This document shows positions 1 to 64,000 of a stretch of 64,000 nt of DNA, piece after piece (the first letter of the stretch is position 1; every line of letters starts with the position of its first letter). Under the pieces are notes generated by a model, which was not told the origin of the DNA, did no database searches, and was given only the letters and a program-made list of their open reading frames with translations. The stretch covers positions 32,001-96,000 of the forward strand of contig JBFWVL010000001.1 in NCBI GenBank assembly GCA_050246755.1. Reading direction: 5' to 3'. Both the position numbers and the translations under genes were made by a program. This DNA is from Bacteriovoracia bacterium. GTDB lineage: Bacteria; Bdellovibrionota; UBA1018; CAIPTA01.

Positions 1-5
1 TATCA

Positions 6-518
6 CTATGGCCGCTTCTTTTTCTTGGAGCATTGAGCAATCTCTAAAACCTCGTCCATGCTCTTTCCTTGAGAATATGCTTCGATTGCAGAAATTCTAC
101 AGCGAATATAAGACGACTCGCCTTTAATACGATCTGGATAAGGCAATATACCGAAAGATCCACTTTCAACGTTGGCCAAGTTTCCCGAAGAGTTCATGAG
201 GAACATTATAAGAAACGAGCCTACATTTTCTATGCTCGAAGGTGCATCCTTTTTATTTCCATTACGCTTGCTATGAAAGTAGGCAAAGCGTTGATTGTTT
301 TTTTCTCCCTTAAAACTTCTAACTACCTCAAACTCTACACGCGTATCTGCTCCATTCCCATTTACAGAAGGTAGCCTTTCTACTTGCTTTACCTTTCCAA
401 CAAAAATATTGTCGGATTTTTCGAGACTATCTTTAAGAGACATAACCGGTACTTCGCCCGTTGTGGCAAAAGCGAGACTGGAAACTATTAATAAAAGGCC
501 TACGCCCACTTTAGTCAC
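6..518 (-). CDS. Secreted TIMP-like OB-fold protein (array copy T5)
   Basis: Signal peptide, then SLKDSLEKSDNIFVGKV motif. Close paralog of 518..1036; GTG start overlaps the upstream stop (TAGTG). Confidence 0.75.
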   Translation of the reverse strand: MTKVGVGLLLIVSSLAFATTGEVPVMSLKDSLEKSDNIFVGKVKQVERLPSVNGNGADTRVEFEVVRSFKGEKNNQRFAYFHSKRNGNKKDAPSSIENVGSFLIMFLMNSSGNLANVESGSFGILPYPDRIKGESSYIRCRISAIEAYSQGKSMDEVLEIAQCSKKKKRP

Positions 519-1036
519 TACGGCCGCTTCTTCTTTTTGTAACAGTAGGAAATCTCTAAAACCTCATCCATGCTTTTTTTCTGTGAATACGCCTCTAATG
601 CCGAGATGGCACATCGCAGAGAGCTACTAAATTCTCCAGCAGCATCAGGGAAAGGTGGAATAAGAGTTGAACCGCTCTCGGTATTTACACGCCCCCCTAA
701 AGATCCATTAGTGAAAATAATAAAGAAAGATCCAACATTCTCAATTGAAACGGGAGCATCCTTTTCATTGCCACTACGGGTACTATAAAAATATACGACC
801 TGTGGGTTTTTCTTTTTTCCCTTGAAGCTTTTAATCACTTCGATCTCGGCGCGCATATCCGAACCATCTGCTTTTAGCGAAGACAATTTCTCGACTTTCT
901 TTACTTTGCCAATAAAGATGTCGTCGGACTTCTCAAGCCTGTCTTTAAGGGGCATCACCGGAATTTCTCCCGTTGTGGCAAGAGCCAAACCAGAGAAAAT
1001 CAATGAAATGCAAAGAAATACCGTTATTCTACCCAT
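518..1036 (-). CDS. Secreted TIMP-like OB-fold protein (array copy T4)
   Basis: Signal peptide, PLKDRLEKSDDIFIGKV motif and C-terminal Cys pair; tandem paralog of 6..518. Confidence 0.75.
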   Translation of the reverse strand: MGRITVFLCISLIFSGLALATTGEIPVMPLKDRLEKSDDIFIGKVKKVEKLSSLKADGSDMRAEIEVIKSFKGKKKNPQVVYFYSTRSGNEKDAPVSIENVGSFFIIFTNGSLGGRVNTESGSTLIPPFPDAAGEFSSSLRCAISALEAYSQKKSMDEVLEISYCYKKKKRP

Positions 1037-1593
1037 ACTGGAATCTCCATAAAGGTTCCTACTTCACGCTGCAACGAAACAAGCTTTTCATTCAGCAACT
1101 GAATTCTATTAATTGTATCCGCGATCAAAGCGTTAAGTCGCTCTATTTCTTCCGGATCAGTCTCTAATTTTAGCTGCCGTTCGTAAGCATTTTTCCTAGC
1201 TTCTTCTTCGTTAATGGCCGCCGTAAACCCACTTGCCGCACGTTTATTCCGAATATACGTGTGAGCACGCCAATTATGTATGCCCGGGCTTAAGCGTATA
1301 GAGTTTGCTCGCCACCGACTACCGGGTGCGTCTTCTAACGTCTTTTGCGACTGACCGTCAAGCTTAAGGGAAACAACGAATTCAAGCTCTTGGTTCTCAG
1401 GAAAATTAATTGCGTGCGCAACGAGTTGCGATCGTTCACCCGTTGCATAAGAATATTTATCCAGAGCGACTTCAATAAAAGCATTTCGCGGATTTGGAAT
1501 TATTTCCATCAAGGCTTGCCGTTTCGCTAAAACAGAATCGATTACTTGAAGCACGGCTTCTCTAGTAAATTCCAGCGGCGTAGTCGGTTGATG
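1024..1593 (-). pseudogene. 5'-truncated paralog (X3) of the 4095..5051 protein
   Basis: Shares DK/NK-x-Y/F-x-x-GER, G-x-H-x-W and ETDP-x-EI with 4095..5051. Similarity (PLEFTREAVL vs PLEYEQEQVL) runs upstream to the IS remnant junction near 1594. Confidence 0.65.
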
Positions 1594-1723
1594 TGGTGCT
1601 CACAATTTACTCTTCGGTGAATCTTTTGCGCTTCATATCTTGCCTTTCTTTTTTTCAAGAAAAGAAGACTTTGTCACGCCGCTTCGAACATTTACTTTGG
1701 TACAGTTTCACCCACCAACGTCA
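1594..1723 (-). mobile_element. Vestigial left end of an IS3-family (IS407-group) element
   Basis: IR TGACGTTGGTGGGTGAAACTGTACCAAA resembles the intact IS end at 3535. It is followed by a broken orfA start, MKRKRFTEE*IVST. Confidence 0.65.
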
Positions 1724-1743
1724 AATGGAGCTAAAAATTTCAT
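1724..1743 (-). pseudogene. First codons (MKFLAP) of a further T paralog (T3), interrupted by the IS remnant
   Basis: ATGAAATTTTTAGCTCCA is identical to the start of 1776..2234 and abuts the IS IR. Confidence 0.6.
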
Positions 1744-1775
1744 TCATTATTCTTAAGTGACCGATAAACTAACGG

Positions 1776-2234
1776 CTATGGCTTAATGCTTTTCAGCTTT
1801 TTAAGTTCTTCCCCGACATCACTAAATTTAATATTCCCACCGCCCATCGCTTGAGAAGTATAATTCCTATTGTTCAATTTTTTTGCATAGAAAAGAATTT
1901 CAGACTTATTCTTTGCTGCTCCTCGCATGCTATTGCCAGTATCGGGATTACAAACATCAAAAGAATCTTTAGGCTTACGATAGAAAACATCAACCATACT
2001 GCCTGACTTGCCTTTGCCTTTTAAAATAATCGTGACTTTTACTTTAACTTTTCTACTAAACTCAGGGGTCTTATCTGTTGTGTCTACATCTTCGGTAGGA
2101 ACGCCCACAAAAATAAAATCGGCGCTTTTAAAGCGCTCTTCAAGAGTGGGCATAGGAAATGTGCAAGTTAATCCAAATGCAGTGTTAGAAAAAACCAGCC
2201 AAATCGCACAAATTAGTGGAGCTAAAAATTTCAT
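1776..2234 (-). CDS. Secreted TIMP-like OB-fold protein (array copy T2)
   Basis: Signal peptide then LTCTFPMPTLEERFKSADFIFVG, the typical bacterial TIMP-like N-terminus; second Cys in DVC. Confidence 0.75.
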   Translation of the reverse strand: MKFLAPLICAIWLVFSNTAFGLTCTFPMPTLEERFKSADFIFVGVPTEDVDTTDKTPEFSRKVKVKVTIILKGKGKSGSMVDVFYRKPKDSFDVCNPDTGNSMRGAAKNKSEILFYAKKLNNRNYTSQAMGGGNIKFSDVGEELKKLKSIKP

Positions 2235-2247
2235 TCGTTGTTCCCTG

Positions 2248-2299
2248 CTAGTTTACGATTAAATCGACATTAATAAGACTACCAACAACAGTGCGATTT
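2248..2299 (-). pseudogene. C-terminal remnant (X2) of another X paralog, truncated by the IS
   Basis: Reads NRTVVGSLINVDLIVN*, compared with GRTLVSVEAINQIFVN* (X1) and QREVGTFMEIPVWVE* (X3). Lies directly upstream of a T gene. Confidence 0.5.
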
Positions 2300-2347
2300 T
2301 GACCGGCTCCCCAAAACTCTACCAAAACCAATGTTAGTTTTCGGGCC

Positions 2348-3190
2348 TCAAACAGCCTTCTTCTGGGATATTTTTTCCAACCACTCCGCCGGCGCAAGAT
2401 TTCCTAGCGAACGATGTGGCCTCCAATTATTGTATTCGATTCTCCAATTTTCGATAACCTCTTTTGCCTCGTCTAAACTTAAAAACGTATTTGCGTTTAA
2501 GCATTCATCCCGAAGCCTTCCGTTAAAGCTGTCGATAAATGCGTTTTCCGTCGGCTTACCAGGTCGGATGAAGTGGATTTTCACGCTATTTTCAAATGCC
2601 CAGCGGTCTAATTCCTTTGAGGCGAACTCCGTTCCGTTATCCACAATCAGCGTCGCGGGCTTCGATCCTAGCTTCGCCAGAGCCGACAACACTTCCGTTA
2701 CTGCGCTCGAAGTCCACCCAGCCCTCGCCTCGAGCCGGGGGCTAACTCTGCTAAAGCTATCTACTATCGTTAAAATCCGAAATTTCTTTCCATCAATTGT
2801 CTGATCATGCACAAAGTCCATGCTCCAGCATTCGTTTGGAGCTGTTGGTTGTTCGGGTTTCACGCGCTTTGCTGCAGAGATTTTCTTGCGGCGCTTAGTC
2901 TTCACGCAGAGGCCTTCTTCTTTATATAGCCTTCGAAGTCTTTTTAAATTCATTTTGATGCCTTGCCTTGCCATCAGCACATGAATTCTCCGATATCCGT
3001 ATCTTGGACGTGCTTCTGCTAAATCTCGTATCTTGATTTTTAGATCCGACTCATCTTTTCTTACCGACCGATAGCGGTGGCCTGAGCGATCTATTTGCGC
3101 GAGCCCGCAGGCGCGCCTTTGGCTCGTATTAAAGGCATGGAGAAGGAATTCAACTATCTTTCTCCTCTTAGCGGGCGTTAGAACTTTTTT
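2348..3190 (-). CDS. IS3 transposase OrfB (DDE), expressed by -1 frameshift
   Basis: WSMDF, IVDSFSR, DNGTEF, PGKPTENAFIDSFNGRLRDECLN and YNxxRPHxSLG motifs. Confidence 0.9.
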   Translation of the reverse strand, partial: KKVLTPAKRRKIVEFLLHAFNTSQRRACGLAQIDRSGHRYRSVRKDESDLKIKIRDLAEARPRYGYRRIHVLMARQGIKMNLKRLRRLYKEEGLCVKTKRRKKISAAKRVKPEQPTAPNECWSMDFVHDQTIDGKKFRILTIVDSFSRVSPRLEARAGWTSSAVTEVLSALAKLGSKPATLIVDNGTEFASKELDRWAFENSVKIHFIRPGKPTENAFIDSFNGRLRDECLNANTFLSLDEAKEVIENWRIEYNNWRPHRSLGNLAPAEWLEKISQKKAV

Positions 3191-3444
3191 CTCAAGACCT
3201 CTTGAAGCATCTGCTTGTCGAGCATTAGATCTGCCACGATCGCTTTTAATTTTCGGTTCTCTTCTTCCACCTGGCGCATGCGCCGAAGCTCGGAAACATC
3301 CATCCCATGAAATTTCTTCTTCCAGCGATGAAAAGTGACTTCCGTAATTCCTAGCTTGCGACAAACCTCTTTGATCGGAGTACCTGACTCCGCTTCGCGA
3401 AGCGTCCGCACGATCTGCTCTTCCGAAAAATTCTTTCTGGGCAT
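3178..3444 (-). CDS. IS3 transposase OrfA (HTH plus leucine zipper)
   Basis: FSEEQIV...VCRKLGI...TFHRWKKKF...EEENRKLK. Confidence 0.92.
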   Translation of the reverse strand: MPRKNFSEEQIVRTLREAESGTPIKEVCRKLGITEVTFHRWKKKFHGMDVSELRRMRQVEEENRKLKAIVADLMLDKQMLQEVLRKKF

Positions 3445-3562
3445 TCATTCCTCCTCCTTTTTTCGTATCAGGAGAAGGCCGCTTGGAGCGCCGCTTCTTA
3501 CATGAATTTTGGCTTAGTTTCTGGGGCTACCGTCAAAATTTGTTATACTCTCATCGGTTTAG

Positions 3563-4105
3563 TTATAGGCGAAGCAAACCGGGAATTGATTCTAGGCAAG
3601 CCCTTTTTTCGCTACTCTTCATTTTTTCGCATTCTTTTTTCCGCTCTTCCGCTTGGCGCTTTCTAACTTCTATAAACCGCCGACCAAGCTCCTCGTCCGT
3701 ACCTGGCGTTTTTGTTACTTCATCAAAAATTTCAATATCTCTTACAGCATCAATAACGGGTAACGGGAAACTTTGTCGGTACGGTTCACTCTTCCCTCTA
3801 ATGGAAAATAAGTAGTCTTTTCCTATCTCTGGAATAAACTTAGGACCTCGATTTCTCACATAAACCGTGAGTTGAATACCCGGCTCACCCCGATAGACTT
3901 TGCCTACCCTTACGGTGACCTTGTGATCCCTCTCATATGCATCAAATTTACTTAAATCTAAAGAATCAACTCGCCCCACAAAAACAAATGTACTCTTTAA
4001 AAAATCTTTCCCTGTTCCAGGAATCTCTTCAGCCTTCGCCCAAATTGGGCTAGAAGAACTCACGATAAGAAATATGAATAGGGAAAAAACCGACTTAGTT
4101 AACAA
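3563..4105 (-). CDS. Secreted TIMP-like OB-fold protein (array copy T1)
   Basis: Signal peptide, FLKSTFVFVGRV motif, GKDYLF and C-terminal Cys pair. Probable TTG start at 4105; the ORF is open to 4150. Confidence 0.65.
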   Translation of the reverse strand: MLTKSVFSLFIFLIVSSSSPIWAKAEEIPGTGKDFLKSTFVFVGRVDSLDLSKFDAYERDHKVTVRVGKVYRGEPGIQLTVYVRNRGPKFIPEIGKDYLFSIRGKSEPYRQSFPLPVIDAVRDIEIFDEVTKTPGTDEELGRRFIEVRKRQAEERKKECEKMKSSEKRACLESIPGLLRL

Positions 4106-5051
4106 AAATTTGATTAATTGCTTCGACGGATACAAGAGTCCTCCCAGCATTCAGTTGAATTTTTAGATCTTGAATTCTATTTAAAAGCATTATGTTCCTA
4201 TCAGTAATTATACCAATTTCTTGAGGATCTGTCTCGCGCTCCAGTCTCTTATTATTTGCCAGCACTTCGCCCTCAGATGCCACTATTCCTTGTTCTATAC
4301 TTTTTGCCCATCTGGAATTTTGCACATAGGCGCGAACTTCCCAAATATGGCTTCCCAGCGAAAGTGGAATACTTTTAGCCCCATAAATCCCAGAACTAAC
4401 CGCTTCAATTTTTAGGGGCGATCCATCAAAGTATGATTCCAAAAAATATTCTTGCTCCGGATTAGTCAAACTAGAAAGTACTCGCGCGCTTAAGTTTACC
4501 CTCTCTCCAACAGAAAAATTTTGCTTATTTGCAGAAAGACCGAATAATTTTTTTCTTTGATTTAGCAAAATTCCGGCAAGAACGGCCTTTATTTCACCGA
4601 GATTAAATTCAGATAAAACTTGTTCTTGCTCGTACTCTAAAGGCTCTATTTTAGAAGTTTGAACTGTATTATTCCGGATATATTTTTTGAGCTCATTTAG
4701 TTGCTTATAAGCAACGTCCCACTGATTCTTATCAAGATTTTGTTTGGCTAAATCAAGATTTGCGAGCATCGTCTCACGTCGCGCAGGTCCATTATTCGTA
4801 AACGCACGCTCAGGAAGATTTTTAATAGCAGTACGAAGAATCCGATAAATTACTGACTCTGAGTAAACTTTTATACCATTTTTAAATATCTGAAACCGTA
4901 CAATGCTTGGATCGTCAATCACCTGAACGGCAAAAGGTATCTCTTCACTACTCGCTAAACGATCCTCAGATAGGAACACAAAATAAACTAATCCGGCAAT
5001 ATCTTTTTTGGAGGCTAAAAGAGATTTAATATTCGTCCGAACTGGCTGCAT
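4095..5051 (-). CDS. Protein X1: helical domain plus Ig/MG2-like domain with a helical hairpin; 5' end apparently decayed
   Basis: 318-aa ORF, paralog of 1024..1593. In-frame upstream sequence FFGIFLAALVA looks like a signal peptide but is cut by a stop beside a T7 run. Confidence 0.6.
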   Translation of the reverse strand: MQPVRTNIKSLLASKKDIAGLVYFVFLSEDRLASSEEIPFAVQVIDDPSIVRFQIFKNGIKVYSESVIYRILRTAIKNLPERAFTNNGPARRETMLANLDLAKQNLDKNQWDVAYKQLNELKKYIRNNTVQTSKIEPLEYEQEQVLSEFNLGEIKAVLAGILLNQRKKLFGLSANKQNFSVGERVNLSARVLSSLTNPEQEYFLESYFDGSPLKIEAVSSGIYGAKSIPLSLGSHIWEVRAYVQNSRWAKSIEQGIVASEGEVLANNKRLERETDPQEIGIITDRNIMLLNRIQDLKIQLNAGRTLVSVEAINQIFVN

Positions 5052-5265
5052 TGCAACTAATGCGGCGAGAAATATACCGAAAAAAATTTACTTTTTTTCC
5101 CGTGAGAAATGATGATTTCTCGCTAGGCAGAGTGGCTGGTGTTTTTTCTAAAGAAACGAAGAAAAGACCGCACGCATTAAACTCGATGCGGCGCAATTTT
5201 TCTTACACGGTGGAAGGCGGCGGTCTCCGGTCTTTTGCTCGCGTTCGAATTTCAGCGAACCGAGT

Positions 5266-5649
5266 CTCAGAAATCCCCAAATCTCCAAAGTTGAGGAGAG
5301 CGACGAAGGATTTGGGGATTTTCGGATTTCTGAGTGGTGCTCACAGAGGGACTCGCCCCACTACAGTCGAGTCTCCTGACTCTCCTTGCGTGGGCTCCCC
5401 TACGTCGCTAAGAAAAGCCTCCTGCTTTTCTTCCCCGCGCTAAATCGCCTTGCGATTCAGCGCAGGTCGCTCCTCCGCGTTCGAGTCCCGAAAATACCAA
5501 GTCTCAAACGAATAGAATTGCCCAAAGTCGAGGCGACGAGAGAGCGCAGCCGTGAGACGGGCTACTGCCCGTCGGAACGGGGCGCGAGCGAAGGCAACGA
5601 TGGATTTGGGCAATTCTATTCGTTTGAGTGGTGCTCACAGAGGGACTCG
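5266..5649 (-). repeat. tRNA-linked tandem repeat units with long hairpins and a duplicated tRNA 3' end
   Basis: 25-bp direct repeat TGAGTGGTGCTCACAGAGGGACTCG at 5331-5355 and 5625-5649. Perfect 24-bp IR at 5503-5526/5605-5628 and a related IR at 5266-5334. Confidence 0.8.
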
Positions 5650-5713
5650 AACCCCCACACCTTGCGGCACTAGCTCCTAAGGCTAGCGTGTCTACCAATT
5701 CCACCATGTGAGC
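5629..5713 (-). tRNA. tRNA-Leu (anticodon TAG)
   Basis: GCTCACA acceptor stem, D-loop TTGGTAGAC, anticodon arm CTAGC-CTTAGGA-GCTAG, long variable arm, GGTTCGAGTCC, encoded CCA. Confidence 0.97.
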
Positions 5714-5726
5714 AAACAGAAAATAG

Positions 5727-6742
5727 TTATAGCGTGCCGAGCTCTTTCGCCACCAAATGAGAATAGTGGCAAGCCGCGTAGTGGTTGCTTACTTTCTCCT
5801 CGAGGCGTGGAACGTCGGTTTTGCAATTTTCGCGGGCCATCGGGCAGCGCGGATGGAACGGGCATCCGGGCGGCACGTTGATGGGGCTCGGCACATCGCC
5901 CTGGAGCAGGATGCGCTGGGGGCGGCCCTTGGGATCCGGCATGGGGATCGCGGAAAAGAGCGCGCGGGTATAAGGATGCTTGGGATCTTTGTAAAGGTCC
6001 GCGGCGGTGGCGATCTCCACCACTTTGCCCAAATACATCACGGCCACCCGGGTAGAGATATGCTCCACCACTTTGAGGTCGTGGGCGATGAAGAGGTAGG
6101 TAAGCTTCAGCTCCTTCTGCAAATCCTGCAGGAGGTTGATGATCTGGGCCTGAATGGAAACGTCGAGCGCGGAAACGGGCTCGTCGCACACGATGAATTC
6201 GGGCTCCACGGCGAGGGCGCGCGCGATGCAGATGCGCTGGCGCTGGCCGCCGGAGAATTCATGGGGGTAGCGGTTCACGGCTTCGGCGCGGAGGCCGCAG
6301 AGCTCGAGGAGCTTCAGCACGCGCTTATTCACTTCGGCGCCTTTGGCGAGGCCGTGGATCTTGATGGGCTCGGCGATGATATTACCCACCGTCATGCGCG
6401 GGTTCAGCGAGGCGAAGGGATCCTGGAAAATGATCTGCATCTTGCGGCGGATGAGGCGGAGCTCTTCGGCGCCAAAACCGAGCACGTTTTGCCCGTTGAA
6501 GTAAACGTCGCCCGAGGTGGGCTCGATGAGGCGGAGGATGCAGCGGCCGAGGGTGGATTTCCCGCAGCCGGATTCGCCCACGAGGCCGAGGGTTTCCCCG
6601 CGCTTGATGGCGAAGCTCACGCCCTGGATGGCTTGCACGGCGGCCACTTCACGGCCGAGGAGCCCGCCCTTGATGGGGAACTTCTTGACCAAATTATTTA
6701 CCACGAGGAGGCCGTCGTTTGGATTCACGATGGTTGGCTGCA

Positions 6743-6743
<1 letters not shown>
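5727..6743 (-). CDS. oppF: Oligopeptide/dipeptide ABC transporter ATP-binding protein
   Basis: [25 protein letters not shown] and C-terminal GCPFHPRC. Confidence 0.93.
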
Positions 6744-7759
<1,016 letters not shown>

Positions 7760-7776
7760 ACGTCTATTTTCCTGGC

Positions 7777-8703
7777 CTACTTCAACTTTGGATCCAGGGC
7801 ATCGCGGAGAGCATCGATGAGGATGTTCAGCGCCAATACCACGATCAGCATGGCGCCCGAGGCGGCGGCTAGCTGCCACCAAACGCCCCGCGCAAGCTCC
7901 AGCTTCGCTTCGTCAATCATCGTACCCCAGCTCGGCACGCCCTGCACGCCCATGCCCAAATACGAGAGAATTACTTCCGTTTTGATGGCGGCCACGAACA
8001 GGAAAGAGAAGTTGATGATGATCAAGTGGCTCACGTTGGGAAGGATATGGATGAAAATCCGGCGGGAATTGCCGGCGCCGAGGCTGCGCGCCGCCTGCAC
8101 GTATTCCCGTTCTTTATGCTTCATGAACTCGCCCCGGATCAAGCGGCATACGCCCGGCCAGCTAGTGGTGCCGAGCACAAGGCAGATAATGGCGAGCCCC
8201 TTCCCCAATACGAAGGACATCGAGAGGATGAGGAGGATCGAAGGGATATTGGAAATCGTGGTGTAGAACCAGGTAATGAGCTCGTCCACCCATTTTCCAA
8301 AGTAGCCGGCCAGGGCGCCGAGACTGACCCCGATCGGAATCGAAATCAGGGCCGAAGCGAAACCTACCGTCATGGAAATATAGCAGCCGTATACGGTCTT
8401 GAGCAGAACGGAGCGGCCGAAGATATCGGCGCCGAACCAAAGCTCCCAGCGCTCGAGGCTCGGTGGCTGGTATTCTATGCCGACGGTCTGGCCCCACTTC
8501 GTGGCAATCAAATTCAACGCCACCAAAATAGCCACCACGGCGTAGAAGATAACGATCCCGAGGCAAACCATGGCGAGCCGGTCGCGGCGCATGCGCATCC
8601 AGGCGTCGGCCCATAGGGAACGTCCCTTCGCCACCTTCGGGCGCGGCATCTCCAGCGGGGTGCCGAGGGTATGAGTCTGAATAGAGGGTTCGATCTTGCT
8701 CAT
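7777..8703 (-). CDS. oppC: Oligopeptide ABC transporter permease
   Basis: [19 protein letters not shown] loop and LRDALDPK terminus. Confidence 0.92.
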
Positions 8704-8713
8704 AGTAAGCGCC

Positions 8714-9649
8714 CTAGCCCAGCGAAACCCGTGGATCCACTAAGGAGTAGAGGATATCGGTCAGGAGGTTAAACACCATATACAACAAAGAGAAGATCAC
8801 CACGTTGGCCTTGATCACCGGAAAATCGGCGTTGTTTAGGGCGTCGATGAGCTGGAAGCCCATGCCGGGGATCGCAAAAAAACTTTCGATGATCAGGGAG
8901 CCGACGATCAGGAAAGGAATCTCGATCACGATGTTCGTGATGATCGGGATCATGGCGTTCTTGAGCACGTGCTTGAACATCACCACGCGTTCGCTGAGTC
9001 CCTTGGCGCGGGCGGTGCGGATATAATCCTGGCTAATTTCGTCGAGCATCACGGTGCGGTAGAAGCGAAGCTCGTTCCCGATCGTGAGGAAGAGCAAAAT
9101 AATCACGGGCAGCGCGATATAGGTGACCACTTCGGGGAAACCGAAAGAAAAGCCGGATATGGGAAATAATTCCCATTTATAGGCCAGGTAGTACTGGCCG
9201 AAAAGCACGTAGGCCAGCGAGGGCACCGAGATCAGCAGCACGCTCGCCACCACGAGGCCACGGTCCACCCAGGTGCCGCGCCAGAAGGCCACGAAGAGCG
9301 ACATCGAGATCGCCAGGCAGATCGAGATCACGAACGCGGGCATGGCCACCACGAAGGACACCGGCGCGGCTTCGCGGATCATCTGAAATACTTCGCGCTT
9401 GGACGAATAAGAGCGGCCGAAATCGAAATGGATGATCTGGTTCACGAACTCGAGGTACTGGCGCCAGAGCGGCTGATCGAGGCCTAGCTCATGGCGGAGG
9501 CTTGCGATGGATTCCGGCGTGGCGTGCTTGCCCACCATCAGCAGCACGGGATCGCCCCCCGCCACGTTAAACAGCAGAAAGGTAACGAGCGTGATCCCGA
9601 AAAGAATCGGGATCATGTAGATCACACGGCGAACAATGTAGCTCAGCAT
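8714..9649 (-). CDS. oppB: Oligopeptide ABC transporter permease
   Basis: GLDQPLWRQY, DYIRTARAKGL and VDPRV terminus. Confidence 0.92.
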   Translation of the reverse strand: MLSYIVRRVIYMIPILFGITLVTFLLFNVAGGDPVLLMVGKHATPESIASLRHELGLDQPLWRQYLEFVNQIIHFDFGRSYSSKREVFQMIREAAPVSFVVAMPAFVISICLAISMSLFVAFWRGTWVDRGLVVASVLLISVPSLAYVLFGQYYLAYKWELFPISGFSFGFPEVVTYIALPVIILLFLTIGNELRFYRTVMLDEISQDYIRTARAKGLSERVVMFKHVLKNAMIPIITNIVIEIPFLIVGSLIIESFFAIPGMGFQLIDALNNADFPVIKANVVIFSLLYMVFNLLTDILYSLVDPRVSLG

Positions 9650-9655
9650 AGAAGC

Positions 9656-11452
9656 TTACTTTCCGTATTTTTTCTTCGTCTCAAGATCCACGCGCAGGTA
9701 CTTGGCGCGGTTATAGGCGAATTCGTCGTACTTGGAGTTCAGGATCCAAGGCTGGCGCAGCGAAACCACGAGGCGGTGCAAACCAAGGATCACCGGGCAA
9801 TCTTCGGCTACCATGCGCCCTAGTTTTTTATAGAGCTCGGTGCGGGCCGGGCTGTCCTGCATGGCACGCGCCTTCACGAAGAGGGCGTCGAACTCTTTAT
9901 TCTTATAGTAGGAGCTGTTCATGCCCCCGGGCTGGGCGTTCGGGCCGTAGAAAAGCTGGAGGAAGTTCTCGGCGTCGGGATAATCGGCACCCCACGCGAT
10001 CCCCCAAAGCTGGGCCTGGCGGTTCTGGATGCGCTGGAGCATGGCGGGCCAAGTATTGGCCACGAGCTTGAGCTTGATGCCCAGGCGGCCCACCTGCTTG
10101 GAGAAATACTCGAACATCTGGCGGCTGGTAGCGTCGGCGATGGAATCGTAGGGAATCTCGGGGAAACCCTTCCCTTCCGGGTAACCGGCATCGGCCAATA
10201 GCTTCTTGGCCAATTCCAAATTGCCGGTGCGGTAAGGGTTCTTGAATCCGGGATCGTAGCCGTTCACGCCGGGAGGAACCGGGGTCTGGGATTCGGTGGC
10301 CATGCCGTTGAAGAAAGTTTGGATGGCTTCTTTTTCTTCGAGGGCGAGCGAGATCGCCTGGCGCACGCGCTTGTCCTTGAACTGGGGAATCTCGGTGGAT
10401 TCCATATTGAACGCCGTATAGGTGAAATCCATCGCCACGGCCGTATTGAGCTCCGCTCCCTTGGCGGCGAGCTCGTCGGAAAGCTTCATATTATCGAGCG
10501 CGATCGGTTTGGACGGATCTTTCGGCAGAATGGCGGTCTTGAAATTATCTTTGGGCACGCCACCGATATCGATATCGCCCTTCATGAAATGCAGCCAGCG
10601 CGGCTGGTCTTCGGTGATCACGCGCACGTTGATCCCGTCGGCGAAGGGAATTTTTTTGCCGGCATCGGCAAGCAAGCCCGCCTCCTTGTCTCCCGCTTCC
10701 CCTTCGGAAGGATAGACGGCTTCCCAGTAGTTGGGGTTCTTTTTGTAGACGAGGATCTCATTGGGCTTATAGGTTTCGAGCACGAAGGGGCCGGTGCCCA
10801 CGGCGTGGTTGATGATCTCGGCGCCGTATTTATCCACCGCTTCTTTGGCTACCACCACGGTATAGGGCATGGCGAGCGCGTAAAGCAGCTGCGGGTATGG
10901 GCCCTTGAGCTCGATCTGCAGGGTATAGTCGTCGAGGGCTTTCAGGCCTTCGATCGGATCGTCGTAGTTGGCGGCGGTTCCCGCTTTTGCGAGCTTATCG
11001 TGCCATTCGTCGAGGCCTTTGATGCGGTTCTCGAAGAGCCACCAGCCCGTGGACTGCACTTTTGGATCGGCGAGGCGCTTGAAGCTATAAACGAAATCAC
11101 TGGCCTTTACTTCGCGGCCCTTGCCGTTGGGGAAAGCGGCATCATCGTGAAACAGCACGCCCTTTTTGATCTTGAAGGTATAGACGAGGCCGTTTTTCGC
11201 GATCACCGGCATCGACTCGGCCAGCAAAGGCTCGAGCACGTAGGGGCGCTTCAAGGGGTGATATTGAACCAGGCCTTCGAATACGCGCATGATCTCGAGC
11301 GAGGAATATTGGTCCTGGGCTCCGGCCGGATCCATGCCTTTGATTTTTTGCGGGTTCACGAGGTTAAGGAAATTAGGATTCTCCACGCCTTTTTTGGTGC
11401 AGGCAGTGAGAGCAACGGCAACGGTGAGCAGCAAAGGCAGCAACTTACGCAC
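9656..11452 (-). CDS. oppA: Peptide ABC transporter substrate-binding lipoprotein (SBP family 5)
   Basis: Lipobox LTAC, GTGPFVL and WGADYPDAENFL; GTG start preceded by an SD. Confidence 0.9.
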   Translation of the reverse strand: MRKLLPLLLTVAVALTACTKKGVENPNFLNLVNPQKIKGMDPAGAQDQYSSLEIMRVFEGLVQYHPLKRPYVLEPLLAESMPVIAKNGLVYTFKIKKGVLFHDDAAFPNGKGREVKASDFVYSFKRLADPKVQSTGWWLFENRIKGLDEWHDKLAKAGTAANYDDPIEGLKALDDYTLQIELKGPYPQLLYALAMPYTVVVAKEAVDKYGAEIINHAVGTGPFVLETYKPNEILVYKKNPNYWEAVYPSEGEAGDKEAGLLADAGKKIPFADGINVRVITEDQPRWLHFMKGDIDIGGVPKDNFKTAILPKDPSKPIALDNMKLSDELAAKGAELNTAVAMDFTYTAFNMESTEIPQFKDKRVRQAISLALEEKEAIQTFFNGMATESQTPVPPGVNGYDPGFKNPYRTGNLELAKKLLADAGYPEGKGFPEIPYDSIADATSRQMFEYFSKQVGRLGIKLKLVANTWPAMLQRIQNRQAQLWGIAWGADYPDAENFLQLFYGPNAQPGGMNSSYYKNKEFDALFVKARAMQDSPARTELYKKLGRMVAEDCPVILGLHRLVVSLRQPWILNSKYDEFAYNRAKYLRVDLETKKKYGK

Positions 11453-11533
11453 GGAGAACCCCTTCCGAAAACGAGATGGTAATGACACGCACGCTCAACG
11501 CGAACGCGCAAAAAACCTAACCGAACTCGAAAA

Positions 11534-12322
11534 TCAGTGCAAGGCTTTTATCTTTCGCCCAAACAGCTGCTGTTGCGGGATTTGAAACAGTTTTTTCTCT
11601 TGCGGAACGAATGGTTGCCAATCTCTCCAGGCAAAGCTGGCGGTCTCCGAAAATCCTTCCGAATTGGCGTGCGTCAGAGATATTTTTTGCGGAAAAGATA
11701 CTCCCGCGCGCGCTTGGTAGTCTTCATAACGGAAGGTGCTTACCGTTCCGTTGGCGTGGCCCGAAACCCATTCTTCCGGTTCCCGCAGCCGATCGCTCCA
11801 ACGCACCTCAGCGGGCCTCACGGCCCCTAGATCGGGCGCCACCCGTGGCTTGGCGCTATGCCCCTCAATCACAGGATTCCTCCATTCCTCGAGCGGCGGG
11901 CGCGCCAAAAAGGCCCGCACAAACTCTTTGCCTTGGCTGATCAGGCCTAAGCCCGCGGGTAAGCGGGACAAAGGACCGGTTAGGATATCGGGCAAGGATT
12001 TTTGGTAGAGCCAAAACTGGGTTCCATTCACCACGAATAAAGCCAAGGTGGAGCCCACGGGGTCCTGGATCTCGAGCCTTACCTTATCCGGCCACTGCAC
12101 CAGCATCACGGCCGGCGCCGTTACGTGCTCCCCTTTTATTTTAGCGGTAACGAAGAGCGTGCCCGAAATCTCTTGGCGGCTCTTTAGATGGGCGATCACC
12201 GAATCGAGCTCGGCCTGGGCGGCGGCGGGATCTTGTTTGACGGAAGTAGTGGCGCACCCCCAGGTAAGGAACGCGCCCAGGAAAACGCTAACGAGAAGCG
12301 GGCTTACGCAGCGAAGCGGCAC
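11534..12322 (-). CDS. LolB-like / DUF4292-type outer-membrane lipoprotein
   Basis: Lipobox TWGC and PDKVRLEIQDPVG; follows a TPR lipoprotein, as in TPR-lolB loci. Start uncertain (ORF open to 12397). Confidence 0.6.
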   Translation of the reverse strand: MPLRCVSPLLVSVFLGAFLTWGCATTSVKQDPAAAQAELDSVIAHLKSRQEISGTLFVTAKIKGEHVTAPAVMLVQWPDKVRLEIQDPVGSTLALFVVNGTQFWLYQKSLPDILTGPLSRLPAGLGLISQGKEFVRAFLARPPLEEWRNPVIEGHSAKPRVAPDLGAVRPAEVRWSDRLREPEEWVSGHANGTVSTFRYEDYQARAGVSFPQKISLTHANSEGFSETASFAWRDWQPFVPQEKKLFQIPQQQLFGRKIKALH

Positions 12323-14177
12323 CGCGGGCCGGACGTTTCTGTTCCAGGGTATTAACCGCGATGGCTTGAACCAAGTTCTTAAGCTTTTGCTCCACACGAG
12401 CCACGAACTCCTTCTCGCCTCCGGCCTTCAAGGCTTGCTGGTACACAGCCAAAGCTTTTTTCGGCATATTGAGCGCGGTGTAAACGTCGGCAAGGTGCTC
12501 GCCGATCACGCCCTCATCCATCCGCAGCGCGAAGGCTTTTTCGAGCTGTTTCATGGCCGCCTGAGACTTGCCCTGACGATAGAGCAGCCAGCCATAGCTG
12601 TCGAGCACAAAGGCGTCGCCCGGCTTGAGCGCAACGGCGCGCGAAAGGTAGTCCTCGGCCCGGTTCAGGTCTTTATTTTGTTCGAGCAGGGTATAGCCCA
12701 CGAAGTTAAGGGCATTGGGATTATTCGGATTCTGCCCTAGGAGACGCTCCATCGTGGCCACGCCTTTATCCTTGTCGCCTAGGCGATCGTAGAGGAAGCC
12801 GAGGTAATAAAGGATCGCTTCGTCGTTGGGAAATAGGCGCTCGCCCCGCTCTAAGGCGAATCTGGCTTCGGTAAGCTTCAGCTGGTCTTCATAAACGGCG
12901 GCGAGGGCCGGATAGAACGCCACCAGGTCGGGGCGTTTCTTGATCGCGTTCTGCATGAAATCCACGGCCTGATCATATTGCTTGTTGGCGCGCTGGAGGG
13001 CCACTACGCGGAATACCATCTGGTCGTATTTGGCGTAGTCCGGGCTGATCTGGCTGTAATAATTTAGCGCGGAGGAAATATCGCCGGTCTCGAAGGCCAG
13101 CTCGCCGAGGTAATAGGTAATTTCGTTGGAAGCCGGGAAACGGTCGTGCAGGTCGGAAAGCAATAGGCGGGCTTTGCCGGTCCATTTCAGCTGCCAGTAA
13201 ACCAGCGCAAGGCGCAGTTTTACGTTCTCGTTGGCGGGATCTTCTTCCACAAGGGTCTCGAGGAATACCACTGCCCCCTTGAAATCGGAGGAACCGAGGT
13301 AGATATCGGCCAGACGCTCGGCTAAATCCGCGCTGCGGCCTTCGGCAAACGCCTCTTCCAGCGAGGCTTTTGCCTTGGCGGGATTTTTCATCTCCACGTA
13401 GATGTCCGCGAGGGCGATCGCGGCTTTGGAGAAGGCGGGGCGGTGCTTCAGAGCGGACTCGAAAGCCTGGATCGCGTGGCTGCGCTGCCCGGCTTGGTCG
13501 TATACTTTGGCCAAGTAATAGTAGGCCACGGCACGGTCGATATTGCTTTCGGCGGAATCTTTCAGCTTCACGAGCTTCTCGAGGGCCACTACGCCCTCTT
13601 TTACTTTGCCTACTTCGGCGAGGGTTACCCCGAAATAAAGTAGCGCGTCGCGGTTCTGAGGATCGATCTTCAAAGCCTGGCGATACGTGGCAAGGGCCGC
13701 TTCGTATTCTTTCGCGGCCACCTGAATCCCGGCGAGCAGGAGGTAGCTATCCACGTATTTCGGATCGAGCTTAAGGGCTTCTTCGCAGAGGGTTTTGGCC
13801 TCGGCGAAGCTACCCAGCTTCACGAGTTCTGCAGCTAAACGGGCGCGCACCAAAGCCGACTTGGGGTCATGCACCAGCGTGGCCCGGTAGGCCTCGATCG
13901 AGCGCTGGGGATCGTTATCGAGGGAATAGGCTTGGCCCATGGAAAAATAGAAAACGGCGGCGTCTTCGGGATTCGTGGGCACGGCGAGCGCTCCCGAATC
14001 TTTTTGGCGCCCGAGAGGAGAATCTTCGGGAGAAAGCTGCAGCACGGTGGCTTCTTTTTGGCCTAGTTCCGACTGCAGGCGAACCACTTTTCCCTGGGGA
14101 TGCGTGGTGGCGCAGCCCAGAAGACCGAGAGAAAAGAAGATTGAGAGTAGCAGCCGGAAGCTGAAGAGTCTTTCCAT
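12288..14177 (-). CDS. Tetratricopeptide-repeat lipoprotein
   Basis: Lipobox LLGC and many TPRs, with conserved ALNFVGY and LDSYGW. Confidence 0.9.
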   Translation of the reverse strand: MERLFSFRLLLSIFFSLGLLGCATTHPQGKVVRLQSELGQKEATVLQLSPEDSPLGRQKDSGALAVPTNPEDAAVFYFSMGQAYSLDNDPQRSIEAYRATLVHDPKSALVRARLAAELVKLGSFAEAKTLCEEALKLDPKYVDSYLLLAGIQVAAKEYEAALATYRQALKIDPQNRDALLYFGVTLAEVGKVKEGVVALEKLVKLKDSAESNIDRAVAYYYLAKVYDQAGQRSHAIQAFESALKHRPAFSKAAIALADIYVEMKNPAKAKASLEEAFAEGRSADLAERLADIYLGSSDFKGAVVFLETLVEEDPANENVKLRLALVYWQLKWTGKARLLLSDLHDRFPASNEITYYLGELAFETGDISSALNYYSQISPDYAKYDQMVFRVVALQRANKQYDQAVDFMQNAIKKRPDLVAFYPALAAVYEDQLKLTEARFALERGERLFPNDEAILYYLGFLYDRLGDKDKGVATMERLLGQNPNNPNALNFVGYTLLEQNKDLNRAEDYLSRAVALKPGDAFVLDSYGWLLYRQGKSQAAMKQLEKAFALRMDEGVIGEHLADVYTALNMPKKALAVYQQALKAGGEKEFVARVEQKLKNLVQAIAVNTLEQKRPARGAASLRKPASR

Positions 14178-14607
14178 AGAGACTCTTCGGGACGGTGGGG
14201 GTCCGCCTTAAGGCGAAGGTGCAAAAAAGGTAGACATTTTAGAGAAAAGGCGAAAAAAACGGTCAATAATAACTAACTAAAATGGTCTTTATTGTAGAAT
14301 CCACCCCATTTTTTTCCAATCCTTCCCGAGCAATCTTCTTTTTTTTGCAGAGTCCTATTTCGGCCTTGTCAGCCCACGCTCGCCGCATTATCTAACCTCC
14401 TTCGGACAATTCAAGATGACGCGACCGAATGAAGTTTAACTTGACAGTAATTCGACGCAGTTGGTAGTGGCTAGTACTGCTTAAAACGACTGCTAAACGC
14501 AACGGGAGTTAGCAACTCATAGCGGACCACGACGATAGGCTCCAACGGGCCTCGTCAAAGGGAAGCGTGAAGCAAATTACCGGATGCCAATTGAGGTGGG
14601 GAGATTC

Positions 14608-14976
14608 ATGACCGAAGTAAAAGTAATCAAGCGCTATCAGAACCGTAAACTCTATGACACGCACCAGAGCTGCTATGTGACGCTGGAAGAAATCTCCCAG
14701 ATGATCAAAAACGGCGATGACCTCCGTGTGATTGACAACAAAACCAAGAACGACATCACGCAAGCTACCTTGACGCAGCTCCTCTACGAGACCGAGCGCA
14801 AGACTTCTGCTCCCGTGCCGGTAGAACTTTTGAAAGAAATCATCCGCAAAGGCGATGGCTCTTTCTCTGGCTTCATCCGCAACAACATGAAGGGCGACCT
14901 CTCCCGTTTCGAAAGCGAAACGTCGAGCAGAAGCGTTCCTGCTTCCAGCGAACTCGCTGAAGCCATTACTCAGTAG
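14608..14976 (+). CDS. PhaR-like (PHA synthesis regulator) DNA-binding domain protein
   Basis: IKRYQNRKLYDT...YVTLEEI...DNKTKNDIT. Confidence 0.88.
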   Translation: MTEVKVIKRYQNRKLYDTHQSCYVTLEEISQMIKNGDDLRVIDNKTKNDITQATLTQLLYETERKTSAPVPVELLKEIIRKGDGSFSGFIRNNMKGDLSRFESETSSRSVPASSELAEAITQ

Positions 14977-14989
14977 TCTTTAGGCGCAT

Positions 14990-15026
14990 AGAGCGTACAC
15001 TCTGCCGTTTGCGGCGAACACGCTCT
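14990..15026 (+). terminator. Probable intrinsic terminator hairpin
   Basis: AGAGCGT...ACGCTCT stem just after the stop codon. Confidence 0.45.
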
Positions 15027-15067
15027 TGCTCTATCGCCGAACAAACCCGCCATGGTAAACTAAGGGC

Positions 15068-15622
15068 ATGAAAGCTCTTATTCTCCTCGGGTTGTTCGGC
15101 TTTTTTATTTCTTTTTCCGCGCAGGCCGCCGATGGCGACCAAGCCGCCGGCTTAATTGTCGGCCAGGTTTGGACCTCCGGAGAAATCGGCAAAGACGTGG
15201 ACGGTGCCGTAGCGCCGGGAATTTTCTACGAATACGGCGCGAGCGATATTTTTTCGCTCTATGTTTCCGCCGTCACCAGCAAACACAACGACGACAAGCT
15301 CAAACTCACCTCCACCAATTTAGGCATGAAGGCTAACTTGTTTTTCCTCGATAAGCTTTCTCCCTACGCACTCGTGGGCGCGGGACTTTACTTCGTGAAA
15401 CGCCAAGTAGGCCCACCGAATTTAGAAATCGCGAAGAAAACTGTTTTTGGCCTCAACCTCGGGCTCGGCGCCGAGCTTGATCTTTCGCAACGATTCTTCG
15501 TGGCCCTCGAATTCGACATCCACAATCTCTTCTCGGGAAACGTGACCCTCCCCGCTCACGGCCGCACCGAAATTTCGGGCCGCTGGACTGGTTTCTTCCT
15601 CAAGGGCGGAGTACGCTTTTGA
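15068..15622 (+). CDS. Outer-membrane beta-barrel (OmpW/OmpA-like) protein
   Basis: Signal peptide, alternating beta strands, PYALVGAG and terminal GVRF. Confidence 0.8.
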   Translation: MKALILLGLFGFFISFSAQAADGDQAAGLIVGQVWTSGEIGKDVDGAVAPGIFYEYGASDIFSLYVSAVTSKHNDDKLKLTSTNLGMKANLFFLDKLSPYALVGAGLYFVKRQVGPPNLEIAKKTVFGLNLGLGAELDLSQRFFVALEFDIHNLFSGNVTLPAHGRTEISGRWTGFFLKGGVRF

Positions 15623-15625
15623 GCT

Positions 15626-16546
15626 ATGAAAACTTCTTTACTGATCGTTCTAGCGGCCCTTACCTGCGCTCCCTTCGCTAAGGCTGAAGATTCAGATCTC
15701 CCTCCGCCGAATATTCCGGGCTATAAGCCCACGCCACGCTCCCAGCCCCAACAGCCGGCCGACAAGAAGACGCTCTGGTTCCGCGACGCCGGCGAATACC
15801 TGAGTTACCGTTCGGTGCGTATGGGAGTGCCTACCGAGCCCTCCACCAAACTGATCACCGACGGCAAAAGATTCGACGCCGCCATGGGCAAGAGAATCTC
15901 AGTCCATAACTGGAGCGAAAAAAGCGCCACCGAAACCTGGGCAGTGGGCATCGACGGCGGGATGCTCGCTTCTCTCACGCGCTACAAGAAAAATGGCCAG
16001 CTCACCTTCGCCACCAATACCTTCGACGGATTCTTCGGCGCCTACCTAGGCTATATCGGCGGCGGCTGGCTAGGCTTATTCCGCTATGGCCACCTATCGG
16101 CCCACCTCGTGGACTCTAATCCCGACATTCTTTCGCCCGTTATCTATAGCCAGTTCTGGAGCGAGTTCATCGTGGGGAAAACTTTCCCTGATCCCACCGA
16201 GCTGAGCGACTGGGAAGTTCATCTACAGGGCTCCGCCGGATTCAATAATACGAGCGCCCCTAAAGCCAAGCAGCCGCGCGCTTCCTTCGGCACCACCGTA
16301 AGCTGGTCTCCGGGCGGCCCAGATTCTATGGCCATCATCGCGAGCGCGGATGCGCTAAGAGCCGGCGTCACCGGCCAAAAAAATTCCTACGCTTTCTTTA
16401 CGGGGATCGGCTCGCTCAACCGCCCGAACTCCACCCACCGTCCCTACCGCGTGGGCCTCGGCCATTACCTTGGGTCGGACTACCGCAATCAGTACTACGC
16501 GCAACGGCAGCGGTGGACGACGTTTGAAATCTCCACGGAATTCTAA
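15626..16546 (+). CDS. Secreted DUF1207-like outer-membrane protein
   Basis: Signal peptide, HLSAHLVD motif and C-terminal Phe. Confidence 0.6.
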   Translation: MKTSLLIVLAALTCAPFAKAEDSDLPPPNIPGYKPTPRSQPQQPADKKTLWFRDAGEYLSYRSVRMGVPTEPSTKLITDGKRFDAAMGKRISVHNWSEKSATETWAVGIDGGMLASLTRYKKNGQLTFATNTFDGFFGAYLGYIGGGWLGLFRYGHLSAHLVDSNPDILSPVIYSQFWSEFIVGKTFPDPTELSDWEVHLQGSAGFNNTSAPKAKQPRASFGTTVSWSPGGPDSMAIIASADALRAGVTGQKNSYAFFTGIGSLNRPNSTHRPYRVGLGHYLGSDYRNQYYAQRQRWTTFEISTEF

Positions 16547-16604
16547 CAAACTGGCCTACTTGATTGTTGTTTTCAGGGCCGCTCGTTTAGGGATTTCCCT
16601 GCTC

Positions 16605-17474
16605 TCAAACCAAGTTTTCGTTATGAAAATGCGCGTAGAGCACGAGATGCGCATAAAGGCGGTCGGCTTGCTTCGTCGTGCACCAGGTTTTGCGGATTAA
16701 GCGATTCACATTGGCGCGAAACATCGCGCAGGTATGGTTAAGGCTAAAGAGGGGATCAAAGACGACCTTCTTTAATTCTCCCTGGCCAGTAATTGCCCCT
16801 CGTTTTCCCTTAAACGGCAGGTGCTGCGCATGGGGGAAGTATCTTTTTACATCCTTTGGGTAATGAGGATTACTGTCGGACTTGATAATTGCGTTCTCTT
16901 CAATGAAGGGAAGGATCTTTTGAAACAGCTTTCGTCTTCCTTCTCTCCGAAAATCTGGCCGGTAGCCATATTTTATATTCGCCTTCTTGGTCAATAAGCC
17001 CTTGGCCGGCATCACGCTGACTTCTAGCCCCAGAATCCTTCTCGTCCCAGTTTCCACCGCCAAAGTGATGGAGAGGGGTTTACATTTGCTGTGCTCAAAG
17101 GTTTCAAGATCATCGAACTCGATCGTAGTGGCTTTTTTCTTTTCGTAGTTATTGTGCACCAAAAGAAATTCAGACTTCAACGATAGGAAATAGAACTTCC
17201 GCGCGACCGTTAGCCTGGTTAAACACAGGATTTTAGCCGCTCTTCTTTGCGAGACGGCCGAAGAGAGAAGCTTTCTTAGGGTTTCATTCTTGTGGCGCTT
17301 CTTCTGGCGGTAACATTCCTGGTAAGTGGCCCTCGAGAAGGCTTTCTTGCAGCCTATACAGCGGAACCTTTGGATCCAAGTGGAGTCCGATGTTCGATAA
17401 TAGACGCCGTAGCGTACGATTCCACTACGGGGAAGCCTCTCTATCTCACATTTAGGGCACTCTGGGCGATGCAT
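16605..17474 (-). CDS. Transposase (Zn ribbon, HTH, DD-N/E), IS1/IS1595-like
   Basis: CPKC...QRFRCIGCKKAFS; SQRRAAKIL HTH; IEFDDLETF, IKSDS and LNHT. Confidence 0.8.
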   Translation of the reverse strand: MHRPECPKCEIERLPRSGIVRYGVYYRTSDSTWIQRFRCIGCKKAFSRATYQECYRQKKRHKNETLRKLLSSAVSQRRAAKILCLTRLTVARKFYFLSLKSEFLLVHNNYEKKKATTIEFDDLETFEHSKCKPLSITLAVETGTRRILGLEVSVMPAKGLLTKKANIKYGYRPDFRREGRRKLFQKILPFIEENAIIKSDSNPHYPKDVKRYFPHAQHLPFKGKRGAITGQGELKKVVFDPLFSLNHTCAMFRANVNRLIRKTWCTTKQADRLYAHLVLYAHFHNENLV

Positions 17475-17486
17475 GCACCCGGCAAA

Positions 17487-17502
17487 AGCAAGTTCCTGGC
17501 CA
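17487..17502 (-). promoter_or_regulatory. Putative sigma54 -24/-12 promoter for the transposase
   Basis: TGGCCA-GGAAC-TTGCT on the minus strand, 12 nt before the ATG. Confidence 0.55.
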
Positions 17503-17534
17503 ATGAAAAATCAACAATCAAGTGGGCCAGTTTG

Positions 17535-18773
17535 CTAATCGTTCATCGAGCGATAATTCAACAAGCTAATATCCCCCACCCGCCTCACTTCCACCTCGCC
17601 CAGATCCTTCTCGGCCTCTTCCACGCCCTGTGTATTCTCCAGCCTCAGCGTGGCGTGGTATTTCCCCGGCTTCACCTGCACACGGGCCACCTGAAAGTTT
17701 TTGGGCAGGGTAAGCCAGGAGCGAAGGTCGGGTTGGCTCGCTACCATCATCCCGATCTTAAACAGCGTGCCAAGCCCTGCCTGTTTTTCGTCGATTTTAT
17801 TTCCGATCACTTCGCGGGCCACTACCCCGCCAAGGCGTTTGGCGATAATCGCGGCATATTTCTGCCTTAAGTTTTCAAAGGCGGCGGCTTCCACGTCGTA
17901 GAGAATTTCGGTGCGGGCCACCTTCTTACCATCGAGATAAAGGTGCGCGGCTTGGTGGCGATTGAAGCGGCTACGGTATTCGGGGATTTCGTGCCAATGC
18001 GGAGAAACGATTTTTTCCGGCGCGAAACCGTTTTGGTAGAGCAGCACCACCGCGCCGGTTTGGCGCAGGGAAGTTGCGGCTTCTTTTACCTCGGCGTCGG
18101 TGACGCCTAAAGTTTTTTTCCACTTATGGAGATCCGAGCTGGAATCCATCTTCAGGGCACCGCGCACCAGGTCCATCTTCAGGGGAGAGAATTCCGGGTT
18201 CAGCTCTTTGGTTTTTTTGTAATCCACGTAAGCGAAGTTCCAGTTGCGTTGGCGCTCGAAGAGAAGCCCCGCCAAGTACTGGGCGAAACCGTTGAGGCGA
18301 TAATCACGCTTGCCTTCGTCGCGGAGCAATTCCAGTTTCCTATTCACGCGGCGACAAGCCACGATCGCGTCCTCGTCGCGCTGGAGGGCGGCGAAATCCA
18401 GAGCTAAATAAACCGAGATCAAAACGGTTTCGAATTCTTCTCCCTTATATTGGATGATCCGATCGTTGGTGAATACCGAGGCCACTTCGGTGCCAATAGC
18501 CGTATAGTCCTTGATCTCGGCGAGCTTATCGGCCGCCAGGAAATCCTTTAGGCTCTGCTCGTACTGCCCGGCGAGGTTGCGCACGGTTCCGCGATCAAAA
18601 AGATAGACGAGCTGATCCACGCCCTCTTTTTCGGCGCCCTCGTGGTAGACGTCTTCGGCTTTGGTGAAATCGCGGCGCTCGAAGGCCTCGAGCCCGCCGC
18701 GGGTATTGGAGGTATAGCTGGCGCAGCCGGAGAGAACCACTCCGAGCGCCAGCACTAGAGACCAAGGTCTCAT
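17535..18773 (-). CDS. COG3014-family TPR lipoprotein
   Basis: Lipobox LSGC, YKGEEFE and PDLRSWLTLP; paired with lpoB. Confidence 0.8.
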   Translation of the reverse strand: MRPWSLVLALGVVLSGCASYTSNTRGGLEAFERRDFTKAEDVYHEGAEKEGVDQLVYLFDRGTVRNLAGQYEQSLKDFLAADKLAEIKDYTAIGTEVASVFTNDRIIQYKGEEFETVLISVYLALDFAALQRDEDAIVACRRVNRKLELLRDEGKRDYRLNGFAQYLAGLLFERQRNWNFAYVDYKKTKELNPEFSPLKMDLVRGALKMDSSSDLHKWKKTLGVTDAEVKEAATSLRQTGAVVLLYQNGFAPEKIVSPHWHEIPEYRSRFNRHQAAHLYLDGKKVARTEILYDVEAAAFENLRQKYAAIIAKRLGGVVAREVIGNKIDEKQAGLGTLFKIGMMVASQPDLRSWLTLPKNFQVARVQVKPGKYHATLRLENTQGVEEAEKDLGEVEVRRVGDISLLNYRSMND

Positions 18774-18782
18774 ACGAACCTC

Positions 18783-19382
18783 TTAGAAGAGACCCACGGA
18801 TTTCTTCTTATACTTTTTGCGCACTTCTTTTTCTTCGGTGCAGTCGATGGTGGAAGTCTCGGTATTGGTGAGGTTCATCGTGAGCTTGTAGTAGATGAGC
18901 TTATCGCTACCCACTTGCTGCACGTTGGTCGCCAGCGCGCCGGTGAGGAGATAGTCCACGCCCACTTGCTTGCCCTTCTTGATCGCCGAATCTTTGGCCA
19001 CGCGGCCGGATTCTCCGTAGGCGGTTTCGTCGTCGATTTCCGCGCGCGACCCGCGGTCCACGAATTTCACCTTGCGGCTCTTCGTGAGCTGAGTGCGGAT
19101 CATCTCGGTGAGGGAATCTAGGTCGGGGTATTCTTCCGTGCGGTTAGCTACCTTCGAAACCGCAATCTTGGGGCGTCCCTTTGATTCCATGATCTCGGGG
19201 CACTCGAGAATGGCTTTCACCACCGTCTCGGCCATTTGCTGCATGTCGGCCTCGTTGAATTTGTCATCGAGGAGCTCTACGCGATTAGGATCATCATAGT
19301 CACCTTTAGTGAAGGCTTTGGGGCCGCAGCCCTGCAACGCAAATGCCGCCAACGCAGACGAGACAATCAAAAAACGCTTCAT
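18783..19382 (-). CDS. lpoB: Penicillin-binding protein activator LpoB-family lipoprotein
   Basis: Lipobox LQGC, VANRTEE, GKQVGVDYLLTG and YYKLTMNL. Confidence 0.8.
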   Translation of the reverse strand: MKRFLIVSSALAAFALQGCGPKAFTKGDYDDPNRVELLDDKFNEADMQQMAETVVKAILECPEIMESKGRPKIAVSKVANRTEEYPDLDSLTEMIRTQLTKSRKVKFVDRGSRAEIDDETAYGESGRVAKDSAIKKGKQVGVDYLLTGALATNVQQVGSDKLIYYKLTMNLTNTETSTIDCTEEKEVRKKYKKKSVGLF

Positions 19383-19528
19383 AAGAAATCTCCTTGGATA
19401 TGTCTCTATGGTACGGCGACTTAGCCGCCTTGCTCAAGCGGGAGCAACGAGATGGGAGGAAATTCCAACGACTTACCGCACAAGGCGTGCGATGCCCGGC
19501 ACAGGACGTATCCCGTACCGGTTAGGGA

Positions 19529-20965
19529 TTAGGTACGGTCGCCTTTATGCTTGAAAGTCCAGCGGATCGGATTGCCGCGGAAACCGTATTTTTCCCGGAC
19601 TACGCGCTTCAGGTAACGACGCAGGGCTTCGGGTACCTTATTCGCATCACGCACGAAGGCGAGAAACTGCGGTGGACGGTTCCCCACTTGGTGCACTTGG
19701 CGGAATTCACCGATGCTATTGCTCCATTTGGGGCCCACATCCAAGGCCTCACTCACGAGCTCCTTTAAATCCTTGGCGTCCACTTTCAGCTCGCGCTGCT
19801 CCACGAGTTCGATGCCGAAACTCCAGAGGCCGTCGATCGTGCGAGGAAGATTCCAGCTAATTTCGGAGTCGGCCGCATCGGTGCCGGCGGCGGCCCCGTA
19901 GAGCTTGCCCTTTTCGGCGGAGATCGCCACGAGCGGAGCGAAATCCAGGAAGGGCCAGTCTTTCTCGATGAGCTCCCGGAATTTTTTTACGCCCTCTTCT
20001 GAATCGGATTTGATTGCGTGGGGCGCCATATCCCACTTGTTCGCGATCACGATCACGGTGCAGCCCGACTCTTCCACGAGCGCGGCGATGCGGGAATCCT
20101 GGCTGGTGATGCCGTCGCTGGCATCGATCATCAGGAAGCAAAGATCGGCCTGATTGAGCACCCGCTGCGCATACATCACGGCGAGGTCTTCCACGTCGTC
20201 TTTGCGCTTGGCTCCGCGGCGGATCCCGGCGGTATCCACCAAAACGATTTTTTTGCCTTCGCGCTCCACCACTACGTCCACGGGATCCGTGGTGGTTCCC
20301 GGCATGGCGCTCGCCACCGAACGCTCTTCGCCCACCAGGTGATTGAGGAAGGTGCTTTTGCCCGCGTTGGGCCGGCCCACGATGCACACGCGGAGCATGC
20401 CTTCGGTGGACTCGGCCGCGGCGTCTTCCTCGGGCAAGAAGCGATTGATCTTCATCCAGAAATCGTGGATGCCCCATTTATGCTCGGCACTCACGGCCAA
20501 CACGTCGTCGGCGCCAAGCTCGTAGAAATCGCCGATCATGTAGGTATTTTTGTCTTCGTCGGATTTATTAGCGGCGATCACAAAGGGCACGCCGAGCTTG
20601 CGGATATAGTTCACGAGGTCGCGATCAAGGTCCGTGAGGCCGATCCGTACGTCCATCACGAGCACGATCACGGCACTTTCTTCGAGCGCCTTCAGCACTT
20701 GTTTCTCGATATTGCCGAGGAGCTCTTGGTCTTCGCGGCCTTTGCGCCAGTTGGCGGGCATCCAGCCGCCGGTATCGCAAATACGCACGTTACGATTATT
20801 GAGAATATCTACGGTCACGTTGCCGAACCGGCGGTCACGAGTAACGCCCTCGAAATCCATTACGATGGCTTGCTTGCGGCCGAGAAGCGCGTTGAAGAGC
20901 GTGCTCTTGCCCACGTTCGGGCGGCCCACCAGCGAGATCATGGTTTTCTTCTTCGTTTCCATCAT
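19529..20965 (-). CDS. der: Ribosome biogenesis GTPase Der (EngA)
   Basis: Tandem G domains (GRPNVGKST and GRPNAGKST), GVTRD, DTAG and a KH-like tail. Confidence 0.95.
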   Translation of the reverse strand: MMETKKKTMISLVGRPNVGKSTLFNALLGRKQAIVMDFEGVTRDRRFGNVTVDILNNRNVRICDTGGWMPANWRKGREDQELLGNIEKQVLKALEESAVIVLVMDVRIGLTDLDRDLVNYIRKLGVPFVIAANKSDEDKNTYMIGDFYELGADDVLAVSAEHKWGIHDFWMKINRFLPEEDAAAESTEGMLRVCIVGRPNAGKSTFLNHLVGEERSVASAMPGTTTDPVDVVVEREGKKIVLVDTAGIRRGAKRKDDVEDLAVMYAQRVLNQADLCFLMIDASDGITSQDSRIAALVEESGCTVIVIANKWDMAPHAIKSDSEEGVKKFRELIEKDWPFLDFAPLVAISAEKGKLYGAAAGTDAADSEISWNLPRTIDGLWSFGIELVEQRELKVDAKDLKELVSEALDVGPKWSNSIGEFRQVHQVGNRPPQFLAFVRDANKVPEALRRYLKRVVREKYGFRGNPIRWTFKHKGDRT

Positions 20966-21924
20966 TGCCCTTCGGGAAGAATATAGCCCAGGCGTTTCAG
21001 CTCGGCGGCGTTCTTCGTCCACTTTGGAGTAACCTTCACGAAAAGGCGAAGTACCACTTTTTGTCCCAGAAATTTTTCAATCGTGCCGCGGGCGCTCTGG
21101 CCGATCTCTTTGATCTTGGCCCCGCCTTTACCGATCACCATCGGCTTTTGCGAATCGCGCTCCACGTGGATCGAAGCGGAAATTTCCGGATACTTGCGCG
21201 ATTCCGTGGGTTCGTCGTATTTTTCGATCTCGACCGCGCAGGAGTACGGAAGCTCTTCGCCGAGCAGGTAAAAAATAGATTCCTGGATCAGCTCGCCCAC
21301 GATCGAGCGCATGCTCTGGTCGGTGATCTCGTCTTCGGGAAAAAGCGCGGGGCCTTTGGGAATTTTTTCCTTCAGCGCCGCCACGAAAACTTCGAGGCCC
21401 TCGCCGTTTTTGGCCGATACGGGAAAAATTCCGGTCACGGGCAAACCCTGGAGACTCTCGGTGAGCTGGGACTGCCCGCCGAAATTCGCCTTGCCGGTTT
21501 CCCAGATATCCATTTTGTTGAGCAGCACGAAGAGCGGACGCGGCTTACGCACCAATGCCTCTTTTAGGCTCTGGAGCAGGAAGTATTCGTCGCTCTCGGG
21601 ATTCTCGGGCTGGAACGGGCGCGCGCCGTCGATGATGTAGACGGCCACGTCCACGCCCTGAAGGGAATCGAGCGCTTCCGACACGCAGAACTCGTTCAGC
21701 TTTTTACCTTCGGGGGCACGGTGCAGCCCGGGGGTGTCCACCAGGATGATCTGGGAGTCTTCGTCGGTGCGGATGCCGCGGAAGCGCTTCCGGGTGGTCT
21801 GGGCTTTGGGAGAAACGGCGGCGATCTTTTCGCCGATCAGGGAATTGAGTAACGTGCTCTTGCCCACGTTGGGCCGGCCAATCAGGGCCACGAAGCCGCA
21901 GCGGAAATCGTTAAGTAAGCTCAT
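20962..21924 (-). CDS. era: GTPase Era
   Basis: GRPNVGKST, QTTR, DTPG, EELPYS and IGKGG KH domain. Confidence 0.97.
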   Translation of the reverse strand: MSLLNDFRCGFVALIGRPNVGKSTLLNSLIGEKIAAVSPKAQTTRKRFRGIRTDEDSQIILVDTPGLHRAPEGKKLNEFCVSEALDSLQGVDVAVYIIDGARPFQPENPESDEYFLLQSLKEALVRKPRPLFVLLNKMDIWETGKANFGGQSQLTESLQGLPVTGIFPVSAKNGEGLEVFVAALKEKIPKGPALFPEDEITDQSMRSIVGELIQESIFYLLGEELPYSCAVEIEKYDEPTESRKYPEISASIHVERDSQKPMVIGKGGAKIKEIGQSARGTIEKFLGQKVVLRLFVKVTPKWTKNAAELKRLGYILPEGQ

Positions 21925-22645
21925 GGCGGCTCGCTTCTTCGCTGGCGCCGCGCAAAGCCTCGAGTAAAAATCTCGCGGCGTTCTGTTCGGCTTCTTTTTT
22001 ATTGCGGCCTTTTCCGTAGCGCTGCAAATCCTCGATGCTCACCATCACCTCGAACATTTTTTCGTGGTCGGGGCCGAGCTCGGAAACTACTTGGTAGGTA
22101 GGCGAGCGGCGGAAACGGGCCTGGCAAAGCTCCTGTAGCTGAGTTTTCGTGTCGCTAAGGCGGCTGAGCATCGCCACTTCCTCGAGGAGCGTGGCAAAAT
22201 GCAGGCGCACGGTTTGGAATACGGCGGCGAGCCCGCCGTCGAGGTAAATCGCGCCGAGCACGGCTTCGTAGCCCGAGGAAAGAATCGAGTCTTTCGCGCG
22301 GCCCTGAGTGCTTTCTTCCCCTTTGCCGAGCATAATATATTCGCCGAGACCGATCTCGCGGGCCACCTGGGCGAGCGTTTCTTCCTTTACGAGGAGGGAG
22401 CGCATTTTTGAGAGGCGGCCTTCATCTACCTGAGGAAATTTTTCCGAAAGAAAATCCGACATCACGAGCCCGAGCACGGCGTCGCCCAGAAATTCTAAAC
22501 GTTCGTTATGGAGAGAGACGAAATCCTCTTTGGAAATGCCCTGGCGGCGGGCTTCATTGGCGTGCGACTTATGGCGCAAAGCGAGGCCCAAGATCTCCGG
22601 ATCTTTGAATTGGTAGGCGAGTTTTGTTTCGAGCTCGGCGGACAA
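21911..22645 (-). CDS. rnc: Ribonuclease III
   Basis: NERLEFLGDAVL signature and dsRBD. Confidence 0.97.
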   Translation of the reverse strand: MSAELETKLAYQFKDPEILGLALRHKSHANEARRQGISKEDFVSLHNERLEFLGDAVLGLVMSDFLSEKFPQVDEGRLSKMRSLLVKEETLAQVAREIGLGEYIMLGKGEESTQGRAKDSILSSGYEAVLGAIYLDGGLAAVFQTVRLHFATLLEEVAMLSRLSDTKTQLQELCQARFRRSPTYQVVSELGPDHEKMFEVMVSIEDLQRYGKGRNKKEAEQNAARFLLEALRGASEEASRHELT

Positions 22646-22841
22646 ATATACCTCGGTGCGTTACTGCTAAAGGCTTGTACTATAGGGGAATTTTTTAATC
22701 AACTAATGAATTCAACTACTTCCGCTAGGCCTGTCTCGGCAGGGAAACAGGGTATCGAAGAGGGTCACCTGAAATCAGGGCTTTAGCGCCCCTCATTAGG
22801 AACAACTTAAAAATAGCCCGTAGTATTAGCGACTTAGGAAT

Positions 22842-22857
22842 TGGGCCCTACCCTGCA
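22842..22857 (+). promoter_or_regulatory. Putative sigma54 promoter upstream of a small ORF
   Basis: TGGGCC-CTACC-CTGCA (GG-N10-GC spacing) with an AT-rich upstream region. Confidence 0.4.
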
Positions 22858-22880
22858 ATTACCCCTGCAGGAGATACGAT

Positions 22881-23015
22881 ATGAAACTCTACTTTTTGAT
22901 GATCCTTACGCTGCTAGTGATCGGACTGAAAATCGGTTCCGATGCCACCGCGAAAGTGGAAAAAATCCAGGCGCATCGCCAGGCGGTGTTTGCGCAAGTG
23001 TTTATGGGCGACTAA
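22881..23015 (+). CDS. 44-aa small membrane/secreted protein (not in the ORF track)
   Basis: AGGAG SD 7 nt upstream; translates to MKLYFLMILTLLVIGLKIGSDATAKVEKIQAHRQAVFAQVFMGD. Confidence 0.6.
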   Translation: MKLYFLMILTLLVIGLKIGSDATAKVEKIQAHRQAVFAQVFMGD

Positions 23016-23165
23016 AGCTGGTCTACTTAATTGTTGTTAGAGGCCTCTAACGATAGGTAGATATTCAAGAATTTCCAAAAACGGTTTCGGATTTATACCA
23101 CGCCGTGAGAAGTGGGCGGATCCACGTGGAAATCTCCCCAAAAACAACAATTAAGTAGGCCAGCT
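23016..23165. mobile_element. MITE-like non-autonomous element sharing IRs with the 16547..17534 IS
   Basis: Ends AGCTGGTCTACTTAATTGTTGTT / AACAACAATTAAGTAGGCCAGCT; 150 bp; no transposase. Confidence 0.75.
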
Positions 23166-23502
23166 AGAGATCGGCCAGAATTCCCATGCGCTTCACTTCC
23201 CGCTCCATGCGCCCCGCACACATGAGGGCAAACATCTGAAGATCGGCGAGTAAGCTCCACACGGGATAACGAAACGTGGCGGGATGATTTTTCTCCACGT
23301 AGAAATGCCCAAGCCAGGCCAGGCCGTAGCCCGTGACCGGAGCGGCCACCAGGAACCACGGGGAAGCCGTCGCGGCGAGGAACAGCCAAAGAAACGTTAA
23401 GCTGGTGCCGAGGAAATGCAGGCGGCGATTCAGGCGGCTGCGGTGCTCATTCACGTAGTAATGCCAGAACGCCTTGTACGTGGAGATGTCCCGATTCGTC
23501 AT
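23164..23502 (-). CDS. DUF962 (Mpo1-like) membrane protein
   Basis: FWHYYVNEH, NRRLHFLG and GHFYVEKNHPATF. Confidence 0.88.
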   Translation of the reverse strand: MTNRDISTYKAFWHYYVNEHRSRLNRRLHFLGTSLTFLWLFLAATASPWFLVAAPVTGYGLAWLGHFYVEKNHPATFRYPVWSLLADLQMFALMCAGRMEREVKRMGILADL

Positions 23503-24065
23503 GTTCCCTCCCTCCGCGATAGATGCGCGCTGCCCTTCCGGTAAAAACGCAAAGGCCAACCCGCCGCCTCTCCCGCATAGTCTACACCAATACGCGGGCC
23601 GGCCCCAATCTCTTCCGCCGCGGGAGCCTGGCCGGCATCTTCAATAAAGATTGTTTCACCGCGAAGGCTTTCCCCGTCGAGCGCCTTGGTGATGCGGAGG
23701 GCTTGGCAGAGCTTGGCCGGACCGTTCGTTTTCTCCAGGATATTTTCGGGCTCGAGGGCCCGGATCAGCACGGCCTCCGGCTCATCCACTCCTTTGGCCA
23801 CCACGTTAAAACAGTAGTGCATGCCGTACACGAAGTAGACATAGGCGTGGCCGCCCTCGAGGTACATCGACTGATTGCGCGCAGTGCGGCGCCCACCGAA
23901 GGTATGGGCCGCTTGGTCTTTGGCGCCGAGGTAGGCCTCGGTTTCCACGATGATGCCGGAGCGCCGTTTGCCCCGCCAAACGCGCACGAGTCGCATGCCG
24001 ATCAGCGCTTTCGCCAGCGGAACGGTCTCCTGGAGGTAGAATTTTTGGGGAAGCTTTTTTGCCAC
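23499..24065 (-). CDS. DNA-3-methyladenine glycosylase (MPG/AAG family)
   Basis: IVETEAY, YVYFVYGMH, AVLIRALEP, NGPAKLCQAL and PRIG. Confidence 0.95.
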   Translation of the reverse strand: MAKKLPQKFYLQETVPLAKALIGMRLVRVWRGKRRSGIIVETEAYLGAKDQAAHTFGGRRTARNQSMYLEGGHAYVYFVYGMHYCFNVVAKGVDEPEAVLIRALEPENILEKTNGPAKLCQALRITKALDGESLRGETIFIEDAGQAPAAEEIGAGPRIGVDYAGEAAGWPLRFYRKGSAHLSRREGT

Positions 24066-24069
24066 CGCG

Positions 24070-24546
24070 CTAGAGGTTCGGGCAGTTTACGCGCTGGCAC
24101 CAGCCGTAGAGCTCGAGCTTATGGTCTTTCAGAGCGAAGCCGAGGCTTTCCGCCACGCGATTCTGCTGCTCTTCGATGGCTTCGTTTTCAAATTCAAAAA
24201 TCTTGCGGCAGCGCATGCAGATCAGGTGATCGTGGTGATGCCCGGCCTGGTGCAATTCGTATACGGAAGTGCGGTCGAGAAAGCGACGCTCCACGGCCAG
24301 GCCCGCCTCCACCAAGCTCGAAATAGTGCGGTACACGGAGGCCAAGCCCACGCCGGTGGCCTTCTTCTTCACGATCCGGAAAAGCTCTTCGGCCGAAAGG
24401 TGGCCACCCGCCCGCACGAACTCCGAAATGATCACTTTACGCTGGTTGGTGAACTTAAGGCTGTGCTGGGCCAAATAAGCCCGGTACGTCTCCATCAGGA
24501 CGTCGAGGTCGGGAGAATTTCCCTTCAGCTTGGCACGTTTGCTCAT
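24070..24546 (-). CDS. fur: Fur-family transcriptional regulator
   Basis: TNQR, HLSAEEL, ASVYRT, HHHDHLICxxC and LYGWC. Confidence 0.9.
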   Translation of the reverse strand: MSKRAKLKGNSPDLDVLMETYRAYLAQHSLKFTNQRKVIISEFVRAGGHLSAEELFRIVKKKATGVGLASVYRTISSLVEAGLAVERRFLDRTSVYELHQAGHHHDHLICMRCRKIFEFENEAIEEQQNRVAESLGFALKDHKLELYGWCQRVNCPNL

Positions 24547-24591
24547 GGGCCAGGCATACCAGAATTTGCCGATTTTTGATATGATCGCGCC

Positions 24592-27500
24592 ATGCAAAAG
24601 GCCAATGAAAGATTCTTTCCCGAGTTCGGCACCGACTATCGCTTCCCCGCCTTCGAGGAGGCGGTACTGGCCTACTGGAAAAACCAGAAGATTTTCGACC
24701 GTGTGCTAAGCACCAAGGACAAAAGAAAATGGTTCGGTTTCTACGACGGACCTCCTTTTGCCACCGGCTTGCCGCACTACGGGCACTTACTCGCCGGCAC
24801 GATCAAAGACATGGTGCCTCGCTATTGGACGATGCGGGGCTACCACGTGGAACGCCGCTTCGGCTGGGATTGCCATGGCCTGCCGGTGGAATTCGAGATG
24901 GAAAAAACGCTGAACCTCAGCGGCTCCCTCGCGATCCGTGCCTACGGCGTAGATAAATTCAACGAAGCCTGCCGCGGAATCGTTCTGCGCTATACCGCCG
25001 ACTGGCGCAAAACCGTGGAACGCATGGGCCGCTGGGCCGACATGGACAATGACTATAAAACCATGAGCCCGGAATTCATGGAGAGCGTCTGGTGGGTATT
25101 CCAGGAGCTCTGGAAAAAAGGATTAATCTATCAGGGAAAAAAAGTGGTGCCTTATTCCTGGCGCCTCACCGCCCCCCTTTCCAATTTCGAGGCCTCGCAA
25201 AATTACAAGAGCGTGCAGGATCCCGCGATCACCGTGCTCTTTCCGCTCGACGAAAATCCCGAAGAGGCACTCGTGGCGTGGACCACCACTCCCTGGACCT
25301 TACCGGCGAACCTGGCGCTCGCCGTGCACAATGATTTTACGTACGTAAAATTCCCCCTGCTCCAGCCCCAGGGCAAAGTGAAATACGCGTGGGTATTGCG
25401 CGAGCGCGCCGGCGATTTCGCCAAAGAACTCGACGTGACCAAGGAAGAGGACGAAAAGCGGGGCCACGATCTTCTAGGAAAAACCTACCAGCCCTTATTT
25501 CCTTTTTATGCCGACCATAAAAAAGCCGGCGCATTCCGCGTGATCCAGGGCGATTTCGTTTCCTCCACCGACGGTACCGGCGTGGTGCACATGGCGCCCG
25601 CATTCGGCGAGGACGACTTCTACGCTTGCCAGCGCGAGAAGATCGAGCTCGTGGATCCCACGAACCTCGAGGGAAATTATACCCGCGAGGTGAACGCGGG
25701 CACCATCCACCTCGAAGGCAAGCACGTGAAGGATCCGGCCACCGATAAAGAAATCATCAAGCTGCTTAAGGACGCCGGCCGCCTGCTCAAGCAAGACACG
25801 CTCCAGCACAATTATCCTTTCTGCGAGCGCTCCGATACTCCCCTCATCTACAAGGCGATCTCTTCCTGGTTCGTGGCGGTGGAAAAAGTAAAGGACCGGA
25901 TGCAGGAGCATAACCGCGACATCCATTGGGTGCCCGGGCATATCCGCGACGGACGCTTCGGCAAATGGCTCGAAAACGCGCGCGACTGGTGCATCTCCCG
26001 CAACCGATTTTGGGGAACGCCGATCCCCGTGTGGACCTGCGGGCACTGCCATCATCAGCACGTGGTGGGATCGCGCAAGGAATTAGACGCCCTGGCCGGA
26101 AAAGAAATGCCCGACCTCCACTCCCACTTCGTGGATAAGGTTGTGGCCGACTGCCCGAAATGCAAAACCAAAGACGGGCTGAAACGCACGCCGGAAGTTT
26201 TGGACTGCTGGTTCGAGTCGGGCTCGATGCCCTACGCGCAAGTGCATTACCCTTTCGAGAACGAAGCGAGCTTCAAGCAGCAGTTTCCCGCCGATTTCAT
26301 CGCCGAAGGCCTCGACCAGACTCGGGGCTGGTTCTATACCCTTACGGTTCTCTCCACCGCGCTCTTCGATAAGCCCGCGTTCAAAAACTGCGTGGTGAAC
26401 GGAATGGTTCTGGCCGAAGACGGAAAGAAAATGTCGAAGCGCCTGAAGAATTATCCGGATCCGATGGATATTCTCCACAAATACGGCGCAGACGCGCTCC
26501 GCCTCTACCTCATGCAGTCGCCCGCGGTACACGGCGAGGAGCTCCGGTTTTCGGAGCGCTTCCTCGTGGAAAACATGCGCGCCGTTCTGCTTCCTCTCTG
26601 GAACGCCTACCAATTCTTCGCGGGCTACGCCAATATCGACGGTTTCAATCCCGGGCACTGGAAAAGTGCTCCGCCCGTGAGTGAGCGCCCGCGCATCGAC
26701 CAATGGATCTTGGCCCTCCTAAAAGAAACCGAGATCGCGGTCCACAAAGAGATGGAAGCCTACCAGCTGGCCAACGTCTTCCCCCATATCTCGCGCTTCC
26801 TCGATAATCTCACGAACTGGTATATCCGACTCAACCGCGCGCGCTACTGGGAAGCCAAGGGCGAGAGCTTTTCGGCCGACAAGCTCTCGGCGTATAGCAC
26901 CGTGTTCGAAATTCTCGACCGCTTCGGGCTTCTGCTCGCACCGTACCTACCCTACTTCGCCGAGTACCTGCACGCGTCCATTCACTACGGCGTATCGCCG
27001 GATAAACTCGTGGGACATAAAGACCTGCCGAGCGTGCACGAGCGCATCTATACTCTTCCGGCGGCCCTCAGCGCCGAAGACCGCGCCCTGATCGCCGAGA
27101 TGGCGGTGGCGCAGCGAACGATTCTGCTGGGCCGCTCGCTGCGCGCCGAGGCCAAAATCGGATTGCGACAGCCGTTGCAGAAGATGAGCCTCGCCGGCTT
27201 GAGCACGGAAGAAATAAAGCACCTGCGCAGCCAGCAAGACCGCGTGCTCTCGGAGCTGAACTTAAAAGAATTGGCTTTCCTCGTTGATGGCACCGCGCTG
27301 GTGGTGGAGAGCGTGAAGCCGAACCTGAAGCGCCTCGGAGCAAAACTCGGCAAGAGAATGCCCGAAGTGACAAATGCCCTAAAAAGCTGGGGCAGCCGGG
27401 AAATCCGGGAATTCGAAAAAACCGGATCCGTCACGATCGCCGGCGCCGAACTCACGCAGGAAGATTTACTGATCGAGCGTAAAGCCGCGGCCGGAAAATG

Positions 27501-27831
27501 CGCGGGCGCGCTGGAAGGCCTAGTGGCCGAGCTGGACACCGCGCTTACGCCCGAGCTGAAGCGAGAGGGCTTGGGGCGCGAGCTGATCAACCGCGTGCAG
27601 CAGCGGCGTAAAGAAATGAAATTCAGCCTCACGGACCGTATCCACGTGCAGTACGCCGCGGGCGGGCTCTGCGCCGAGATTTTGTCGGCGGAGGAGAAGA
27701 AAGCCACGGCCCTCAGCCAGGAAACCCTCGCCACGAAATGGCAGGCCGTAGCGGCGGGCGATCTCGGGGCACAGGAAAAATTCGAAGACCACGGCGATTC
27801 CTGGGTGGCGTTTCGGCTCGAGAAGCAATGA
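24592..27831 (+). CDS. ileS: Isoleucine--tRNA ligase (type 2)
   Basis: DGPPFATGLPHYGH, GWDCHGLP, KMSKR and a long type-2 C-terminus. Confidence 0.97.
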   Translation: MQKANERFFPEFGTDYRFPAFEEAVLAYWKNQKIFDRVLSTKDKRKWFGFYDGPPFATGLPHYGHLLAGTIKDMVPRYWTMRGYHVERRFGWDCHGLPVEFEMEKTLNLSGSLAIRAYGVDKFNEACRGIVLRYTADWRKTVERMGRWADMDNDYKTMSPEFMESVWWVFQELWKKGLIYQGKKVVPYSWRLTAPLSNFEASQNYKSVQDPAITVLFPLDENPEEALVAWTTTPWTLPANLALAVHNDFTYVKFPLLQPQGKVKYAWVLRERAGDFAKELDVTKEEDEKRGHDLLGKTYQPLFPFYADHKKAGAFRVIQGDFVSSTDGTGVVHMAPAFGEDDFYACQREKIELVDPTNLEGNYTREVNAGTIHLEGKHVKDPATDKEIIKLLKDAGRLLKQDTLQHNYPFCERSDTPLIYKAISSWFVAVEKVKDRMQEHNRDIHWVPGHIRDGRFGKWLENARDWCISRNRFWGTPIPVWTCGHCHHQHVVGSRKELDALAGKEMPDLHSHFVDKVVADCPKCKTKDGLKRTPEVLDCWFESGSMPYAQVHYPFENEASFKQQFPADFIAEGLDQTRGWFYTLTVLSTALFDKPAFKNCVVNGMVLAEDGKKMSKRLKNYPDPMDILHKYGADALRLYLMQSPAVHGEELRFSERFLVENMRAVLLPLWNAYQFFAGYANIDGFNPGHWKSAPPVSERPRIDQWILALLKETEIAVHKEMEAYQLANVFPHISRFLDNLTNWYIRLNRARYWEAKGESFSADKLSAYSTVFEILDRFGLLLAPYLPYFAEYLHASIHYGVSPDKLVGHKDLPSVHERIYTLPAALSAEDRALIAEMAVAQRTILLGRSLRAEAKIGLRQPLQKMSLAGLSTEEIKHLRSQQDRVLSELNLKELAFLVDGTALVVESVKPNLKRLGAKLGKRMPEVTNALKSWGSREIREFEKTGSVTIAGAELTQEDLLIERKAAAGKCAGALEGLVAELDTALTPELKREGLGRELINRVQQRRKEMKFSLTDRIHVQYAAGGLCAEILSAEEKKATALSQETLATKWQAVAAGDLGAQEKFEDHGDSWVAFRLEKQ

Positions 27832-28787
27832 TCTGGCTATTTCTATTCTTGCTCGGCACGGATCCCGCGCAAGCTCGCGTGGAAGCCATCCTCTCGGGCT
27901 CCGAGCTCGAAGTGAGCGGGCTCCCGAACGGCTGCGTGCTCCTCGACCGCCTAGCGATTTACGCCCAGGATGGCGAGCAGGAAACCCTCGGCTACGCGGA
28001 GATCACGGGCGAGAGCGGAAAAAAAGGTTTCTGCCGCGCTACCGTAAGAACGCATTCGCGCTCCGCCCTAGTGCGCGTAGGCGATCGCACCGAGCTGCTG
28101 AACTTGCAAAAACGGGACGCCGCCTTGCCCGGCCGCTACGATCTCGTGCTGGAAGATAAGAAAAAAATTGCCGCCCGCTACAAACCTCTCGTCTACGGGG
28201 GATACCTGTTCGGGGAAACCGCTTCCACCCTCGCCGAAGGAGAATTTCTCGTGGGGGCCTCTCCGCTCTTCTACGGAATCACCCATCGCCTGCAGATCGA
28301 GACCAAGCCTTTCCTCGCCTTCGCCAAAATCGCCACGCTGAGCGGAAAATATAAATTCTACGACACGGAAGACCTTACCTTCTCGATCCTCGGCACTGGT
28401 AACCAGCACTTCGACGTGGGAAAGCGCTCGTGGAGCGCCACGCTTTTCTACGATTCCACCTCAAACTCGAGGTCGATGTCACATACCACGATCACCTTCA
28501 ACTCGAAGCTGCCGACTGAAAAGCCGCTCGAGGAGAAAGATAAGCAGAAACGCTTCTCGGCGGAGATCACCTCCACGTATGAATTCGTGTTCAAGCGCTG
28601 GCAACGTTTATTGGTGGGTCCAAAATTTACGGCGGGCGAGAAAAAAGACCTGGGCTTCGTGGCCACCGCCGTATTTCCTTACGAATATTTTCACTGGGCC
28701 GTGAACATGGAACTGAACTCCATCACGCGCTTCCAATTCCGCGAAGGAAAGCAGCTCTTCTCTTTCGATTTTTTCTGGCGCCTCTAG
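27828..28787 (+). CDS. Hypothetical exported / outer-membrane protein
   Basis: Signal peptide and a beta-rich C-terminal half ending FDFFWRL; ATGA overlap with ileS. Confidence 0.65.
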   Translation: MIWLFLFLLGTDPAQARVEAILSGSELEVSGLPNGCVLLDRLAIYAQDGEQETLGYAEITGESGKKGFCRATVRTHSRSALVRVGDRTELLNLQKRDAALPGRYDLVLEDKKKIAARYKPLVYGGYLFGETASTLAEGEFLVGASPLFYGITHRLQIETKPFLAFAKIATLSGKYKFYDTEDLTFSILGTGNQHFDVGKRSWSATLFYDSTSNSRSMSHTTITFNSKLPTEKPLEEKDKQKRFSAEITSTYEFVFKRWQRLLVGPKFTAGEKKDLGFVATAVFPYEYFHWAVNMELNSITRFQFREGKQLFSFDFFWRL

Positions 28788-29524
28788 GAAATCCTAAACG
28801 CACGCACGGCCAGGGGCCACGTCACTTTCTTCGGGTCGTTGCCCCACGCTCCGCGCAGCTCCTCCTCAATCAGTTCCCGCGGGTCACGGCCCTGTTCTTT
28901 TTTGTATTTTGCCAGCGCCGACCAGGTGCCCAGGTAGCCGAGCATTTCGTCTGCCGACCATTCCGCCTGCATCGCAAACGAGGGCGGCGGCAGCTCGGCG
29001 AATGGAAATTTCTCGTGGCGGTAGCCCTCCTCCACTAATTTCCGGCCTTTGTCCCAATAGGAACCAAGAATTTTCTCGTAGAGGTTTTCTACTATCCTGT
29101 TTACCACGGCATTCACGCTCGCGTTGCCGTAGCTCCAGACGACGAGCGCAGCGCCGGGCTTCGCCACGCGCTTTACCTCGGCATAAAATTTGGGCTGATC
29201 AAACCAGTGGAAGGCTTGGGCCACGGTGATGAGAGCCACGGAACCAGCGCTCAGCCCGCTGTCTTCGGCGGTGGCGCAACGATACTCCACCCTCGCGCTC
29301 ACGGTAGCCTCTTTCAGCTGTTTCTCGGAGGGATCGGTGGCAACGACGGCATCGAAGAAACGCGCGAGCTCGACGGCGGCTTGGCCATTACCGGTGCCAG
29401 CGTCCCACGCCAAGGTACGATCCGCCGATAAAGACGCTACGTATTCGTATAGGGCCTCGGGATACGTGGGGCGGTACTTGGCGTAGTCGTTAGCCTGGGA
29501 AGAAAACAAATCCTTAAACTTCAC
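28784..29524 (-). CDS. Class I SAM-dependent methyltransferase
   Basis: YAKYRPTYP, WDAGTGNGQ and AQAFHWFD. Confidence 0.92.
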   Translation of the reverse strand: MKFKDLFSSQANDYAKYRPTYPEALYEYVASLSADRTLAWDAGTGNGQAAVELARFFDAVVATDPSEKQLKEATVSARVEYRCATAEDSGLSAGSVALITVAQAFHWFDQPKFYAEVKRVAKPGAALVVWSYGNASVNAVVNRIVENLYEKILGSYWDKGRKLVEEGYRHEKFPFAELPPPSFAMQAEWSADEMLGYLGTWSALAKYKKEQGRDPRELIEEELRGAWGNDPKKVTWPLAVRAFRIS

Positions 29525-31609
29525 CTATTTTCTCTCTCTATCCAGAAAAAGAAAAAAAGCATAACTCAGAGCCGTATTCTTGATCGCCTCAAAGCGCCCC
29601 GAGGCTCCGCTATGTCCCGCGTCCATTTCGGTATGGAGCAGAACCAACGCGTGGTTGGTTTTCATTTTGCGCAGCTTGGCCGCCCACTTGGTGGGTTCCC
29701 AGTATTGCACTTGGGAATCGTGGAGGCCGGAGGTGATCAGGATATTGGGATAGGCCTTCGCCTTCACGTTATCGTAGGGCGAATAGGTTTTCATGTAGTT
29801 ATAGTACTCGGATTTACGCGGATCGCCCCACTCGTCGTATTCGCCGGTGGTAAGCGGGATCGTATCGTCGAGCATCGTGGTGAGCACGTCCACGAAGGGA
29901 ACCGCCGCATGGATCCCGCGGTAAAGATCGGGGCGCAGGTTCGCCACGGCTCCCATTAGCAAACCGCCGGCCGAGCCTCCTTCAGCGTAGATCCTCTTTG
30001 GATCACAATATTTTTCCTTGATGAGGAACTCCGTAACGTCGATGAAATCCGTAAAAGTATTCATCTTCTTGAGGAGCTTTCCGTTCTCGTACCAGTGCCT
30101 TCCCATTTCCGATCCGCCGCGGATATGCGCCACCGCGAACACGAAGCCGCGATCGAGCAGGCTGAACACGCTCACGCTGAAATCGGGTTCCATCGAGATC
30201 CCGTAGGAACCGTAACCGTACTGGTACAAGGGCGCCGTGCCGTCTTTTTTTAATCCCTTTTTATATACGATCGATACCGGGACCTTCGTGCCGTCGCGCG
30301 CGGTGGCCCAGGCTCGCTCGGAAGCGTAGAGCGTTGGATCGAGCGTAGGAGTTTCCCGAACTTTCTTCACCGCGCTCGTTTTCTGGGCGAAGTCGTAGTC
30401 GAAAACGGTATCGGGCTGGTTCGGGGATTCGTAGTTATAGCGGAGGTAGCCGATATCGTACATCATGTTGCGGCCCGCGCTCACCACGAAGGCCGGGTCC
30501 GGAAACGTGATCTCGTGGCTGACATTTGTTTTGCGGTCCACCACGCGCAAGCGGCGGAGCCCATCGCGGCGCTCCTCCACGGCGTAGTGCGAGCGGAAAA
30601 AGGAAACGTCTTCGAGCAGCACGTCTTTATTATGGGCAATAACCTCCGTCCACTTTTCTTTCGGCGTGGGTGCATGGGGCGCCTTCATGAGGCGGAAGTT
30701 CCTGGCCTTATAGTTAGTCACGATATAGAAAGCGTCGCCGCCGTCTTCGAGAGCGTATTCGTGATCGCGTTCGCGGGGAAGAAATACTTCGAATTTTCCT
30801 CGCGGATTTTTCGCGTCGAGGTAGCGCCACTCGGTGGAGAGCGTGGAACCCGAAACGATGAAGAGGAAGTGATCGTTCCGTGATTTCCCGATTCCTACGT
30901 TATAGGTTTCGTCTTTCTCCTCAAAGATCAAATCGTCTTTCGCGTTGCCGAGCTCGTGCCGGTAGATCCACTGGCTGCGCAGGGTCTCGGGATGCTGCTT
31001 TCCGTAAAAAATCGTCTTATTGTCTTCGGCCCATTCGTAGCCGCCGGTAGTATTTCTAATTCCTTCGCCGATCAGCTTCCCGGTTTTTAAATCCTTTACG
31101 AACAAAGTATAAAAGCGGCGGCCCTGATCATCGGCGGCGTAGACCAGCTTGGTATGGTCGGGGCTGGGGCTCGGAAAAGGCACCGAGAAATAGGAATGGC
31201 CCTTGGCGAGCTCGTTCACGTCGATCAGGATTTCTTCCTTCGCGCTCAGGCTCCCCTCTTTGCGCGCGTAGATCGGGTATTCTTTCCCCTGCTCGTAGCG
31301 GGAATAATAGAAAAACTTGCCCATCTGGAAGGGAACGGTGGAATCGTCTTCCTTGATGCGCCCGCGGATCTCGGCGTAGAGCTTTTCCCGCAGGGGCTTT
31401 ACCGATTTCAGCTGCTCTTCCACGTAAGCGTTTTCTTCGTTGAGGTATTTAATCACTTCCGGGTTTTCCCGGTCCTTCATCCAGAAATAAGGGTCGATCC
31501 GCACTTCCCCGGTGGATTTGAGCTCGGCGGGCCTTTCGGCGGCCACGGGAGGCAGGGGTGCGTGGGCACAAGCGGTCATAAATACTCCTAAAACGAAAAG
31601 GTATTTCAT
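29525..31609 (-). CDS. ptrB: Oligopeptidase B (S9A)
   Basis: GGSAGG nucleophile, DSQVQYWEP and DAGH. Confidence 0.93.
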   Translation of the reverse strand: MKYLFVLGVFMTACAHAPLPPVAAERPAELKSTGEVRIDPYFWMKDRENPEVIKYLNEENAYVEEQLKSVKPLREKLYAEIRGRIKEDDSTVPFQMGKFFYYSRYEQGKEYPIYARKEGSLSAKEEILIDVNELAKGHSYFSVPFPSPSPDHTKLVYAADDQGRRFYTLFVKDLKTGKLIGEGIRNTTGGYEWAEDNKTIFYGKQHPETLRSQWIYRHELGNAKDDLIFEEKDETYNVGIGKSRNDHFLFIVSGSTLSTEWRYLDAKNPRGKFEVFLPRERDHEYALEDGGDAFYIVTNYKARNFRLMKAPHAPTPKEKWTEVIAHNKDVLLEDVSFFRSHYAVEERRDGLRRLRVVDRKTNVSHEITFPDPAFVVSAGRNMMYDIGYLRYNYESPNQPDTVFDYDFAQKTSAVKKVRETPTLDPTLYASERAWATARDGTKVPVSIVYKKGLKKDGTAPLYQYGYGSYGISMEPDFSVSVFSLLDRGFVFAVAHIRGGSEMGRHWYENGKLLKKMNTFTDFIDVTEFLIKEKYCDPKRIYAEGGSAGGLLMGAVANLRPDLYRGIHAAVPFVDVLTTMLDDTIPLTTGEYDEWGDPRKSEYYNYMKTYSPYDNVKAKAYPNILITSGLHDSQVQYWEPTKWAAKLRKMKTNHALVLLHTEMDAGHSGASGRFEAIKNTALSYAFFLFLDRERK

Positions 31610-31698
31610 GGCCTTAGCATAGCATTCCCTTGGCGGGAGGGCAGCGCAGCAAAACGGCTTTCTTTTGACAAGTTTCCCCGTCCGCGATCATATTAGGT

Positions 31699-32493
31699 AT
31701 GCAGTCTTACCAAGATTTATTGCGCCTCCTGCTCGAAAAAGGCGTGCGTAAGGAAGACCGCACCGGCACCGGCACCCTCAGCCTCTTCGGCCACCAAACC
31801 CGCTACGATTTATCCGCCGGCTTTCCCGCCCTCACCACCAAAAAGCTGCACATGCGCTCGATCATCCATGAGCTGCTCTGGTTCCTCAGCGGAGAAACAA
31901 ATATTAAATATTTACGCGACCACGGCGTGACCATCTGGGACGAATGGGCCGACCAAGACGGGAACCTCGGCCCCGTATACGGCTCGCAGTGGCGCCACTG
32001 GAAAAGACCGGACGGCTCCGAAGTGGACCAGATCAAGAATCTCGTGGAGGCCATCAAGAAGAATCCCGATTCCCGCCGCCTCGTGGTGAGCGCCTGGAAC
32101 CCGGGCGAGATCGAAAAAATGGCGCTTCCCCCCTGCCACGCGTTTTTCCAATTCTACGTGGCCAACGGAAAACTTTCCTGCCAGCTCTACCAGCGCAGCG
32201 CCGACGTTTTCCTCGGCGTGCCCTTCAATATCGTAAGTTACTCCCTGCTCACGATGATGATGGCGCAGGTAACGGGCCTGGGCGTGGGAGACTTCGTGCA
32301 CACGCTCGGGGATGCGCATCTCTATTTGAATCACGTGGACCAAGCGCGCTTGCAGCTATCCCGCGAGCCCCGTGCTTTGCCAAAGATGAAGATCAATCCG
32401 GACGTGAAGGATATTTTTTCGTTCAAGTTCGAAGATTTTCAGCTCGAGAACTATGATCCTCACCCGGCGATCAAGGCGCCGATCGCCGTTTAA
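31699..32493 (+). CDS. thyA: Thymidylate synthase
   Basis: [27 protein letters not shown] and HLYLNH. Confidence 0.98.
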
Positions 32494-32996
32494 TGAAACT
32501 CTCGATCGTGGTGGCCATGGCCGAGAATCACGTGATCGGCGTGGACAATCGCCTGCCCTGGAATATTCCCGAAGACCTGAAGCGCTTCAAAAAAATCACC
32601 TCGGGCCACCCCATCATCATGGGCAGGAAAACCTATGAATCCATCGGCCGCGTTCTGCCGGGCCGCACGAACTTGATCGTAACCAGGAATCGCGACTATC
32701 GCGTGGAGGGTGCCGTGACCTGCGGCTCTTTCGCGGAAGCTTTGGAGTGGGCCGAGCGTTCGCCGGGGTCCGACGAGGTATTCGTGATCGGCGGCGGCGA
32801 GATCTTCAAGGAAGTATTGCCGCGCGTGGATAGGATTTACCTCACGGTGGTGCACTGGCCCTTCGAGGGGGATGTGTATTTTCAGTTTGCCGAAGATCAG
32901 TTTGCGGAAGTCAGTTCGGAGAAGATTTCCGAGAAGCCCGCTAGCACTTTACGGGTGCTCGAGCGGAAGAAACCTACCCTCGGCTGGGCTACTTAG
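32493..32996 (+). CDS. folA: Dihydrofolate reductase
   Basis: IG-x-DNRLPW, DLKRFK, MGRKTYESI and IGGG. Confidence 0.97.
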   Translation: MKLSIVVAMAENHVIGVDNRLPWNIPEDLKRFKKITSGHPIIMGRKTYESIGRVLPGRTNLIVTRNRDYRVEGAVTCGSFAEALEWAERSPGSDEVFVIGGGEIFKEVLPRVDRIYLTVVHWPFEGDVYFQFAEDQFAEVSSEKISEKPASTLRVLERKKPTLGWAT

Positions 32997-33068
32997 CGCG
33001 CCCTAAGTGGATTTTTACACGGTTCCGTCGAAACTCACATCTCGGTCAATTTCCGCTATAATAGAAAA

Positions 33069-33743
33069 ATGAAAGCCTATCGCCTCCTCGTAGTAGCGCA
33101 TCCCGACGACGAAACGATTTTTTTCGGCGGCCTACTCATGAATCTACGTTCGCTTCCTTGGCTCGTGATCTGCGTGACGGACGGAAACGCCGACGGGCGC
33201 GGCGCCGAGCGCCACCAGGAATTCCTCAACGCCACGAAACTGCTCGGGGTGAAAAAAACCGAGCACTGGGATTTCGTAGACAAGTACCCGGATCGTTTGC
33301 CCATAGACCAGCTCGTGGCGCGGCTGCAGAAATTACCCAAACCCAAAGAAATCTATACGCATGGGCCGGTGGGCGAATACGGACACCCCCACCACCAGGA
33401 CGTTTGCCTCGCCGTGCACCGAGCTTTTTCGGGCAAGGCGAAAATCCATTCTCCGGCCTGGAACAGCAATATCGAAAAAGTGGTGAAGCTCTCACCGGCC
33501 CAGTTTAAGAAAAAGACCCAGGCCTACTCGAAAATCTACGGGCAAGAAACCACTCGCTTCGTGAATATTTTGCCGAATATGGCGATCGAAACTTTCCGGC
33601 AATTCACCACCACCGAAGTGGAAGCCATCGTAGGCTTTTTCCGCCGCGAGAAGGCGCTGGACATCAAGGCGCTCAAAGAAGAAGCCTGGTTAGCGGACCT
33701 GCTACCAGGCTTACGGGATAGATTAGAAACTAGATTATTTTAG
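33069..33743 (+). CDS. PIG-L family deacetylase
   Basis: VAHPDDE and GEYGHPHH motifs. Confidence 0.88.
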   Translation: MKAYRLLVVAHPDDETIFFGGLLMNLRSLPWLVICVTDGNADGRGAERHQEFLNATKLLGVKKTEHWDFVDKYPDRLPIDQLVARLQKLPKPKEIYTHGPVGEYGHPHHQDVCLAVHRAFSGKAKIHSPAWNSNIEKVVKLSPAQFKKKTQAYSKIYGQETTRFVNILPNMAIETFRQFTTTEVEAIVGFFRREKALDIKALKEEAWLADLLPGLRDRLETRLF

Positions 33744-33756
33744 CCGGCGCAGCGCC

Positions 33757-35145
33757 CTACTTCTCGCCCACCATATTCTCGGGGCGCACCCATTGGTCGA
33801 ACTGCTCGCTCGTCAGATGCCCGAGCGCAAGCGCCGCCTCTTTCAACGTCGTCCCCTCTTTATGGGCCTTCTTGGCGATCTGGGCGGATTTATCGTAACC
33901 GATATGCGGATTCAGCGCCGTCACCAGCATCAAGCTTTTCTTTAAGTTCTCGTCGATGCGCGCGTGATTGGGCTCGATTCCTACCACGCAGTGTTCACGG
34001 AAAGAATCGCACCCCTGAGAGATCAGGCGGCAGCTCTGGAGAAAATTATGGATGAGCAAGGGCTTATACACGTTGAGCTCGAAATTGCCGGAGGCGCCGC
34101 CGATGGAGATCGCCACGTCGTTGCCCATCACTTGGGCGGCGAGCATCGTCACCGCTTCGCACTGGGTGGGATTTACCTTGCCCGGCATGATAGAGGAACC
34201 CGGTTCGTTTTCGGGAATCACGAGCTCGGATAGGCCGGCGCGGGGGCCGGAAGCGAGCCAGCGGATATCGTTGGCGATCTTGAAGAGCGAAGCCGCGATA
34301 CCCTTGAGGGCGCCGTGGGCCTGCACGATGGCGTCGTTGGCGGCGAGGGCTTCGAATTTATTGGGGGCCGTTACGAAAGGGAGCGAAGTGAGCTTCGCGA
34401 TTTCTTTGGCGGAGGCTTCGGCGTAGCCCTTCGGCGCATTGAGGCCGGTGCCCACCGCGGTGCCGCCAAGAGCAAGCTCATAGAGGTGGGGAAGCGCGAG
34501 CTCAAGGTGCTTCCTGCCATGCGCGAGCTGGGCCACGTAGCCGGAAAATTCCTGGCCGAGGGTCATGGGAGTGGCGTCCTGGAGGTGGGTACGTCCGATC
34601 TTGATGATGTCCTTGAACGCGCTCACCTTCGCGGCGAAGGCTTTTTCCAATTTCTCGAGGGCGGGAATCACGTCGTTCTTCACGGCCATCGCCGCGGCCA
34701 CGCTCATGGCGGTGGGGAAAACGTCGTTGGAGCTCTGGGATTTATTCACGTCATCATTAGGATGAACCAGACGCTTCTCGCCCCTTTCGCCGCCCAGGAT
34801 CTCAGAAGCGCGGTTGGCGATCACTTCGTTGGCGTTCATATTGGACTGGGTACCGGAACCGGTTTGCCAAACGGAGAGCGGGAATTCTTTATTGTGTTTG
34901 CCGTCGATCACTTCGTCGGCGGCTTTAAGGATTGCTTCACCTTTTTCTTTTTTCAGGCTGCCATTGGCCATGTTTACCGAGGCGGCGGCGCGCTTCACCA
35001 CCGCGATGGCCACGATCACTTCTTCGGGAATTTTTTCCGAGGAAATGGCGAAAAATTTCAGCGAGCGCGCGGTTTGGGCTCCCCACAAACTGGCGGAGGG
35101 AACTTCGATGGGCCCAAAAGTATCTTTCTCAATTCGTACGCTCAT
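33757..35145 (-). CDS. fumC: Fumarate hydratase class II
   Basis: [23 protein letters not shown] and SSNDVFPT. Confidence 0.98.
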
Positions 35146-35296
35146 AAGATCTCCTTAAAATAGGTGCCTAGAAACGCTACCAATTTTGACCGGGAAATCC
35201 AGAGCAAAATGCTCTTTTGCCTATCGCGTTAGAAGATCCCTACCTGGACAATTTGTTTCTCGTGCACATCTTTTCTTTGCCATAGACTGGAGAGGT

Positions 35297-35617
35297 ATGG
35301 GGCGAAAGACCAACGAACAAGATCAAAATCAGCAGGGTTCCACGGCCGAAAAACAAAAGGTGAAGCGGCCTCCGCTCTACGCGGTATTGCTCGTGAACGA
35401 TGATTATACGCCCATGGATTTCGTGATTCACGTGATTCAGAAATTCTTCGATAAAACGGAGGAAGAAGCGTCACGGTTAATGCTTCAGGTACACGAAAAA
35501 GGCCACGCCGTCTGTGGCATATTCACGCGGGAAATCGCCGAAACGAAAGCGGCCCGCGTGGTACAATATGCACAGGAGCAACAACATCCGCTCCAGACAA
35601 GGATTGCCCCAGCATGA
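35297..35617 (+). CDS. clpS: ATP-dependent Clp protease adaptor
   Basis: [15 protein letters not shown] and EIAETK. Confidence 0.96.
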
Positions 35618-37941
35618 TTACTCCATCGCTAGAAGCCAGTCTGAATCAAGCGTTCCAAATCGCGCAGAAGCACAAACACGAGTTTGTGACCCTGGAGCAT
35701 TTGCTCTACTCCCTGCTCTCCGACCCCGATGCGCTGAATGCCATCAAGGGCTGCAGCGGCGACACGAAAGAAATTCAAAACGAGATTGAAGAGCTTTTCA
35801 ATCAGCTGCCCAAGATGAAGGACCCAGGACGCCCTGAGCCCACGCTCGCCTTCAATCGCACCCTGCAGCGCTCCATCCTGCACGCGCAAGGCTCCTCCCG
35901 CTCCCAGGTTACGGGCTGCGATATTCTGATTCACATGTATTCGGAGCCCGATTCCCAGGCGGTTTTCCTGCTCGAAAAACAGGGCATCGAAAAACTGGAC
36001 CTCCTCAATTACGTCTCGCACGGAATTGAAAAAGAAGACGACGGCGCGCCGATGGACGACGAAGAAGACGACGGCGAAGAGACCGGGCCTAACTCCGTGC
36101 AGAAGCGCAAAGGCGCCTTGGATGCATTCGCCGTGAACCTGGTGGAAAAAGCGAAGCTCGGCAAGATCGATCCCCTCATCGGGCGCGACAACGAGCTCGA
36201 GCGCACCATGCAGATCCTCTGCCGCCGCAAAAAGAATAATCCCATCTACGTGGGCGAAGCGGGCGTGGGGAAAACCGCGATCGCCGAAGGCCTCGCGTTG
36301 CGCATCGCGAACGGCGAAGTGCCGGAGCCGCTGAAAAACAGCGTCGTCTACTCGCTCGACCTCACCTCCCTGCTCGCAGGCACTAAGTACCGTGGGGATT
36401 TCGAGCAGCGCATGAAGGCCGTGCTCAAAGAATTGAAATCCGTTCCGCACGCGATTCTTTTCATCGACGAGATCCACACCATCATCGGGGCGGGCGCCAC
36501 CGAAGGCGCCATGGATGCCTCGAACATGCTCAAACCCATGCTCTCCTCGGGGGAAATGCGCTGCATCGGCGCCACCACCTACCAGGAATTCCGCCAGATT
36601 TTCGAGAAGAACCGGGCCCTCGCCCGCCGCTTCCAGAAGATCGACGTCACCGAGCCGAGCGTGAAGGATACGATCAAGATCCTGCAAGGCCTCAAGGAGA
36701 CCCTCGAGGTCCACCACGGCGTGAAGTATACCCAGAGCGCCATCGTGGCCTCCGCCGAGCTTTCCAAAAAATACCTCCACGAGAGATTCCTTCCGGACAA
36801 GGCGATCGACTTGCTCGACGAAGCCGGGGCCGCAAACAAATTATTGCCCAAGAGCAAACAGAAGAGCTCGATCACCGACCGCGATATCGAGAACCTGATC
36901 GCCAAACAGGTGCAGATCCCCTCGAAGACCGTTTCTTCGAACGATAAGTCGCGCCTCAAAAATCTTTCCCGCGATTTGAAAATGCTGATCTACGGCCAAG
37001 ACGAAGCCGTGGAACAAGTGTCTTCGGCGATCAAGCTCAACCAATCGGGCCTCACCACCGGCGAGAAACCCATCGGCTCCTTCCTCTTCTCCGGGCCCAC
37101 CGGCGTGGGGAAAACCGAGCTGGCTAAACAGCTCGCGCACGCGATGGGCGTAAAATTCCTGCGCTACGACATGAGCGAGTACATGGAGAAGCACGCGGTA
37201 TCGCGCCTGATCGGCGCGCCTCCGGGCTACGTGGGCTTCGACCAGGGCGGATTGCTCACTGAAGACATCAATAAGCACCCCTACTCGATCATTCTCTTCG
37301 ACGAAATCGAGAAGGCGCACCCCGACCTGATGAATATCTTGCTGCAGGTGCTCGACTACGGCTTCCTGACCGACAATAACGGCCGCCGTTCCGACTTCCG
37401 CAATACGATCATCATCCTCACCACCAACGCGGGCGCGCACGACGGCCTGGTCTCGGCTCCGCTCGGCTTCGGCCAAGTAGACTCGACGGCCGGCATCGGC
37501 GCGGGAAATAAAAAGGCGATTCAGAAAACCTTCAGCCCGGAATTCCTGAACCGCCTCGACGCCACCGTGCACTTCAAGGGACTCGACCGCCCGATCATCC
37601 TGCACGTGGTAGATAAATTCCTCGTGGAGCTCGAACGGCAGCTGGCCGAAAAAGGCATTTCCGTGTTCGTGGCCAACGAGGTTCGCACTTGGCTCGCCAA
37701 GAACGGCTACGACGCCAAATACGGCGCCCGCCCGATCGCGCGCCTCATCCAGGAAAAAATCAAGCGCCCCCTCGTGGACGAAGTTCTCTTCGGCAAGCTC
37801 GAGCGCGGCGGCCACGTGGACATCAAGCTCGACGCCAAGGACCAGCTCGAGTTCCAGTACGAAGAGAAGCGCCACGATAAACCGAAAGACGAAGAAGCCA
37901 AGGGCGAAAAAGCGGCGGCTAAGGAATCAAAGCGCTCTTAG
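35614..37941 (+). CDS. clpA: ATP-dependent Clp protease ATP-binding subunit
   Basis: Two AAA modules (GEAGVGKT and GPTGVGKT) with no ClpB coiled coil; follows clpS. Confidence 0.96.
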
Positions 37942-38652
37942 TTTTTGCAGGAACCTTAGGCTCCTTACGCCAAACCAAGAATAGGCTTCCCCATCGACGA
38001 TGGCGGAAGGAAAAGCGAGAGCCTGGAGCTCTCGCTTTTTTTTGGCGAAGGGATACGGCTCGGAAGCGAAGAGCAGTAGTGTTTTTTGGGGGTCGTAGTT
38101 TTCCAAATCAATTTTTGGGTATTTTTCTTCCTGGACTTGGAGTTTCGCCCCATAGCCGAGATGGGTGAGCATCGAGCCCACGAACGCATGGGGAGCTACA
38201 GCCATCCAAGGACCACGCCAAATCATATAGAGAATTTGCTCGGGCTCCTGCTCCGGGCGTTTGATCCATGCCGTTATGCCGGGGATTTTTGCGGCGGGCT
38301 GCGGGAAGTAAGGATGCGCCAGCTCCTCTGTCCACTCTTGTGCAAGGCGGGCGAGTTTTGGATTTTGGAGAATTTCCGCGAGCCTCTCGAGTTCGGCAGG
38401 CACGTCGTCGGCTTTCTCCACGTGCGTGACGTGGTTTTTCCGGTTAGCCATCTCCGGGAGGTTTTCTTCCTTATCGAGGATAAGGAGATCGGGGTTGAGT
38501 TCTTCGAGGAGAATTTTGTCGAGGTCTTTCGTTCCGCCGACTATTTTTATGTAGTTGGGCGGATGCACGCAAAACCGCGTGCGGCCCACCACGTCCACTC
38601 CGCATTCGATCAGGGTTTCCGTCCACGAAGGGACGAGAGAAACTACGCGCAT
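37927..38652 (-). CDS. Helical-backbone metal/cobalamin-binding protein (BtuF-like)
   Basis: RVVSLVPSWTE, VGRTRFCVHP, GGTK, KEEN and SEPYPF. Confidence 0.85.
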   Translation of the reverse strand: MRVVSLVPSWTETLIECGVDVVGRTRFCVHPPNYIKIVGGTKDLDKILLEELNPDLLILDKEENLPEMANRKNHVTHVEKADDVPAELERLAEILQNPKLARLAQEWTEELAHPYFPQPAAKIPGITAWIKRPEQEPEQILYMIWRGPWMAVAPHAFVGSMLTHLGYGAKLQVQEEKYPKIDLENYDPQKTLLLFASEPYPFAKKKRELQALAFPSAIVDGEAYSWFGVRSLRFLQKLRAL

Positions 38653-38737
38653 GATTTATTGTAATTTTATTTATTGACAGGCACCAGGTTTTTGGGCGAA
38701 AAGGTGCGACCTCCGAAATTTCTTTAAGGAGGGTTAC

Positions 38738-39682
38738 GTGAAAAAATCAGACAAAGAACTATTGAGCAATCTCAAGGCAATCGTTGCGCGTGAACGGCTG
38801 ATAGTGATTGAACTACTGAGACACCTGCGAGAGGTGGAAGCCCGCTCGTTACATTTATCTTACGGCTATTCTTCGCTCTTCGCTTTTTGCGTAGGCGAGC
38901 TGAACTTCTCCGAGCAGGAAACTCACCTTCGAATACAAGGAATGCGGCTGGTTCGTGACGTTCCGGAAGCGGAGGAAAAGATCAATTCAGGTGAGCTCAG
39001 CCTAACCGTGGCGGCAAGAGTGCAAGGGGTTTCTCGTAAAGAAAACTTATCTCCCGACGAGAAATGGTCGGTGCTGGAGGCTGTCGCAGGCTTAAGCGTG
39101 CGTGAGGCCGAGAGAAAGATATTGGAATTTTTCCCCTCTCCGGAGAAACCGGAAAAGAAAAAGATGATTTCTGGCGGAAAAACCAGAATTGAATTCAATG
39201 CGGATACCGAACTGATGACTAAGCTGGAGCGCCTAAAAGAACTGCTTGCCCATAAAAACTATGATGGACGATTTGATTTACTCTTTGAGGAACTCGCGGA
39301 CATTGCCTTAGAAAAACTGGAGAAAAATGACGCTCCATTACTTAGTGCGCACAAAGTAAAACATTCCCGTTATATCCCCGCCGCCGTAAAACGCGCTCTT
39401 CCCTGGAAAGAAGGCTGCAACTATACCGGCGCGGGCAGACGCTGCGGATCCCGGTATGGCCTACAAGTAGATCATATCCACGACTACGCCGGCGGCGGAA
39501 CCAACGCCCCCGAAAACCTGCAACTCCTCTGCGGGGCGCATAATCGGTTTAAGTCTCGAAAAAATCCATCGCGAACGAATACAGCACCTCTTCCTTCGAG
39601 GGCTGTACTTTCTTCTGCAACTTCTCCACGAAATCCACGCAGAGCACCCGGAGATCCTGCGCATCAGCCTCCGAAAGACTAA
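38738..39682 (+). CDS. HNH endonuclease with N-terminal helical (DUF222-like) region
   Basis: C...C...DHI...GG...NLQLLCGAHN; N-terminal YSSLFAFC. The C-terminal tail overlaps the convergent gene. Confidence 0.8.
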   Translation: MKKSDKELLSNLKAIVARERLIVIELLRHLREVEARSLHLSYGYSSLFAFCVGELNFSEQETHLRIQGMRLVRDVPEAEEKINSGELSLTVAARVQGVSRKENLSPDEKWSVLEAVAGLSVREAERKILEFFPSPEKPEKKKMISGGKTRIEFNADTELMTKLERLKELLAHKNYDGRFDLLFEELADIALEKLEKNDAPLLSAHKVKHSRYIPAAVKRALPWKEGCNYTGAGRRCGSRYGLQVDHIHDYAGGGTNAPENLQLLCGAHNRFKSRKNPSRTNTAPLPSRAVLSSATSPRNPRRAPGDPAHQPPKD

Positions 39683-40340
39683 CCACCACCGAGTAATGCA
39701 GGTCCGCCGCCGCATCCCGCTCCAGCGATTTCATCGCCTGTAGCCGTGCGTTCGTGTGGTGCTTCGCGATCAGTGAGGAATCGTTGCCGAGGTGCAGGTG
39801 CAGCGCCGTGGGATGGTATTCGTCCCCGCGCAGCTCGAGCAGCCCCGCGCCCACGAGAAAATCCAAGATCTCTCCTATCTTCCGCGCGGAAAGCCCGAGC
39901 CGCTTCGCCAATGCTCCCCGCGTGCGCAGAGAAGGAATCGTAACCGCCACGCGAACCGCGCCGTAGTACCAGGCACTGTAGTAACGGGATTTGTCCTCCG
40001 GAGACAATTCACGCTCGGAGCGAATACGATTCTTCAAAACCAAACGCGCCGCCCTCAGCGCCTCGAGCTGCTGCAAAAAATAACGCCGCAGATTTTCCGT
40101 GCCCGCACGCTCGTACTGGATGAGCAGCAGGAAGTAATGCAGCTCCTCTTCTCCGAGCTCCAAAAATCTCCCCAGCCTCTCGCCGTGTTCCAAATTGAAG
40201 TGGGCCTCGCCCTGCAGAACCTGGGAGATAAAGGCCCTCTGGCAGCCAATAGCCTCGGCCATTTGCGAGCGAAAGCCCCGCCCGGAGCGTTTTTCGAGAA
40301 ATTCCTTGTAGGATAGGAAGTCGAATATCTTTTGTTCCAT
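39549..40340 (-). CDS. TIGR02147/DUF4423-family HTH protein
   Basis: IFDFLSYKEFL, HTH (AFISQVL), YYSAWYY-x-A and terminal LYSFAMDFF. Confidence 0.85.
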   Translation of the reverse strand: MEQKIFDFLSYKEFLEKRSGRGFRSQMAEAIGCQRAFISQVLQGEAHFNLEHGERLGRFLELGEEELHYFLLLIQYERAGTENLRRYFLQQLEALRAARLVLKNRIRSERELSPEDKSRYYSAWYYGAVRVAVTIPSLRTRGALAKRLGLSARKIGEILDFLVGAGLLELRGDEYHPTALHLHLGNDSSLIAKHHTNARLQAMKSLERDAAADLHYSVVVSLSEADAQDLRVLCVDFVEKLQKKVQPSKEEVLYSFAMDFFET

Positions 40341-40474
40341 GATTCTAGTATCTTATATGTTTCATAAAATAGTAATTAATTGCTTCATATTTAAGAACTT
40401 CACCCTATAACCGATAAGTTGAGTACGGTATTCTTGTTTTACCGGAGCTTATTCCGGCTAAAACTGGAGAGAAT

Positions 40475-41835
40475 ATGAAAGCCCTGAACCTGAAAACCCT
40501 AGTACTCGTGAGCTTGCTCACTCTACCGAGCCTCAACGCCCTCGCCTGCCAAGGCGGAAGCTGCGGCGGCGGCGGTAGCGTGATCAAGGGCATGACCCTC
40601 GATACTTATCTGCAAAAGAATACGGCTGCCGAGCCGAGCTTGAAGCCAGCGTGGGCAAGGAACTAAGCGCGGTAGAGCAAAAACTCCCCGAATTTGCCCG
40701 CGAATTGAAGCGCGGCTTCAAAGAGCTCGATTGGTATATGGTGGACGTTCCCCTAAAAGAACTCCCCTTCGAACGCACGAAAACGCCCTTTGCGATCAAA
40801 CAGGCTTCGATTCAAATCGAAGACAATGTGTTTACCGACAAAGCGGCCTACGCGGAACTTTCGAAAGAAGAGCAACGCAAACACATCGTGCATGAACTGG
40901 TGCGCCGGATTTTCCTGGCCGCCGAGGGCACGAATACTTCCGTGACCGAAGGAAGCGTGGCGAAGGCAACGAATCTTCTGATGGAATCGGGAAATATTTC
41001 CAAAGCGGAACTCCAAGCGCGCCTCGAAAGCCTGGGATACCAAACCAAGAATATCGTCCACGCCGATAAACCGGAAGCGAAGAGAAAGTTAGCAAGCATG
41101 GCCGACCCTGTGGCCACCTCGGTTAAAATCGTAGCGCCGATCACTCTGCTCGATGCGCGCGAAGTGACTGTAGCTTGCACTAACGGCGGCCCCATGAACG
41201 GTCCCAGTGAGATTGTAGGTCCTTCCAACAAGTACTCGTTGATGCTGGACATGTTGCAAGGAATGAAACGCGAAGACTATCCCGATACTTATAAGTCGAG
41301 TTACGAAGGTTACGGCGAAGCGTACGAGTCTGCAGAAATTGAGCCAGAGCTGTCTCCTAAACGCTTAAGCTTGTCCTATGGAAAAACCTGGATTTGGGCC
41401 AGAAATGAAGTGGGCGTTTACAGCCTCATGGAGGGGACTTCCCGGGAAGCCGTGTTAGTCCTAGAAGGCGGGCTGCCCAAAGTGGTCACGCAAGGCGCAG
41501 AGAATGAACCCGCCTTCACTCCTTACGGGCTAACGAACCAGGAAAGGCATATTACGGAGGTCTCCATCGTTGCCAATAGCAACTGGCTGGTAGATGGACG
41601 TAACGTTTCTATGCGAAACGCAAAGAATGGAGTGACCACTCCGATCAAGATCGACGGCAAGAAATACATCAATTGCCTCAAAGAGGGTTTCGAAAAGAAA
41701 TCCCGCGAAGCCGCCAAGCTCTCCGACCAAGCGGCTAACCCCGCGATGGTAAGCGAACGAGTGAGCCAGAAAAAAGCCGCCGGCGGAAACGCCGAAGAGA
41801 AATCGGAAGTAAAAAACTCCCGAGACGCCGAGTAA
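40475..41835 (+). pseudogene. Secreted protein with GGxxGGGG N-terminal motif, split by one frameshift near 40655
   Basis: The signal-peptide ORF 40475..40666 continues in another frame as 40651..41835 (PAWA|KELSAVEQ). Confidence 0.65.
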
Positions 41836-41848
41836 ACCCCAGCCCCGC

Positions 41849-42733
41849 CTAACCGCGGGGCTTTTTTTTCGTCAAACTCCGCAAATACGGAAAATACAAA
41901 ACCACGATCCCCGCCGCCACGAAGAAAAACCCAATGATCGCGCCGCGCGAAAGCGGCTCACCAAAGAAAATATATGCCGACAGCGCCGTGAACATCGGCT
42001 CGGCCAAGGTAGAAATACTCATGAGATTCACATTGAAGAACTGCAGGCAATAGGAAAACAGCGAATGCCCCAGCAACGTGGAGCCAAACGCCAGCCCCGT
42101 GAACCCGATCCAGGTATGCAGGGAATAGCCGAAAAAAGGCACACCGAGGACTACCATCGCCAGAGAAAAATAAACCGTCACGAAAGAGTACGTAGAAAAA
42201 GCAAATGGCAGATTATGAATCTTCTGCCGTAACCCCTTTCCCACCAAAATATAGGCCGAGAAAAGAATCGCGCAGATAAAGCCCCAAACATCCCCGATAA
42301 AATGCTCATGGCTCAGCGAAAGCGAATCCCGCATCATGAAATAAACGCCTACGAAGCACAGAAGTAAGGCGAGGCCATGCCGCTTCTCCATCTTCTCCCC
42401 GAAAAATACCCAGGCCCCGATCGCGGTGAAGAGAGGGTTCACGGCAAAAAGAATCATCGAGTTCGCTACGCTCGTCATCTGCACGGAGAGGAACCAGGTA
42501 TAGAAATGGGTAAAAAGAAAGAACCCGCAAATGGCCACTCCGCCCCACTGCCGGAGAGAAAATCTGCGGAAATCCCCCAAGCGCTTATGCCAGTAAAGAA
42601 ATCCTACTAAAACCGGCAGCGCAATAATCATGCGCCAAAACCCGATGGCGGGAGCCGGCGCCGCGGCTAAGCGAATAAAGATCGCGGACTGCGAAAGTAC
42701 AAAGAGAGAGGTGAGAAGAAGAGTAATCGGCAT
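41849..42733 (-). CDS. DMT/EamA-family transporter
   Basis: About 10 hydrophobic segments with LAEP and GE motifs. Confidence 0.88.
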   Translation of the reverse strand: MPITLLLTSLFVLSQSAIFIRLAAAPAPAIGFWRMIIALPVLVGFLYWHKRLGDFRRFSLRQWGGVAICGFFLFTHFYTWFLSVQMTSVANSMILFAVNPLFTAIGAWVFFGEKMEKRHGLALLLCFVGVYFMMRDSLSLSHEHFIGDVWGFICAILFSAYILVGKGLRQKIHNLPFAFSTYSFVTVYFSLAMVVLGVPFFGYSLHTWIGFTGLAFGSTLLGHSLFSYCLQFFNVNLMSISTLAEPMFTALSAYIFFGEPLSRGAIIGFFFVAAGIVVLYFPYLRSLTKKKPRG

Positions 42734-42757
42734 AAATCACTTAGTGCGCACTAAGTG

Positions 42758-44194
42758 CTACCCGACCGTGCCCTCTAATTTCATATCCAGCAACCGGTTC
42801 GCCTCAATCGCGAACTCCATCGGCAGCTGCTTGAACACTTCCTCGCAGTAGCCGTTGATGATGAGTTTTACCGCATTCTCCTGCGTGAAACCGCGCGCCT
42901 GGAGGTAAAATAGCTGGTCCTCGGAAACCCTCGAGGCCGTGGCCTCATGCTCCACCACCGCGGAGGGATTTTTCACCGTGATATAGGGAAAAGTATTCGC
43001 CTCGCACTGGTCGCCGATGAGCAGGGAATCGCACTGGGTATGATTCCTCGCGCCCTCCGCGCCCGGCAGGATCGTAACGGCGCCGCGGTAGGTATTCATA
43101 CCGTGCCCAGCAGAGATGCCTTTGGAAAGAATGCGGGAGCGCGTGTTCTTGCCGATATGGATCATCTTGGTACCGGTATCGGCCTGCATATAATTATTCG
43201 TGATGGCCACGGAGAAGAACTCACCGGTGGAGCCATCGCCCTGGAGAATGCAGGAGGGATATTTCCAGGTGATCGCCGAGCCGGTTTCTACTTGGGTCCA
43301 GGAGATATAGGAATTCTCGCCCTTGCAGAGGCCGCGTTTGGTTACAAAATTATAGATTCCGCCCTTGCCTTCCGCGTCGCCGGCGTACCAGTTCTGCACG
43401 GTGGTATATTTAATTTTGGCGTCTTTCAGCGCGATTAGTTCCACGATCGCGGCGTGGAGCTGGTTCTCGTCGCGCTGGGGAGCCGTGCAGCCTTCCATAT
43501 AGGAAACTTCGGCGCCTTCGTCGGCGATGATGAGCGTGCGCTCGAACTGGCCGGTGCCGGAGGCGTTGATGCGGAAGTAAGTGGAGAGATCCATCGGGCA
43601 CTTTACGCCCTTGGGGATATACACGAAGGAACCGTCGGTGAAGACCGCGGAGTTCAGGGCCGCGAAGAAGTTGTCGGACACTGGGACCACGGTGCCGAGG
43701 TATTGGCGCACCAGTTCCGGACACTCGTGCATGGCTTCCGAGATGGAGCAGAAAATAATCCCGAGTTTCTTCAAAGCTTCGCGATGGGTGGTCACTACCG
43801 ATACGGAATCGAATACGGCATCCACGGCCACGCCGGCCAGGCGCTTTTGCTCGTGGAGAGGGATGCCGAGTTTTTCGTAAGCTTCGAGGAGCTGAGGGTC
43901 CACCTCGTCGAGGGATTTGAGATTCGGTTTCTTCTTGGGCGCCGAATAGTAAATGATCGACTGGTAATCCACGGGCGTATACTTCAGGTAAGCCCACTGG
44001 GGCTCGCTCATCTTTTGCCACTTGGCAAAAGCGGCGAGGCGCCAGTCCGTCATCCAGGAAGGCTCGTTCTTCTTCGCGGAGATGAAACGGATGATATCTT
44101 CGTTCACGCCGGCGGGCGCCTGGTCGGACTCAATATCGGTGGTGAAACCGTATTTGTATTCCTCGTTCAGTCTTTTATCTAATTCGCTCATCAC
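42758..44194 (-). CDS. sufB: Fe-S cluster assembly protein SufB
   Basis: [21 protein letters not shown] and [12 protein letters not shown]. Confidence 0.97.
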
Positions 44195-44511
44195 CAGATT
44201 CCTAATTTATCTTTTACTTCGTCCGAAGCCATCACGCGGGGATCCCACTTGGGATCGAACACGATCTGCACGTCGGCTTCCGTCACGCCCGGATATTCCT
44301 TTAGGCGATTCTTGATTTGATCCACGAGGTAGCCCGCCGAAGGGCAACCAGGAGAGGTAAGGGTCATTTTCACGTGGGCAGTAGAGCCCTCGACAGAAAC
44401 AGTATAGATGAGGCCCAAATCCACGAGGCTCAGGAATAATTCAGGATCCTGCACGGGACGCAGCCATTCGAGTAAAATAGTGGAATCGGCCGAGGGAAGG
44501 GTCTCGCTCAC
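44191..44511 (-). CDS. DUF59 / SufT Fe-S maturation protein
   Basis: DPEL[11 protein letters not shown] and MTLTSPGCP; GTG start. Confidence 0.88.
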
Positions 44512-44963
44512 TGAGCACCTCCGATTTGATTGATGGCGTCGTTCAGGGTGGTCCAGGGCAAGAGCGCGCATTTGATACGCACGGGGAAATTGCGGACACC
44601 CACGAGGCTCTCGAGGTCGCCTTCTACGGCGAGAGGGCACTCCTCCCCTTTCATCAGGGCGCGGAATCCCGCGATGGTTTTGGAAACCTCGGCCACGGGC
44701 TTGCCGATGAGCTCTTCGGTCATCATCGAGGCCGAAGCCATGCAAATGGAGCAACCTTCGCCGCGAAAACGACAATCAGCCATTACTTTTCCGTCATTAA
44801 TCAAAACGTCGATTTCCACGCGGTCTCCGCAGAGGGGATTATACCCTTCCGAATGCGAGGTGGGACCTTCCAGTTTGCCCTGGTTGCGGGGATGTCGGTG
44901 GTGATCGAGGATCACTTCACGGTAGAGGGCGTCGATGCCGCCGGCGCTTCGGTCCATACTCAT
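44508..44963 (-). CDS. sufU: SUF-system NifU-family sulfur acceptor
   Basis: LYREVILDH, NPLCGD, GCSICMASAS and RIKCALLPW. Confidence 0.93.
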   Translation of the reverse strand: MSMDRSAGGIDALYREVILDHHRHPRNQGKLEGPTSHSEGYNPLCGDRVEIDVLINDGKVMADCRFRGEGCSICMASASMMTEELIGKPVAEVSKTIAGFRALMKGEECPLAVEGDLESLVGVRNFPVRIKCALLPWTTLNDAINQIGGAQ

Positions 44964-46201
44964 CCGAAGTACTCCATAGCGGATTGCACCACTTCTGCGA
45001 GGCGATTCACTTCTTCCTTCGTATTGTAAAAATAGAAACTGGCGCGGTTGGTAGCGATCACGCCGAGCTTGCGCATGAGGGGCTGGGCGCAGTGGTGTCC
45101 GGCGCGGATCGCGATCCCTTCCGCGTCGAGGAAGGTGGCGAGATCGTGGGGATGCACAGTGCCGGTGGTGAAGCTCACGGCGCCGCCGTGGAGGCGAGCG
45201 TCGGCGGGGGCGAGCACCGAAATACCTTTGATCGCGAGCAGCTTTTCTTTGCAGTGGGCCACGAGGGAAGCTTCGTACTCGTGGATCCGGTCCATGCCGA
45301 TCGCGGCCAAATAATCGAGTGCGGTGCCGAAGGCGATGCTGTCGCCGTAGTTGGGCGTGCCGGCTTCGAACTTCCAGGGAAGCTCGTTCCAGGTAGTGGC
45401 CTCATCTCCCACGCGCAGAATCATATCGCCGCCGAACTGGTAAGGGGGCATCGCCTCGAGAATTTTTCGTTTCCCCCAGAGCACGCCGATCCCCGTGGGG
45501 CCGCACATTTTATGGGACGAGAAGGCCACGAAATCCACGTTGGGCCAATTCTTCAAATTGATATCCGAATGAGCCATCGCCTGGGCGGCGTCTACGAGCA
45601 CGGTGACGTCGTATTTTTTGGCGAGCGCGGAAATCTCGGTCACGGGATTGATGGTGCCGAGCACGTTACTCATGCCGGTGAAAGCGAGGAGTTTTACTTT
45701 TCCTTGGCTAAGGATTTTTTCCAGCTCCTCGAGGTGGAGGACGAAATCGCCCGCCACTTCCCAGATCACGAACTCGGCGCCCTTCTCTTTGCACAGGGAT
45801 TGCCAGGGCACGAAGTTCGAATGGTGCTCCATGCGCGTGACCACCACGCGATCGCCGGCCTGGATATTAGCGCGCCCCCAGGTGGCGGCCACGAGGTTGA
45901 TCGCCTCGGTGGTGCCGCGGGTAAAAATAATCTCGCCCTCGTCTTTGGTGCCGAGGTGGCGCGCGATCTTGCGGCGGGATTTCTCGTAGGCGTCGGTGGA
46001 TTCCTGGCTGAGGAAATGCACTCCACGGTGCACGTTCGCATTCAATTCTTTATAAACACGCGATTGCTCTTCGATCACGGCGAGCGGCTTCTGGGTGGTG
46101 GCCGCCGAATCCAGGTAAATGAGCGGCTTGCCCCGCACCTGGCGGGAGAGAATGGGGAAATCGGCGCGAAGTTTCAGCACTTCGGCGGGAGTCAGAGTCA
46201 T
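44960..46201 (-). CDS. sufS: Cysteine desulfurase SufS
   Basis: YLDSAATTQKP, SSHKMCGPTG and RAGHHCAQP. Confidence 0.96.
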   Translation of the reverse strand: MTLTPAEVLKLRADFPILSRQVRGKPLIYLDSAATTQKPLAVIEEQSRVYKELNANVHRGVHFLSQESTDAYEKSRRKIARHLGTKDEGEIIFTRGTTEAINLVAATWGRANIQAGDRVVVTRMEHHSNFVPWQSLCKEKGAEFVIWEVAGDFVLHLEELEKILSQGKVKLLAFTGMSNVLGTINPVTEISALAKKYDVTVLVDAAQAMAHSDINLKNWPNVDFVAFSSHKMCGPTGIGVLWGKRKILEAMPPYQFGGDMILRVGDEATTWNELPWKFEAGTPNYGDSIAFGTALDYLAAIGMDRIHEYEASLVAHCKEKLLAIKGISVLAPADARLHGGAVSFTTGTVHPHDLATFLDAEGIAIRAGHHCAQPLMRKLGVIATNRASFYFYNTKEEVNRLAEVVQSAMEYFG

Positions 46202-47409
46202 TGCAGTAGTCCCCTCTCTTTGGCGTCGAGCTCGGCGGAGGCGCGGGAATGGAAGCTCTCTCCCGGAATGCGGTCCAGCACGTGTTCGGCAAAACCACGG
46301 ATGATCATGCGCTCGGCTTCCCGCTTCGAAATGCCGCGGCTCTGGAGGTAGTGCACCTGCTCAGGGTTCACGCTCGAGATGCTCGCGCCGTGGCTGCATT
46401 TTACGGCGTCGTTTTGGATGATCAGTTTCGGAATACTATTCACGGTGGCTTTATTGCCGATCAAGAGGCTCTTCGACTTCTGGTTAGCCACGCAGTCGGT
46501 GGATTTGGGCGCGATCTGGATCAGGCCATTGAAGACGGCACGGGCCCGCTCGTTCATCACGAACCAGTAATTCATTTCGCTCAGCGTCTTGGGCGCTTTA
46601 TGGTTCATATCGAGCCAAAAATCGAAATGCTGATCACGCATTCCGTAGGAAGCGGCTTCGATATGGCATAGCGATCCCTCGCCGAGCAGATCCACTTGCT
46701 GGCGCAGCTGAGCTTTACGCCCGCCGAAATGCAGGGAAGTGATTTTCAGCTCGGCCCCCTCGCCGAGCTCGGCACGCTGGCGCAGCATCGCCTGGGTAGC
46801 CGAGCCGAAGCGCTGCAGGGTAACCAAGTGCAGCTTGGCATCCTTCGCCAAGCGCAGCTCGAGCATCTCGCCCACGAATATATCTTTTTCCCCGCTCCAG
46901 CTCTCGAGAAAGAGCACCGCTTCGGCGCCCTCTTCGAGCAGCACGAGGTGGCGGGAATGAAACTCGTTTTCGCTGGGAGAAGAAGCGATCCGCACCGGCT
47001 GCGTGAGCTTTACCCCCGCCGAAACGTGGAGGAAAGCGCCATTTTTCCAGCGCGCCGCCGTGAGCTGGGCGAACTTATCGTCGCGAAAAGAAGTGGAATC
47101 GCGAAAGGCCTGGCGCACGGCTTGGTTTCCGCCCACTGCGAGGTGTTCGAGATCGTCGAATACCACGCCCGTAACTTTCCCTGAAAGCGTGGCTTCCTCG
47201 CCGATGAAACTCAGGAGCGCGGATTCATCGGCCTGCAGCTGGCTTAGCTCCACCGGCACGGCAATATCGCTGAGGGCTTCGGCCTTTCCGCCAAAATTCA
47301 TCTCGCTCAGCGAAGTATTCCGAAAATTTTCATCCTTCAAGCTAGGCGTGGGTAGCGAGCGAAAACGCTCTTCGGCCTGATTGCGGGATATTTCTAGCCA
47401 GTCGCTCAC
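46198..47409 (-). CDS. sufD: Fe-S cluster assembly protein SufD
   Basis: PKLII...VKCSHGA and YLQSRGI. Confidence 0.9.
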
Positions 47410-48173
47410 AATTCTCCCTGGGCCACGGCGGCCTTGTCGCCCTCGAGCCATTCGTAGCCTTTTTCCTCGAGCTCCAGCGCCAACGAAGCTCCGCCGCTTT
47501 TTACGATCCGCCCCTGCAGGAACACATGCACCTGATCGGGTTTTACGTAGGTGAGCATGCGCTGGTAGTGCGTGATCAGCAGAATGCCCTTTTCTCCTCC
47601 GCGGAGCGAATCGATGCTTTCGGAAACGCGGCGGAGCGAATCGATGTCCAGGCCCGAATCGGTTTCGTCGAGCACCATTAATTTCGGATCAAGCAGGCGA
47701 AGCTGAAGGGTTTCGAGACGTTTCTTCTCGCCGCCCGAAAAACCTTCGTTGAGGAATCTCACCATGAAGGAATCGGGAATATCGAGCTTCGCCATTTCTT
47801 CCTTGATCAGCTTGCGCACATTGCGCGGCTCGATCTCGCCTTCGCGCACCGAAAGAATCGCCGAGCGCAGGAACTGCGCCACCGTAACGCCGGGCACGGC
47901 CACGGGATACTGGAACGCGAGGAAGATGCGCTTACGGGCGCGCTCGTCGGGCGAAAGGCCGAGAATACTCTCGCCGTGAAGCAAGATATCGCCCTTGGTT
48001 ACTTTATATTTCGGGTGGCCCATCAAGGTATTCGAGAGAGTGGTTTTTCCTGAGCCGTTCTTGCCCATGATGGCGTGCACTTCGCCGTCGTTGATCTTGA
48101 GGGAAACGCCTTTGAGCACTTCCTTGCCTTCCACTTCCACGTGGAGATCGCGAATTTCTAAAAGTGTTTTCAT
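47406..48173 (-). CDS. sufC: Fe-S cluster assembly ATPase SufC
   Basis: [24 protein letters not shown] and ITHYQR. Confidence 0.96.
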
Positions 48174-48688
48174 TCCATTCTCCCGATCAAATCGCCAACT
48201 TTGGGCTGCCTTACTAATCTATTGCTGATGCGCTCGGCTTCGGAGCGCGCAAATTCGTCCACGCGGCGGCGCGATTCTTCCTCGGTTCGAGTAAGATCGG
48301 CGAGCGTGAGTTTTTCCAAAACGGTATCGAAATAAGAAAAGAGCACGTCCCACACCGGGCGCACGCTACAAGCCTTCAAGTGCACGCATTCCAGCTGCAG
48401 ACCCTTATGCTGATTGCAAAAATCGCTGCGCTCTTCGCGGAGCGCGCTGAACACCAGCTTCACGCTGATCTCCCCGGCGGGTTTTACCAGGCGAAATCCC
48501 CCCTGCATTCCGCGGGAAGCCTGTACCAGGCCGGCGCGGCGGAACAAATGCATGATCTTGCTCGCGTACTGAACGGAGATCCCTTCCCGCTCGGCAATAT
48601 GGGACGCTGCTAAGAGAGCGCCCTCCGGTAAGGAGGCCAATTGAAGGGCGCAGCGAAGCCCGTATTCTTCCACGGCGGAGATGTGCAT
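48170..48688 (-). CDS. Rrf2-family transcriptional regulator of the suf operon
   Basis: YGLR, wHTH, RG-x-x-GG and three C-terminal Cys. Confidence 0.9.
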
Positions 48689-48717
48689 GAAATTCTTGTA
48701 CTCTTCGCTAAGGCCAA

Positions 48718-48741
48718 AATCAATACAAAGATGTATTAATT
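48718..48741. promoter_or_regulatory. Candidate Rrf2 operator palindrome
   Basis: AATCAATACA-AAGA-TGTATTAATT imperfect IR between rrf2 and pdxH. Confidence 0.45.
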
Positions 48742-48805
48742 GCGCTTGCGGCCAAAGGTGTATAGTGGATATAAATGATCGTAATCTTTGAAGAATAGGA
48801 AAAAC

Positions 48806-49399
48806 ATGGAAGTCTCCGATCTAGGAAACGATCCCTTTATCGCTTTCGCGCAATGGATGAAGGACGCCCGCACCAAAGGCCAACTGGAAAATCCCAACGC
48901 CATGGCTTTATCCACGGTGAATGCCGAGGGCAAGCCCTCGGTGCGCATGGTATTGCTAAAAGATTTTTCGGCCCAAGGATTCGTATTCTTCACCAACTTC
49001 GATAGCCGTAAAGGACAGGAGCTAGCCCAAAATGCGAACGTGGCTCTTTGCTTCTACTGGGACAAACTCCGCCGCCAAGTGCGTATCGAAGGCCGCGCCG
49101 AGAAGCTCCCCCGCAATCAATCGGAAGTGTATTTCCACTCCCGCCCCCGCGAGAGCCAGTGCGGGGCCTGGGCTTCGCCCCAAAGCGAAGTGATTCAGTC
49201 CCGTGCGCAGCTCGAAGAAGCGGCCCGGCTTATTTCCGAAAAATACGACGAGGAAATCCCCATGCCTCCGAATTGGGGCGGTTTTTGCGTAAAAGCCGAA
49301 GTAATGGAATTCTGGCAGCAAAATTCGGGAAGGCTTCACGATCGAATTCGCTTTAAGCGAGCGCAAACCGCCTGGCAAATAGACCGCCTCGCGCCCTAA
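48806..49399 (+). CDS. pdxH: Pyridoxamine 5'-phosphate oxidase
   Basis: RMVLLK, SRKG, RQVRIEG, EFWQ...RLHDR and RLAP. Confidence 0.96.
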   Translation: MEVSDLGNDPFIAFAQWMKDARTKGQLENPNAMALSTVNAEGKPSVRMVLLKDFSAQGFVFFTNFDSRKGQELAQNANVALCFYWDKLRRQVRIEGRAEKLPRNQSEVYFHSRPRESQCGAWASPQSEVIQSRAQLEEAARLISEKYDEEIPMPPNWGGFCVKAEVMEFWQQNSGRLHDRIRFKRAQTAWQIDRLAP

Positions 49400-49439
49400 T
49401 TGCTAGAATTTCCCCGGAAAATTTGCGACTATTCGGCGC

Positions 49440-50726
49440 ATGGTGGCAAAACTATTAGTACTAGCGGCTTGCCTCGCGTTTTCTCCCGCGCAAGCTCAGG
49501 CGAAAAAATTAGCTCCGGCCACTTGGCTCGAAAGCGAAGTGCCGTTTGCGATCAGCAAAATTTTTTTCCATAGCGCGCAGCCCGGAATGCCGGTGGGGTC
49601 CGTGATCGCCTCCCCTTCTCGCTCCGATCCCGACTATTATTTCCACTGGGTACGCGATGCCGCGCTCACGATGGAAACCTTCGTTACGCTCTATATCCAG
49701 GAAAAAAGCCCATCGCAAAGAGCCGCTTACCTTAACCGTCTCCTCGCCTACGCCGATTTTTCCGTGGCTAACCAAAAAGCCCATACGCTCACTGGCCTCG
49801 GGGAACCAAAATTCCACGTAGAAGGAACGCCCTTCACCGGCCCCTGGGGGCGCCCGCAAAACGACGGCCCCGCCCTGCGCGCGATCGTGTTCGTTCGCCT
49901 CGCGGAACAGTTGCTGGCCGAGGGCCGTGGCGAGCTCGTGAAGCGTGCCTTCTATGACGGAACACCCAGCTCTCTCGTGAAAACCGACCTCGAATACGTT
50001 TCGCACCATTGGCGCGATGCCAGCTTCGATCTCTGGGAAGAAGTGCTTGGCGACCATTTCTACACGCGCATGGTGCAGCGGCGCGCCCTCCTGCTCGGCG
50101 CTCGCCTCGCCCATACGTTGAACGACGAAGGCGCCGCCAGCTGGTATTTGCTGCAAGCGAGAGCGATCGAAAAGGAAATGGAAAAATTTTGGGACCCCTC
50201 GCGCGGCTACGTAAAGGCCACGCTTACCCAGCGCGCCGGGCTCTCCTACAAAAACTCCAATCTCGACGCGGCGGTGGTCCTCGCCGCACTTCACGGCGGA
50301 ATGAACGACGGCTTTTTCGATCTGCAAGACGAGCGAATCCAGAAAACGATCTCGCACCTCGTGGAAGCCTTTCGCGGCATCTACCCCATCAATAACCGCG
50401 GCCTTCCCGGAGTGGCCATCGGGCGCTACCCGGAAGACCTTTACGGCGGATCTCATTTTAACGGCGGAAATCCCTGGGTGCTTACCACCCTCGCCGTGGC
50501 GGAAGCCATCTACCGCACGGCAAAGTCGCCGGCCGAGATGGAGGTGGGCGATTCTTTCGTGGCGCGGGTGGCGTACCACGCCAACGGCGATGGCACTCTC
50601 TCCGAGCAAATGCACAAAGATTCAGGGTATATGTGCTCGGCGGAAAATCTTACGTGGAACTATAGCGCCGTGCTGAGCGTCTGGCAGGCCCGCAGAGCCG
50701 CCATCCAGAAAAAATCAACGCGCTAA
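49440..50726 (+). CDS. Secreted glucoamylase (GH15)
   Basis: WVRDAAL, LGEPKF, WGRPQNDGPALR, DLWEE, GRYPED-x-Y, GNPW and LSEQ. Confidence 0.92.
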   Translation: MVAKLLVLAACLAFSPAQAQAKKLAPATWLESEVPFAISKIFFHSAQPGMPVGSVIASPSRSDPDYYFHWVRDAALTMETFVTLYIQEKSPSQRAAYLNRLLAYADFSVANQKAHTLTGLGEPKFHVEGTPFTGPWGRPQNDGPALRAIVFVRLAEQLLAEGRGELVKRAFYDGTPSSLVKTDLEYVSHHWRDASFDLWEEVLGDHFYTRMVQRRALLLGARLAHTLNDEGAASWYLLQARAIEKEMEKFWDPSRGYVKATLTQRAGLSYKNSNLDAAVVLAALHGGMNDGFFDLQDERIQKTISHLVEAFRGIYPINNRGLPGVAIGRYPEDLYGGSHFNGGNPWVLTTLAVAEAIYRTAKSPAEMEVGDSFVARVAYHANGDGTLSEQMHKDSGYMCSAENLTWNYSAVLSVWQARRAAIQKKSTR

Positions 50727-51866
50727 GCGCAGCACGTTTTTCCCGAGCTCGAGCAAAAGAATAGAACAGTCCTGGGGCGGCATTGGTAGATCGCCATCGT
50801 CGTCGGCTTCCCCCTGCTCTTTGGCCACGTTTCGGCGCAGCCGAAAAGACAACTCGTTGATAAGGTCATGGGCCTCACGATCCTCGCCCAGAATTCCCTC
50901 GAGCAAATTCGGCTGCTGCTCTCCCACGGCTTCACTCCAGCCGTCCGATGCGATTAAGAGACGGTCTCCCGGCTCGAGCATCAGCTCGCGCGTTGCCGGA
51001 ACCTCGCCCTTATCCTTGGTGAGCGGAGCCCGATCGCCCTTGGTTCCCCAGGCGAGAGCGCCGGTTGCTTTTTTCTGGAGCGCGAATACGCTGCCGCAGT
51101 CGACATAGCGCAGGCGATAGGTTTTGCGGTCGAGGATTCCGTAGAAAATCGAGAGGCGGTCTTTTTCCTTCATTCCATCGCGCAGCTTGGTGAGCAGGCT
51201 GCGCACGATCAGTGAGGGATCCTCGAGCTCGGCGGCGGCGAAGTTCACCGAGAACTGCATGAGAGCGCCGAGCAGGCTCGAGGATAGGGAATAGCTCGAG
51301 CAATCCGTGAGCAGAATTCCCACGTGCAGGCCGTCGGGAAACTCGAAAACGTCGAAATAATCGCCCCCTGATTTCAGCCCGCAGAGGTACTTGCTTTTGA
51401 TGGAGAGGCCGCCGATGGGCGGAAACTTATCGCGGATCAGGCGCCGCTGGATTTTTTCGGCGAGGGTGATGTCTTCCTGGAGCTGCTTCACTAATTTCGG
51501 AATAGCTTGGCTGGACTCTTCCGCGTCGCGCAGGGCTTGCAGCAGCTCGTGCATGCGCACGATGCGCCCGAGGTCGAGAGGACGAAGCGGCAGTAGAAGC
51601 AGATCGTCGGCAATTCCCTCTTCGTAGCTCATCGGGAGGGCGTCTTTTTCCGCGCAGAAAGTCACGAAGGTGGCGTGCGCGGATGAATCGCGCTTGTCGC
51701 CGAGAGCGCGCATGGATGCATCGTCGAGAATGAAAATATCGGCTTCACCGAGGTGACGGGGCAAATCGGCGGATTTTACGTGAACGCATTTCACGTCGGG
51801 CAGGCTGGCCTTCAGCTCTTGGAGCAGGCTTTCGTTGGTGGTGCAGATACGCATTGGCTTCTCCAT
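50715..51866 (-). CDS. SpoIIE/PP2C-family phosphatase with degenerate receiver-like N-terminus
   Basis: AEKIQ, GGDYFD and GDRLLIASDG. Confidence 0.8.
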   Translation of the reverse strand: MEKPMRICTTNESLLQELKASLPDVKCVHVKSADLPRHLGEADIFILDDASMRALGDKRDSSAHATFVTFCAEKDALPMSYEEGIADDLLLLPLRPLDLGRIVRMHELLQALRDAEESSQAIPKLVKQLQEDITLAEKIQRRLIRDKFPPIGGLSIKSKYLCGLKSGGDYFDVFEFPDGLHVGILLTDCSSYSLSSSLLGALMQFSVNFAAAELEDPSLIVRSLLTKLRDGMKEKDRLSIFYGILDRKTYRLRYVDCGSVFALQKKATGALAWGTKGDRAPLTKDKGEVPATRELMLEPGDRLLIASDGWSEAVGEQQPNLLEGILGEDREAHDLINELSFRLRRNVAKEQGEADDDGDLPMPPQDCSILLLELGKNVLRLAR

Positions 51867-52957
51867 TAAAACTTCACGGCGAACCGCATGGAAATCCGCC
51901 GGTCTTGGATTTCCTGAAAGTTGCGTGCATCTAATTCTTCCCCATAAGTACCAAGATCGAAAGTGCCGAATTTCGACGCTAAGCCCAATCCCGCCGTGAG
52001 GTAGCCCTGGCTGAAACCGAAGCGGAAGAAAAAAGATTTCCCGTACCCGATTTCGGTACCTAGATTCAGGTGCCGCAGGGAATTCACCTTAGAAACATTG
52101 AGCAGATCGCGGTAGTCGGCGGCGATCGTGAGCGAATTGCGCTGCCCCAATTTCGGGAAGAACGCGATCCCACCGTCGTATTTCATTTTTATTTTTTCGT
52201 GCGCCGTAGCGGTTCCTTCGCCGCGCGGGTAAGGCGCCGAGCCGGTGAAAGAAGTATCTCCCAAGTTACGCGCCACGAATCCTAAGGTGGGCAAGCCGGC
52301 CCACGGCAGGCTCAGCATGGCGCCCGCGTCGAGCCCGAGGCCGAACCCCTCCTGCGGATCTTTTTTGTAACCGAGATCAGGAGCATCGGCATCGGTCACT
52401 TTATCATTGGAGGTGATCTGAATCGCCCGCGCGGCGGCGCCGATGCGCAAGCGGTTTCCGAGAAGGTTCATCGAAATTCCCATGGAAGGAATCATCAAGT
52501 AGCGGGAATGATACTCGAGCTTATCCTGGGAATTGATATACGAAACCGCCTGCTCCTTCCACGCGATACCGAAGCCGAAATTCTGCGCCGAAAGATTGGG
52601 ATAGAGGGAGTAGCCGGCATAGGAAGCCTTATGCGGATGCTCGCGCAGCACCGGCTGAATCGAGGAGAGCGCCAAATTCTTCGAATATCCGCCGGCATTT
52701 CCTCCCAGCGAGAAAAAACCGGTGCCGAACTCGATCTGGGGGTTGAAAATCTCGAGGGATGCTTTTTTATTCCGGGAGAGCGCCGCCGGATTATAGAACA
52801 TGGTGGTGATGCTGTCTTCGGCGCTGGCGATGCCTACGTTTCCCATCGATAGGGCACGGGTGCTGGATAACCATTCATTATTTACTTGGTCCGCCAGCGC
52901 GAAGGGCGCCTGCAAAAGCAGCAGCCCCCAGATCAGGCGAAAAAGACATCCATCCAT
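51866..52957 (-). CDS. Outer-membrane beta-barrel (TraF/FadL-like superfamily)
   Basis: RALSMGN...FYNPAAL N-terminus, GYLTAGLG and terminal Phe. Confidence 0.65.
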   Translation of the reverse strand: MDGCLFRLIWGLLLLQAPFALADQVNNEWLSSTRALSMGNVGIASAEDSITTMFYNPAALSRNKKASLEIFNPQIEFGTGFFSLGGNAGGYSKNLALSSIQPVLREHPHKASYAGYSLYPNLSAQNFGFGIAWKEQAVSYINSQDKLEYHSRYLMIPSMGISMNLLGNRLRIGAAARAIQITSNDKVTDADAPDLGYKKDPQEGFGLGLDAGAMLSLPWAGLPTLGFVARNLGDTSFTGSAPYPRGEGTATAHEKIKMKYDGGIAFFPKLGQRNSLTIAADYRDLLNVSKVNSLRHLNLGTEIGYGKSFFFRFGFSQGYLTAGLGLASKFGTFDLGTYGEELDARNFQEIQDRRISMRFAVKF

Positions 52958-53140
52958 GGCTATCTCTCCTCTTATTAATTGTCGCGCATTTCTCCGCGTT
53001 TGAATAGCGCCGGACTCTCTCCTCCGAGCGAATCGCTTTATTTTTATTCCAGTAATTTCAAGCACTTATATCGATGCGCCGAATCCATTTAAATCTATAG
53101 GCCCCTCCTCCTTACGCCGATAAAGATCCAGGAGACACGA

Positions 53141-53839
53141 TTGAAAAAAATGGCCAAAAAGCGCAAACAAAAACAAGCAGATAACCTGCTCGTGCTGCCC
53201 ACTTCCCGCTTCGCGGAAGAAGTGTATCCCGACGTTTTGATCGAAGCACTTCGCTCGATCGTCTCCTCCCTCGAAGAAAAGGACTCCTACACGCACGGCC
53301 ATTCGTTCCGCGTGGCCGAATACGCCGTGCTCCTCGGTGAAGAAATCGGCCTCACTGAAGTTCAGCTCCGGGAAGCCGAGCTCTCGGCCCTGCTCCACGA
53401 CGTGGGAAAGATCGGGATTCCCGACAGTATTCTCCTGAAGCCAGGGCGCCTCACCCCCGCTGAATTCGAAATCATGAAGAGCCACCCCGTGCGCAGCGGG
53501 AAGATCCTCGAGAAAATTAGCGCCCTGAGCAACCTGATTCCGGGTATCGTGCACCACCATGAGCGCTTCGACGGCCTTGGGTACCCTAGCGGACTCAAGG
53601 GAGACGATATCCCGCTCTACGGGCGAATCATCCTCATCGCCGATACCTACGATGCCATGACGTCTACGCGCCCTTACCGTTTGGCGTTAAATAAGGAAAT
53701 TGCGTTCGAGGAATTGGTACGTTGCTCCGGCAGCCAGTTCGATCCTTACCTCGTGGAATGTTTTATTCGCGTGATCCGCCGCCTCGACCAAGGCGACGCG
53801 CGCCGGGAACGCGACAGTATCGTGAAAAAAATCGCCTGA
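53141..53839 (+). CDS. HD-GYP domain c-di-GMP phosphodiesterase
   Basis: HSFRVA, LLHDVGKIG, HHERFDGLGYP and ADTYDAMTS-x-RPYR. Confidence 0.93.
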   Translation: MKKMAKKRKQKQADNLLVLPTSRFAEEVYPDVLIEALRSIVSSLEEKDSYTHGHSFRVAEYAVLLGEEIGLTEVQLREAELSALLHDVGKIGIPDSILLKPGRLTPAEFEIMKSHPVRSGKILEKISALSNLIPGIVHHHERFDGLGYPSGLKGDDIPLYGRIILIADTYDAMTSTRPYRLALNKEIAFEELVRCSGSQFDPYLVECFIRVIRRLDQGDARRERDSIVKKIA

Positions 53840-53896
53840 ATTCAAGCGCATGCTTGAAGCCAGCCCCGCTTCGCTTCTATAATCTAAATAAGAAAA

Positions 53897-54586
53897 ATGG
53901 CGTCCGTAAAAGCAAAAATCCTCGTCATTGAGGACAACGAAGACACGCGGAGATTCCTGCAGCAAGTGCTGAGCAAGGAATACGACGTTATCCTCGCGGA
54001 CAACGCGGTGCTGGGAATAGATTTCGCCCGCAACCAAAATCCGAATCTGATCCTGCTCGACATCATGCTCCCTCATCTTTCCGGCCTCGACGCCTGCCAG
54101 ATCTTAAAAAAAGACGAACGCACCGCTCGCATCCCGATTATTTTTCTCTCCGCCAAATCTAAAGTGAGCGATATCACCAGCGGCCTTCATCTCGGGGCCG
54201 ACGACTATATTCCCAAGCCCTTCGACTATAAAGAGCTGCTGGCGCGTGTGGAAGCCAGGCTTCGCGCTTCCGCCGCCCGCGCTTCGGGTGGAGATCCGAT
54301 CGTGGTAGGAGACCTTACCATCGATCCCGCTAACCGCACCGTGCGCTACCGCACGAAGGCGGTGGAGCTCACCCTCACGGAGTTCGACATTCTCCGCCGC
54401 CTCGCTACGGTGCCGGGAGAAACCGTTTCGCGCAAAGAGATCATCGACGCCGTTCGCCACCACACGAAAAAAGCCATCAACGACCGCACCATCGACGTGC
54501 ATATCCGCGCCATCCGGAAAAAAATTCCGGAAATGCAAAAGCACCTCAGCTCAATCTACGGGATTGGGTATCGGTACGATAAATAA
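53897..54586 (+). CDS. OmpR/PhoB-family response regulator
   Basis: IEDN, LLDIMLP, GADDYIPKPF and wHTH RTIDVHI. Confidence 0.93.
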   Translation: MASVKAKILVIEDNEDTRRFLQQVLSKEYDVILADNAVLGIDFARNQNPNLILLDIMLPHLSGLDACQILKKDERTARIPIIFLSAKSKVSDITSGLHLGADDYIPKPFDYKELLARVEARLRASAARASGGDPIVVGDLTIDPANRTVRYRTKAVELTLTEFDILRRLATVPGETVSRKEIIDAVRHHTKKAINDRTIDVHIRAIRKKIPEMQKHLSSIYGIGYRYDK

Positions 54587-54621
54587 ATCAGTTGGCGGCG
54601 GTTTGCCGTGGGCAGTGAATG

Positions 54622-56673
54622 CTACTTCAGCACGCGCTCTAGCTGCGTGATCTTATTCGTTTCCACCACTACGTCGAGCTCGCCCTTGTAGTTCAGGATA
54701 TTATTTTCCAGCACCACGCGGTAGCGCCCGGCCGGCAAGCGCTCGCGCATGGGGGTACGCCCCTTATAGATCACTTCTTCGCCGCTAAAGATCGTAACCT
54801 GCGCGTCGGGCGAAGTGGTGAGATTCAAATTTCCGCTCGGCAACTCGAGCATTTCCACGCGGTACGAAACCGGCGCGCGGTCTTTCACTAGAGCCTGGAA
54901 CTGAACTGTTTGGTATCCGCGGCGCATTACGTCGATGAGGAGCGGTTGGTTAAGGGGAACTGAAAACTGATTATTGTTCACGGCCACCGCCTGGCCGTTT
55001 AGCAACACGCGCAGATCCGTAAACTTCGACTGCAGCACGATCACGCCGGCATTCGTGTCCACCACGGGCAATGAACTGGGCTTGGGCTGTTCGGCCGGGC
55101 GGCGATCTACCGGTGCGTGCTCTGTCACGTGCACGGGGGCTGGCTCGGTGTTCACGGCCACGCGCTTTTCCGGTGCTAAAAATCCAAGCGGCGTTCCGTC
55201 GAGCATTCCGTACTGGCGCGCGCCCACTAGGAGGCCTACCAACAGAAGCGAAAGCAGCACCATCACGTTTCTTGTACCGGAACTTTGCTCGTCGAGCTCT
55301 TTCCGCAACGAAACGGAGTGCGTGCCCTTCTTTACCTGATTCGTGCCGGCCGTCGTTTTGCTCCAGGGCGGGATTACCATATTTTCCGTGCGCTGCACTC
55401 CGCCCGGCAGAGGCAAGGGACGCCCGGAAATCCCAGTAGCCTGGGCCGGCGGTTTCGCTTTGCTGATATCTACTTCGTGCGGATCGGCCGCGGGGGCGCC
55501 GGAAGCTCTCAGCTCCTCGGGAGAAGGACGGCGGATCTTGCCCGTGTTCTGGGAGGTCACGAGGTCCATCATCTCGCGGTTAAAGTCGGTAGTGGAAATC
55601 AGGCCGTCGGCCAGCTTATTGGAAAGAGGCGGGGGCGCTTTCTTGCCCGGGTCGTTCTTCTCGGGAGTGCCAAATCCTTCGCCAGTACCCACGGGCTCGA
55701 TCGCGAGGTATTTCGCGAGGCGCTCGCGGTCGTCGCGGATCTCGCTCTTGAATAATTCCTGCGCGTAGTAGGAAAGGTCCGAAGGATTGAAGCTCGGGTT
55801 GAACGAGTAGAGAAACTTGTGTAGGTCGCGCTGGAACTCTTCGGCATTCTGGTAGCGCTTGTGCTTATCGCGCTGGAGGGACTTTAAAATGATGGCGTCC
55901 AGCGACTGCGGCACGGCGGGATTGAAGGTGGAAGGCGGTTCGATCTTCGCGCTTTGGATCAAGCGCAGCACGCCCATATCGGTATCGGCCACGAACAAGC
56001 GCTTGGCGGTGAGCAATTCCCAGAGGCAAATGCCGAGCGCGAAAATATCCGATCTTCCGTCTAGCTCCTCGCCGTTGATTTGTTCGGGTGAAAGATAGGA
56101 CGGCTTGCCCTTGATCACTCCGGCCCGGGTGGCTTCGTTGGCACTCTTGGCCTTGGCAATACCGAAATCGAAAAGCTTCACGGCGCCGTCGTAGGAAATC
56201 ATTACGTTCTGAGGTGAGATATCCCGGTGCACGATCCCGAGCGTTTTGCCGGTGAGGCGGTCTTTATAGGAATGCGCATAGCCGAGGGCGTGGCAAACCT
56301 GGCTGATGATGTAGCAGCTCATGTCGATCGAGAACATGGATTTCATGTCTGCCAGGCGCTTCACGAATTGGCGGAGGTTTTTTCCCTCCACGTACTCCAT
56401 GGCCATGAAATATTGCTCGTCTACTTTTCCGTAGTCGTAGATCTGGATGATATTCGGGTGCGTGAGACCCACGGTGATCTTGATCTCTTCCTCGAACATC
56501 TGGAGGAATTCAGGGTTTGCCTGCAGATTCGCGATCACTTTTTTGATCACGATCACGCGGTCGGGGCCTTCTTTCGCGGCGGCTAACCGCGCGCGATAAA
56601 TCTCGGCCATTCCGCCTACGGCGATTGGATCGACGATGATATACCGCCCGAATTTGTGAGGACGAAAAGCCAT
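54622..56673 (-). CDS. Membrane Ser/Thr protein kinase with PEGA-like C-terminus
   Basis: GGMAEIY, HRDISPQN, DFGIAK, YLSPEQ and one TM segment. Confidence 0.93.
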   Translation of the reverse strand: MAFRPHKFGRYIIVDPIAVGGMAEIYRARLAAAKEGPDRVIVIKKVIANLQANPEFLQMFEEEIKITVGLTHPNIIQIYDYGKVDEQYFMAMEYVEGKNLRQFVKRLADMKSMFSIDMSCYIISQVCHALGYAHSYKDRLTGKTLGIVHRDISPQNVMISYDGAVKLFDFGIAKAKSANEATRAGVIKGKPSYLSPEQINGEELDGRSDIFALGICLWELLTAKRLFVADTDMGVLRLIQSAKIEPPSTFNPAVPQSLDAIILKSLQRDKHKRYQNAEEFQRDLHKFLYSFNPSFNPSDLSYYAQELFKSEIRDDRERLAKYLAIEPVGTGEGFGTPEKNDPGKKAPPPLSNKLADGLISTTDFNREMMDLVTSQNTGKIRRPSPEELRASGAPAADPHEVDISKAKPPAQATGISGRPLPLPGGVQRTENMVIPPWSKTTAGTNQVKKGTHSVSLRKELDEQSSGTRNVMVLLSLLLVGLLVGARQYGMLDGTPLGFLAPEKRVAVNTEPAPVHVTEHAPVDRRPAEQPKPSSLPVVDTNAGVIVLQSKFTDLRVLLNGQAVAVNNNQFSVPLNQPLLIDVMRRGYQTVQFQALVKDRAPVSYRVEMLELPSGNLNLTTSPDAQVTIFSGEEVIYKGRTPMRERLPAGRYRVVLENNILNYKGELDVVVETNKITQLERVLK

Positions 56674-56783
56674 TAAATGAATTCCTTCACCCGTACTAAT
56701 CGGTAGAAGTACGCAATTTCATTAGCTTGTTTGCGAAATTTGCCGGCCCTAGAAAAGATAGTAAAAATAGGGAGATAAGCCCC

Positions 56784-57209
56784 CTACCGGATCACTTTGA
56801 GCCCGGGAGCCGCCGGAGCGCCAGACTGGGCACCCGGTATCACGTATTCCAGGCAAAGCTCTTTTTTGATTCTTTTAGGATTGGCGGAAATTTTCCGGGT
56901 AATGCCTTCCCGCATATCATTCATCGCGCAATCGGTAAGCTGCTTACTAACCTTAGCCGCCATCTCTTTTCCGGAAATATAGGCGGGTAACGCATCGTAC
57001 ATCCGCTCACCGCAAGCCTGAATGGCCGGGGTAAAGAACACGGCGCACTCTTCCCGTTTCAGATTCGTACAGCGCAATATATTCCCTTCGCACATCGCTT
57101 CCGCCACCGCCGGCGCATGTTTTTTGAGCCAGTAATCCTTCGCGATCATGGGCGCCGCGAAAACCGGGGTGGAGCATGCGAAAACGATCAGGGAGAAAAT
57201 TTTGTTCAT
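56784..57209 (-). CDS. Small secreted Cys-rich hypothetical protein
   Basis: Signal peptide and six mature-region Cys; has its own -10 element. Confidence 0.7.
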   Translation of the reverse strand: MNKIFSLIVFACSTPVFAAPMIAKDYWLKKHAPAVAEAMCEGNILRCTNLKREECAVFFTPAIQACGERMYDALPAYISGKEMAAKVSKQLTDCAMNDMREGITRKISANPKRIKKELCLEYVIPGAQSGAPAAPGLKVIR

Positions 57210-57225
57210 GCGAAATTATGGCACT

Positions 57226-57266
57226 AAAAAAAAGAAAAGCCCAGCCGCCCTCGGGCAACTGGGCTC
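57226..57266 (-). terminator. Intrinsic terminator
   Basis: AGCCCAG/CTGGGCT stem followed by a U-tract on the minus strand. Confidence 0.65.
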
Positions 57267-57284
57267 TCAATCCGCATCAAACAG

Positions 57285-58124
57285 CTATTTCGGAGGATGC
57301 TCCGTAATTTTACCGGTGGCCTTCAGCTCAGCCACCTGATCATAGAATTCCTTTTGGCCGGTACGGATGCGATCCGGATTGAAGCCGTAGTTGCGGCGGC
57401 CGAAGTCGATTCCGAAAAAAGCGTAACTTTGGCCCATATGGTAGCCGGCCACGCGATAGTCGGTACGGCCATCAGCCGTGGGACGCAGGGTGATAATCGT
57501 CATGAACGAGATCGTCTGCGAAGCGGCTTTGCCGTCGCGGCCCGCAAAACTACCCACCAGCACGTACCCTTCGCGGGCATCGCCTCGGACCATAAGGGAG
57601 TAAACGTCGTTCATATCCTTGGCCACGCCCCCGCCCGTTTTGCGGGTGATGGTGCGATAAGTGCCGGGTCCCCATTGCTGGTTGAGGCGCTCTTCGCGGT
57701 AGCTATAAACAGTATCTGTTGGGTAAGTCACGCCCTCGGCGGCGCCCACCGGTTTTCCCCAGCGAAAAAGAATAGTCTCGAGCGCGGTAGCGATATCGGC
57801 ATCTAGGGAACCATAGGTTTCCAGGCCATAGGTAACGGCCTTGGGAATATCTCCGGAATCTTCCAGCTCGATGGTATTGGCCAATGGCGCGGCCACGGAA
57901 ACGAAGAGACGCTCAGGATCCTGCGCCACTTCCACGGGAAGCGGGAGGTTCCGCTGCGCTTCGTACCAAGTAAAAAGCTTTTGCTCGAATGGGCTCGGCT
58001 CGGAGCCGATCGTTTTCAGCCAGCGCAAGTACGTGGTACGCTCCACGGATGCGGGCGGCGTGGTATCCCCGGCGAATACGGGAAGCGCGGCGAAGAGACA
58101 GAAAATTCCGAATAGTTTTTTCAT
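57285..58124 (-). CDS. Secreted hypothetical protein (paralog of 58207..59109)
   Basis: Signal peptide; shares LET-x-L-x-RWGKP, GG-x-x-KD and GQSY with its neighbour. Confidence 0.75.
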   Translation of the reverse strand: MKKLFGIFCLFAALPVFAGDTTPPASVERTTYLRWLKTIGSEPSPFEQKLFTWYEAQRNLPLPVEVAQDPERLFVSVAAPLANTIELEDSGDIPKAVTYGLETYGSLDADIATALETILFRWGKPVGAAEGVTYPTDTVYSYREERLNQQWGPGTYRTITRKTGGGVAKDMNDVYSLMVRGDAREGYVLVGSFAGRDGKAASQTISFMTIITLRPTADGRTDYRVAGYHMGQSYAFFGIDFGRRNYGFNPDRIRTGQKEFYDQVAELKATGKITEHPPK

Positions 58125-58206
58125 TAGAAGACCCCCATTTTTCTCAGGGATAGTCTTCCCGTAGGAAACCTAAAAAGACAATAGGCAGATTTTTCCTTTT
58201 TGAATC

Positions 58207-59109
58207 CTAAAAATCCTTGCCGTACTCAATGTCGGTCTTGTGATCGGCAATTTTTCCGGTGTCGCGGAGCTCCTTGAGCATATTCATGGTCTCTTCCTGA
58301 ATGGCCCGCACTTTAGCCACGTTAAAACCGATTTGGGCTCGGCCAATTCTTACATTGCCTAACACTTTATAACTTTGTCCCTGAAATCGGGTGCTGAGTT
58401 TGTAAGAAGTTTTTCCATTCGAGAGCGGGCGAATGATCGCGATGGCGAAACATTGTTTGGTCAAAGTAGTGCCGCCCGGTCTCACAAACTGCATAAACAC
58501 ATCATAGCCCTGCGCATCATTTCCCCGGATCAAAACGAAGTAACGATCGGCGATATCTTTTACAATTCCTCCGTCCCGGCGCAGCGTGAGGCTCGCGTAG
58601 GCTTGCTCGCCCCAATTCGCGTTGGGCGCCCAGTAGTCCACCCGTTTCGCGAACTGCCCGCCGAGCGGATAGGTTTTTCCTTCGCGTTCGCCCGTGGGTT
58701 TTCCCCAGCGGTAGAGCATGGTTTCCAAAACTTCGTGCACGCTGCCGCTCATCTCGGCATACACTTCGGCGCCCACCGTATTTCCCTCGGTAATTTCCCC
58801 CGCTTCTTCGAGATCGATCGTTTCCCGCAACGGGCGATCCACGTTCACGAAAATCTTGCCCGGATCGCGGCTTACTTCCACCGGCAGATCGCGGTTTTTT
58901 TCATTCTCGTACCAGGAAAAAACGTTGGCGGTGAAAGCGCTCGCGTAGGTAGGTTGCAGTAAAGGAGCCGCCCACTTTACGTAGGACTCCAGGGAAAGCG
59001 AAGTGGGAGCCGGGCTGCCCGCCGGAAGATCGAGCAGGGCCGGGTTAGGCGTACCGGCCGAAGCGGAGTTCACGAACGCGCAAGCGAGCAATGCATAAAT
59101 GAATTTCAT
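58207..59109 (-). CDS. Secreted hypothetical protein (paralog of 57285..58124)
   Basis: Signal peptide and the same shared motifs. Confidence 0.75.
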   Translation of the reverse strand: MKFIYALLACAFVNSASAGTPNPALLDLPAGSPAPTSLSLESYVKWAAPLLQPTYASAFTANVFSWYENEKNRDLPVEVSRDPGKIFVNVDRPLRETIDLEEAGEITEGNTVGAEVYAEMSGSVHEVLETMLYRWGKPTGEREGKTYPLGGQFAKRVDYWAPNANWGEQAYASLTLRRDGGIVKDIADRYFVLIRGNDAQGYDVFMQFVRPGGTTLTKQCFAIAIIRPLSNGKTSYKLSTRFQGQSYKVLGNVRIGRAQIGFNVAKVRAIQEETMNMLKELRDTGKIADHKTDIEYGKDF

Positions 59110-59126
59110 TTTATCTCCCATTCTGG

Positions 59127-60428
59127 CTAAAATTTAAAACTGGCGCCCAAGCCGTAGACGAAAATCTTTCCGCCGGTCACGTAGCCGGGGGCGCCCACGT
59201 TGGTCGAAGATTCTTTCCGTACTTGGCGCCGAACGAGCCAGTTGTACTGGAAGAAAAGATCGAGGTCGATGAAATCGTGCTCCCGTAAGAAATTTTCAAA
59301 TGCTGTGCCGAGCCCCGCGGTGAAAGAATGACGATTATTGTCTACGAAATTTGAGTCCTGCGTCTGGTCCGGCACCGGGGAGGGATGATAGGAATATCCC
59401 GCCCGGTAGGAAAGCTTGCGCAACCAGCCGTTCTGCGGAGTGGAATAGTCCACCCCGAAACGCCCGACCGGAATATCCTTAAAATTCGCCTCGCGCCGCA
59501 AATCGCCCACGAGGTAGGTATTTATATTTCCGCTGCCATAGGGAGACACGTATTTACTCCATTTGGCCCAAGCAAAATCCGCGGCGAGGGTAAAATGCTC
59601 CCCCACTCTTCCCGAATAAAGAAGGGCCCACTCGGCCGGAGTATAGACCGGCATACTCGTGATGGAACCTTCGATCGGCACGAAGGTGGTCACGTCGGCG
59701 ATGAGCTTGGTTTCGAGGCCAGCCTGCGCGCGGTACATGAGCCCGAGCGTATAGGGTGTGCCTTCCCCCTTCGTGGCGCGCTCGTGATCGTAGAGCAGAG
59801 AAAAAGATGGGCGGCTCTCGCTCTTTCCTTCCACCACGCTCGCCGAATAATTCACGGAGTTGCTCGTGCGCAGCGTGTAGTTGGCCACTGATTTGGTGGT
59901 GGAGCGAAGGTTAACGCCGAATGCCCAGCCGTCTACGAACTCGTAGCCCGCACCCACGGAGAAAAAGAAATTCCGCGCCACGTCGGTATAGAGGGGATAA
60001 AAAGGATGGTCCACCGGCTGGCCGGAAATCCGGATCAAGGTGGAGAAAGGCATATAAATGACCGCCCCCACCGTGAGCGGGCGCTCGCGGCCGAAAGGAA
60101 TCGCCACCCCGATGAGGCTTCCGCCTCCCGATAAAACTCCAGAGGTATCGAAGGTGCCCAAGGTGCCACTGGAATTCAGCGTCACGGTGCCGAAGGGCAG
60201 GAGCTTGGGATCAAAGTACTGCGCGCTCAGATCTACCTGCACCTGGTGAATCAATCCGAGCGAGGCTGGCGCGTTCAGCGTCTGGTACGGGCTCTGGCGC
60301 CCTTGAAAGAGCGAAGTTCCGCCGAGACCGCCCGAGAGCGGGCCCATGCCGAATAGCGAACCTAGCTCCGCACGGGCGTTCACGGAGAAAAAGCAAACCG
60401 CGGCCAATAAAAAAATCTTCGCGCGCAT
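59127..60428 (-). CDS. FadL-like outer-membrane hydrophobic-compound channel
   Basis: N-terminal hatch (G-x-G...NAPASL), WAKWS, RAGYSY-x-PSPVP and terminal Phe. Confidence 0.75.
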   Translation of the reverse strand: MRAKIFLLAAVCFFSVNARAELGSLFGMGPLSGGLGGTSLFQGRQSPYQTLNAPASLGLIHQVQVDLSAQYFDPKLLPFGTVTLNSSGTLGTFDTSGVLSGGGSLIGVAIPFGRERPLTVGAVIYMPFSTLIRISGQPVDHPFYPLYTDVARNFFFSVGAGYEFVDGWAFGVNLRSTTKSVANYTLRTSNSVNYSASVVEGKSESRPSFSLLYDHERATKGEGTPYTLGLMYRAQAGLETKLIADVTTFVPIEGSITSMPVYTPAEWALLYSGRVGEHFTLAADFAWAKWSKYVSPYGSGNINTYLVGDLRREANFKDIPVGRFGVDYSTPQNGWLRKLSYRAGYSYHPSPVPDQTQDSNFVDNNRHSFTAGLGTAFENFLREHDFIDLDLFFQYNWLVRRQVRKESSTNVGAPGYVTGGKIFVYGLGASFKF

Positions 60429-60430
60429 GC

Positions 60431-62965
60431 TTAACCCCGGAACCCGAGCACGCGGCGCAAGAAGAGGAGCACGCTCTTGAGCGTACCATCGTCGATCTTC
60501 TCCGCCAGGTAATTCAGGGCGGGCCGGATCGCGTTATCCTGGAAGAAAGAATTCATCTGCCGCACCATGGTGGGCAACTTGTCTTTTCTCATCACGTCGC
60601 TCACCGAGCGCAAGGTTTCGCGGCGCGAACCTAGATTGGCGTTCGTGGGCTTGGCGTTCTTGCCGAAGTCGCGAAAAAAATCGTTTATCTTTTCTTCCGG
60701 AGTGGCGAGTACTTCGCTGGCGGAGGTGAGCAGGAAACGCTCCGTTTCGACGCGCTTCGCCTCCGAGACCAGGCTCGAAAGCGGAACGAGGAGCCGGCCG
60801 AGCGTGGACGTCTCATAGTTTTTCGTGGATTCCGGGCGGAACAACGAGCGCAGCACGCGCTTCAGGGCATCGGCCCCGAGCGATACCTTGCGGCGGTCTT
60901 CGAGCTCATCCGACACGTTCGCATTGTCGAACGCGCCCGAGAACGAATTCTGGTACGCGGAGAGAAGGTCCACCGCCTTTTCGGCGAAGCCGGTCTGGTA
61001 GGCACTTACGAGGATCGCCACGTAGTTCTTGATCAGGTAGCCTTTGTCTTTCGAAGCCATCGCGCGGGTGAGATCGTTCCCCGAGCGCGACATTCCGCTT
61101 CTCCAGTAAAGCCAGATATTAGGAACTTGGGCAACGAGGGCGCGGTAGGCGCGCTTATTGTTCGCGTCTTCTTGCGCGCTGATGAATCCGCCCTTGAAAA
61201 TTTCTTCGGCGAGATCGTTGATCAGATAATCGCGGTGCTTATGATATTTCTCCATCATGCCCAGATCGCGGAACGCGTAGGAAGAAATCATTTCCACCGT
61301 GCTGGGATCTACGTAGGGAGAGGAGAAGTACCATTCCGAAATCGTTTTCCCGTTGTTCTTGAAATCGGTGGTGATTTTCGTCACGAGCGATTGCACGAGG
61401 GGGAACGCGAAATCCACGATCACGCTTTCTCCCAGCGCCTCACTGGCGGCCTCCCACCAAGCGTCGAGCAAATGATCCTGCACCCGAACCGTTTTTCCGT
61501 TGAGGGCTACCGAATACTCCAATTGCGAGTTCGAGAAGCGTCGGATGGCCACGTTCAGGGATTTAGGCGCGCCGTTCGCGTAAACCGCGCGGCCCGCTTC
61601 GCTCACGGCCGAGGCTCCGTAAATTCCCTTTACCTTCGTGAGCAAACTGGAACCCGCGAGAATTTTTGCGTTCTTCTTGCCGATCTGCGCCTCGTTGATC
61701 TCCACTAGGATAGGATCCATCCAGTCGGAGAACTTCGCGTCGCCGAGGGCGGTTTTGAGAAAAGTTACGAACTCTTCTTCCGTCATTGGCTCGTCGGTAT
61801 CAATCTCTTTTTCGTCGGCATAGTCGCCGAGGTACGAGGAGAGATTAAAATGCTCGGGCAGGCCCGAGGCGATTTGCCCGCGCACTACGTACTGGGTGAG
61901 GCTATCGGTGAGCTTGGAGCGGGTTCCATTCGCCGCGAACCAACGGCCGAGGGCGGGGATGAAATCAGGGTGGGCTTTCTGGAACTCGTCTACCAGGCCG
62001 ATTAATTCCATGATCGGCGGAACTTCCCCATTGGGGCCACGGGCAAATAGCTTCTTATAGTTGCGGACGCGGCGCTGCTCGGGAGTGAGCACGAGGCCGT
62101 CCTCATCGTCGCCCGGCTCTTTTTCGGCGTTAAGCTTCGGATCGATCTGCTCGCCGCGCACGGCGCCGCTTTCGAGGAAGAGGGAAACAAACACGCCCTT
62201 CTCGTTCATCTGATCGAGGTATTCCTGGATCGAGGTATTCTTCATCTTCAGTTTACGAAGATCGTCGGCGAGCTCGAGGGTGCGAAGCGCCACGGACTCC
62301 CCGTTTATTTTCTTCTGCAGGAAGCGCGCGGCTTCCTTTACCGTCTTGGAGTAATTTTTCTCGGCCGAAACGCCGTCGTCGGTGCTATCGAAAAGCGTGA
62401 AGATATCGTCGAAATTATCGGGAAATCGCTCCTGGTAGAGCACATCGGCGAGGCTGGGCAAAAGAGATTCCCAGATGCCCTGGCCGGCGCTGAGGATCGA
62501 GCTGAGGAGCGGGAGCGCGTCCTGGAAAGATGGGTTTTTGATCACGCTAGCCAGCACCGGCAAGAGACGTTCGCCGCGGCTCGAGCCCGCCTCGTCGATT
62601 TCCAGCCAGTCGCGGAGGGTTTCTTTGATGTCTCTATTCGTATTATTGGAATCAATGATCACGTTGATGTTTTTCAGGAAGGCCGGAAATTGCTCGTTTG
62701 TGAACAAAGGCTCGAGCGGCGAAAGGGTACGGTCGTAGTTGGCGCAGGCGAATACCGCGCGGAAATTTTCGCTGGTGAGGAGCTCGTCGGTTTCACCGCT
62801 GAGATTTACGTTTCTTCCGTGGCAATTTTCTAGGCGCTGCTTTTCCAGGTCGACGCCGTCGGCGCTAACTTGTCTGGGTAAAAATACGACGGGATCAGCC
62901 GACTGCCCTTTCGAGCATCCGGTGAGTACAATTCCCGCTAAGATCAAGGCTCGCCACTTGGCCAT
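60431..62965 (-). CDS. Large helical hypothetical lipoprotein
   Basis: Lipobox VLTGC after MAKWR, GGAG SD, about 844 aa. Confidence 0.75.
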   Translation of the reverse strand: MAKWRALILAGIVLTGCSKGQSADPVVFLPRQVSADGVDLEKQRLENCHGRNVNLSGETDELLTSENFRAVFACANYDRTLSPLEPLFTNEQFPAFLKNINVIIDSNNTNRDIKETLRDWLEIDEAGSSRGERLLPVLASVIKNPSFQDALPLLSSILSAGQGIWESLLPSLADVLYQERFPDNFDDIFTLFDSTDDGVSAEKNYSKTVKEAARFLQKKINGESVALRTLELADDLRKLKMKNTSIQEYLDQMNEKGVFVSLFLESGAVRGEQIDPKLNAEKEPGDDEDGLVLTPEQRRVRNYKKLFARGPNGEVPPIMELIGLVDEFQKAHPDFIPALGRWFAANGTRSKLTDSLTQYVVRGQIASGLPEHFNLSSYLGDYADEKEIDTDEPMTEEEFVTFLKTALGDAKFSDWMDPILVEINEAQIGKKNAKILAGSSLLTKVKGIYGASAVSEAGRAVYANGAPKSLNVAIRRFSNSQLEYSVALNGKTVRVQDHLLDAWWEAASEALGESVIVDFAFPLVQSLVTKITTDFKNNGKTISEWYFSSPYVDPSTVEMISSYAFRDLGMMEKYHKHRDYLINDLAEEIFKGGFISAQEDANNKRAYRALVAQVPNIWLYWRSGMSRSGNDLTRAMASKDKGYLIKNYVAILVSAYQTGFAEKAVDLLSAYQNSFSGAFDNANVSDELEDRRKVSLGADALKRVLRSLFRPESTKNYETSTLGRLLVPLSSLVSEAKRVETERFLLTSASEVLATPEEKINDFFRDFGKNAKPTNANLGSRRETLRSVSDVMRKDKLPTMVRQMNSFFQDNAIRPALNYLAEKIDDGTLKSVLLFLRRVLGFRG

Positions 62966-63316
62966 TTTTCTCTCTCCATACATCAAAGATCCGTGCGCTA
63001 ACTCGCGGAACCTAACAAATGACGCATCGTTCCACAAGACATAAAACACAATTAGTCAACTTTTCTAAGGCTTTGCCTTCGGTCTGCATTCTTGGAGAGT
63101 TAGGCACATAAGTCAAGTTGGGTAAGGGATTATTAGTTCAATAAAATTAAATACTTATAAAGATGGGCCTTTATGGAAGCATTATGCCGGTGCCCAGCCA
63201 TAAGGGCTTCGATCACCCTTGCCCGGCAGAACTAAACGCCCGACACCTGCTAATAACTTCGACAATCAGGACGGGCAATTCGCGGAAAAATCTCCGTGAA
63301 TATAAGGATTTACCCC

Positions 63317-63332
63317 TGGCACGCGGGATGCA
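63317..63332 (+). promoter_or_regulatory. Putative sigma54 promoter
   Basis: TGGCAC-GCGGG-ATGCA, one mismatch from the TGGCAC-N5-TTGCW consensus. Confidence 0.65.
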
Positions 63333-63342
63333 TCTACGAAGA

Positions 63343-63416
63343 CAGCAGAGAGGTTAGCCAAACTTCCCTCCCCATCCCCCCCTCCCGAGATTTGGCTAGC
63401 TTCTCTGTTTTCTTTT
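63343..63416 (+). ncRNA. Candidate small RNA: single hairpin with C-rich loop and U-tract
   Basis: 17-bp stem 63346-63362/63391-63407 with two G-U pairs; loop contains two CCTCC; followed by TTTTCTTTT; starts about 12 nt after the sigma54 -12 box. Confidence 0.6.
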
Positions 63417-63607
63417 ATTCTGAATATAAATAAATAACTATATATCTTGGTCGCGCGGAAAGCACTGCCACTGCGGGGACCGATCCACGCGGATCGAAAG
63501 TAGGTTTTCCGATCCGTCCAGCGACGAAAGCATAAAAATAGCAATGGGAACTTAGAAGCCTAATAGCCACCTCCGGGTGGCGAAAAACATTAATGAGCCC
63601 CGCCTCC

Positions 63608-63633
63608 TCACTGTTCTCTATGGAGAACAGTGA
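63608..63633. promoter_or_regulatory. Perfect 11-bp palindrome, candidate operator
   Basis: TCACTGTTCTC-TATG-GAGAACAGTGA about 50 bp upstream of a TIGR02147-type gene. Confidence 0.45.
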
Positions 63634-63682
63634 TGTTCACCATTTTCTGTACAACCCGCCCTCCGCGCTATATTAAGAGCGC

Positions 63683-64000
63683 ATGATTTTCGAGCAAACA
63701 AACTATCGTGTCTTGCTGAAGGCGGCCTGGTCCGAAAAAGCAGCTAAGGGGAAAGGCTATTCCCTGCGTAGCCTAGCCAGGAAGGTGGGCGTGTCCCCTT
63801 CTTTTTTATCCGAAATGCTGAACGGCAAAAAATCTTTGTCGATGGATCTTGCCTTCAAGATCGCCGTGAAGCTGGGCCTCACCGAAACTGAAACCCAGAA
63901 TCTCTGCTTATTGGCCCAGCTCGAAAACGAGCAGGATCCTGATTTCCGCTCCGAGATCCTAAAGCGCATCAACCATCTGCACCCTCGGAAGAAGACTCAC
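63683..64000 (+). CDS. TIGR02147-family HTH protein (runs off the window end)
   Basis: MIFEQTNYRVLL...YSLRSLARKVGVSPSFLSEMLNGKKSLS...KLGL. Confidence 0.85.
   Translation, partial: MIFEQTNYRVLLKAAWSEKAAKGKGYSLRSLARKVGVSPSFLSEMLNGKKSLSMDLAFKIAVKLGLTETETQNLCLLAQLENEQDPDFRSEILKRINHLHPRKKTH

Follow-up and report, generated by a model that had tools for sequence, protein, structure and literature searches.

A tRNA-anchored array of TIMP-like genes and truncated X genes that may descend from protease–inhibitor pairs

The left end of a 64,000-nucleotide stretch from a Bacteriovoracia bacterium (the window, whose positions are used throughout unless another coordinate system is named) carries four intact genes and two stubs of a small secreted family, here called T, interleaved with wrecks of a second family, X. 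The reading we favour, with confidence about evenly balanced by doubt, is that insertion sequences (IS) shaped this array from pairs of a protease gene and a TIMP-like inhibitor gene, of which the T genes were retained; the former pairs and the inhibition are both putative. The island would once have held repeated units, each consisting of a large gene for an HExxH protease with an X module and a translationally coupled T gene behind it. IS3 elements inserting into the island, deletions, and a single recombination involving the resident X operon's promoter region would have stripped out the protease parts, and purifying selection would have kept the T genes intact. Most likely, T would act by binding secreted zinc metalloproteases and blocking them, either in the periplasm or outside the cell; the target could be an X-family protease of the cell itself or enzymes of competitors.

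Layout of a low-GC island at a tRNA gene

Positions 1–5300 and about 3.5 kb further left form a horizontally acquired low-GC island at a tRNA-Leu gene. GC content is 36–49% inside the island and 55–63% beyond it, and the island genes stand at 37–44% against 54.6% for the genome. A copy of the tRNA-Leu 3' end at 5331–5365 resembles an attachment-site duplicate, and in the run coded X2 a contig leads from 5354 straight to 5629, leaving out the 274 bp that separate the repeat copies. In the sister genome G004, the tRNA and ABC-ATPase locus is likewise present, and no low-GC island lies there. The anchoring at a tRNA proposed in the initial annotation is borne out by the tRNA gene, its repeat and the drop in GC. 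Coded runs from two studies contain near-identical DNA, and in one of them the IS is inverted. The order on the minus strand is X1-T1-IS3-(X2?)-T2-T3 stub-IS scrap-X3-T4-T5-T6 stub, as follows.

5629–5713, minus strand: tRNA-Leu (anticodon tag), the island anchor
5331–5365, minus strand: partial direct repeat of the tRNA-Leu 3' end, 35 nt, 89%
4968–5219, minus strand: 252-bp upstream-region copy, 96.4% identical to C1:156921-157172
4095–5051, minus strand: X1, 318-aa open frame, 5'-truncated
3563–4150, minus strand: T1, 195 aa, intact
2300–3536, minus strand: IS3-family element, with orfA (3178–3444) and orfB (rve, rve_3 and HTH_21 by Pfam)
2348–3448, minus strand: IS3-family transposase ORF
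About 2251–2330, minus strand: candidate X2 remnant ending in GAGQNRTVVGSLINVDLIVN and a stop, like the X1 C-terminus by eye
1776–2234, minus strand: T2, 152 aa, intact
1726–1752, minus strand: T3 stub, 27-nt, 93% copy of the T2 ribosome-site and start region
About 1600–1720, minus strand: probable IS3-family end scrap, read by eye
1024–1554, minus strand: X3, 5'-truncated, ORF of 176 aa, frame open to 1599; gene fragment taken as 1027–1599
518–1036, minus strand: T4, 172 aa, intact; the copy used for modelling
6–518, minus strand: T5, 170 aa, intact
1–6, minus strand: first part of the T6 stub, whose GTG overlaps the T5 stop

This layout agrees with the order first proposed, except that the X profile gives no match at about 2251–2330, where some 20 residues are similar by eye, and that the IS remnant was itself read by eye. 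Of the three damaged X paralogs announced in the initial annotation, X1 and X3 are paralogous and 5'-truncated, and X2 is statistically not demonstrable. Likewise, X stops were said to lie at T starts, which holds for X1/T1 (56-nt overlap) and X3/T4 (13-nt overlap); the candidate X2 remnant, whose identity as X is not demonstrable, stops 16 nt short of the T2 start. The T4/T5 and T5/T6 junctions both read TAGTG, which confirms a further GTG over the T5 stop at the window edge.

The ends of the IS3 element were set at 2299/2300 and 3536 because one contig of the run coded X2 carries 2299–3536 in reverse orientation; the element has no second copy in the genome. At about 1600–1720, a short ORF reading MKRKRFTEE before its stop resembles, by eye, the orfA start MPRKNFSEE. 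The T3 stub reads MKFLAPF and a stop, and its repeat copies lie at 15726–15752 and 16217–16243 of locus L004. The signal-peptide-like T6 stub runs past the left window edge for 16 codons, MIKMRAVLLGLLLFSS and a stop, with no further frame after them in the sequence left of the window. Just past it, also left of the window, lies an IS3-family ORF (L004 13095–13940, plus strand), to which we attribute the cut in T6. At the other end of the array, X1-T1 follows the 252-bp segment that copies, at 96.4% identity, the region upstream of the resident X operon. The source of this segment is the intergenic region before malectin-X, the first gene of that operon; the segment provides X1 codons 1–28 and the preceding 168 bp, and two runs show assembly branch points at 4968 and at 5218/5219.

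The X module and its parent proteins

X1 and X3 are 31% identical across 151 aa (E 1e-15), residues 137–300 of X1 matching 1578–1081, and the X profile matches X3 over model positions 1–158 (E 2e-52). X3 comprises the X module, an Ig-like sandwich with a helical hairpin, plus about 26 upstream residues, and has neither signal peptide nor catalytic part. X1 comprises a helical bundle (residues ~50–166) and the X module (170–318), modelled with pLDDT >94 as an Ig/FN3-like sandwich with a hairpin, and it lacks both HExxH and a signal peptide. X1 aligns to the final ~300 residues, and X3 to the final ~170, of proteins of 1148–1255 aa; the homology of X1 to HExxH proteins starts at about residue 35. 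From these alignments, we conclude that X1 and X3 are dead 3' ends of resident-type genes for large secreted HExxH proteins.

Five full-length X relatives (1148–1299 aa) were examined. HExxH is aligned and conserved in four, all of which also share one further invariant His, and the fifth carries a C39-like peptidase domain instead. An enzyme of the kind anticipated in the initial annotation is linked to X in four of five cases. A language-model atlas placed the HExxH region nearest to the Peptidase_M66/Reprolysin_3 clusters (score 0.94, a lead only), Pfam returned just Reprolysin_5 at E 0.16, and there was no sequence match in the PDB. The HExxH centre resembles that of zinc proteases, and identification of these proteins as proteases is weak.

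X had been proposed as an effector, and a polymorphic effector/immunity system would make the X C-terminal regions diversified effector ends and T their cognate immunity proteins, in orphan modules as in CDI/Rhs. The 5'-truncated pieces with intact, overlapping small genes do resemble orphan CT-immunity modules, and the genes 3' of full-length X proteins vary between clusters. Against this, what remains of X is a conserved module of structural character, in which the X1 model reveals no toxin or enzyme fold, and we rejected X as an effector or toxin domain. The module occurs in variously built secreted proteins, N-terminal in PKD and RCC1 proteins and C-terminal in malectin proteins, and also alone; it is further found on C39-like proteins, and its genes lie in multi-gene clusters. 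Its position varies, and the module is therefore no variable C-terminal warhead. No full-length X gene stands at the array head, and T is widespread, mostly without X (9 versus 24 of 401 genomes, with both in 3). We consider an effector/immunity system the least probable of the readings weighed here, and the island looks more like decayed protease–inhibitor pairs than a toxin–immunity system.

T might instead bind the X module itself, as a cap, chaperone or regulator that controls assembly of a multi-protein X complex and not protease activity. It is exactly the X module, and not the catalytic part, that remains beside each T, and resident clusters contain three to four neighbouring genes with one X module each, which suggests an assembly role. 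Yet no T gene accompanies the resident X clusters of this genome or those of G007 and G339, and retention of 3' ends is a simple outcome of truncation from the 5' side. We judge such binding improbable, if marginally less so than immunity.

Fold, conservation and neighbours of the T proteins

All four intact T genes carry the expected motif, in the variants SDDIFIGKV, SDNIFVGKV, ADFIFVGVP and STFVFVGRV, and predicted signal peptides, which were judged from sequence by eye and not by a predictor. A local profile unites T1, T2, T4 and T5. T4 and T5 are 63% identical (E 1e-71), with T1 and T2 as their weak relatives (E 5e-5 to 2e-2). T1 is the most divergent copy, with a long C-terminal helical tail. 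The T4/T5 comparison (pN 0.25 against a saturated pS of 0.79) shows a signature of purifying selection on this pair. As proposed in the initial annotation, the small genes are intact and the partners upstream of them broken.

The initial annotation had predicted a TIMP-like OB fold, and structure comparison agreed. An AlphaFold2 model of T4 (pLDDT 89.9, pTM 0.81) had TIMP-2 as its best Foldseek match (E 2e-5), and the 15 rows listed for ranks 1–16 were all TIMP-1/-2, PCOLCE NTR or agrin NtA (E 2e-5 to 1.4e-3, TM 0.40–0.65). Independently of Foldseek, VIA-align ranked N-TIMP-3 first (Z 10.8, 115 aligned residues), with NTR-fold chains at all of ranks 1–12 (Z 10.8 to 7.1) and generic OB folds at Z ≤6.9. 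In the PDB, a T profile matched agrin NtA (E 0.027). A Pfam scan of 72 T relatives gave weak matches in 14 (NtA 9, TIMP 5), and one of the 72 exceeded the TIMP cut-off; T1–T5 had no match to TIMP, NtA or NTR at E ≤1. Modelling thus shows a predicted TIMP/NTR-like OB fold for the T proteins, a family with 858 representatives at E ≤1e-3 in 1.84 billion proteins.

In a rival reading, X and T are unrelated neighbours: T proteins would be a bank of small exported NTR-fold binders, for example of a glycan or surface protein, that do not serve protease inhibition, placed beside X wrecks in a junk-rich island by IS rearrangement and functionally unconnected to them. NTR-fold matches include the non-inhibitors agrin NtA, complement C345C and PCOLCE. 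TIMPs block the protease zinc via an N-terminal Cys, and this reactive Cys is absent from T1, T4 and T5, as are the TIMP disulfides; T5, for example, has no Cys near its mature N-terminus (AFA/TTGEVP, the slash marking the end of the signal peptide). T2 belongs to a Cys-bearing subtype (AFG LTC TFPMP, with a second Cys mid-chain in DVCNPD) and has one Cys pair at most. The Cys-less subtype with a C-terminal helical extension is also found outside this genome (P0011, P0012, P0023 and P0027). In support of the TIMP-like fold, distant T relatives in the phylum begin with C-x-C directly behind the signal peptide (A/C-x-C), like TIMPs, in five of the nine loci listed.

Gene neighbourhoods bear on the same question. 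Among 401 genomes of the phylum, T occurs in 9, X in 24 and both in 3, which are kin; X-T adjacency was seen only in this island, and the pairing is not conserved. No case of an intact HExxH-X gene with a T gene behind it turned up in 61 relatives, in the 401 genomes or in a word-based search of longer proteins, the last of these being weak evidence. In the resident cluster, whose HExxH-X gene lies at C1:149017-152463, and in that of G007, the genes after HExxH-X are not T-like and are mutually unrelated. The neighbours of T relatives elsewhere are varied: nine distant T loci in the phylum have no protease or X gene within about 1.5 kb, and the one outside relative whose context was examined has neither nearby. 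On contig C14 of G004, seven profile-confirmed T copies are mixed with at least four other paralogous families of small secreted proteins and with almost no X, a single X scrap lying after a T gene and before a non-T gene.

That scrap, inside another T array, counts against unrelated neighbours. So does the enzyme type, as the X parent class carries HExxH and such enzymes are targeted by TIMP-fold inhibitors. An X 3' end overlaps a T start twice; such overlaps are expected of an inherited operon junction, and X1-T1 and X3-T4 therefore speak against random juxtaposition. We regard unrelated neighbours as possible though doubtful, and prefer decayed protease–inhibitor pairs.

Comparison with known systems

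Close structural counterparts of T are the animal TIMPs and the NTR module (PF00965 TIMP, PF03146 NtA, PF01759 NTR; MEROPS I35), although agrin, complement and PCOLCE use NTR modules for binding that is not inhibitory. T shares with them an OB-type fold in which an N-terminal segment precedes the xDxIFxG strand, C-terminal helices and export by a predicted signal peptide; several distant bacterial relatives show C-x-C at the mature N-terminus, and the sequence-profile links are weak but recurrent. Unlike TIMPs, T is single-domain and lacks the TIMP C-terminal domain, the N-terminal Cys and the TIMP disulfides are missing from T1, T4 and T5, and T2 has one Cys near the N-terminus and one mid-chain; TIMP-like inhibition by T is putative.

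CDI and Rhs polymorphic toxin loci contain orphan toxin-CT/immunity arrays. Like these, the island has tandem 5'-truncated fragments, each with an intact small gene overlapping or abutting it. Unlike them, it has no full-length head gene, its retained fragment is conserved and structural instead of a variable toxin, its small genes belong to one fold family and not to unrelated immunity families, and no secretion-system genes were seen within the 20 kb examined.

The proposed units would have a precedent in mtz-tim of Listeria monocytogenes, described by Boichis et al. (2021, PMC8235301), a phage-remnant locus in which the gene for a secreted metzincin is followed by one for a TIMP-like lipoprotein. 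A metzincin gene directly before a TIMP-like gene is described in other Gram-positives too, and Tim is presented as a substrate released by Mtz, inhibition not being shown there either (PMC8235301). Compared with mtz-tim, the island differs in that protease parts are deleted and non-catalytic tails left, T is apparently Sec/SPI-exported, as read from the sequences, and not a lipoprotein, T genes are multi-copy and tandem, and the presumed protease is a multidomain protein of 1150–1250 aa with an X module instead of a small metzincin. Both loci lie in mobile or foreign DNA, both encode TIMP-fold proteins recognised by structure and not by sequence, and both would join a zinc-protease gene to a following TIMP-fold gene without its own promoter, here as the putative ancestral unit.

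A low-GC island at a tRNA-Leu gene

The window corresponds to C1:32001–96000 of the studied genome. GC content is 36–49% over positions 1–5250 and 55–63% rightward, against a genome mean of 54.6%; the genes of the island have 37–44%, and leftward the low GC extends to about C1:28500 on the same contig. The stretch holds four intact exported genes with TIMP/NTR-like products (T1, T2, T4 and T5), two stubs of the same family (T3 and T6) and the 5'-truncated tails of two large secreted-protein genes (X1 and X3), arranged as follows.

Features of the island and its border, in window positions
5629–5713, minus strand: tRNA-Leu(tag), also the sole Rfam match
5331–5365: partial repeat of the tRNA-Leu 3' end, a 35-nt copy at 89%
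4095–5051, minus strand: X1
3563–4150, minus strand: T1
2299–3536, minus strand: IS3-family element whose transposase has rve, rve_3 and HTH_21 domains; ends taken from an inverted copy in another run
1776–2234, minus strand: T2
minus strand: T3 stub, seven codons given by 27 nt that repeat the T2 start
1027–1599, minus strand: X3, open frame
518–1036, minus strand: T4
6–518, minus strand: T5
minus strand, left of the window: T6 stub, its GTG overlapping the T5 stop (TAGTG); 16 codons, signal-peptide-like, after which the frame ends

The initial annotation had described the array as tRNA-anchored, and the borders bear this out. The stretch shows what is expected of a genomic island: its composition deviates, the tRNA at its border has an incomplete direct repeat, it carries genes of mobile elements, and a close relative lacks it. 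In the sister genome G004 the tRNA-Leu/ABC-ATPase locus is the same locus with normal GC, and the distance from the tRNA to one gene there is about 2.8 kb; in the studied genome the ortholog of that gene lies 21.5 kb away. With high confidence, the low-GC stretch is a tRNA-anchored genomic island. The 20 kb inspected showed no gene for an integrase. Reading the sequence left of the window, as proposed, yielded the T6 stub, an IS3-family open reading frame (ORF) on the opposite strand just past it, and two more exported proteins; we read T6 as cut off by the insertion sequence (IS). The exported proteins, of 172 and 276 aa with no family assigned, lie at C1:28691–31940 (L004 10691–13940) together with a minus-strand remnant of an IS3-family transposase; the plus-strand IS3-family ORF abuts the T6 stub.

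Near-identical DNA for the X1–T1 region occurs in runs from two studies, so the layout is no assembly artefact. A 29.9-kb contig of one run carries 2299–3536 inverted and thereby fixes the ends of the IS, and another contig joins 5354 to 5629, without the 274 bp that separate the tRNA-end repeats. The inversion and the loss together indicate that the locus is still rearranging and is polymorphic between populations. In the second-study run the inverted IS3 junction includes 139 unmatched letters, and positions 1–1770 are covered by no contig.

A pattern scan for promoters and terminators gave chance-level matches only, and an Rfam scan found nothing besides the tRNA. None of the runs listed as carrying this DNA was of RNA; a pair of metatranscriptome runs, which share their study with one of the DNA runs, contained no match to the island and are uninformative on expression. 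The spacer between the tRNA-Leu and its partial repeat (5357–5631) is 76% similar to C1:1556334–1556607 and contains a perfect 24-nt inverted repeat (L004 19503–19526 / 19605–19628).

Exported proteins with a predicted TIMP/NTR fold

T4 and T5 share 63% identity, and T1 and T2 are weakly similar to each other and to this pair; a T-gene profile unites all four with seven genes of the sister genome (G004:C14). Between T4 and T5, pN is 0.25 against a saturated pS of 0.79, which points to long divergence under purifying selection. Pfam and NCBIfam models gave nothing above cut-offs for T1, T2, T4 or T5, with no TIMP, NtA or NTR match at E ≤ 1, and T4 was its own sole match among 5.8 billion proteins searched by words. 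In an exhaustive HMMER search using the 11-sequence T profile, the number of representatives was 858 at E ≤ 1e-3, falling to 47 at E ≤ 1e-10 and to 10 at E ≤ 1e-30. Among 72 relatives, 14 had weak Pfam matches, to NtA (9/72) or TIMP (5/72), and one relative, P0100, exceeded the Pfam TIMP cut-off. A profile of 89 T sequences placed agrin NtA as its PDB match (E 0.027), and a language-model atlas, taken as a lead only, also pointed to the NtA/TIMP side.

The fold was modelled on T4, to which T1, T2 and T5 are tied through the profile. The AlphaFold2 model, built from the 89-sequence alignment, has a pLDDT of 89.9 and a pTM of 0.81. In Foldseek, the 15 matches listed for ranks 1–16 were all TIMP-1/-2, PCOLCE NTR or agrin NtA (E 2e-5 to 1.4e-3, TM 0.40–0.65). 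VIA-align, which is independent of Foldseek, placed N-TIMP-3 at the top (Z 10.8, 115/121 residues aligned, rmsd 3.1), with NTR-fold chains throughout ranks 1–12 (Z 10.8–7.1) and generic OB folds at Z ≤ 6.9. The TIMP-like fold suggested from the sequence motif is thus upheld by two independent fold searches, and on this modelling the T proteins are very probably exported NTR/TIMP-fold proteins, with an NTR-type OB fold of a five-stranded barrel and flanking helices.

Inhibitory TIMPs carry Cys1 of a C-x-C motif at the mature N-terminus, which holds the catalytic zinc through its amino and carbonyl groups, and the disulfides Cys1–Cys70 and Cys3–Cys99 tie the N-terminal segment to barrel loops. 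With cleavage sites placed by eye, the mature N-termini of T4 (ALA|TTGEIP), T5 (AFA|TTGEVP) and T1 (IWA|KAEEIP) have no Cys. T4 and T5 each have two Cys, both within C-terminal helices, and T1 has two in its C-terminal tail. T2 (AFG-LTC) has one Cys in this region, which stands at the mature end or not according to the cleavage site, also placed by eye. Two subtypes can be distinguished. The Cys-bearing one, with one Cys close to or at the mature N-terminus and another mid-chain, takes in the nearest outside relatives as well as T2 and several copies in G004; in T2 and those G004 copies the two residues would allow one TIMP-type bond. The Cys-less one comprises T1, T4, T5 and a few others (P0011, P0012, P0023 and P0027), several of which have a C-terminal helical extension. 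Among more distant relatives in the phylum, five of nine listed loci have the A|C-x-C start seen in TIMPs.

X tails, their large relatives and a duplicated upstream segment

X1 and X3 are 31% identical over 151 residues (E 1e-15). The X2 remnant reported before T2 amounts to about 20 residues that resemble the end of X1 by eye, and it did not survive profile comparison, the X profile finding no significant match there. Pfam and NCBIfam searches with X gave nothing above cut-offs; word-based searching of 5.8 billion proteins returned X1 itself alone, and a word-based comparison with longer proteins, which counts as weak evidence, found none. A six-frame search of 61 related genomes matched X1 to the C-terminal end of open frames of 1149–1256 aa in the studied genome and in G007, another genome of the phylum. 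The closest relatives of X1 are in G007-like genomes (35–37% GC), at 26–29% identity.

Profile iteration over the loci retrieved placed a module of about 160 residues (the X module) in 15 ORFs: C-terminal in five proteins of 1148–1299 aa and in two malectin proteins, N-terminal in four PKD/TIG proteins, alone in two, and in X1 and X3. A complete genome from another family of the phylum has it at the head of two RCC1-propeller proteins and two others, all in one cluster. Altogether it occurs in 24 of 401 phylum genomes, usually as 3–9 copies in adjacent genes. In the X1 model, a helical bundle (residues 50–166) is followed by an Ig/FN3-like sandwich that bears a two-helix hairpin and a closing strand (residues 170–318, pLDDT >94). 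Its PDB fold matches are generic Ig/FN3 domains and helical bundles, with GlgE N/S domains at TM 0.25; none is a toxin or enzyme fold or a specific relative, and by sequence the X module met coiled-coil noise only in the PDB.

Four of the five large X proteins share an aligned HExxH and a further invariant His; the fifth has a Peptidase_C39-like domain in place of the HExxH. For the HExxH region the atlas gave Peptidase_M66/Reprolysin_3 clusters as nearest (score 0.94, 175–181 features in common), as a lead only, and searches for the protease family gave Reprolysin_5 as the best Pfam match (E 0.16) and no PDB match by sequence or profile. From about residue 35, X1 aligns to the last ~300 residues of the HExxH class, downstream of the HExxH. 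Because of this position, and because its model resembles no toxin or enzyme, X1 and X3 are most likely non-catalytic tail pieces with no signal peptide, the wrecks of X-family genes.

Elsewhere on C1, outside the window, genes with the X module reside in conserved clusters of 3–5 neighbours, at C1:149017–156872 (L026 6017–13872) and C1:823536–831663 (L027 6536–14663), and further clusters occur in G007 (L028 and L029) and in G339, also of this phylum (L081 1421–10526). Each cluster gene encodes a secreted protein with one ~160-aa X module (marked by an 'ETDP' turn) that no Pfam family matches, and the passengers include malectin, PKD/TIG, an RCC1 propeller, the HExxH region and a C39-like peptidase. 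The module may serve for docking or oligomerisation in a multi-protein surface complex, and with its multi-gene clusters it may be a more original object than the island. The resident HExxH-X gene (C1:149017–152463; L026 6017–9463) has 42.8% GC against 52–58% for the other genes of its operon, which may itself be a mosaic. The putative catalytic region of its product spans about residues 510–830.

Window positions 4968–5219 match C1:156921–157172 at 96.4% identity over 252 bp. The latter segment forms the central part of the intergenic stretch that precedes malectin-X, the first gene of a resident four-gene X cluster, so X1–T1 is placed behind a duplicate of the resident X operon's upstream region, a hint that the two are co-regulated. 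X1 codons 1–28 derive from the copy; at the resident locus the same frame contains a stop. Contigs of two runs branch at exactly 4968 and 5218/5219, as expected of a two-copy repeat. A cassette swap into the resident operon by homologous recombination was rejected as the main model, as, apart from the 252-bp copy, nothing in the island resembles the resident clusters at the DNA level, nor any other part of the genome.

X–T pairing, possible function and known systems

The overlaps of X1 with T1 and of X3 with T4, together with the TAGTG coupling of T4, T5 and T6, suit inherited operon structure better than chance juxtaposition. Conservation of the pair in other genomes, which the initial annotation anticipated, is not borne out. 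The T profile occurs in 9 and the X profile in 24 of 401 phylum genomes, and both occur in three (G000, the studied genome, G004 and G007), which belong to one family and are not independent; an X end next to a T start was seen in this island only. G007 has one weak T match, on a contig other than those with X clusters. A low-GC region of about 20 kb on G004:C14 (40–45% over most of L030) holds the seven profile-confirmed T genes and a single X trace, a 66-residue C-terminal scrap with a T gene before it and, directly adjoining, a 168-aa non-T gene. Genes after intact HExxH-X genes in G000 and G007 encode exported or membrane proteins unrelated to T and to each other. A related-locus search with T2 against genome contigs and P0013 against metagenome contigs found nothing, and P0016, another outside T relative, lies on one 5.5-kb contig with no protease or X gene.

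Beside the T genes, small proteins of at least four further families, exported or membrane-bound, occur in duplicate in G004:C14:28001–52800 (L030 and L031; for example L030 3503–3952 / 7019–7447; 9615–10271 / 13067–13792; 10524–11039 / 13770–14486; and 15410–15862 / L031 3903–4358). A protein with a HEAAHH motif is encoded at L030 16573–17820.

These results bear on the proposal that the array is a polymorphic effector/immunity system. Compared with loci of the CDI or Rhs type, it lacks the defining features, and we reject this reading. Such loci have a conserved body with a variable C-terminal toxin, whereas the retained C-terminal part of X is a conserved Ig-like/hairpin module that elsewhere stands N-terminally or alone. 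They also have a cognate small gene directly behind each C-terminal fragment and keep the pair across genomes, whereas X and T are adjacent here and unpaired elsewhere in the genomes searched, and the island contains no full-length gene of this kind.

A linked enzyme had also been anticipated. HExxH occurs in four of the five full-length relatives of X; the catalytic parts are missing in the island, and no intact HExxH-X and T pair was found in the 61 related genomes, the 401 phylum genomes or the weak word-based search of longer proteins. On the simplest history, a low-GC donor would have brought in units of a large HExxH-X gene with one or more T genes; the units would then have lost their 5' protease parts through IS3 activity and recombination at the X1 head, the T genes staying intact and constrained. 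Their intactness and constraint suggest that T genes are still useful. Binding or inhibition of secreted zinc proteases is the likeliest role, in view of the fold, of HExxH in the partner class and of the precedent of Listeria mtz-tim, a metzincin gene with a TIMP-like gene (PMC8235301). With the reactive Cys missing in three of four copies and no intact pair found, the inhibition step is one that we infer, and that T inhibits proteases is a tentative proposal that we hold to be possible rather than probable. The composite reading, of decayed units of HExxH-X protease and TIMP-like inhibitor with T retained, has in our judgement about an even chance of being correct.

A more elaborate scheme would have the X module dock a malectin lectin, a PKD/TIG adhesin, bare X and an M66- or C39-like protease into one surface machine of these Bdellovibrionota-like bacteria, with T proteins as diversifying Cys-less TIMP-fold inhibitors restraining its protease. 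The island would store 'X-tail + inhibitor' cassettes, and X1–T1 would be wired to the copied control region of the resident X operon so that inhibitor is made with protease. We consider this joint scheme improbable.

Bacterial TIMP-fold proteins are numerous, as the size of the T subfamily alone illustrates, and in this locus diverged copies form a natural series, one subtype of which lacks the Cys that binds the catalytic site. HExxH proteins bearing the X module provide a concrete candidate target class. If T inhibits these proteases, the array would show how predatory-type bacteria restrain secreted proteases and that the TIMP mechanism is workable without Cys1. If it does not, the array is one more collection of small secreted proteins, in an island that is decaying.

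Among known families, T proteins share the fold of the TIMP/NTR superfamily and fall below the Pfam TIMP, NtA and NTR cut-offs. They differ from inhibitory TIMPs (MEROPS I35) in that T1, T4 and T5 lack Cys1 at the mature N-terminus as well as the N-terminal disulfides, of which T2 could form one. In the literature that we could search, Listeria mtz-tim (PMC8235301) was the sole experimentally characterised case of a bacterial TIMP-like protein, and a search combining Bdellovibrio, malectin, PKD and metalloprotease found nothing. In the mtz-tim type, a zinc-protease gene lies directly upstream of, and is co-transcribed with, a TIMP-fold gene (PMC8235301). Here, the 3' ends that T starts overlap belong to genes with HExxH in their full-length relatives, and the catalytic protease parts are missing. 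New here are the arrangement of T genes in tandem, a subtype without Cys and the physical linkage of T to tails of HExxH proteins; they do not amount to a new class of system.
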